Source of the DNA: Paraspadella gotoi
Lineage: Eukaryota; Animalia; Chaetognatha
Direction: 5' to 3'
Assembly: GCA_051294375.1 (NCBI GenBank)
Contig: CM119270.1
Span: 5,492,050-5,556,049 of the forward strand
Length of the DNA stretch: 64,000 nt
Every line of letters begins with the position of its first letter. Positions within the stretch are counted from its first letter, which is position 1. Position numbers and translations under genes: made by a program. Positions 1 to 64,000 of this stretch are shown piece after piece. The notes beneath the pieces were generated by a model. The model did no database searches, was not told where the DNA came from, and saw only the letters and a program-made list of their open reading frames with translations.

Positions 1-501
1 GTGGTTGTCGTTGTCGTCGTCGTCGTCGTCCTCGTTGTTGTCTACGGCGGTAATTTGGTATATATTGCTGATGGTCGATGACGATTCAATTGTATTCGTT
101 TGCGTTTAGGTTATAGCGATTGAGTCTGTGATTAGTTTCGTTTCATTACCGATTGAGAGTCAAAATGACTGGAGAGAAAATAATTGACTTCCGAAATTTT
201 TTTTTCAGCGAAAAAAAAAATTAAAAAATTGAAATTTTTTTTAAATTTTCGTGACAGAATGACACAATGACTTTTAGAAGAAAAAAAATCATGTTTTATT
301 TCATTTTTACGGATGTATTTTCTTCAATGATTAATAATCAAAACCGTGATTTTTATCTTTATCTTTGAAAGAAATCAAAATTCTTTGTCGTTTTGATGCC
401 CGTTTTCGTCGTCTTGAATTCCTTTCGGATTTTACAAATTTTGTTTTAAAAATTTGAAATTTAATCCGAAATTGATTTTTTTTTAAAAGAAATAGAAATA
501 G

Positions 502-599
<98 letters not shown>

Positions 600-832
600 G
601 AAGAGACAGAGAGAACCCGAATTCGAGGCAGGGAGAATATCAAGGAGAGAGAGTGAAAGGAAGGCGATAGAAATAGATTGAGTATGAGACGAAGAAAGAC
701 AGAGAGCGCGACGAAAAAACGTTGGAGAGCGAGACGCAGCTGAGAAAGGCGATTGATAAAGAAATATTAGAGTCGACCAAAAATGAATGAAAGAGAATTT
801 AAATGGAATCTAAAGAGAATATTTAAAGAGAA

Positions 833-875
<43 letters not shown>

Positions 876-2008
876 CTTTGACGTTAAATCCTCCATGTTT
901 AAATTTATCATTTTCTGGCTCAGTTGTCCGTACAACTCCATGTTTATCACGGAATTTTACGTCTTCATCGTAAATTGAACAAAGTCAATACGAGATTACT
1001 GCGAATTGAAGGTAACTGAATTGGTTGGACGGTAAATTGCAACTTGCAACCTGAAGGACTGTACAAGCAGAAAAAAGTTAAAATGGTAAGAAAACTTTAA
1101 AAAAATCAGAAACCAACGAAGCGATCGCCAGAAGCAATAATGTTTCGTTCTTTCTTCAGTATTTGACAAAAATTTCAATTAAATTCTTACCATTTTCACT
1201 TTGTTTTGCTTTTTTAATGAGAAAAATAATTCCGAGTTAAATATAATCTAGGAACTAATGAACGAACGGCACCCATAACGGTTTTTTTTGCCTGAGTAAT
1301 ATCCACGACTAAGTTTCACGATAACGACTACGAAGTTGAGGCAACAATTTAAAATTATATACGATTTCAAACGCGAAGAATTGACGAAAACAATTAACGC
1401 AAAAGTTTATTTTTGGTTTTATTAGCGTAATTTGTGACACAATTTGTGACACAATCAGCGTCATTTAATTCGAGATATAAGTTGGTGGTTGGCGCAGTTG
1501 ATTGGCGCAAGCTTGAGCGTTGAATGTGTCACAGATGATTGGCGGAAATTAAATGTTATGCGGGTGATTATCACTCGAGAGTGATTGATGTTTGATGTGA
1601 CTCAAAGGATTGATAATTAACATCAAATGTAATGCGGATGATAAATGCTAACAGAAAATTGATATTAATTGGTGTTAAAGAGTGAACGAAGTTAAGTATG
1701 ATGCAGATGATTGGCGCTGAAGAGCGAGTGACGTTGAATATGACGCAGATGATTAACGTTAAAGAGCAATTGACGCTATTTTTGACGCTGATTTGTCGAG
1801 ATCCAACGTCGTTGCTGACGTTTGTGTCGGAATTCAGGAGAAAATGAAAAGTGGCGCGAGAAAAACCGTCGAGGCGCGCGCAGCGCGGAGAGAGAGAGAG
1901 AAGAAGGAGAGAGAGAGAGGAGAGAAGAGAGAAGATAGAGAGCCGAAGAAGAAATCGAGAGATGAGCAGAGAAAGAGAAAGAGGAAGTCATCGTCACGCA
2001 CATAGCAG

Positions 2009-2560
2009 TAGGGTGATGTGAAAATAATTACATTTTATAAAATTAAAATTTGGCATATTGAACATGAAAATAAAAAGCAAAAATAATATTTTGGTAAATT
2101 TATTAGTGGGCACCAGTTAGCTATATTTATATATAGTAATAAGTATATAATAAGCTAAAATTTTGAAATACAAATTTTCAAATTTTAAGATCGGATTTAA
2201 ATTCTTTGCAAAAAGTTGTTATAAAAAAGTATAATTCTTTTTTAAAAAAAGATTTTATTAATTTAATAATAAATAAAACAAATTTTCAATTTTCAGCTTA
2301 AAAATATAGTTTTTTTTTAATTATTTGCTCCTATTAATAACATATTTTTAAAAATGATTTTTTATTTTTTTTTATCGAACTTTTTACAAGGAATCTGAAA
2401 ATGTCTAAGAATTAAATTTTTTCGGGAAATTGTATATATATATATATATACATATACATATAAAATTAAACTGACTGGGCTATAATAGACATCAAAAAAT
2501 AAAAATAACTACAGATTATTTTCACTGCTCAATTTTTTTCCAAACTTTCCCTTCACCCTA
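2009..2560. mobile_element. MITE-like element with TAGGGTGA...TCACCCTA termini
   Basis: Terminal inverted 8-mer around an AT-rich body. Related CCACCCTA ends occur at 18038, 44752 and 53099. Confidence 0.5.
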
Positions 2561-2675
2561 CTTCGCAGTCATTGAGAAATAGAAACAGGGAGCGAACGCG
2601 ACGAAGAAGAAAAGAGAGAGAGAGAGAGAGAGAGAAGAGAGAGATAGAGAGATGAGAGAGAGAGATGACAAGAAA

Positions 2676-2716
<41 letters not shown>

Positions 2717-2853
2717 CCTGCCATTTGGCAACAGGTAATAGCGATAAAAGAAGGATAAAAACCGACAATCTGACGGGAGTTTTAAACAAGAAAAAAACGC
2801 AAAGCAAAAGAGATTAAACGCGCCAAAGGAGAGAGAGGGAGAGAGAGAGGAGC

Positions 2854-2888
<35 letters not shown>

Positions 2889-3015
2889 AAGAGAAGAGAT
2901 AGAGAGAGAGAGAGAGACCTCTGGGGAGCAGTGATCTCGAAATGATTTGTTTGTTGGAAATGATCCATCTGCCGAGAGTCAAAACACTATTCGTCACTTG
3001 TCTTTGTCAAAAAAA

Positions 3016-3051
<36 letters not shown>

Positions 3052-4678
3052 CTCTCTCCTGTCTCTCTCAGTTCGGCGAAAAGAAAAAGTGGAATACGAG
3101 TCATGACAATATGAGTCCCCTGCTCTAAAGGTAAATAATCTCAGGTGTAACAATTTTTTGAAATATTCTCTTTTTTATTTTTACATCAAAAATAAACAGC
3201 AATAAACATAATATAGAATACTATACTATGCAATTAAATCTTCAACCCTACACGCAATGTAGTGACCCAAAATCATTTGAGAGTCGCCACAAGCAAATTC
3301 ACTTTAAAAGTTATGTATAACAAATTATAAAACAAAATTGCAATCATATTTTGTGTATTTTGAATGGCCGTGGAAACGGTGATCGGTGTATCGCGTGAAT
3401 CGGCTGATCGGTGTTTGGCTCAACGTAAAATCGTCTCGTTTTTGTTAATCATTTTTTGTCGTCGTCTTTTCGTCGTCTTCGTCGTCGTCTCGTCGTCGTC
3501 TTCGTGCCTTGTCGTCGTCGTCCTTGTCGACGCCATCGTCGCCTGCATCATTCCAAATCTTCCAGCGTCCTCTAGCAGGACGCGATGACAGGCGCGCGCT
3601 GGAAAAGAGGTTTTGGGTAGAAGGGGCGGGCGGCGGGGCGGGGAGAATCTAGAAGGTGAGGCGAAGGAGATGGCGGGGTAGAGGGTGTAGAGGGGGTAGA
3701 GGGAGGCGTGGTTGGAAGTTAATTTTGCGCAGGAAAGATCGATTACAATTACGAAAGAAGAAAAAAAGTTAGACTTTCATAAATTTTGATGTTGAAAAAG
3801 TGTAAATTTATGACCCTTTAAATTGAGCCGTTGACGAATGAAAAAAAGAAGTAGAAGAAAAGAAATGGAGGGAAAAAAAATAATAAGAGAGAAGCCATAG
3901 GATATTTCGTTCTTAGCGTTCAGATTAGTAAATATTTTAAGGAATCTTTTTTACTCTACGAAATCTCGACTCGTAAACTTTTTCGGCTTTGTTTCTCAAA
4001 GCAAACCAATGGAGCGGATAGAAGATATCGCCAGTGTAATGCTAAAAAAAAAATGTACATGTTTATATAATGTATATGATGTAGAATCGTAGATGTTTGC
4101 AAACGTTGCCAAAGCAGTTTCGGCGACTACTTGCAATCTAAACACGAAACCAAACCGATGTTACTTTATGTTATGTTATGTTATGTGCCGAGGATACTAA
4201 TCAACTATACCGATACGCCCAAAATCATATCGTGACTTTTTAGTCACCACCAATCCGTGGATGCAAAAGACGTGACCTTTCCCGCCCGCTAGTCAGTACA
4301 TTTCCCTTCATATAAAGACCGACGCTCATTATCAATTCATTACGTCATTATTCATGAATATTGGACGAACTCGCGATATACGTGATTGATAATTTAGCGT
4401 CGTCTTTTTAAAGAGACGCATTTTTTTTTTNNNNNNNNNNNNNNNNNNNNNNNNNNNNNNNNNNNNNNNNNNNNNNNNNNNNNNNNNNNNNNNNNNNNNN
4501 NNNNNNNNNNNNNNNNNNNNNNNNNNNNNNNNNNNNNNNNNNNNNNNNNNNNNNNNNNNNNNNNNNNNNNNNNNNNNNNNNNNNNNNNNNNNNNNNNNNN
4601 NNNNNNNNNNNNNNNNNNNNNNNNNNNNNNNNNNNNNNNNNNNNNNNNNNNNNNNNNNNNNNNNNNNNNNNNNNNNNN

Positions 4679-5030
4679 GAAGAAAGGAGGAAGATAGAAA
4701 AAGAAGATAGAAAAAGGAGGAATATAGAAAAAGAAGATAGAATAAGGAGGAAGATAGAAAAAGAAGATAGAAAAATAAGATAGAAAAAGGAGGAAGATAA
4801 AAAAAGAAGATAGAAAAAGAAATAGAAAAAGCAGCAAGAGAGAAAAAGAAGATAGAAAAAGGAGGAAGATAGAAAAAGGAGGAAGATAGAAAAAGAAGAT
4901 AGAATAAGGAGGAAAATAAAAAAGAAGATAGAAAAAGGAGAAGGATAGAAAAAATGATAGAAAAAGAAGATAGAAAAAGAAGATAGAAAAAGGAGGAAAA
5001 TTAAAAAAGAAGATAGAAAAAGGAAGATAG
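4679..5030. repeat. Purine-rich minisatellite (AAGGAGGAAGATAGAAAAAGAAGATAGAA-like) next to an N gap
   Basis: Directly visible; abuts gap 4431-4678. Confidence 0.8.
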
Positions 5031-5594
5031 GAGGGAACGAGGAGTGAGAGAAAGAGAGAGGAATCGAGGGAATCGTTGGTAGAAACAGAAGGGAGAGAAA
5101 AAAAAACTCTATTAATTCTGCCTCAAAAGTATGTTAAACGAAATTAAGTAAAATAAAGTTGAATTAAGGTAAATAATGTTACAAAAAGTTCACAACGTAT
5201 TAATATTACAAATTAAAAAAATTGAGCTGCTTCAATTATTCTTTTCCTTTTTACAATTTTTTCCCCTCGTGTTTCTTTTCACACTTTCACTCACTCTCCC
5301 CCCCCCAACTTAACTCAAGACTCCGGGAGGTCGGTCGGTCGGTCACTGACTCCGCTCCCACGAGACCACCTGTCTCGAACCTATAAAGATAACAACAACA
5401 ACAACTCCTTCGAGATCCTTGATGACTCTTCTCCTTTCATCGAAATTCAACGAGGAAGAAAAAAAAAACACCCAAAATAGAACAAAACGAAACAAAACAA
5501 AAATGAAATTAAACAAAACAAAGAAAATAAACAAAACAAAAAAAAACTAAAAAAAACAAAACAAAAAAAACTAAAAAAAAACAAAACAAAAAAA

Positions 5595-16084
<10,490 letters not shown>

Positions 16085-17411
16085 CTTTCAGGTCGGATGA
16101 GGAGGAGCTGGTTTATTAAGTGGAGTGATGTGAGATTCACAGGAGTGACGCGGCTGGAGTGTTAATTTGGGTCGACGATAATTATCTGTTACAAAAAAAG
16201 ACAGGGGTTAAAATTACTATGTATCAAAAGATCGACGAACAGGATGTTGCATATCAGCTGTCTAGTCGAACTACAAGAGAAGAAATAAAAGAGGACCCAT
16301 TTTATACCCAAAGAAATGAGTTATATAAGCAGGAACCGGAGACGATTAGAAAGTTAAATATGAGAAGAGGAAGAGTGTGACACTACGAAAAAAATTCAAC
16401 TGAAAAACTTGAAAAAATATACAGTTAATATCATAGCATTGCCCAGTTTTAACCAACAATTAATTATTATTTCTTCATGACTTCGTAGCTTATTGAATAA
16501 TACTCATTATTACCATAATTACCATATCATAATTACCAATAGGTACTGGGTTTAATTCTAACCTACCCTACGGGAAGCGTAAGGAGGGTTTTGAAAATGA
16601 AATAAATTTCCTAGCCTGTTGGTAGGGTTAAAAAAGTTATTGAAGTTATCTTTAGCCCATTTAGCTAATTTAACACAATCATAGGTTAATTTATTTAATA
16701 TCATTTTATTAAAGATTTTATATTTAGGTTTTAAAATCCAAAGCTAATGAATTAATTAGATTTAAAAACCTAAATTTAAGATAATCAAAATATAGTTGTT
16801 TTTAGCTATTATATGTTTATTTTATATTTTTATAAATAGCTAAATATTTATTTTTATAATTCAAAATATTTCTAAGCATATAGAAGATTTTCCTTTTTCT
16901 CTTCCAATAGTGACGCATTTCTTCCATTTCATAGTTCTACTTTTTTTTCTTCACCACTTTTGAAGAAAATATCCCCAAACTTGTCCTCGTCGTTTTCGTC
17001 GTCGTCTTCGTCGTCGTCTTCGTCGTTGTCAGCGACATCATCATCATCATTGTCGTAATGAGAACAATTTCCTTTCAGGTCCCGACATTTATAACAGGTA
17101 TTTTGATTGCGCAATGTAACGTGACTTCTCGGTCCTTTTACCCGAAAGACGGAAATCACGTTTTTATACCAGTTTTGTTCTCAGGTGATGATTTAAAAGA
17201 AAATCATAGAGTGAATTTAGTCACAACTTTGTGACGAATGAGCTTTCCAGATCTTTGTAAGATACGAACAAAATTCAAGGATTTGTTTTCATATTTTTGT
17301 TTACCCCTGATATCTCAGCGACCAGGGTCATGGTACGACTAGATTTCGGGCACTAAAAACTATATTTTCGAATCCGGGAAAATTATTTTCAAAATCGTTC
17401 GATATAAGCAG

Positions 17412-18038
17412 TAGAGTGGAGCACTCAAGAACAAAAAATTTATTTGAATGATCGAACAATGATATTTAGATGTGAGATGGTATGATTAACTAGTACAAAA
17501 AATATTTTGTTTATATTATCTCGGGAACAGAATAGTAAAATATAATATATTTGTAGTAATATCCTTATAAAATAGTAAATTTTAAAAATAATTTTTATAA
17601 AACTTTTATTAAAGATTCAGATTCTTCATAAAAAGTTGAATCAAAAATATAAAACATGTTATCAAAAATTCTGTCATCTTCAATGTTTAAAATAAGAAAA
17701 AAGGTTAAAATTCCTGACTTTTTTATTCTCTGTAGTAGAAACTTATATATGTTAAAATGTTTTAGTCATTTTTTGTGGTCTAAACATTAAAATATCATAT
17801 AACATATTTTATAAAAGTTTCTTAGTTTTTTACAGCGAATCCAAATCAGTTCTTAAAAATAAAAAAAAATTATTTTGAAATTTGACGATTTTATAAGGAT
17901 ATTACTACATAAATAATTGAATTTGCTATACTGTTATGCTAAAAAATTGTTTAAAAGGATTTAAAATTCATTAATTATATGTCCATAGGCAGCAAAAAAA
18001 TAATGTTCAATCACTCAATTTTTTCATCACTCCACCCT
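17412..18038. mobile_element. MITE-like element with long imperfect TIRs (TAGAGTGGAG...CTCCACCCTA); right half duplicated at 52841-53099
   Basis: Imperfect inverted ends; 17782-18038 nearly identical to 52841-53099. Confidence 0.6.
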
Positions 18039-19815
18039 AATAAGCAGTCCCTGAGCGCGAAGCCGGGACCTTTGAGTTACGAGGCGAATGACTTGCCTCC
18101 TGCACCAATGGCCGCTGATGAGCACTTGGTGGATTTTAGTCCACCTTAATTGGTACGTTTATAATTTGACGATGGACAGGTTTTCCTAAAATTCCAGCTC
18201 GAAAAACGTGACTCTCAAAAATCAAGCTCTAAAAACGTGGCTATCAAAAAAAACTCCAAAATTAATTAGATTGCGTAACCGTTGCACTATGGCAACAGCC
18301 GGGTTGCCTGTGATGCCCATTGGGATGGGGCATCTCACTGAGCCAATGGATTTGGCTGAAGGATGGTGGACGTGAGGCGGTGTGAATATACCGCCACAGC
18401 ACCGTAATTATTTCGGTTATACTTATTTCTCTTGTCATATGGAGATAATTATTAAACCACGGAAAAATTTTTAGGTTTAAATTACGTAATAGTTTAATAA
18501 ACGTGTATGACGACTGTTTCGGAAAACATCGACTCAGCAGCTTTCGAAAAAAAAGGAAAAAAAATTACAGAAGCGGAAATAAAAAAATTTCTCTGTCATT
18601 TTTTTTTTCAACTTCTTCTTCCGAGATTTAATTTTTTTAATAACCTAAAAGAAAATAACAATTAAAGAAGAACGATATCAACGATCAGGACGAAAGTTAC
18701 GACAACAGTTAACGCGATTTCTTCAACAACGAAAAATTAAAACGAGGACTATTTGGAATTAGTAGTATATTATTATATTAATAGTAGTTCAGTGTAAACA
18801 TTCTAAGAATCAATGATGGAAAAAACTTCATGACGGTGGCGAAATTTATAAATATCAGACGATTTCATAAATATCTTTCACACTCAACATTTGCGAGTTC
18901 TGAGTAAAAAAGAGGAGAAAATTTATGAAAAAAAAAATATTGGGCACTCTTTTCCGAAAGCGCGATATTAAACGAGATATTAGGGTTAAATTTAAGTTGA
19001 AGGATTAAGAGTCTATATGTTGGAGAGAAATTAATCAACTATTCCTTCAGGTAATAATTACTTATTATTTTGAAGAAAATACGTCAAGAAAGACTGATAC
19101 TAGAAATTAATTGTCAAAAATCGAAAAAAAATGATTTACAATCAATTTACAATACAAAATTACAATTTGTCGCATCGAAAGAGTCAAAAGGTTTAATCGT
19201 AGTGAAAATAAGATTAAGGGAAATGTCTCCCGGGTTGAAAAACAGAGAGAAAAAAACAACAGAAACGGTAATTCAAATGTGTTGCGCCGCAATGACTGCC
19301 TTATCACCAGTATTTCTCGTGACATGACATTATATGACATGACGCTACATGACATGACGTGCGCTCGCAGACGCTTAGATTTGAGGTTTTTTTCTGTCTT
19401 AACAAATGAGCGATCGTGAACTATAGGCAAATTTTATACATTTTTAACGTAAGTGTGACAGTCCGACGGACAGATATACCGACCGACCGACCGAAAAGTG
19501 ACTTATGGAGTTACTCAGCGAGTACACGCGGCGAAAGTAAAAATCCCCCGAGTGGTGTCGTCAAAACGAAAGAATTTCTTCGTTAATCTCATCTCATTAA
19601 AAAGAGAAAAGAAGAGAAATAAAAAGGAAAAACGGAAGAAGAAGGACTCAATGCTTTGTCAATTAAATTTATTAATATTCAAAAAAGAATTTAAGTTAAA
19701 GCCTTTTTTTTTTAACGACGTCCCTTCCAGTCCAGACGACGACATTCAATGTCCGAAGGAGGAATCTGGCTACGTTCCGTGAAGGTCGTTCTTCTTTTAA
19801 CAAATCGTAAACGGA

Positions 19816-19817
<2 letters not shown>

Positions 19818-19907
<90 letters not shown>
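19818..19907. repeat. (AAT)n microsatellite; the window also has many (GA)n, (AATC)n, (GTC)n and (CTTC)n tracts
   Basis: Directly visible. Confidence 0.95.
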
Positions 19908-19908
<1 letters not shown>

Positions 19909-21678
19909 TTTTCCGAGGTCTGCGAATTGCGGGTTTGAGTTAAGGAGAGGGTAAGGTGTAAAGAAATAGGAAAAGAGGTAAGGAATAGGGAGAACGAAGG
20001 ATGGAGGGAAGAAGGGATGAATGAAAGGTCAAAGTCTGAATGTGCAAGAATGAAAGCGTAAAGAATATAATATGTAAAAAAAAAAAACAGAACGTAGGTT
20101 TAAAATTGATAATTCTCCCATTTGCTTCTAACAGTTTTTTTATCCTCGGGGGGAAAAATATAGTTCTCAACCAATTTTATGGGCAAAAAAAAGTGGGAAG
20201 GGAAAAAAGATGAAATTTATGAAGAAAAAAAATCGAGACTAAGATTTTGTAAGGAAAATAAAATGAGAAAAGAAGAGATTAAATGAATTTTTTTTTTTAA
20301 AGTCGGGAAATTAGGGACACTAATTGAGTAGAGTCACTGGAAAGAAAATAAAAGCAATAACCATGATTGTCTTTTGTTTTTGTTGAATTTTAATAGTTTA
20401 GTTTTTACTTTTAAACATAACCACGATTAGAAATTAGATAAGGAAATCCTGAAGTGGGGACAAAGGATGTTGCCACGTGTCAAGTCTCCACTCTCACTGC
20501 GATTTTCGCTTCATTTCTGAGAACGTTGCGGCGGGAATGAGACAACGAATGCCGAAGAACTTCGAAGCGCCCCCTTTGCCGATCTGTTCAGCATCGCAGT
20601 CGAACGATTTATCGCCGCCTCACTGTTCAGCACCGTTGACGAACTATCGAGCGCAAGAGCCAATTGCCGAGCGATTCAACGAAATTAGAAAGACGCTCAA
20701 GGATTTGGGCGTCGAAAAATTTGCCTTACATGAAGTAATCCTCATCAAATCGAGGTCATCTTCTCTCTTTTTACGCTTCAGAAGCTCAGTTTCGGACAAC
20801 ATCAGCCGGAAAAAAAAACAACAACGACAACCAAGATAACAACGACAACGGGGACGCGACTTCGCGCGAAGGTCAGAAATTAATCTCGACGTCGCAAAAT
20901 CCGATATCTCGTTTTAGGCGAAATAAGAAATAAAAAAAAAATATATCAAGTTTTTTAGCGCGGGTTGATAACGAGAGTCGAGGTGAGAGCTGTGAGGCTT
21001 ACTTTTCGGATACCTACGACGTAACCATATAAAAAAGATTTTTGTCGTTACGATCAATTTAATTCGTGCGGCTCTGATACATGAACAGAACCTGATCGAA
21101 CGAGGTTGTTCTCTCTCTTGAGGTTTATTGTGTAAGCAGATTGTAAACAATTGTTTCTCGATAAAGTTTGAAGAACTTAAACATGATGTAAACAGAACGT
21201 AAACAAATGATTCTTAAAACGAATGGACTGGATTGCATTAAAAAAACAACAACAGCTTTTCTAAAGGAGGAAAAAGAAGAAAAGAAAAACGAAAAGAAAA
21301 AAAAAAGAAAAAATAAATAAAAAATAAAATAAAAATAAAATGAATAAATTGTTTCGCCAATTTTAAATCCACCAAAATGTATAGCTTTATTTGAGTTATT
21401 TCAGTGATAAAATATTTTCTGACAAAGGATTAAAACAATGCAAAATAGTCTCCTCTTTTGCCTGTTTTTGATTTTTGTGACGTCCTCCTTGAATCACTGT
21501 GATGCAGTGAGGTGTTACTTTTGTGATTCTCGACAACATGTGAGTATCAGCAAGAAAAGCTTTTAAGTTTTGTCTGATAATCGCGTCATGGAGTGATTTT
21601 TTTTATTCATTAATCCACACATAAATTACTAAATTTTGCTTTTGTAAGTTGTAACTTACTTTTTTTTCATATTTTATT

Positions 21679-21717
<39 letters not shown>

Positions 21718-22444
21718 CCTCTCTCTTTCTCTCTTTCTCCTCTTCCTTCTTAACCCTCAGAAAGAATGCGGGGAGCCTTTCGAAGCGATCCCCGCCTTGG
21801 AGATGGACTGCGACGCTTTGGAGCAACGACAGCGGGCGGGCGATTGGAACGGCACCCTTCCTGGACCCGGAGGATACGCCCACTGCAGGAAGATTCACCA
21901 GAAGGGTGAGACGGTACTGTTTTTCTTAATGGAGCAGTTAGTGCAATGCGTTTCATGATTGAATCATCTTGCTCTAGGCCAAGAGAAAACAAAATTTAGG
22001 CGTCAATTTGATAATAATTTTTCAATAAATTTATAAATTTTTAAAAAAAAATGTAATCCGAAAAGTATTTTTGTCTTTTTTTGTCTATTTTTATTCTTTT
22101 TATCATTATTTTGTCTTTTTTGTCTTTTTCTCCAGTTGTGACAGACAAAACCTACGAGATAACTATCCGACAATGCGCGTTCAACTTCAGAAGCGACTCG
22201 TCCCCTTACTCTTCCGCCGATGACACGTTCAGGTGATTGAGAAAAGGATTCAGAGAGGTATGGCGTGAATCGACTGTGAGTGTGCCTTGATTTAAAGCTC
22301 GCAGAATTCTGCTATTTGGTAAGAGGGACTGACGCCATAACCCACCTAAGCCTGTCTAAATTCAGGTTGTTTATTACATCAATGGATAATTTGATATTGT
22401 AAAATTCATAACCTTCCCGTCTAATATTCAATTCTATTCTATTC

Positions 22445-22628
22445 TATTCAATAATATTATATTTTAGGAGAAAAAAAACAATTTATTTGTTTTTAATCAA
22501 CACGAATTGTATTATTAGTAAGACATGTTTCGACTCTTGAGTTTAGAGTCTTCATCAGTTATGACAATCAATTATTTTTTACTCTTATAACATTAGGTTA
22601 GAAGAGAGAGAGAGAGAGAGAGAGAAGA

Positions 22629-22669
<41 letters not shown>

Positions 22670-23873
22670 AAAGGGAGTTTCAACAAGAATGAGCAAAGGC
22701 AGTGGTTCCACAGAATAGAAGGACATCGTAGGGTGAAGATAAGATCAGGGAAGAAGTTGGGTGAAATTTGAAATAAGAGAGAGAGAGAGACAGGGTAAGA
22801 GAAAATCTTTACATTTTTGTAATGTATAACAATGATAGAGAAATAAATAACAAACTTAATTATAGTTAAACTAATAGTAACATTGTAAAATAAATTAATG
22901 AGTTAAAGAAGTTGAAATTGAAATAGAAGAATAAGTGATGAGGGATAGGTAAGTAAAGAGTTAGTGAAAATTAAGTTGAGAGAAAGAGCTCAAAATGAGC
23001 TGGCCCCCCCCCCCCGGGTTGGCAAGGTGGGACGTTGCGATAGGCTCGGGTCATTGGCTTGTCATGGGCTGAGAAGATATGACTGTGGAGTGTGACATTT
23101 CGGGACCTGGTAGTGATCCTCCTGGGAAAATGCCTAACGCCACTCGAATATCTCTCTGGCCTGATAGGCCTGCCGATGGCCCTCCTCTCACCTGACGGTG
23201 AGGTGGCGATGCCTGCCTTCTTGCCTGCTTTGGTGCAGGAGATACAGACTCCTCTCCCTCCTCCTGTAGCCGTCGTTTGGACGACGCCCAGTGTGAGAAG
23301 AGTCATGCCAGGTTGCTACAGGCTCGGGAGAGGTATCGGTCGTCCATTGCCTGCTGGGAGGTCTCCGCCTGACCCGTTGAGCTCATTTTGACTCTTTCTC
23401 TCAACTTAATTTTCACTAACTCTTTACTTACCTATCCCTCATCACTTATTCTTCTATTTCAATTTCAACTTCTTTAACTCATTAATTTATTTTACAATGT
23501 TACTATTAGTTTAACTATTAAGTTTGTTATTATTTTCTCTATCATTGTTATACATTACAAAAATGTAAAGATTTTCTCTTACCCTGTCTCTCTCTCTCTC
23601 TCTCTCTCTTATTCTCAAATTTCACCCAACTTCTTCCCTGATCTTATCTTCACCTGTCCTCATATCTGACCACTGTCCTTTGCTCAATTCTTTGTTGGAA
23701 ACTCCCTCTTTTGCTCTCTCTCTCTCTCTCTCTCTCTCATCATCCTCTAATGTTAAAGAGTAAAAATATATTGATTGTCATAACTGATGACTCTAAAACT
23801 CAAGAGTCGAAACATGTCTTACTAATAATACAATTCGTTGATAAAAACAAATAAATTGTTTTTTTTCTCCTAA
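22445..23873. mobile_element. Inverted-repeat element (~550/500-bp arms, ~380-bp GC-rich spacer) with a hammerhead in each arm; probable Penelope-like retroelement remnant
   Basis: 22445-23001 is the reverse complement of 23380-23873 with indels. The second hammerhead at ~23781-23820 lacks 3 nt after CTGATGA. Confidence 0.6.
22515..22566 (-). ncRNA. Minimal type-I hammerhead ribozyme (Penelope-like element type)
   Basis: Minus strand reads taaCTGATGAa-GACTCT-aaactca-AGAGTC-GAAACATGTC-tta: conserved core, 6-bp stem II, palindromic stem III ACATGT, GUC cleavage triplet, short stem I. Confidence 0.75.
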
Positions 23874-23950
23874 AGTTCAAAACACAACGAAATTGATAGT
23901 TTATACACAATAATATTATAATATTCAATTTCCTCTAACATGTTTTTGGC

Positions 23951-25515
23951 TCTTTCTTTTTTTGTTCTTAATCATCGGTGAAAATGCTAAAAATTAACTG
24001 GCTAACCGTTAAAATTGGTTAATTTATCAACTATAATTATTTATGATTAAAATAGGTAACCAAAAATATTTTTATTTTCAATATGTTAGGTTTTCCTACT
24101 AAACCTAGGTGCGGGCTATTCACTTTGTATGACTTTAAGCATTGAAGACGTGTTTTACAGTTTAGCATCATATATTGTTGTAATATAAACATAACGAAGT
24201 ATAAACGTTCAAAAATAAGCAAATATCCAATTGTATAGAACCATAATGAATTCGCGTAATAAAACCGTAAGGGCAGCCGTAAAGCATCGGAAAAAGCATC
24301 GGAAAAGGCATCGGAAAGAGATCGAGAAAGCAGCCGTAAAGCATCGGAAAAAGCGTCGGAATGGGATCCGAGAAAGCAGCCGCTGGACTGTGAAACAGAT
24401 TATACAACGATTTAATATAAAATGTTCGAATTTATAACGCATTAAAAACTTATTAAAAACGAGTTAAAACCATTTAAACGGACCTGGTATACACGTCTAA
24501 CTTTATAGAAATTTGGCGATTACATAAGCATAAAAAATATACATTTTAACTTTCGAAATAAACGGCGTTGAATAAGCAGAGAATTTGGCATTAAATTCGA
24601 AGCAGCAAAAAACGGTAACGTGCAGGATATCATCTGTGAACCGAATTAAAAATAGGACGAGAGAGAAAAGACTGGTTTCTCGCGAATGCGGGGTAAACAA
24701 AAGATCAGTTTTCGAAACGAAGTAAAAAATATTCTTTCTTTTTTGTTCTTAATCATCGGTGAAAATGCTAAAAATTAACTGGCTAACCGTTAAAATTGGT
24801 TAATTATCAACTATAATTATTTATGATTAAAATAGGTAACCAAAATAATTTTTATTTTCAATATGTTAGGTTTTCCTACTAAACCTAGGTGCGGGCTATT
24901 CACTTTGTATGACTTTAAGCATTGAAGACGTGTTTTACAGTTTAGCATCATATATTGTTGTAATATAAACATAACGAAGTATAAACGTTCAAAATAAGCA
25001 AATATCCAATTGTATAGAACCATAATGAATTCGCGTAATAAAACCGTAAGGGCAGCCGTAAAGCATCGGAAAAAGCATCGGAAAAGGCATCGGAAAGAGA
25101 TCCGAGAAAGCAGCCGTAAAGCATCGGAAAAGCGTCGGAATGGGATCCGAGAAAGCAGCCGCTGGACTGTGAAACAGATTATACAACAATTTATATAAAA
25201 TGTTCGAATTATAAACGCATTAAAAACTTATTAAAAACTAGTTAAAACCATTTTAACGGACCTGGTATACACGTCTAACTTTATAGAAATTTGGCGATTA
25301 CATAAGCATAAAAATATACATTTTAACTTTCGAAATAAACGGCGTTGAATAAGCAGAGAATTTGGCATTAAATTCGAAGCAGCAAAAAACGGTAACGTGC
25401 AGGATATTCATCTGTGAACCGAATTAAAAATAGGACGAGAGAGAAAAGACTGGTTTCTCGCGAATGCGGGGTAAACAAAAAGATCAGTTTTCGAAACGAA
25501 GTAAAAAATATTCTA
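23951..25515. repeat. Direct tandem duplication of a ~780-bp unit with internal GCAGCCGTAAAGCATCGGAAAA subrepeats
   Basis: 23951-24734 and 24735-25515 are near-identical. Confidence 0.85.
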
Positions 25516-25605
25516 CACAATACTATACTATAGTCCTGTGCAAAATAAAGAGGACACACTCTTAAATCCTAAATAGCGCGCGTTTTATGCATGTATTCAA
25601 AAAAT

Positions 25606-25650
<45 letters not shown>

Positions 25651-26155
25651 TGACGACAGGTTAAGGTCAATTAGATTGTGTGAGGGAAATTAAAAGGAAA
25701 TTGAAAATCAGTTATTACAGTAAAATACATACTACATACATACTGCAATGTAAAGAAGCAGTAACGTGATTAAGATGTTAAACTGTGAAATTAAAAAAAA
25801 TATTTTGATACCATAATCCATGCTCATGATTGATTGTTTTAACCCTTTATACATTAGCATTTAAATTTCATCGGCTATGGCTAACTGAAGTAAAGAATGT
25901 TTCCTAAAAATAATATGCAATGGATAAATCGCATTATACTTTATATATTTATATATACTTTATACTTTAATAACTTGAATACCTCTCTATCTCTTTCTCT
26001 CTATCATACAATTCAAAATCAGTACAGTAGCTCAGTTAACGGGTTATCGCCTAATAACCATTTTTTTTGCTCTTTTCCTCGCCTTAATATGGACATCGAA
26101 AACATGATACTTTTTACAAACGTTTTGCTTTCTAAAAAATAAATTTTTACAGAAA

Positions 26156-28139
26156 TTAATGCAAATAACAGCATGCATTATTCCGACAATCATTTCTAAA
26201 TTTACAGTGAATTTTTTTGAAATGAGTTTTAATGAGATCCTTGATGGGCCGATCCTTTTCGACGTGTTGGAATATTTCTTCTCCAAAAAGTCGAAGCAAT
26301 TTATACTCCGGAACAACTCCATTTTTTTTTGTCAAATCATAGCATTTTTTGGCCTCTATTATGTAACGCGCATAGAGTACCTTGGCTTTGACAAAGCTTA
26401 TTTTGGCATCAAGCTCTAGGTGTTTTTCATCGGATATCTTTTGTGCCTGCTCTAATTTATTCTGGGCTTCCTCGACATCAAGCTCATGAAGCAACGACAT
26501 GGCCCATAACCTGAGAATGTCGGCCGTAAGTCTCGAATCCTGATTTTTAGCGTTTTCGTATGCTGTTTCATAGGCACGTAAGCAGTTCTCTGATTGGCCC
26601 CTGATGTTTACCAATGCAACCGCGTAATTTTTGTAAACTTTTCCAACAAGTACGTGTGAACCATAACGTTTTTCAATTTTACAAATAAATGGTTTCCAAT
26701 CTCGAAAGTATTTGTGACGAAAACTTTGTTCCATTAGATGCCACATAGTCACGTGGTCTTCAATCAATAAGGTCATCCATGACTCGATCTCAGTTTTGAC
26801 TTTTTCTAACTCTTGTATAGTGTTTTGCAAAGTTATCTCATATGATTCAAACAATTCACTTTTTCGTTCGATTTGTCCCCGAGCATTCAATACTGTCCAT
26901 CTGACAAAACTGATTTGATCCCAGTTTTCCGGATTGCCTTCCGTTGCCTCTAACAACTGGTCAAGTTCGGCTGATGATTCTTCAGCATAGCCGTGTTGCG
27001 CAAGCAAAGCCCTGGTAGTCATTTGTAACTCTTTCAAATTTGACGAACTGAACATATCTTGGCAAGCTTGCAAATAATCCCTTGTTAAAATTATTAAAAA
27101 TTAAAATTTGAAGATAATTAAAATATACAAAAATATGAAAACTTTGTAAAATGCTTATATTTATGGTGGACTAAAATCCACCAACCGTTCATCAGCGAAC
27201 ATTGGTGCCAGAGAAAAGTCATTCGCCTCTCAACCCAAACGTCTGGGGTTCCAGCCCGGTGGCCGCCTCGCAGTTAAGAGGGACGGGGCTCTTAACCCGC
27301 CTGTAACACGGTGTTACAGCCTGATCCGAAGCTTAGGGACTGCTTATATTGAACGGTTCTGTCACTAACATATAACAATAATTACTGTCTCTTCATTGGT
27401 GAGCCCGACTTCCGAACACAACAACAACAACAACACTTTCAGGCGACATGCCTCAACCTGGCGATGCACTTTCCACCAACAACACATCAGGGGACATGCC
27501 TCAACTTGGTGATGAACTTTCCACCAACAACAACAATTCACTGAAGAGACGCAACAGACTTCTCTCTATGGGAGGGGGGATGTATGGTGGACTAAAATCC
27601 ACCAACGTTCATCTGCGGCCATTGGTGCTGGAGGCAAGTCATTCGCCTCTCAACCCAAAGGTCTGGGGTTCTTGCCTGGTGGCCGCCTAGCAGTTAAGAG
27701 GGACGGGGCGCTTAACCCGCCTGTAACACGGTGTTACAGCCTGATTCGAAGCTCAGAGACGGCTTATATTGAACAGTTCTGTCACTAACAATATAACATA
27801 TAACATATAACAATAATTACTGTCTCTTCATATTCTTACTTACTTGTGCTCCTTGCCACATGTGTTTTCTACCATTAAATCAAAGCAATAAAACTGAATG
27901 GGTGTCAGCTTCTTAAGTGCGTCACAATTCTTCGTCTCTTTGGTTTAAAAATATGAAAAGATATATACAAATTACTAACATTTAAAAAGATGGTAAGAAA
28001 AAGTTTATTTCCATAACAAAATACCTATGGCAATTTTAAGAATCTGTTTGACGTCATTCCATCTTTTATCCATGATACATGACGATCCATCTTTGCCCCA
28101 AAAATCTTCCAAAATATTTGGAATAAAATCGCTCTCCAT
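26156..28139 (-). CDS. Helical (TPR-like) protein with C-terminal CCCH-type zinc finger; 3 exons; may have a degraded longer 5' end
   Basis: Exons ~28139-28025, ~27938-27844 and ~27080-26156 join in frame. The last exon is a 305-aa ORF ending CKFRNDCRNNACCYLH. The upstream frame has stops and a 71-bp tandem array. Confidence 0.6.
27163..27394 (+). mobile_element. tRNA-containing SINE/HINE-like interspersed repeat
   Basis: Terminal hairpin GGTGGActaaaaTCCACC, subterminal inverted pair AACCGTTCA/TGAACGGTT and a tRNA-like segment with A/B-box-like motifs. Other copies at 27584-27830, 47511-47755 (-) and 18041-18145 (-, partial). Confidence 0.7.
27584..27830 (+). mobile_element. Second copy of the tRNA-containing SINE/HINE-like repeat
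   Basis: Near-identical to 27163-27394; acceptor-like stem GCGGCCA...TGGCCGC. Confidence 0.7.
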
Positions 28140-28289
28140 ATTTTTTCGTATTTTGTTATTTCTGGGAAGTTTTGGATGTAAAAAATCTTGCTGCGGCTCC
28201 TGAATCAGCGGACTCAAACACGCAAACTTGTCTCTTTTGCTTTATGCGTCAGTCCTTTCGTCGTCGCTCTCGCCGTCGCAATAGCTTCA

Positions 28290-28625
28290 AAATGTCATAT
28301 TTTGAAAAAGTGCCTCCAGGTTAACGCCATGCTCCTTCCTCGGTCCGCCTATCTCGTACACAATGTTATATTTTGAAAAAAGGCTTACAGATTAACGCCC
28401 TGCTTTTTCCTCGGTCCGCCTATCTTGTACACAATGTTATATTTTGAAAAAGGGCTTACAGATTAACGCCCAGCTCTTTCCTCGGTCCGCCTATCTTGTA
28501 CACAATGTTATATTTTGAAAAAGGGCCTCCAGGTTAATGCCCTACTCCTTCCTTGGTCCGCCTATCTCGTACACAATGTTATATTTTGAAAAAGGGCCTC
28601 CAGGTTAACGCCCTGCTCCTTCCTC
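28290..28625. repeat. 71-bp tandem repeat (~4.5 units)
   Basis: CACAATGTTATATTTTGAAAAA recurs at 28359, 28430, 28501 and 28572. Confidence 0.85.
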
Positions 28626-30906
28626 CTTCCTCAACTGATATTTTTTAAACTTTCTTTTCAAGTGATTCTGTTCTGCACGTTTTCTAAATTCTGAATTATA
28701 ATTAGGAATCAATATAGTTTATTAATACTTTTAAGGGATGAATATAAATATTAATTAATGGTTAATATAGTTTTGTTTTTATAATAATAAAATTTAGGTT
28801 TGATTTTTATGCTTTTAAGTGCTTATGAAAATATAAAAAAAATCTTAGACTTGCAAAGCCTTTGTTCAATGAGGCTTAAACCTAAAATTTTAGCTCTGTA
28901 TAATAAAAAATAAAAATTTGAATTTAGTAAAAAATACCATATATTAAAAAAATAAAATAATAGATGATATAAATATTTAGATAAGATCAACTAAAAGTTT
29001 TTTTATAATTATTGTGTGTAAATCCTTTCTTTTTTGTTGTGTTTGTGGTTTAAAGAGACAAATAGTTTATTGGCAATAACAATTTTTATTATATACAGGG
29101 TAGTGAATCAAAACTTAGTGTATGAACACTTGCCGTGTGCCCATGAAACGCCTCTGCTTCGCCGCTGTCAGGTCGCTACGTAGGAAAGTGGTCCTCGTCT
29201 CTCGCTGACATCTCCGGAAGTGGGCGTAGCCGCGTCTGGCGCCGTTGCACGTGCGTCGAAGACGTCGGGGGTTTGGTCGCGCCGTAAGTCGGCGCCGTGA
29301 GTCCTTGGTCGGCGAGGCTGTCGACACTCGAGTGTGGTCGTATGGAATGGACCACAAGTCCGTCCACAAGTCTATGACGGAGCTAAAGTCTGACCACAAG
29401 TGCATCCACGAGTCCCGGAGTGTGGTCCCATGGTGGGCTCTATGGCCACAATGACTCTGTCTGTAAACCGTATCGAAAGGGTGACGTGACGTGACGTGAA
29501 GGCTCCTAAGCCTTGTAAAAGACAGTTTTGTGACGGGCGGAAACATCCTAAGTAGCTATGTATGTGCCTAGAATATCTGGTAAAAAAAGAAAAGAGGAGT
29601 GAAATCTCCAAAAGAAAAGAAAAAAGACATCTATCGGCAGAAATGGTAATAACAAAGAATAGTTAGAATAGTATTTACCATCATATTTTATAGGCAAAAA
29701 GTTATTGAATGTCTTTTTATAATACACTAAGATAATCACTGATGTTTTGAGTTTCTGATATAGGTTTTATTTTCCTCATGCTTTTATACTGCGCTACTAA
29801 AAAGAATGCAACATTGGTTGAATTTGCTCTGCGCCGGTTTAGAACTTAAAATCCCTATCAGTATGTTACATTATTAAGGAGGCTATTAAGAATAGGAATA
29901 ACTACTATTCTAAGTCGGGAATCCATGCGCTTAAGCCCGAGTCGATTAGGGCCATTTATCAGGATGCTGCAGGTAGCAATTATAGCATACTCAAAACCAA
30001 CAATATGTACGCTAATAGCTCATTTCTATGCTAAAAGAAAAATTCTGAAGAGAGCAAATAAAAAACTCTATTTAGAAATATTTACTAGGACATGTTATCT
30101 TTACTATCCTATGGCCATTAAACTGCCGCAGTTTAACAAGATCTATTTCAACCTTAATTAATAAAAGCAATTTTAAGAAGTTGTAAAAAAAATTTTCCTA
30201 AGTTCACACTGTAGTGGCCACAATTCGAGCCTTAATCAGAAATTTTTTAGCTATTTTTCTATGCAAATAAAAACTAATAGCTATCACCATTTAAATTCCT
30301 ATGATATAATTTTTATCACTGGGTCCTCTTAAAAGGTAGATGATAACTGTACAATAATGAAAAAATAGTTATAATTCATGGAAGTTAAGAAGTTTAAAAA
30401 AGTGATGAATTGTGGTGTACGCAACACCCTCACTGGTCATATTGAATTGCATTACTTTTGTTTTTCTTTTTACATATTTCCATACAATTTTGAGCTAAAT
30501 TAACGTTGTCACTTTTTCTATTTTTCCTCTTCTTTTTGTTTTGAGCTCTCTCTCTCGTTTGCTCTCTACATGTCAACATTGACCTACGGCGTGATCTCTT
30601 GACAAAGGTAAATGAACTAAAAATATTTTTAGTCGGATCAGCTTATCGCAGATTCCGACTCTATAATTCACTTTGTAGGTCCATCGGTCCCACCCCAAAA
30701 ACTTGTCAGTAAATCATTTTTATCATATCAGAATTTTTTATTTAATTCAGAATTCAATATTTAAAAGTATGTGATTAAGCTGGATATAAATTTCTGATAG
30801 AATCGTAGGAGTGAAAAAGTGTTTAAATGAGAAAACCATTATTTGAATTTTTAAAAGTTTTCCTCTCTCTATCTCTCTCCGATGGATTGATTGATTGATT
30901 GATTGA

Positions 30907-31915
30907 TTGACCAAATTATGCCACTTGACCAAATTATTCAAGTGACCAAATTTTGCAAGTTGACCAAATTATGCCAGTTGATAAAATTATGCTCATTGAC
31001 CAAATTATGCTAGTTGACCAAATTATGCCAGTTGACCAAATTATGCCGGTTGTCCAAATTAGGCCAGTTGAGAAAATTATGCCAGTAGAGAAAATTATGC
31101 CACTTGACCAAATTATACTAGTTGACCAAATTATGCCAGTTGACTAAATTATACCATTTAGAGTCGCCTCAGCTTGACCGCTGTTGGGCCGCTACAGAGA
31201 AATGCTGTCCTCCATGTCCCTTGCTGACGTCTCTGGAGGTGGGCATGGCCGCGTCTGTCGCCGTTGAGCATGCGCCGAAGACATTGCCTGGCCATGATAG
31301 AGGGCGTAATCGGCGAGGCTATTGTCACCCGGGTGTGGCCCAATGTTGTGGGCCACGAGTCTGTGATGGAGGCTAAAGTCTGACCACGAGTAAGTCCACA
31401 AGTCTCTTGGAGTATGGTCTCGTCGTGGGCTCTATGGCCATGACATCACTGTCTGTAAACGGTATCAAGGGTGACAAATGGTGACATGAATGGCGTCCTC
31501 GGACCTCGTAAAAGGCAGTTTGATGACGGGCGGAAAAATCCTAAGTATCTACATGAGCCTAGTATATCTTGTAAGAAAAGAAAAGAGGAGTGTAATCTCC
31601 TAAAGAAAAGAAAAGAGACATCTGTCGGCAGAAACGGTAATAACAAAAGGCAAACAAATAAATGGGGAAAAAGGGGGACATATCTCTACAATACCAGTTG
31701 ACCAAATAATACCAGTTGACAAAATTATGCCAGTTGACCAAATTATGCCAGTCAACCAAATTATGCCAGTTTACCAAATTCTGCCTGTCGACCAAATAAT
31801 GCAACTTGATCAAATTATGAAAGTTGATCAAATTATGCAAGTTGACCAAATTATGCAAATTGATTAAATTATGCAAAATTACCAAATTATGCAAGTTGAC
31901 TAAATTATGCAAAAT
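30907..31915. repeat. 18-bp minisatellite (TTGACCAAATTATGCCAG) split by a ~540-bp insert homologous to 29115-29655
   Basis: Arrays at 30907-31157 and 31694-31915; the insert aligns with the 29.1-29.65 kb segment. Confidence 0.8.
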
Positions 31916-33845
31916 GTTATTGGCGCAGCTACTGGTAATGATTGATAGATTGATTTATAGATTTTTTAATAGATTTATTAAGTCTGTTATGATTTGTTAT
32001 GTGATCTGTTAAGATCATAAATTGAAAGTCAGAAAATATTACAGTGATTTATCATCGGATTAGATTATTACCGCTTAATTATCGAAGGCAGATCCGACAT
32101 TGTTTGGTCAAACTTGATTAACAGACGATCAGTTTTCGAGTGCGACGCTCGCTATGGCAACGACCTCTGCAACTCGACTATTTGTTCCAAGATGGAGGAC
32201 ATCCTCGTTGTCGTCGTCGTTATTGTCGCCGTCTTTTTCTTCTGACGATAATGATGTCAATGTCATATTGTATTTTTTTTTTCATTCATTGCGAAAATAT
32301 ATATCGTCCTTTTATGGTCAAATCTGACGAGAGCAAGTAGGATTTTCTTCGAGACGGTAAAACGACAGGGAACTTGACATCTTAACAATGTCGTAGTTCG
32401 TCAACGGTAGCGGACATAGTTTCGTTTATGTTCTCGCTTTCTCACTCCTCTCCGCTCTCCGGTAATAAAGTTACCCAGATGCGTCGCGGTTAAGATTCTA
32501 AGCTTGAAAGAGACGAGCAAGCAGAGACAAGCAGAGACAAGCACGCCCATAAAAGGAGTCGTTGGAGTGAAAGCGCACGTACTCCCCTTTTTTTTCCCCC
32601 TCGACTTGAGCGGCGAGTTTCTATTTCAGGTTAAAACCAGAGAAAAGATTACTCGAGTTTCTATTTCAGGTTTTAACCTGAAATAGAAACTCGAGGCGAC
32701 GAGTTTTAACTTAGCCTAATAAAAGTTTAAATTCTCTATCAACATTTATATCTATTAAAAAAAAAACCCTTTCCTACTTTAAAATTCAAAGCGTCAACAA
32801 AGAACAAATTTTTAAAAAAATTAACAAAAATTTAACAAATTTAAAAAATTTTCCCTTTCCGTTCAAGTGACTTTTGTTTAATAAGAAAATTTTCCGCAGT
32901 GTCACTCATTTCTAGTCTTATTGACCGAAATTTACTAAACAAGTGGCTCACCGTTAATCGAAATTGTAATAAAGATTTAACAACATCACTGATGTCATCA
33001 GCCATGTTGAATGAGTCTCTCGTTCATAAAGATTATCATTTGCCACAAACTTAACAATACAGTGTTTCCCCTCACCCAACAAAAAAAAATTATTATAACG
33101 AGTAAGTTGACTAAGTAAAAAAAAACATTTTAAAAATGATCATATAAATATTTATCTTTTTTCCCTGCTGCCTATGTTTGATCTCGGGTTTGCGTAACAT
33201 GGTTTCTGTATTTATAGTTTTATTCGTGTGAAGTAGATTTCGAAAAAAAAAAAAAAAAATTTTCTGAAACGCATTTGGACTTCGAGGGGAAACAAACAAG
33301 TTGTGTCACGAAGACAGTTCGGTCCAATCAAACGCCTTCGCTAGTACTCGACTGAGCCAATTAATAACGAGAGTTCTTTATCGGATATTAATTATCGAAT
33401 TGCCCTTCGTCCTTAGAGGTAATATAGTATTTATGAATGAAACCTTAACGATTATTGAACGCTCAACAAAGAAACGTTTCGTTGTTTTATTTTTTGGATA
33501 GTACGTAATGACGTTAATATTTAACATATTAGGGTTATGGAGTTTTTTTAAGTTTTACTCTTTCGTTGGCCTTTTTCATAAAACCCGCTTTGTTAAAAGT
33601 TATTTCTTTATCAGACTGAATCGATGGAATGAAGGAGTAAGAAAACCTGTTTTTCGTTCTCTCTTTACTTGTTGCCAAAAGCTACAATTCAGCATACTGT
33701 CGCCTCACAACCATCGACACTCCTACACACACATAATTCTGTTATGTACTGTTTCACCTGATAAACGAATAAAACACATATAATCGATAATGTTAAGAAT
33801 TCATTAAGAACCTAAAACGAGTAACAAAATAAAATCAAGCTAATT

Positions 33846-36800
33846 ATGGCCGAGATCGATTGGACCTACGGCAACGACTACACCGGATACGATGACGCCG
33901 CAGCCGCAGCCGCCGACCCCTTCACCCCATTACGCATCAACAGGCTCCGCTTCAACGGCGCCATCTTGTACGACGCGCCCTCTATGTACAAATCCTTTCT
34001 TCGCGCCTTCGTCTCCGAGGCGACGGGAGAAGCGTGGAACAAGAGCCACGCGTGGAAGATCTGGTGTCTGGACAATTACGACAGCGTCATTGCTGACTAC
34101 AGGTGAAGCAAACCGAACTAGTAAAAAAAAGTAATAATTTGAACAGATTTAGGCATCAATTATTTATGGTGTTGAAATCTTATCCAAGCTTTACTCATAT
34201 ATTTATATAAATACCTAATTGACAATATGCTTTGCGAAAAAAACTTTAATTTGGCAAATAAAAATTTTTAATCCTTAATATAGTATAAAAAAAAACATTC
34301 AAGCGTTTATCAAATTTATTATTCAATTTTTAAGTTGTTTTCTAGACATGTTCATAAAGTTTTAGTCGAAGTTCTCAAACACCCTATTGAATCGAATCGG
34401 CTCTACTTCAGGCAGCTGCACAAGACAATTGCCAAGGGTAAGACGGAGCCGGTGAGCGGGAAATACGTGCCAGTTTTCTCCCAGGGCAACGTAGCTCTCT
34501 TTTCTCACGTCATCGATCGTACGGAGCAGCGGGGGTGCGTGAAGCACGGCAGCGTCGTGCTGCGGCAGCAGCGGGAGGCCTTGGTGAATGATGACGGCGG
34601 TGGATGGGATGACGCGTATTGCTACAGGTGAGGTTGAAGTGAGGTAAGTTTTGCGAAAAAACAAAGGATCAATAACAAACAAGATATATTGTATAATCTA
34701 AGTTTTGATCTTTATTTCTCCAATTTGTATGCAATTTCCTTATTTTTTAACGCCCCGATCGGTTGACAGCTTCACCTGGCAATGTGGAGATTGTAACAGA
34801 GATAGGAATTTCACATTGTAAATTTACACAATGTACAATGAGCCAATTTAATTCCATTCGCTTTTCTGATTTCAATAAATCGATTCATCTCACGTTCGTC
34901 ATTTTATCACGACGTCATCAGCAAATTCGAGGCATTGAAGGAGAACGCGGTCAAGACTATGTTCAAGGATCTCCCCAAGCTGAAGTTGAAGTGGCTCGAC
35001 CGGATGGACCGGGTCAGGCTGGGCTACCTCGACCAAGAGCGGTTGGAGAAGACGAGGCTCAAGATTTGGAGGATGAAGAGAAAGGCGTTGGCGAAGAGAG
35101 AAATGGAGGAGGATTTGAAAAGAGATTTGGGGGAACATTTGGTGGAACATTCGCTGCATGATTTAGGGGGAAGGAGGGCGGACGAGGGCGACGTTGACGA
35201 CGAAGTGGTTCGCACTCATTATCTAGAGATGGAGTTTACGAGAGAAGAATTGACTGTCACTGACGAGAATGGTAAGTGTAATATCAAGTAAATAGAAATA
35301 TTAAATAAAAATTAAATGTCTACGAAAAAGGAAAAAAATTTTGTTTCGTTTTATTTTTAATTAAATTATTTTATTATAATTTATTTTTCTCGTTTGAAAT
35401 CATCCTTTCTAAACTTTTCCAACTTTTCCAACTGCAACGATCGGCTAAAGTTACGGCGACTCTGCCGACGCCGCCAATGACGACGCACTCGACGCAGCAA
35501 CAGCCTACGCAGCCGTCTCCGACGCCGCTGACTGATGCTGGAGATGAAGATTGGATTCAGGAGGGTCTAATCTTCGATCGTATTTTTGAAGGTGACAGAA
35601 AAAAGAACTTTGTCGTCGTCAAGGTTAAATATAACCTTGACTAGGACTAGATTGATATGTTTAATTTAATTTTACCTAAGTTTAATCGTTACCGATGATT
35701 TTCCTTTTTGTTAAATATTACATATTACAAACGGATGAAACGTTTTTATTATTTATTTATGGATTAGAACCCGGAACCTTCCAGCCACAAGCCGAAGTGG
35801 ACGAGAAGGAGGAAGAGGAGCAGGAGAAAGAGGAGCAGGAGGAAGAGGAACAGCAGAAAGAAGCGGAGCATTTGGACGACGACAACAACCCCACTTCCTC
35901 CTCCTCCATCTGCCCCTCGCGAATCGCCGCCTCTCTCATCTTCTCTCCGCCGTCCTTCTCCAACGCCTGGTCGACGACGCCGAGATTCTTCGTCGGCGCC
36001 GATTTCGTCGCCGTCCAAGTCAACGGACGAATCCTCGTCTGGGGCGGGCGTCAGGTTCAGCCCCATCCGACCGACAATTCGCCCGACAATTCGCCCGACA
36101 ATCTCCGCTTCCTTCCCGCCGACGTCGTCTTCGTCCTCGAAGTCGCTCCCTCTCTCTGGCGGAGAATTCCGGCGACCGGCGACGTTCCGCCCGGCACGAA
36201 GGACGCCGCCGCCGTCGTTCTCGACGAGACCGTCTACATCTTCGGCGGCGGCGTCGACTGCGGCGGCGGCGAAATTCGCCGCACCAACGCCATCTTCTCT
36301 CTCTCGTTCGACGGAGAGTTCCAACGCCTCCTAGCGAGCGGCGACGTGCCTACGCCCCGGGAGGCGTTGCGAGGGTGGGCCTTTGAGGGCGACCTCTACT
36401 TCTTCGGCGGGGAAGGCGAGAGAGGCATCGGAGGCGGCTGGGTGGCGAACGCCTCGGACCCGAACACTTTCTACAACGACCAACTGATTCAGTTCGACGC
36501 AGCGCTCAACGTCTTTTCTCTCGTCCGCACGACGGGCCGACCGCCTTTCCCGAGATCCGGGTACGCCGCCGCTACATCCGGGGAGACGGTCTACGTCCAC
36601 GGAGGAAGCTGCGGCGAGGAGGCGTGGCAGGATTTTCACGCGTTGAACATGAAGAGTTTGGCGTGGTCGTCTTTGAATTGGGGTCCGTCGATCGCCGCGA
36701 GGGGTCACCAAATGAGTCCGATTTCCGAGACGCAAATGATCGTCGTTGGCGGCGACAGTGGCGGACGGGAAAAGGACGAGCGACTCTCGAACGAGGCGTT

Positions 36801-37005
36801 GTTCGTTGTCGACGTCGACGAGGAAAGTTTCGAGCGCCTCGATGTGGAGTTTGGCGCTGACAACGGCGGAGCCGTGGGCGTGACCGGACATCGAGTCGTC
36901 GCCGTCACGAATGAGCAAAGGATCGCGTGCGTCTTTTCCATCGGTGGATTTGTGGACAAAGATTCGACGCAGCACCCGAATCAAATCGTTAGATTCACAT
37001 GGTGA
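33846..37005 (+). CDS. Kelch-repeat beta-propeller protein (KLHDC-like C-terminus) with an unrecognised N-terminal region; 5 exons
   Basis: Exons ~33846-34102, ~34412-34627, ~34922-35271, ~35451-35591 and 35769-37005 join in frame. Kelch motifs ILVWGG, VYIFGG, LYFFGG, VYVHGG, MIVVGG, FSIGG. Confidence 0.8.
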
Positions 37006-37902
37006 TTGGTATGGGATTAGAAGTTAACAAATTGAACTAATTGCATTCTCGTTCTTAATTAACAAGTATTTAAAAACGCTTCATTTTTTTTTGAATAAAT
37101 ATTAAATTGGATGCAGATTGAAGAATTGTCAGGCGCAGGGAATCTTTTATTAGCCGCTTATCGTTTAGACATTTGGAGACAAGCCCTTCCTTTTCTCAAA
37201 GCTTTCGCCCACCAAAACGCAAGACGATGGGGAAAGATAAAATCCTTAGATTACGGTCAAGGTTGATGGAGTAATATGATTTTCGCCGTTTTGGTAAAAT
37301 TTTACTTTCGCCGAGCGGAGTTTTGGGCGTATTTTAAAATATTATTTAAAATACTTATTTTTAGAAAAAGAAAAACCGACCGGGAAGATCTTAATTTAAA
37401 TCTAACTTAAACAGTGAGTGTAAAATTTTACCAAAAGATCCTTGATCGACTAATTGGAAACTACGAATTTTTTTCAGCTTTTGTTTTTGTCGCTGACCGC
37501 AAGCGCCCTTTTTAAACTCGGGCCTAGAGCAAACAAAAGACAGAGTTAAAAGAACTTAACAGATTATATTTTTTCAGCTAGATAAAATCTATTAAGCAGT
37601 CAGATTAAATACGTGCATACAAGAGTAAGTTTTTTAATGTTAAACCGGGACATCAAAATTTAAATTTTTTGTGATTTTTCGTAATCGAACAAAAACTATT
37701 CAAAAAGCTAAAATTTCTAAATAAACTAGCAACTGCCAAAAAAAAAAAAGGAAAAAATTAACGACGGTAACAAATCAGAACAAAGTCTCTGAAACTGTAA
37801 TGTTCCCCAAAAACCAAATAAAGATCATCTGAAGGAAGAGAAGCCGTTTTCCAAAAACAGCAAAACATTCACGCCGCTATGCCTCCCCTACTTCACAACC
37901 TC

Positions 37903-40419
37903 TCACAACTCGTCCTTCGTCTTCTGCGCCTTGGCCCACTCCGCGGCCTCCTGCACCACCACCTCCACATCATCGTAGGACTTCTCCAACTCCTTCCAGT
38001 CTTCCGCCTTCAAGAGATCCACGTCCGATTCCTCAATCTCGCCGTCGCCGTCGACGTCCATTCGATCGAAGACTTTGGCGCGAAACATGTCCGAGGCCCG
38101 CTGCTCGAAAGAGGCCGGCTTGTCTGGGGGAAGAGAAAAGTGGAAGAAGTTTGGGATTCGTTAATAATATTATTATTAATTATTAATAATTTGAAAGTTT
38201 TAAACCCAACGGTATGAGATCATGGCCACCTTGAGACTACCGAGTACTGAAGGTAAAAAATCCAAGGGCTGGGGGGAACCCGTCAATTGCTCGCCAGAGT
38301 TTTATCGAAATATACGTAGACGGTTAAATTCTAAACAGACACTAAATACAAAAAGCAATCATATTAACTTGTCATAATTATTTGCTTTGTTTCAAAATTA
38401 AGCATTTCATAACTTTTAGTTTCTTGACTCTCCCTCCTTTTTTCAGTGCCATTTCTTTTTCCTTACCTCCCCCACCCCATCCCTCACTTTCAAAAGCGTA
38501 TCTGTCGGTGAAGGTGTCGGTCATGTGAATCTTCCAGTAGGAGTCGAAGGTGAGAGGGTCTGGATCCCTCACGATCTCGCGGACGAGGTCCTCCAGAGTC
38601 CGGGGCTTTTCCTCGTCCCACTCGACGTCGCCGAAGGTGAGACTATGGTTCATGGAAGTGACGCCGGAGCAGGCGGAGATGTCCACCTGGTGGAAATTGT
38701 AGTAAGATGGACGAAACATTTACACATTTTTAGATGAAATTACAAGATTCTTGAAAACAGAATTTAAACTTGATTTTAAATCTTAATATTTCTTTTTATC
38801 CAGTCTTAATCTTTTATTCATTAATTCGTTTAAACTAACTTTTTTTTATAATTTCTGAGGCCAAAACTTACTTTAGGCAATGCGAAGGTCATATATGTAA
38901 AATTAAAGCATGTTAATACAGAAAACTTTTTGCTACATACATTTTTAACCGCTTCTCTGGTCCAGAAAACGTTGACGGCGATGTTTCTTTCAAAGGATCG
39001 GACTTGATGGATGAAGTTATAAGGAATGTAGAGACAGTCACCGGCAGAAACATTGGCATAGTAATACTCGGATACAGTTGACATCGTAGGGTATTTGGTG
39101 TAGTTAACAGCGTCTACATCGATTGTCGAGAAAGAACCTTTGCTCTTGTCCATTGGAAACTCTGGAAATCTGGAAATACCAAAAGTTGCAAATGTTATGG
39201 CGATAATAATCGATTGATTCATGATGTTTGGATAGCTTTATTAAATTATTTTTTTTAAATTATCAAAGAGCACAAGCGTAAAAAAAAAATTCTATTCTGG
39301 CCATAATGATTACATTTTAGTAATAGTTTGAATTTACTTTCTTGGGTCAACGATAATGGTGGTCTTGTTTCCCCTGACGACGCAATTAATGTTGTCATAG
39401 TGATCCGTGTGAACTAGACCGTTGGTTCCTCCTCGCGACATCCACAAGTGATTAGATGACAAGAAAGGAAAGAATTCCGAACACTGGAATGAAAAAACAA
39501 AACATTTTGTAGTTAAATAAAAGTCATATTTAATTTCAGCTCGCAACACGACAAGTATTAAACTTGCCTGTAAAGAGCCAGGTAGAGGAATGTCTTTCCG
39601 GAGATAAGTTGGTGATTTGTTGATACAATAAACGGGCAACTCTAAGTAGTGCTCGAGAAAAAGCCGAAACGGAATCGCGTAGACTTCCTGATCGCGAAAT
39701 TCCTTCTTAGCCGTTTCCACAGTCACGTTGGTTTTCTCAGGATCTTCCAAGCTCCTAAGTTTTTGTCCCCCGAAAAAGATGTTTGAATATTTTCAAAAGA
39801 ATATTTTCACAATAATACATTGCGCGGAAGCTAAAAGATAAACATTGAACTAGTCGATAAGGCGCGAAGTTGGCTGAAGATGACTTTACGCCCTCTAGCA
39901 GCCATGGAACGGGTCGGTGGGCTGGACCCAGAATTAAGGTTTTTCCAAAACCCCAAAGCGGTTTACGGCCGTCCTCACGCTTCTCGCAGGGTAAGTACCA
40001 TAGGGGATCTAACAACTGAAAGAGTCATAAACATAAGCCCGACTTCAAACTCACTTGAGATATTCATCCTCCCAAAGTTTAAAGGCCGGCGTCTCTTTGT
40101 ATCCTCCCTTGAAGATGAGGGGACGAAGTGGGACAACGAAATCGTTGAAGAACTCCGTCGGGGACATGAACCCACTCCGCTCTTCCACGAGAATGCGGTT
40201 GCCCGCGTCGAAGTGACCGAAATGCTTCAGGTGACCTGCGGCAAAGTCAAAGCAGAACGTGTCAAACCTTTTAAGGGGAGACGATCGAGGAGTTGAAAAT
40301 TGAAAGACTACTAGTTTTAACATAATAAAAATATTTTACTATTATAATTTACCTGGATGTGGTTCCCCATTACTAAGAACTTGATTAAAAATCGCGACCA
40401 AAACGAGCAAGCGTAACAT
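37903..40419 (-). CDS. ER-lumenal JmjC/cupin 2-oxoglutarate-Fe(II) oxygenase, paralog A (signal peptide, JmjC, EF-hand, KDEL); 7 exons
   Basis: Exon 1 MLRLLVLVAIFNQVLSNGEPHP; RPLIFKG...AFKLW; LWMSRGGTNGLVHTDHYDNINCVVRGNK (HxD and 2OG-binding Lys); AGDCLYIPYNFIHQVRS (distal His); DVDGDGEIEESD EF-hand; ends KTKDEL*. Similar to the JMJD5/JMJD7/FIH-type JmjC-only class. Confidence 0.9.
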
Positions 40420-40764
40420 ATTTAGCCCAAAGGTTTTTTTAAAACTAAATAAAAGCAACATTTTTTAACCATAAAAATACATAAACTTAAAAGATTTCTT
40501 TTTTTCATTTTTTAAAACAATGAAACCATAAATATAAACTATTGGAAAATGTAAGAAAATGCACGATAGAAAAAGAAATTTAAATTTCAAGTTTTTTTAC
40601 AGTAATGTCCGCAATGTCACAGGTTTTTTTCCAAACGCGATCAATTGTAAGCTTTCAATGTTAAGTTTCTGAATAAAAAAAATTAAATAATATTTTAATT
40701 CAAACGCAGTTAAAAAATTTGTTAAACAGTTAAAACCCGTACCCATCAAATAGGTAAAACAAAA

Positions 40765-41352
40765 TTACCAACCTTTCAACATGGCTTTGATCAAGTGTTT
40801 CAGTCTTCCCACTACTTTATCATGGTAGGGCTCCTTGCTGAACTCTACCTCTCTTTTGTTGTGGTAAGGATACATGCCGGACAATTCCTCTCTTTTAATG
40901 TAATAGGGCTGCATGCCAGATCCTTCCTCTCTTTTGATATGGTAAGGTTGTATGCCAGATCCTTCTCTTTTGATATGGTAAGGTTGTATGCCAGATCCTT
41001 CCTCTCTTTTGATATGGTAAGGTTGTATGCCAGATCCTTCCTCTCTTTTGATATGGTAAGGTTGTATGCCAGATCCTTCCTTTCTTTTGATGTAGTAAGG
41101 CTTTATTCCAGATCCTTCCTCTCTTTTGATGTAATAAGGCTTTATTCCAGATCCTTCCTCTCTTTTGATATAGTAAGGCTTTATTCCAGATCCTTCTTCT
41201 CTTTTGATATGGTATCCAATCAAAAATCCAGCTTTCCTTTTTTTAAGGTGAGGCTCCATGCTAGACCCTTCTACTCTTTTAGTGCCGTAAGCCCAGGGTG
41301 TCGTGATCATTATAAGCACGATGGCCAAGCTTACTTTATTCGTGCAATACAT
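40765..41352 (-). CDS. Multicopy secreted peptide precursor (prepropeptide) with KR-flanked EEGSGI(K/Q)PY(Y/H)I repeats
   Basis: 195-aa ORF with an N-terminal hydrophobic signal and 39-nt tandem units. Nine near-identical peptides plus about 3 degenerate ones, each followed by KR. Confidence 0.88.
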   Translation of the reverse strand: MYCTNKVSLAIVLIMITTPWAYGTKRVEGSSMEPHLKKRKAGFLIGYHIKREEGSGIKPYYIKREEGSGIKPYYIKREEGSGIKPYYIKRKEGSGIQPYHIKREEGSGIQPYHIKREEGSGIQPYHIKREGSGIQPYHIKREEGSGMQPYYIKREELSGMYPYHNKREVEFSKEPYHDKVVGRLKHLIKAMLKGW

Positions 41353-41896
41353 CGCGATATCCGTGAGATTGTCTCAAAGAAACTTGCAGAAGATACTAAA
41401 GCAAAAGGTTAAACAAACTGGCTACTTTTTTTATAAAACTTTGGTTAAATAAATAAAATATTTTTAAAATATAATTATATATAACTTTGTTTTTGGTATT
41501 CTTTTAAATGCAAACTCAGCTAGACTAAATTTTTAAAAATTTTAAACTATAATAAAATATAATAAAAATCTAAAACTTAAAAACTTCTCGCAGTTACAAA
41601 TTAAATTAAAAAAATTATAAATTTAAAATTTTACCTGTTCATAGAATAAAAGCAATTAATAATGGCGTAGTCGAGAAATATTCATTTAATTCTTTTTTAA
41701 ATTAAGAAAATTGCATTCTCACTTTGGAAGGATTTACTGAACCTGTTTAACTGGTTGTGCGGAACAATAATTACCTTTTTTTGACTCAGAATGAACAGTC
41801 TCAAACATTAAAAGATTATATAAAATTATTAAAAAGTTTTAACCCAAAAGTAAAAATAACAAAGGTATGATTGGCAAGAAAATAGTAAAGCAAACT

Positions 41897-42090
41897 AAAT
41901 TTTACTTTTGCCGACCATGGTTTTGGCAACTTAAAAAACTACTTAAAAATATTTATTTAAAAAAAAAATGTTTTAAATATTACCCAATTACCTTAACCCT
42001 TTTAACCCTAACCACCCCTAACCCTAAACCACCCCCTAAACCACTCTTAAACCTAACCCCTCTCTAACCCCGGTCGGTAAAAATAAAAGT
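41897..42090 (+). mobile_element. Short element with inverted ends (AAATTTTACTT..GCCGACC / GGTCGG..AAAAT) and degenerate (CCCTAA)n interior; inverted copy at 48797-48908
   Basis: Two related copies plus a diverged one at ~37295-37430. Confidence 0.5.
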
Positions 42091-43435
42091 AACCTGAAAA
42101 GAATATCTCGGTAAAGAAACAGATAGTCTTATAATCACAAAAAATCTTATTAAACTAGATTTTTGGTAATATATTTCATTTTATCAGCCTATGAAAAAAA
42201 AAAAATAAAATGTAATAATACAGAAATTCTTTATTTAATGGGCAAGGAACTGGAATCAAAGGCTGAACAATGGTAAATCTGAAACCTTAACTTAGTTAAG
42301 TTCATCCTCCCTAAAACATCATTTGGGGAGGACGCATTAATAAATACATTAATTTTGAACAACATACTTTGGGTATGGTTGTGCAGAGCATTGGTTTATG
42401 GGCTTGGGCTCTCAGAATAACAATGCTATTCTGAGAATATATAACCTTTTGCCGGTAGTATCTTTAAAAAAATGTGTTTAAGTTTGAAATAAAAAATTAT
42501 AAATTAAATTATTTTTTAATTATAATTACTTATTAAAATCAAACTCATGCGAGCTTACTGAAGAACGAATTATTTTAAATCCAAAAATCTAAAAAACATA
42601 GAACAAAAAAAAATGGTTGCAAAATTTACCAAGATAGCAAAAATACAAAATAAAATGTAAAATATATAGAATTGTTGAGAATAGCTGAATTGAAGCAGGG
42701 TAATTGAAACAATTTATGCAAGGTAATTCTTTTAAACCAGGTTCTTCCTCCCTTCCTTCAAAGACAAGGATAATGGATGCATTAACCTTGAACTTGATAA
42801 ATCTTTTGAAACCGTTCTTGTAGGTTATTGACAGTAGCCATTTTGTTTGTTTTTCTACCCATAACCTCTCTGCCACGAATCCTTTCGGGTTATCAATCTG
42901 ACTGCTATTATCCAAATTTTCTTTTTATTTAAATTTCACATCAATAATAATTTCATATTCTCCGATATTACAATATAATTTTTACCTTACAATCTTTACC
43001 AAAATCTCAAAAAAATAAATTGGTCCAGTATTATTGAGCAGGAAACGAGTTCGTCAACCTTTTTGTGCTCAAGGTCGTTTCAACAAAAACAAGAATCAGT
43101 CACTCCAGTTTCGATTTAATGATGTAGTTTTTGACAATTAACAGAGGCCTCAGGAGAGTGGTTTTAATAATATGATACAAAAATATTATGATTGTAATTA
43201 TAAAAGAATGGATAAAAAATAAGGCCTGAAAGTTTTATTTTCATTGAACAAACGTACAGCAGCAGAAAGAATAACAATTAAGCCGAATGTGCAAATTTTT
43301 TATCTTCCAAAAATTTATAATATAAAGGCAGAGAAAAAAGTAAATTACCTTGATCCAATTATGTTGCTCCATCTCTTCCCCTTAACTTTCCTCTCGCTCC
43401 CTTCTCTCCATTCCATCGTCCCTCATCTACCCCCT

Positions 43436-46400
43436 TCACAACTCTCTCTTCTTCCTAATCTCCCACTCCTCTGCCTGTATCACCACCTCCTCCATCTCAT
43501 CGAAGGACTTCTGCACCTCATCCCAATCTTCATCCTTCAATCGATCCAAATCTTCCTTCTCGATCTCTCCGTCCGCGTCGACGTCTAGCCCTTGGAAGAC
43601 CCCCGTCGCGGAAGATGGCCAGGGCGCGTTCCTCGAAGGTGGCGGGTTTGTCTGGTGGTTGAGGGAAGGGAAATTGCAAATTCTTTTTTTTTTTAATGAT
43701 TAAATGATTACAATGATTAAAATTACCACAGCTAAGCAAAAAAACAAAGGTTGCAGGTTACTCTTTTTTTTTCAGAACAGAGTTTAGATAACTCATTGTA
43801 CTTTTTTCTACGAATAACTCACTTTTAAACGCGTAAGTATCGGAATAAATATCCGTCATTTGATGGAACCAAAATCTTTTCAAGGTCAACGGCGAAAATT
43901 CCCTGAGGAGTCTTCTCACGTGATCTCTCAGATTCGGAAGCCTTTCTTCTTCCCAGTCGATGTCGGCGGCAGTGAGGCTTTGATTCATGGAGTGGACGGC
44001 GGAGCAGGCGGAGATGTCTACCTTTTTAAGGGGATGGAAAGCTCAAGAAGCATCTTATGGTAGCGGTATTAGTTATCGAGTTTTTTCTTTCAAAAATGTT
44101 TCAAACCAAGAGTAATTCGCTGATTAATATTATTATATTGCTTTATAATGTCAAAATTTTTTTAAAGGATATTTTAAGTTCTTTTAATTGATTCTGATAA
44201 GTTGAGCAAAAAATGTAATTGCAACTACTAAAATTATCAGATGATAATGATAATTTTTTAAGGTTTTTCTTAATTTTTTAAAAAATATTTAAAAGAAAAG
44301 AATTATATTTTATGTAAACAACTTTTCATAAGCTATTTGAATCTGTTTAAAAAAAAGTTTTAACAAAATTTTAGAAGCAACATTTGAATAGAATCATTGA
44401 TTTATTTGTATTATTTACATGTTTTGGCTTTCGCTGCCAACCTTCATCAGCATCAATATAATATATAATATTGACGTTGATGAAGGCTTGCAGCTAAAGC
44501 GGAAACATGTAAATAATACAAATAAATCGTTGATTCTATACAAATTTTGCCTCTAATAAAAAACATTGAAAAAGAAAAGGATTACAATACAATAAAAAAA
44601 ATTTGAAATTTTCTATCTATAAATAAATATTAAAAAAATAATTATTAGTGCTTCTAGCCATCTTAGAAAATTTTGGTCCATTGAAAGTTTTCTCAGTAAT
44701 GTATAAAGTTTCATTTGGGAAGGTTCCCAAATCAACCTTCTGATCCACCCTACTTATGGTTAATTACTTCTCAGTTCTGCATTAAAATGACAAAATATTA
44801 CACGAAATGAGCCGAATTTACTATTTGATCATGTGACCCTAAATCTAAGTAATCATATTAACTAAAACGACTCTTTACCATTTTATTAATTATGCCACTG
44901 TGGCGGTATATATATACCGACCCACCACATTGAATTTTGGACCTTGTGATTGTTTTTTTAAAGGATCACGTGACCGCTGAATGTTTATATGCATGCACAT
45001 TTGCACATACATGCACTTTTCTACCAAAATGATAAGCATTTAAAACGTTAATGTGACAGACTGGCGGACAGACTGACCTTCCGCCACTTAGGTGACCTCG
45101 ATATACATTGTTGCTTCACGATTCTTTATAACTAAAACTTCATCAGTAATTAGACCCGATTTGCCGCGTCCCTGCTCCAGAAAAAGTTGACAGCGATGTT
45201 CCTTTCGAACGATCGTACTTGATGGATAAAGTTGGCGGGGATGAAAAGACAATCTCCGGCAGAAACATTCGCAAAAAAATATTCGGTCACTGACGACATG
45301 GTTGGGTATTTCGTGTAGTCGACAGCGTCAACATTGATTGTGGAATAAGAGCCATTGCTCTTATCTAATGGAACGTAGGGAAATCTGGACATGGGGCAAA
45401 ATGACTTACAGAAATTACTAAAGATATATATATTATTTAGCCCCTGATTGTAGAATCAAGGAAACGCCGGTTTATGTGTTGAGTATTACAATATTATATT
45501 ACAATGGCAAAAAGACAATTTCAAACGACATCTTACTTCATTGGATCGACGATGATGGTATTTTTTTCGCCCCTGACGACGCAATTGATGTTGTCTTGAT
45601 GATCGATGTGAACTAGACCGACGGTTCCGCCTCTCGACATCCAAAATAGATTTGCCGCCAGAAAAGGGAAAAATTCGGGACACTGCATGACAAATACAAA
45701 AAAAATAATAATAAATGAACAAAATTGAAAGGATAAACTAGTTAACTCTGCCTGAATAGCGCCGGGTAGCGGAATGTCTTTGCGAAGCTGCGCGGGAGTA
45801 TTAGTGACAACGTACAATGGAACTTCCTTGTAAATGTCGAGAATGATGTTGAATGGAACCGAGAGGACCTCCTGATCACGTGATTCTTTTTGAGCCGTCT
45901 CAACAGTCATGGTGGTGCTCATGAGATCTTTGAGGCTCCTTTGGTTAAAAATATTCGGAATGGGATCTCAAAATGAATATCAATTTCATGTAGTGCATTT
46001 AAGAAAATAAACTGGTAGGAAATTGCAATTTTATCAACTACTACGGTATATGTCCAATGTCTATAATACGTATGAAATCGAAAAAGTCCATTAACAGAGT
46101 AAATAAGTTCTGTTGATTGTTACCTATAATTCATTAGAATTAAAGGAAAAAATTTATTCATCAAGTTCATTCATCAAATAATTTAAGTAGACAATTAAAT
46201 ATTGTTACATAAACGGTTTGTGCAACAATAATAATTCAAGATTTTATTTCACTATTTGACCACAAACAGTGAAGTCATTTTGTCGAATATATTTTATATA
46301 TATTATTGTTGATTTATTAATTTACCTAAAGTCATCGTCTTCCCAGAGCTTAAAAGCCCTCGTTTCGTTGAAGCCCCCTCTGAAGATGAGGGGACGGCGG

Positions 46401-46705
46401 GGGACCAAGAAGTCTGAGAAGAAAACCGAAGGAGGTAGAAACCCCCTTCTCTCCTCGACGGGGATGCGGGTTCCTGCCTTAGGGTGGCCGAAGGGAAGGA
46501 AGTGACCTGAAGCAAAGTTATCATTGAGCGAACTTTATAACAGGATTATTATTATCATAGAGAAGGAACATTAATACGACTCACCTGGGTGCGGATTCTC
46601 GTCGGTTCGTACATTATCCGTGATCGCCACCAGCAACAGCGAGTAATGTACGATTGAGTTAAAAAATGGTGGCGTCAGAAGAAAAGTTTTTAAAGCGTTT
46701 TTCAT
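43436..46705 (-). CDS. ER-lumenal JmjC oxygenase, paralog B (signal peptide, JmjC, EF-hand, KREL); 1-nt frameshift in the last exon as assembled
   Basis: Same 7-exon structure as paralog A; LVHIDHQDNINCVVRGEK; AGDCLFIPANFIHQVRS. Removing one C from the run at 43600-43604 restores DVDADGEIEKED...RKKREL*. Confidence 0.85.
44371..44556. mobile_element. ~186-bp palindrome of two degenerate hammerhead-like halves inserted in a MITE-like repeat (intron of JmjC-B)
   Basis: Arms read (c/t)TGATGAAgg...aaagc(c/g)(g/a)AAACATGTA on opposite strands. The insert is absent from the related repeat copy at ~47765-48030. Confidence 0.55.
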
Positions 46706-47423
46706 TTCGACTAATAATCATGATCTAAAACCCACCAGCGCCTGCAAAATTTTATTTTAAGGGAGAACTAAAAATGGCCTCGACCATGACAATTTTCAAA
46801 TTAATACGCAAGTTTAAAAACATTTACAATTAAAATTTTAAAAAATAAAGGTTTTTATTAAATAATTCATACAAAATATCGAGATTGGTTTATTTCATTA
46901 AACTTTGCATTCGAAATACAAATCATTTCTATGGTAAGAAAGAGTAAGGAGGAAAAAGGAGGAAAAAGCAGATGAGGGTGAAAATCAGAGAGAGAGAGAG
47001 AGACAGAGAGAGACAGAGAGAGAGAGAAGGAAAAAGAGAGACTCTCAAAAACTTCAAGTTCAAAGAAAACATCTTGTTAAGGTATAGTTGCCGCTAAAAA
47101 ACCATTGTCAGCAGAATATTGGAATCCGGTATCAATAGAATCTAAAATTTATGATAAGACAGATTTTATCGAAAAGGAAAGTAAAAACAACTAAATATGT
47201 TCATTTCGTCTTTTCATCCTGTTGAATTCGCCGTATGCGAACGAAAAATTTGTTCAGGGAAAATCAATAAAATGAAGAAAAAAAATTACTTAAATCGCGA
47301 ATTCCAAAGCGGTTAACGTTAAAACTATTCATTTTCGGTTTTACCCCATTTTATGCTGATGAAATTCTTTTCAATTAATTGCCTTTCGAAATTTCCTCTT
47401 TTTCTTTTGTTTCTTTTATTCAT

Positions 47424-48252
47424 TTATATCACTCCTACAACTCTTCTTCTAAAAATCGAGCGACGCCTGATGAGGAATTCCTCGGGATTAGATCCTAAAA
47501 TAAAGATGGCGAAGAGACAGTAATTATTGTTATGTGTTAGTGACAGAACCGTTCAAGCACTTATTAAGCAGTCCCTGACCTTCGGATCAGGCTGTAACAC
47601 CATGTTACAGGCGGGTTAAGCGCCCCGTCCCTCTTAACTGCTAGGCGGCCACCGGGCTAGAACCCCGGACCTTTGGGTTGGGAACTTGGGAGGCGAATGA
47701 CTTTCCTCCGGCACCAATGGCCGCTGATGAACGGTTGGTGGATTTTAGTCCACCATATGATGATGATTTTTTAAGGTTTTCCCAATTTTGACTCGCTTAT
47801 CATCAAAATATTGAAAAAAGAATTATACTTTGTGTAAACAACTTTTCATAAGCTATTTGAATCTGTTTTTAAAAGTATAAAATTTTTTAAACAAAATTTT
47901 GACATTTCCTATCTATAAATAAATATTAAAAAATTAATTACTTGTGCTTCTAGCCATATTAGAAAATTTTGGTCCATTGAAAGTTTTCTCAGAGATGTAA
48001 GAGGTTCCCAAATCAAACTTCTGACCCACCCCATTAACATTGATTGGCCATACCCCTAGATCTTTTTCTCTCCCTCCCCTCACTTCCCCTTCCCTCACCA
48101 GTGTATTGCTTCAATGCTTCTCTCAGCTTTGTCCGAACGTTCCCGTCGTCATTGGCGCCAATAGCGGCGTCATTTTCCTTCGGTTGCGCTTGACAGAAAA
48201 CTAATGCAGCGGCGATGACGATGATCGTCATGTAGGATTTGATAGTCAACAT
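47424..48252 (-). CDS. Small secreted prepropeptide with Arg-rich C-terminal peptide; 2 exons
   Basis: Exon 1 48252-48099 MLTIKSYMTIIVIAAALVFCQAQP...NVRTKLREALKQYT G|gtgag; exon 2 47494-47424 GSNPEEFLIRRRSIFRRRVVGVI*. Homologous to the neighbouring gene. Confidence 0.75.
47511..47755 (-). mobile_element. Copy of the tRNA-containing SINE/HINE-like repeat in the intron of the 48.2-kb peptide gene
   Basis: Reverse complement matches the 27-kb copies end to end. Confidence 0.7.
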
Positions 48253-48549
48253 CGCGATTGAAATTAAATCGAAATTTAATATTTTACGAGGATTATTAAT
48301 TTACTGAAGCGCAAAAAAAAATCAATATGAAATTACTTTCTCGGTCATTGATACAGATTTGAAATAAAAAACACCCTTGGCAGTTCAATTTAAAAAAAAA
48401 GGCCGCATTTATCTTTTAAAACAATTTCGTTTATCCGCAGTTTCTAAAAATGACGAATCGTTTAAAATTTTGCCCTCGTTTTTACCAGTTTTAAGTTATT
48501 AGAACCGGTTTGACAAAATCTTAAATAGGGTTGAACAATCTCAGCGATA

Positions 48550-49569
48550 TCAGCCCCTTCGAAAGATAGACCGACGCTTACTTCGTAAGGTTTCCGGATC
48601 CGAACCTGAAGATAAAAAAAAGTTCTGTTGTACTTACAAATTGTACCGAAATAAAACGCATTTCAGCTGTTTTTATGAGCAAAATTTTAAAAAAATGCAT
48701 TTCTTTATGCCGTAAATAGACTTTAGGAATCACCAGGAGGTCAGCTTTTTTAATCTGAACTTCATTTTTCCTCATATTCCAGTTGATTTGGGGTTAATTT
48801 TACTTGAGCCGACCGAGGTTAGGGTTAAGAGTAGTTTAGGTTAGGGGTGGTTATTTTTAAGTGGTTTTTTAAAAGACACCAAAACCGCGGTCGGCGAAAG
48901 TAAAATTTGAATGACAGTTTATCTTAAGAGAAAGCTCGTTATTATCGGTTTTAAGTTAGTAAAACTAGTTTGAAAATATTTAAAATGATCAATCGAGGAG
49001 CTCAACCTTAGCCATTTCTGCGTCTTCTACGAAAGACGGAACGACGCTTATTTCTGAAAGTTTCCGGGTCCGAACCTAAAAATAAAAGTTTTATTTAGAT
49101 TTTTTTTCTTAATTAAAACATTTATAACATTTTATAAGAATGACGCAGCGAAATTGAAGGTCGTAAGCTCCCTAAAGCAAACGAACAAAATGGCGGCAAA
49201 ATTTTTATTTGTCCAATCTAAAATGCATTTTACATCTTGTTTTTAAACGATTCCTCCTTCCAGGACCCCTACCTCCCCTCACCCTCTCAACTCACCATTG
49301 TAATAATTCTTCAAGACTTCCCTCAGCCTCGTCACGACATCCTCCTCGGATTCCTCATCGACGGCTTCCCTGCCAGCGCCGTTCCCAGCTTCGCCTCGTT
49401 CGCCGATTTTGCCGTCGTCTTGACCGGCGACTTCTCCATCTACATCCGGGCCGTATTTGCGGTTGCCAGAGACTTGGTGCCGACGGGTTAAGCCATCTCC
49501 GCCGTCGAGGTAAACGAAGGCCAAAACGGCGAAGATCGTGACGACGAGAGATATTTTCAGGGAAATCAT
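48550..49569 (-). CDS. Small secreted prepropeptide with acidic spacer and two alternative homologous terminal exons encoding Arg-rich, Gly-extended peptides
   Basis: Exon 1 49569-49296 (signal; ...EESEEDVVTRLREVLKNYYN G|gtgag); exon 2a 49075-49008 GSDPETFRNKRRSVFRRRRRNG*; exon 2b 48605-48550 GSDPETLRSKRRSIFRRG*. Both have good acceptors and are phase 1. Confidence 0.78.
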
Positions 49570-49888
49570 GATTAAAAACAAAAAATTTTGAGCGGCTGAA
49601 AATGAAACTCACTTGCGTTAAACGTACGAATAGTAATTAATCAATTTCAGTAACTTAAATACTAAAAACAAATAGGAATTCCAGAGAAAATAAGACATAA
49701 AACATATTTAACCTATAAAGAGGAGTAAAAACCATATAAAAGGTTTGTAAAATTGTATATAAAGCTCTATTAAGCTTTTCACGAATTCTAAATCAAGTAG
49801 AAAAAATAAAACAGTTTTTAGCAGTCGGTTTAGACTTTAGTCGTTTCATAAGACTAAAATAAGGCATAAGACTGAAAGGCCCCGATTT

Positions 49889-50323
49889 TCAATCGTAGAC
49901 GCTTTTTAAGGGACGCTTCCGTCGAGGAAGCGCATCCTTCCGTAGCGACGACCAGGACGGGCCACTTCTGTAGCCCCTAGACGCATGAGCTCTTGAGGTA
50001 AAGCCTGATGTCAACGACCCACGATGTTCGCGGATCGGGGCGCTTGGTTGGTTCGGGAAAGACGACCCTGGTATAAATAAGATGGCATTTTTTTGTTTGC
50101 TTTATTTCTTACTCTACTAAAACGCTAGCGGTTCACTTACTCCCCCCTCACCATCGAATTCGCTCCATTGACCGCCCAGGCTTTGAATGATTCTGTTCCA
50201 ATCGTGATTCCACGTTTCTTCTCTCTCATCGTTGCTCTTCGCGGCGAACGCTTCGTCGCTGAGGCAAACGGCGAAGACGACGACGAACGCGGCGATCGCC
50301 GCTGAGACTTTGATGAGCTTCAT
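49889..50323 (-). CDS. Small secreted prepropeptide; 2 exons
   Basis: Exon 1 50323-50152 MKLIKVSAAIAAFVVVFAVCLSDEAFA...WNHDWNRIIQSLGGQWSEFD G|gtgag; exon 2 50067-49889 GSSFPNQPSAPIREHRGSLTSGFTSRAHASRGYRSGPSWSSLRKDALPRRKRPLKSVYD* (furin-like RRKR). Confidence 0.7.
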
Positions 50324-51494
50324 CGCCGAGAGAATCGTGATACGCGAGGTCAACGAGGAGAATGATCTAAAAAGACTACGTGGATAATTAGGATGGAAAT
50401 CATTCAGATACGCTTCAACATGATCGAAAGTTGAAAAAGAAAGCGTAAGAGTCGAGGTACGCAGCGACACTATTTCGAAATGTGTAAATGTATACGAAAT
50501 AAAAAGAAAATTTTGTCAGGAAAAATGAAAGCTCGAAGAGATTTTACAATTTATTTTTAAAATTTTATAGAATCAAATAAAGAAGACGCTCAGGTTATTT
50601 GCTTAAAGACCTGATAAGGTTATATAAGCCAAAAGGATTAGCTTTTGTGTCCATCAAATGGTTGATCCTGTAAAAACTCCGATCCAAAGTTTGACGTTAG
50701 GTTTGTTTTTTTTTCGATCAACCATTGATTCTTTCTTTTTATTTCCTTCATTATGTACCTCTCAAAGATTAGACTGTTTTATTTCATAAGTTAAATCGCT
50801 AACGTTTTCCAGTGAATAAACTAGGGATGGCTTTCCGACAAATTAACGGACCTTATATTAGTAGAAATCTATTATGAAATTAAATTCAATAGGGGCGGGG
50901 GTTCAAAACTTTAGTCTTGAAGTCTACTTTTAGGTAAAAAAAGATTTTGATGGATTCTGATAGAGCATAAAAAGTTAAATAAAAAATATAACTACAACTT
51001 TCACAAATTTTTATGTTTTCTTGGTCAAAATGAAGAAAAAGTAATGAAATTATCAAAAAATGATGATGATGATGATTATAAATAGTTTTTCATATTTTTC
51101 ACACACTTATGATCAAAATATCGAAAAACGAATTATACTTTGTGTAGACAACTTTTTGCAAGCTACCTGAATCCGATCTTAAAAATAAAAAAATCCGAAA
51201 ACAATTTTTAGCCTTTCCTATTTATAAATAAATATTAAAAAATTAATATATGGAGAATGGAGTAATATTAAAAGTTTTTGTCTATTCAATTTTTTTTTCA
51301 ATGTCTAAATTTTCGTTTGAGCAGGTGCTTAATTCCAATTTCTTAACCACCTTACTAAGTTAGGCTCCCCCTAATATTAGCTCTGCCTTTGCCATTCGCC
51401 CTTACCGATCGGCTGAGGAGCTTTCCCTCAATTCGACAATTTTCGATTTTATTGTTAATTCGTGTAAGAATTCAGGTTTGAAGAAATGAGCGCG

Positions 51495-51578
<84 letters not shown>

Positions 51579-53098
51579 GGTTACTTCCATAATTAGTTTT
51601 TTATGAGGTGCTGCTTCAAAACTAATCATAGTAGACAGAAGGTTCCTCAGTCTCAATAGATCGATAGGTTGAAAGATATCTTTAAATCAATTTCTTGCTT
51701 TAACTCTAAAATCTATATTTAGATTTGGATTAACGAATCGGTCAAGTTCGAAATGAACAAACATGCACTAGAATACATAACATTGAAATGCGAACGCTTA
51801 ATATAATACAACGTGAACGCCCGCTCTTCAAAGTAGATTGACCATATGGAGTTTCAAGCTACAATAATCATGCTTGTACTCAAAGAACGAATATTCATGG
51901 GGAGGGGGAAAAGCGGGCGCACTGGTTATCCGAACACGACATTTCCGAATACGAACTCCGTCCAGCGAGTAAAAAAGTTTTTCAAACATGAAAATTGGAA
52001 CAGAAGTTTTTGTTTGTTTTTTTCTTCTTCCTTAAATTTTCCTCTTCCTATTTTATTTATTTTTTTTTTTTGCGTTTTAATTGTTTCGCTTCGTTATGTT
52101 TAAAATAAAGATTGATAAAGATTGATAAAGAAACGAATTTAATTTTACGAGACATCAGAATCAAAACTAAAGCTACCGAAAAAAAAACAACAACAAAAAA
52201 CAGGAATACAACAAAGCCGAGAACTTTTTCTAAAATCATGGATTACTTTTATTTTGAAACCACGAAATGGAAGAAAAAAAAGTTTATTCAAGCTAAGTAT
52301 ATATTTTTAATGTTTTAAAAATATTTCAGTTTCTAGTTAAAAGTTTTAGTTGTATAATATATATAATTACTCGCTTTGGGCGTTTAAAAGAAATGTATCA
52401 ATAAAATAAGTTATATCTTAATAGCGACTGATAAGTAACCTTTCAACCCCCCTCCCCCAAAAAATATCCGTTTTAATATTTCATGAGAACGAAGGCAAGA
52501 TAAGAATTACTTCGCTCCAATAATTTCTTGAAATTAAGGTCAGGGGTAAATAGATGCGACGAACACGATTAATATAAACATGACCCCGAAAAAAGAAGAA
52601 AACCGTGTCCCGCCGTTGGTGGACTTAGTGATCGTTCCTGTCTTCTCTCTCTCTCTCTCTCTCTCTCATTCTCTCTCTCTTCTCTCTCTCTCCTGGTATT
52701 TTTCACAACCTTGTTCTTCCCTGCTCCAATACTTTATAAATTTTAAGCTTCTTTTCCTACCATTTATTTTTAATTTGCATACATACTCCTAATTCAGTTC
52801 TTTAACTACAAAACNNNNNNNNNNNNNNNNNNNNNNNNNTAACATTAAAATATCATATAACATAATTTTATAAAAGTTTCTTAGTTTTTTACAGCGAATC
52901 CAAATTCAGTTCTTAAAAATAAAAAAAAATTATTTTGAAATTTGACGATTTTATAAGGATATTACTACATAAATAATTGAATTTGCTATACTGTTATGCT
53001 AAAATTTTTTTTTAAAAGGATTTAAAATTTATTAATTATATGTCCATAGCAGCAAAAAAATAATGTTCAATCACTCAATCTTTTCATCACTCCACCCT

Positions 53099-53782
53099 AC
53101 TACTTAGGACCCAGGTTGTCTTTTATCATTAAAAATATACGGATTTTAATGATTAAAATGCTTGAAAGAACATTGATAATTTAAAGCGAAAATCACGATC
53201 ATCACCAAAAAGATTAATGCAGCTTCGCTTCGAGGCTGCGAAGACCAATCAGAGAATCGGAACCTGAAATTAACGGCGAATTCGATTAAATCGTTTGAAT
53301 ACGAATCCTGATTTTGGATCCGGAAAGAAAATAAAAGTTGAAAAAAAATTGAAAAAGCGGGCTTAATTTCGTCGTCGTCGTCGTCGTCGTGTCGTCGTCT
53401 TGCTCGAGGTCTTTGTCTTCATTTTCATTCAGCGAACGAAAAAGAATCAAAGTAACAAAATCAACGAAGCTAAATGTCGGAATCATTAGCGGTCACAGCA
53501 AAATTTCTAAATTAACCAAGAAATTGATAATAAGAATGTCAAAAGCTTAGCTATTGTACAGTCCCATCTCTGGCTTTGAAAGAACGTCCCTGGCTAACAT
53601 CTTGGCTTAGTAACGACATAAGGGTCAACAAGTAAAATCTTTCTGGTCCAGCAGCAACTTTTATTGGGTCCTGCAGCAACATCACCAACAACCGAGTCGC
53701 TTTCTTCGTCCCAACTCGGAATTCTAACGAAATCAAAGACCCAAGTTTTAGCGGTCAATTAATCTTGGGATGGTGAAAAACC

Positions 53783-53859
<77 letters not shown>

Positions 53860-53938
53860 GCTGAGATAAAAAGGAATGGAAAATAGGGAGAAAAATAGAG
53901 AGAGATCTTTGAGAGGGAATGCGAGCAAGAGAAGGGAG

Positions 53939-54020
<82 letters not shown>

Positions 54021-54994
54021 AGAGACGCAAAAACAGGCCACATCGAAAGAGGAATTGGCGGCGCGAGAAAAAAAAAAATGGGAGAAGACGAATCGAGTGT
54101 TGGAGTGAAGGATTGGAACAACGACGACGATTAAGACGACGACGACGACGGACGACGGACCTAAAAAAAAAAACAATCTCGACAAACTCGATTAACAATA
54201 AAAAATCAATGAACAAAGTTAACACTCAAAGTACTATTGTATTACAGATAAAAAGGCTTTCAAGTTTCTTACTTTTGATATTATTTTTTTCTGCTACTAA
54301 TAAAAAGTATATATACATATAATATATAATATAATATCCCAATATTCGCGCTAATTTATTACCCAGTTCCCATCTTTTCGAAATGGTAATTACAACTGGC
54401 CATAACTATGCGAGTCAAAAAGAGAGAGAAAAACGCAAAAGTCAGTTGGTTCGCTTATTTACAGTCCCAACCCACGTTTGACCCTTGCACTTGGCTAACT
54501 GGAAAAGAAAAAGAAAAGGGATAAGATGGGGATCGAAGCGTCTTGACTGCATACGAGACTGCACATTGTGCACTGTGCACAATGTGCGATCAAAATCCGA
54601 TTTCTTTTAGAAGAATTAGGTCTGTTTTAAGCCTATGTTTACAAATGTGCAATTGTGGTACTGTGGACTATTGAAATTAAACGTGACGATAGTTAAACTT
54701 TTTTAATTTTTTAATATCCAATACTAGAGCACCCAATATCGAATATCCCATATCCAATCCAACATTCGACACAGTTAAAGATGTTTAAACAAATGAGAAA
54801 ATGAACTGAAAACAAACGAAGGAGGAGGATGAAGGAAGAAGAGGAGGAGTAGGATGAGGAAGAAGAGGAGGAGGAGGAGGAGGAGGAGGGGTGAAAACTT
54901 GCGTTCAGCGTCAATGTATGCGGAGATGAAATTGCTTGTGAATTTAAAACGATCAGAGGGAGAAGTGAGGGAGGCAGAAAGGGAGGAAGGAGGA

Positions 54995-55053
<59 letters not shown>

Positions 55054-55987
55054 AAGAGAGAGAGAGAAGGAAGAGAGAGATTTAGAATTAATGGAGTTGA
55101 AGGAAACGAAAATGGAAAAGGTTAAGAAGAGCTCCTCCTCCTCCTCCTCCTCTTCTTCCTCATCCTACTCCTCCTCTTCTTCCTCATCCTCCTCCTTCGT
55201 TTGTTTCAGTCATTTTCTCATTTGTTTAAACATCTTTAACTGTGTCGAATGTTGGATTGGATATGGGATATTCGATATTGGGTGCTCTAGTATTGGATAT
55301 TAAAAAATTAAAAAAGTTTCACTATCGTCACGTTTAATTTCAATAGTCCACAGTACCACAATGCACATTTGTAAACATAGGCTTAAAACAGACCTAATTC
55401 TTCTAAAAGAAATCGGATTTTGATCGCACATTGTGCACAGTGCACAATGTGCAGTCTCGTATGCAGTCAAGACGCTTCGATCCCCATCTTATTCCCTTTT
55501 CTTTTTCTTTTCCAGTTAGCCAAGTGCAAGGGTCAAACGTGGGTTGGGACTGTAAATAAGCGAACCAACTGACTTTTGCGTTTTTCTCTCTCTTTTTGAC
55601 TCGCATAGTTATGGCCAGTTGTAATTACCATTTCGAAAAGATGGGAACTGGGTAATAAATTAGCGCGAATATTGGGATATTATATTATATATTATATGTA
55701 TTATACTTTTTATTAGTAGCAGAAAAAAATAATATCAAAAGTAAGAAACTTGAAAGCCTTTTTATCTGTAATACAATAGTACTTTGAGTGTTAACTTTGT
55801 TCATTGATTTTTTATTGTTAATCGAGTTTGTCGAGATTGTTTTTTTTTTAGGTCCGTCGTCGTCGTCGTCGTCGTCTTAATCGTCGTCGTTGTTCCAATC
55901 CTTCACTCCAACACTCGATTCGTCTTCTCCCATTTTTTTTTCTCCGCCGCCAATTCCTCTTTCGATGTGGCCTGTTTTTGCGTCTCT

Positions 55988-56076
<89 letters not shown>

Positions 56077-56153
56077 TCTCTTGCTCGCATTCCCTCTCAA
56101 AGATCTCTCTCTATTTTTCTCCCTATTTTCCATTCCTTTTTATCTCAGCCATT

Positions 56154-56225
<72 letters not shown>

Positions 56226-56909
56226 GGTTTTTCACCATCCAAGATTAATTGACCGCTAAAACTTGGGTCTTTGATTTCGTTAGAATTCCGAGTTGGGACG
56301 AAGAAAGCGACTCGGTTGTTGGTGATGTTGCTGCAGGACCCAATAAAAGTTGCTGCTGGACCAGAAAGATTTTACTGTTGACCCTTTATGTCGTTACTAA
56401 GCCAAGATGTTGAGCCAGGGACGTTGCTTCAAAGCCAGAGATGGGACTGTACCAATAGCTAAGCTTTTGACATTCTTATTATCAATTTCTTGGTTAATTT
56501 AGAAATTTTGCTGTGACCGCTAATGATTCCCGACATTTAGCTTCGTTGATTTTGTTACTTTGATTCTTTTTCGTTCGCTTGAATGAAAATGAAGACAAAG
56601 ACCTCGAGCAAGACGACGACGACGACGACGACGACGACGAATTAAGCCCGCTTTTCAATTTCTTTTTCAACTTTTATTTTCTTTCCGGATCCAAAATCAG
56701 GATTCGTATTCAAACGATTAAATCGAATTCGCGTTAATTTCAGGTTCCGATTCTCTGATTGTCTTCGCAGCCTCGAAGCGAAGCTGCCATTAATCTTTTT
56801 GCGTGATGATCGTGATTTTTCGCTTTAATTATCAATGTTCTTTCAAGCATTTTAATCATTAAAATCCGTATATTTTTAATGATAAAAGACAACCTGGGTC
56901 CTAAGTAGT
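53099..56909. repeat. ~1.8-kb-arm inverted duplication with ~240-bp GA-rich spacer
   Basis: 53099-54890 is the reverse complement of 55132-56909, differing mostly by 1-nt indels. Confidence 0.85.
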
Positions 56910-57066
56910 GCTCCTGACAAAGAGCAGAGACACAAGTGAAGATACAATGTTTACTACGAATTTATTTGACAACTTTTCGTTTAAAATATTTAATAATTAT
57001 CTTTTAAGACTACTGTTTTGTTTCAACCAGCGGGTGGTATAGAGAGAGGGAGAGAAAAAGAGAGCC

Positions 57067-57132
<66 letters not shown>

Positions 57133-57245
57133 AATACGCGCTATAAAAAAGAAAAACAAGAAAAAAGAGAGATGAGACAGCGAGGGATGGGCACCAAGAG
57201 AGAAAGAGAAGCGGCGAAGTGGCTCGTCCGCACGCTCCCAAGCCT

Positions 57246-63835
<6,590 letters not shown>

Positions 63836-64000
63836 CTTAAAACGGAAATTTATATATTGTTTACAATATTTCATTTAAAAAAAAACAAAAAAACAACGTC
63901 ATAAGCAAGAAATGAATTGAGTCAATTCGGATTTGAAAACTCGATCGTATCAGCGAATATCGCGATATACCGACATCTAACATCTAGACAAGCTCTCTCT

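What the first reader, a model, noticed from the sequence alone, without database searches (positions are those of the whole stretch)
37903..50323. Candidate animal RiPP-like cluster: four secreted peptide precursors interleaved with two ER-resident JmjC oxygenases
Seen: six genes head-to-tail on the minus strand in 12.4 kb, in the order precursor-precursor-precursor-JmjC(B)-repeat precursor-JmjC(A), with several stop-to-start gaps of only ~300-720 bp. Both oxygenases have a signal peptide, intact HxD...H triad, EF-hand and KDEL/KREL, so they would share the ER lumen with the prepropeptides. Known: JmjC-only enzymes hydroxylate protein residues (JMJD5 Arg, JMJD7 Lys, FIH Asn/His/Asp), and invertebrate defence peptides such as ascidian styelin D carry dihydroxy-Arg, dihydroxy-Lys and DOPA. 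Inference: the enzymes tailor the neighbouring Arg-rich and Tyr/His/Lys/Pro-containing cores, forming a peptide biosynthetic gene cluster in an animal genome.
Basis: partly seen in the sequence, partly recalled or inferred. Interest (0 to 1): 0.92.

Follow-up and report, generated by a model that had tools for sequence, protein, structure and literature searches.

The report
Arrow-worm peptide-plus-hydroxylase operon
In what is likely an arrow worm, four expressed genes for secreted peptides are interleaved with two genes for an iron-dependent oxygenase predicted to sit in the secretory pathway; one peptide gene is likely transcribed on the same RNA as the intact enzyme, which would likely hydroxylate the peptide, an arrangement known from bacteria and fungi.

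Summary
The six genes are real, in the stated order, and spliced in RNA-derived contigs. New here: a 19-of-19 match to the chaetognath spliced leader SL2 is joined at an AG 25 nt before the ATG of JmjC-A. One spliced contig runs from the repeat precursor P4 across the 241-bp gap into JmjC-A. A splice joint links the 3' UTR of JmjC-B to P4. So P4 and JmjC-A look like a trans-spliced operon. JmjC-A is intact, with the JMJD5-type metal and 2-oxoglutarate residues and KDEL.

Corrections: JmjC-B is frameshifted before its EF-hand and KREL in 4 of 5 samples, and lacks a catalytic His codon in 2 of 3 DNA runs. The amidating Gly of RSIFRR is allele-specific. The enzyme is not cluster-specific: it belongs to an old, misannotated ER-type JmjC family of molluscs, amphioxus and plankton. 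No precursor linkage was seen in 29 relatives' genomic fragments (low power).

Co-transcription about 0.9; the enzyme tailoring these peptides about 0.5, untested. No animal precursor-plus-enzyme operon turned up in my searches.

The parts
49889..50323 (-). P1: 116-aa prepropeptide; signal, acidic exon 1, Ser/Arg-rich exon 2 (net +9); exons 50323-50152, 50067-49889
   Evidence: Model; 84-nt intron seen as a joint in X6; charge
48550..49569 (-). P2: prepropeptide with two alternative last coding exons (49075-49008, core RSVFRRRRRNG; 48605-48550, core RSIFRR-G)
   Evidence: Models; joints skipping 220, 690 and 401 nt in X6; Gly and stop read Arg in X4
47424..48252 (-). P3: 74-aa paralogue of P2 (same phase-1 intron, shared helix and RRSIFRR core)
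   Evidence: Model; X6 contig 29 runs from the last exon of P2 across the gap to the P3 donor (48098-48606); the P3 joint itself was not among the rows shown
43436..46705 (-). JmjC-B: 7-exon paralogue of A (63-64% identity), spliced in RNA, segregating broken alleles
   Evidence: last intron seen in X6 and X9; extra base near 43600 in 4 of 5 samples; 16-nt deletion over the first His in X4 and X5
41396..43348 (-). 1953-nt intron joining the 3' UTR of JmjC-B to the acceptor 43 nt before the P4 ATG (read-through form)
   Evidence: Joint in X6 only, GT..AG, 30 letters on the short side. X9 instead shows a poly(A)-like end for B at 42918 and a separate upstream exon for P4 (joint 41395/41635)
40661..41352 (-). 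P4: 195-aa multi-core precursor; signal plus KR-flanked cores (3 of EEGSGIKPYYI, 5 of the GSGIQPYHI type, and variants); exons 41352-40773 and 40668-40661
   Evidence: no homologue among 2646 candidates
40420..40660 (-). 241-bp gap between P4 and JmjC-A; no AATAAA/ATTAAA; AG acceptor at 40446-40445 where the spliced leader is joined
   Evidence: loose end in X9 (2 contigs) equals the last 19 nt of chaetognath SL2.0 (PMC2481426 Table 3); that sequence is absent from the window
37903..40419 (-). JmjC-A: 409-aa signal + Cupin_8/JmjC + EF-hand-like + KDEL; exons 40419-40353, 40235-40055, 39754-39568, 39483-39338, 39169-38941, 38686-38488, 38123-37903
   Evidence: no differing letters in the long contig pieces listed over its exons for X1, X4 and X5 or in the spliced X6 contig

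Best explanation
This is likely a chaetognath operon in which a multi-core peptide precursor (P4) is co-transcribed with an oxygenase predicted to reside in the ER (JmjC-A) that would hydroxylate the peptides before they are cut out. Steps: (1) shown, all six genes are spliced or covered in RNA-derived contigs; (2) inferred from a spliced bridging contig and a spliced-leader end, P4 and JmjC-A share a pre-mRNA that trans-splicing resolves at 40444; (3) predicted, both products enter the ER and KDEL holds the enzyme there; (4) inferred from likeness to JMJD5/JMJD7, Fe(II)/2-oxoglutarate-dependent C3 (beta) hydroxylation, +16 Da, most likely of Lys or His in the P4 cores; (5) inferred, convertases cut at KR and release the cores. 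P1-P3 with JmjC-B would be a second module for Arg-rich cationic peptides, whose enzyme copy is decaying or polymorphic.
For: X6 contig of 1484 nt joins 170 nt of P4 coding sequence, the spliced P4 intron, the gap and spliced JmjC-A exons; the P4 joint is also in X9, a second study. SL2 19/19 at an AG 25 nt before the ATG of A. No canonical poly(A) signal between P4 and A. Joint from B's 3' UTR to P4 in X6. X6 contig 29 bridges P2 to P3, and contig 30 covers the whole P1-P2 gap but only 15 nt of P1 coding sequence. Two precursor types with no evident similarity each lie directly upstream of a JmjC copy. A keeps the equivalents of JMJD5 W310, H321, D323, N327, K336, H400 and V402 (residues from PMC5862942, passages). 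A and B are a sister pair (support 100) with changes beside the active site (family SGGTKSV reads RGGTNGL and RGGTVGL; S318 equivalent is Gly), which fits a new substrate. Precedent: the JmjC enzyme CzlI hydroxylates a bacterial RiPP precursor (PMC11575548, passages).
Against: No enzyme or peptide data. A contig across two genes does not prove one transcript (tool caveat); the SL end rests on 2 contigs of one run. The family is ancient and probably has ordinary ER substrates: full-length relatives at 30-39% identity in Dreissena, Mya, Mytilus, Branchiostoma and unnamed records. None of 29 genomic fragments of relatives (288 kb) shows a KR-repeat precursor (short, redundant, no known chaetognath). 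18% of genes of a sequenced chaetognath are in operons, enriched for housekeeping and depleted for signalling genes (PMC12460157, passages), so neighbours need not be functional partners. B is broken in 4 of 5 samples. In X9, B ends at its own poly(A)-like site and P4 has its own upstream exon, so the B-P4 link is not constant. With many windows scanned, a peptide gene beside an ER oxygenase will sometimes arise by chance.
Confidence: 0.5

Rival explanations
1. Passenger operon: JmjC-A is a general ER protein hydroxylase of an old family that duplicated in tandem and came to share transcription with peptide genes through genome compaction; its substrates lie elsewhere.
For: Family is widespread with the same architecture; operons are common in chaetognaths and mostly housekeeping; SL addition lets A be made as its own mRNA; no linkage in relatives' fragments; B is decaying.
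Against: Two precursor types each precede a copy; P4 sits between the two copies; A and B differ from the family beside the active site; signalling genes are depleted from chaetognath operons, so this one is atypical.
Confidence: 0.3
2. Shared gland programme: the six genes are co-expressed in one secretory cell type (adhesive, epidermal or prey-capture), but the oxygenase modifies other secreted proteins of that cell.
For: Co-transcription and a common predicted compartment. Benthic chaetognaths have adhesive gland cells (bioRxiv 10.1101/2025.01.31.635879, section 22 read). Hydroxy-Arg occurs in mussel adhesive plaques (PMC11603075, passage).
Against: No other secreted substrate gene is evident in the locus; that preprint's main text has no mention of JmjC, hydroxylation or DOPA.
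Confidence: 0.14
3. No real operon: the bridging contigs come from read-through or from overlapping UTRs merged in the assembly graph, and the genes are independent neighbours.
For: All RNA evidence is contigs, not reads; X9 shows separate ends for B and a separate first exon for P4.
Against: The bridge carries a spliced P4 intron in two studies; an SL end lies at the expected AG; the 241-bp gap has no canonical poly(A) signal.
Confidence: 0.06

Closest known systems
JMJD5 / JMJD7 / TYW5 / FIH (JmjC-only hydroxylases)
   Same: Cupin_8 domain, HxD...H and 2-oxoglutarate residues. Family profile vs JMJD5 E 9e-26, JMJD7 2e-21, TYW5 2e-18, FIH 2e-15. Model of relative P0002 matches TYW5 and JMJD5 best (E about 1e-14, about 19-26% identity).
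   Different: Signal peptide, EF-hand-like tail and ER-retention motif; S318 equivalent is Gly in A and B; substrate unknown. Database names TYW5-like, JMJD5 and JMJD7 for the relatives look like misannotations.
JMJD8 (human ER-lumen JmjC protein, PMC5684140, passages)
   Same: JmjC-only protein with a signal peptide in the ER lumen.
   Different: JMJD8 has His in place of the metal-binding Asp and is suspected inactive; A has an intact HxD, an EF-hand-like tail and KDEL.
Fungal KEX2-processed repeat precursor clusters, e.g. epichloecyclin gigA-gigB-gigC-kexB (PMC10540207, abstract)
   Same: Secreted multi-core precursor cut by a KEX2-type protease, clustered with an oxidative tailoring enzyme.
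   Different: There the enzyme is DUF3328, with a methyltransferase and protease in the cluster, and the product is cyclic; here the enzyme is JmjC, no protease gene is in the locus, and linkage is through a trans-spliced operon.
CzlI of the curacozole RiPP cluster (PMC11575548, passages)
   Same: JmjC Fe/2OG enzyme encoded next to a precursor that it hydroxylates.
   Different: Bacterial and cytoplasmic, Phe-to-Tyr chemistry, gene upstream of the precursor.
Sponge proline-rich macrocyclic peptide precursors (PMC10945851, passages)
   Same: Animal-encoded multi-core RiPP-type precursors with signal peptides.
   Different: Macrocyclised; I saw no linked tailoring enzyme in the passages read.
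Chaetognath SL trans-spliced operons (PMC2481426 section 12 read; PMC12460157 passages)
   Same: Same SL2 end, short gap, downstream gene trans-spliced.
   Different: Described operons are ribosomal, proteasomal and other housekeeping genes, depleted for signalling; this one holds a secreted peptide precursor and an ER enzyme.

Membership tests
JmjC-only Fe/2OG hydroxylases | Cupin_8/JmjC domain with HxD...H | tested here: met
   for A and for the window allele of B; His lost in the X4/X5 allele of B
JmjC-only Fe/2OG hydroxylases | 2-oxoglutarate contacts equivalent to JMJD5 N327, K336, W310, V402 | tested here: met
   Read from alignments against PMC5862942; S318 equivalent is Gly, L329 equivalent is Asn family-wide
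JmjC-only Fe/2OG hydroxylases | Hydroxylase activity on a protein residue | not testable with these tools
   Needs an enzyme assay
JMJD8 | His in place of the metal-binding Asp | tested here: not met
   A has HTD, B has HID (PMC5684140)
Chaetognath trans-spliced operon | Spliced leader joined at an AG before the downstream gene and absent from the DNA | tested here: met
   For JmjC-A only; 2 contigs of run X9
Chaetognath trans-spliced operon | Genes under 250 bp apart (criterion of PMC12460157) | tested here: inconclusive
   P4 to A is 241 bp stop to start (met). The other gaps are 297-2083 bp stop to start; UTR ends unknown
Chaetognath trans-spliced operon | Single RNA molecule spanning both genes | tested here: inconclusive
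   Spliced contig bridges P4 and A; contigs cannot prove one molecule
RiPP gene cluster | Ribosomal precursor with cores released by proteolysis | tested here: met
   KR-flanked repeated cores in P4, dibasic sites in P2 and P3; cleavage itself inferred
RiPP gene cluster | Linked enzyme shown to modify the precursor | not testable with these tools
   No peptidomics or assay
RiPP gene cluster | Precursor-enzyme linkage recurs in relatives | tested here: inconclusive
   0 of 29 genomic fragments of 5 kb or more show a KR-repeat precursor; fragments short and redundant, no chaetognath genome available
Fungal KEX2-repeat (dikaritin-type) clusters | DUF3328 oxidase and protease in the cluster | tested here: not met
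   Pfam on the locus exons gives only Cupin_8/JmjC and EF-hand

The most novel reading that the evidence does not exclude
This is a RiPP-type biosynthetic operon in an animal: precursor-plus-enzyme modules (P4 with JmjC-A; P1-P3 with JmjC-B) joined by spliced-leader trans-splicing, making hydroxylated peptides. It would assign a function to an unnamed ER-lumen JmjC family that could also make the orphan hydroxy-Arg and dihydroxy-Lys of mussel adhesive proteins and ascidian styelins.
Probability: 0.45. Interest if true: 0.9.

Novelty: new variant of a known kind. Interest (0 to 1): 0.74.

Why it matters
Clusters of a peptide precursor with its tailoring enzyme drive natural-product discovery in bacteria and fungi. 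I found none described for animals (open-access library only). If this one holds, operon-bearing animals can be mined the same way. It also supplies a testable enzyme and substrate pair for an uncharacterised ER-type JmjC family present in mussels and amphioxus. That bears on which enzymes hydroxylate Arg and Lys in secreted invertebrate peptides: hydroxy-Arg in mussel plaques (PMC11603075, passage) and dihydroxy-Arg/Lys in styelins (PMC10608444, passages). That these enzymes are unidentified is my recollection, not a search result.

Tried and rejected
No whole genome is held for this window, so family copy number and genome-wide rate of such neighbours are unknown. Word search with exons 3-4 of A found nothing; the exon 5 alignment found 10 of 76 candidates. 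P4: no homologue among 2646 candidates; its genomic ORF is not in the collection. Core motifs in papers: 4 irrelevant hits. Supplements of PMC12460157: no JmjC-type names in 3 PDFs; the marker-gene spreadsheet was too large to read and bioRxiv supplements are closed; both may bear on cell-type expression. No run was on record as RNA; I treat X6 and X9 as RNA-derived because only they show GT-AG joints at the predicted introns, and X9 shows poly(A)-like and SL ends. Contig depth was not used to rank genes. Two 4-nt insertions in X4 (45209, 48222) were dropped: both duplicate a GATC site, as proximity-ligation libraries do (inference). An alternative P1 donor giving a C-terminal amide was rejected: the X6 joint uses the 84-nt intron. 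My first donor for exon 5 of A was corrected by the RNA joint. The tree is the quick version without bootstrap; I used 31 rows (A, B, 9 of 18 stored proteins, 20 of 80 loci). The fold is of relative P0002, not of A. No complex prediction was sent. Earlier scan notes had nothing on this genome or sequence.
Full report
Gene structure. Six genes lie head to tail on the minus strand between 50323 and 37903. P1 (116 aa), P2 (113 or 109 aa by alternative last exon) and P3 (74 aa) have a hydrophobic N-terminus, an acidic first exon and a basic second exon (net +4 to +9). P2 and P3 are paralogues. P4 (195 aa) is a signal peptide followed by KR-separated cores of the types EEGSGIKPYYI and EEGSGIQPYHI. 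JmjC-A and JmjC-B share intron positions, including a GC-AG third intron, and 63-64% identity. A crude scan for signal-plus-hydrophilic ORFs gave 7 candidates in the window, 4 of them P1-P4.

Expression and organism. No listed run is on record as RNA. X6 and X9, from two studies, nonetheless show GT-AG joints at predicted introns that the DNA-like runs X1, X4 and X5 do not show. X6 confirms introns 1 and 3-6 of A, the P1 intron and three P2 joints; X6 and X9 confirm the last intron of B and an intron in P4 that removes its genomic stop. In X9, 2 contigs leave the window at 40444, right after an AG, with 19 foreign letters. These equal the last 19 nt of chaetognath spliced leader SL2.0 (PMC2481426, Table 3) and do not occur in the window at up to 2 mismatches. 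The animal is therefore very likely a chaetognath, and JmjC-A is trans-spliced 25 nt before its ATG.

Co-transcription. One X6 contig of 1484 nt runs from 170 nt of P4 coding sequence, over the spliced P4 intron and the 241-bp gap, into spliced exons of A. The gap has no AATAAA or ATTAAA. An X6 joint of 1953 nt links the 3' UTR of B to the P4 acceptor, with 30 letters on the short side. X6 contig 29 bridges P2 to P3, and contig 30 covers the P1-P2 gap with only 15 nt in P1 coding sequence. I have no bridge for P3 to B. Against a fixed six-gene transcript: X9 shows a poly(A)-like end for B at 42918 and a separate upstream exon for P4. Contigs cannot prove single molecules. I put co-transcription of P4 and A at about 0.9 and that of the whole locus much lower.

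The enzyme. A has Cupin_8 and the equivalents of JMJD5 H321, D323, H400, N327, K336, W310 and V402 (residue roles from PMC5862942, passages). A family profile is closest to JMJD5, then JMJD7, TYW5 and FIH; a model of relative P0002 (pLDDT 76) matches TYW5 and JMJD5 best. The whole architecture of signal, JmjC, EF-hand-like tail and retention motif is old. All 11 relatives aligned end in an xxEL motif at 30-39% identity, including Dreissena, Mya, Mytilus and Branchiostoma proteins labelled TYW5-like, JMJD5 or JMJD7. So do 19 of 28 longest ORFs printed from short metagenome loci. A and B form a sister pair within a clade with two unnamed proteins (quick tree, support 100) and differ from the family next to the metal site, where the S318 equivalent is Gly. 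It is not JMJD8, which lacks the Asp (PMC5684140, passages).

JmjC-B is weak. As assembled it has an extra base near 43600 and ends at 394 aa without EF-hand or KREL. Four of 5 samples covering the site carry that allele; X9 is in frame. X4 and X5 also delete 16 nt over the first His codon; X1 does not, and X6 had no cover there. In contrast, the long contig pieces listed over the exons of A show no differing letters in X1, X4, X5 or the spliced X6 contig, though X1 may be the assembly's source. The precursors vary: five amino-acid changes in one P4 haplotype in X9, four in the first exon of P2, and in X4 the Gly and stop of the RSIFRR exon both read Arg.

Linkage in relatives. Of 80 loci kept from 153, 29 are 5 kb or longer (288 kb). 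They gave 6 candidate ORFs: 2 are the enzyme's own first exon, 2 are one membrane-anchored-looking ORF, 2 are weak, and none is a KR repeat. The fragments are short and redundant, and none carries the SL motif (0 of 80), so this neither supports nor excludes a chaetognath-specific cluster.

Mechanism. I favour (0.5) a precursor-plus-enzyme operon. P4 and A are co-transcribed and resolved by trans-splicing (inferred from RNA contigs). Both enter the ER (predicted). A adds +16 Da at C3 of Lys or His in the cores (inferred from JMJD5/JMJD7/FIH chemistry; residue not determined). Convertases then cut at KR (established neuropeptide logic, recalled). P1-P3 look like acidic-pro, cationic-core defence peptides, and Arg hydroxylation by B or A could protect their Arg runs from proteolysis (speculation; PMC10608444 passages say such modifications likely add protease resistance). 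The main rival (0.3) is a passenger operon: 18% of genes in a sequenced chaetognath are operonic, mostly housekeeping (PMC12460157, passages). That paper also reports depletion of signalling genes from operons, which makes this locus atypical. A gland programme with other substrates (0.14) and a contig artefact (0.06) remain.

Comparison and novelty. It works like fungal KEX2-repeat clusters (PMC10540207, abstract) and like bacterial CzlI (PMC11575548, passages), but is not a member of either. Animal multi-core precursors are known from sponges (PMC10945851 and PMC12426817, passages), with no linked enzyme in what I read. Searches listed no animal precursor-plus-enzyme operon and no study of this ER JmjC family; I saw listings only, the library is open-access only, and unread supplements of PMC12460157 and of bioRxiv 10.1101/2025.01.31.635879 may hold expression data. 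Verdict: real, better supported than first read for the P4-A pair, overstated for B; new variant of a known kind; interest 0.74.

Noticed in passing
P0002-P0011; L001-L022: An uncharacterised family of signal + JmjC + EF-hand-like + xxEL proteins spans molluscs, amphioxus and GC-rich plankton transcripts and is labelled TYW5, JMJD5 or JMJD7 in databases; a candidate for hydroxy-Arg/Lys in secreted invertebrate proteins.
   Followed up: partly
window 48550-49075: P2 swaps its cationic core by alternative splicing of two paralogous last exons; an allele in X4 turns the amidation Gly and the stop into Arg.
   Followed up: partly
window 43436-43651: The common frameshift allele of JmjC-B keeps the catalytic domain but loses the retention motif, so it could be secreted rather than held in the ER.
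   Followed up: no
window 39484-39567 and 45683-45751: Both JmjC genes keep a short in-frame GC-AG third intron; the joint for A is seen in X6.
   Followed up: partly
window 57249-63400 (-): ABC transporter gene (ABC_membrane and ABC_tran hits) about 7 kb upstream of P1 on the same strand; probably unrelated.
   Followed up: no
window 8700-14200 (-): Astacin metalloprotease gene (E 7e-19) with Asp/Ser-rich N-terminal exons.
   Followed up: no
window 35794-37005 (+): Intronless Kelch-repeat ORF convergent with JmjC-A marks the right boundary of the locus.
   Followed up: no
window 47511-47757 and 44100-44700: High-copy interspersed repeats sit in the P3 intron and in intron 5 of JmjC-B.
   Followed up: no
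window 41635-41745 (-): A separate upstream exon of P4 in X9 appears to begin near an AG at about 41743; it may itself be trans-spliced.
   Followed up: no
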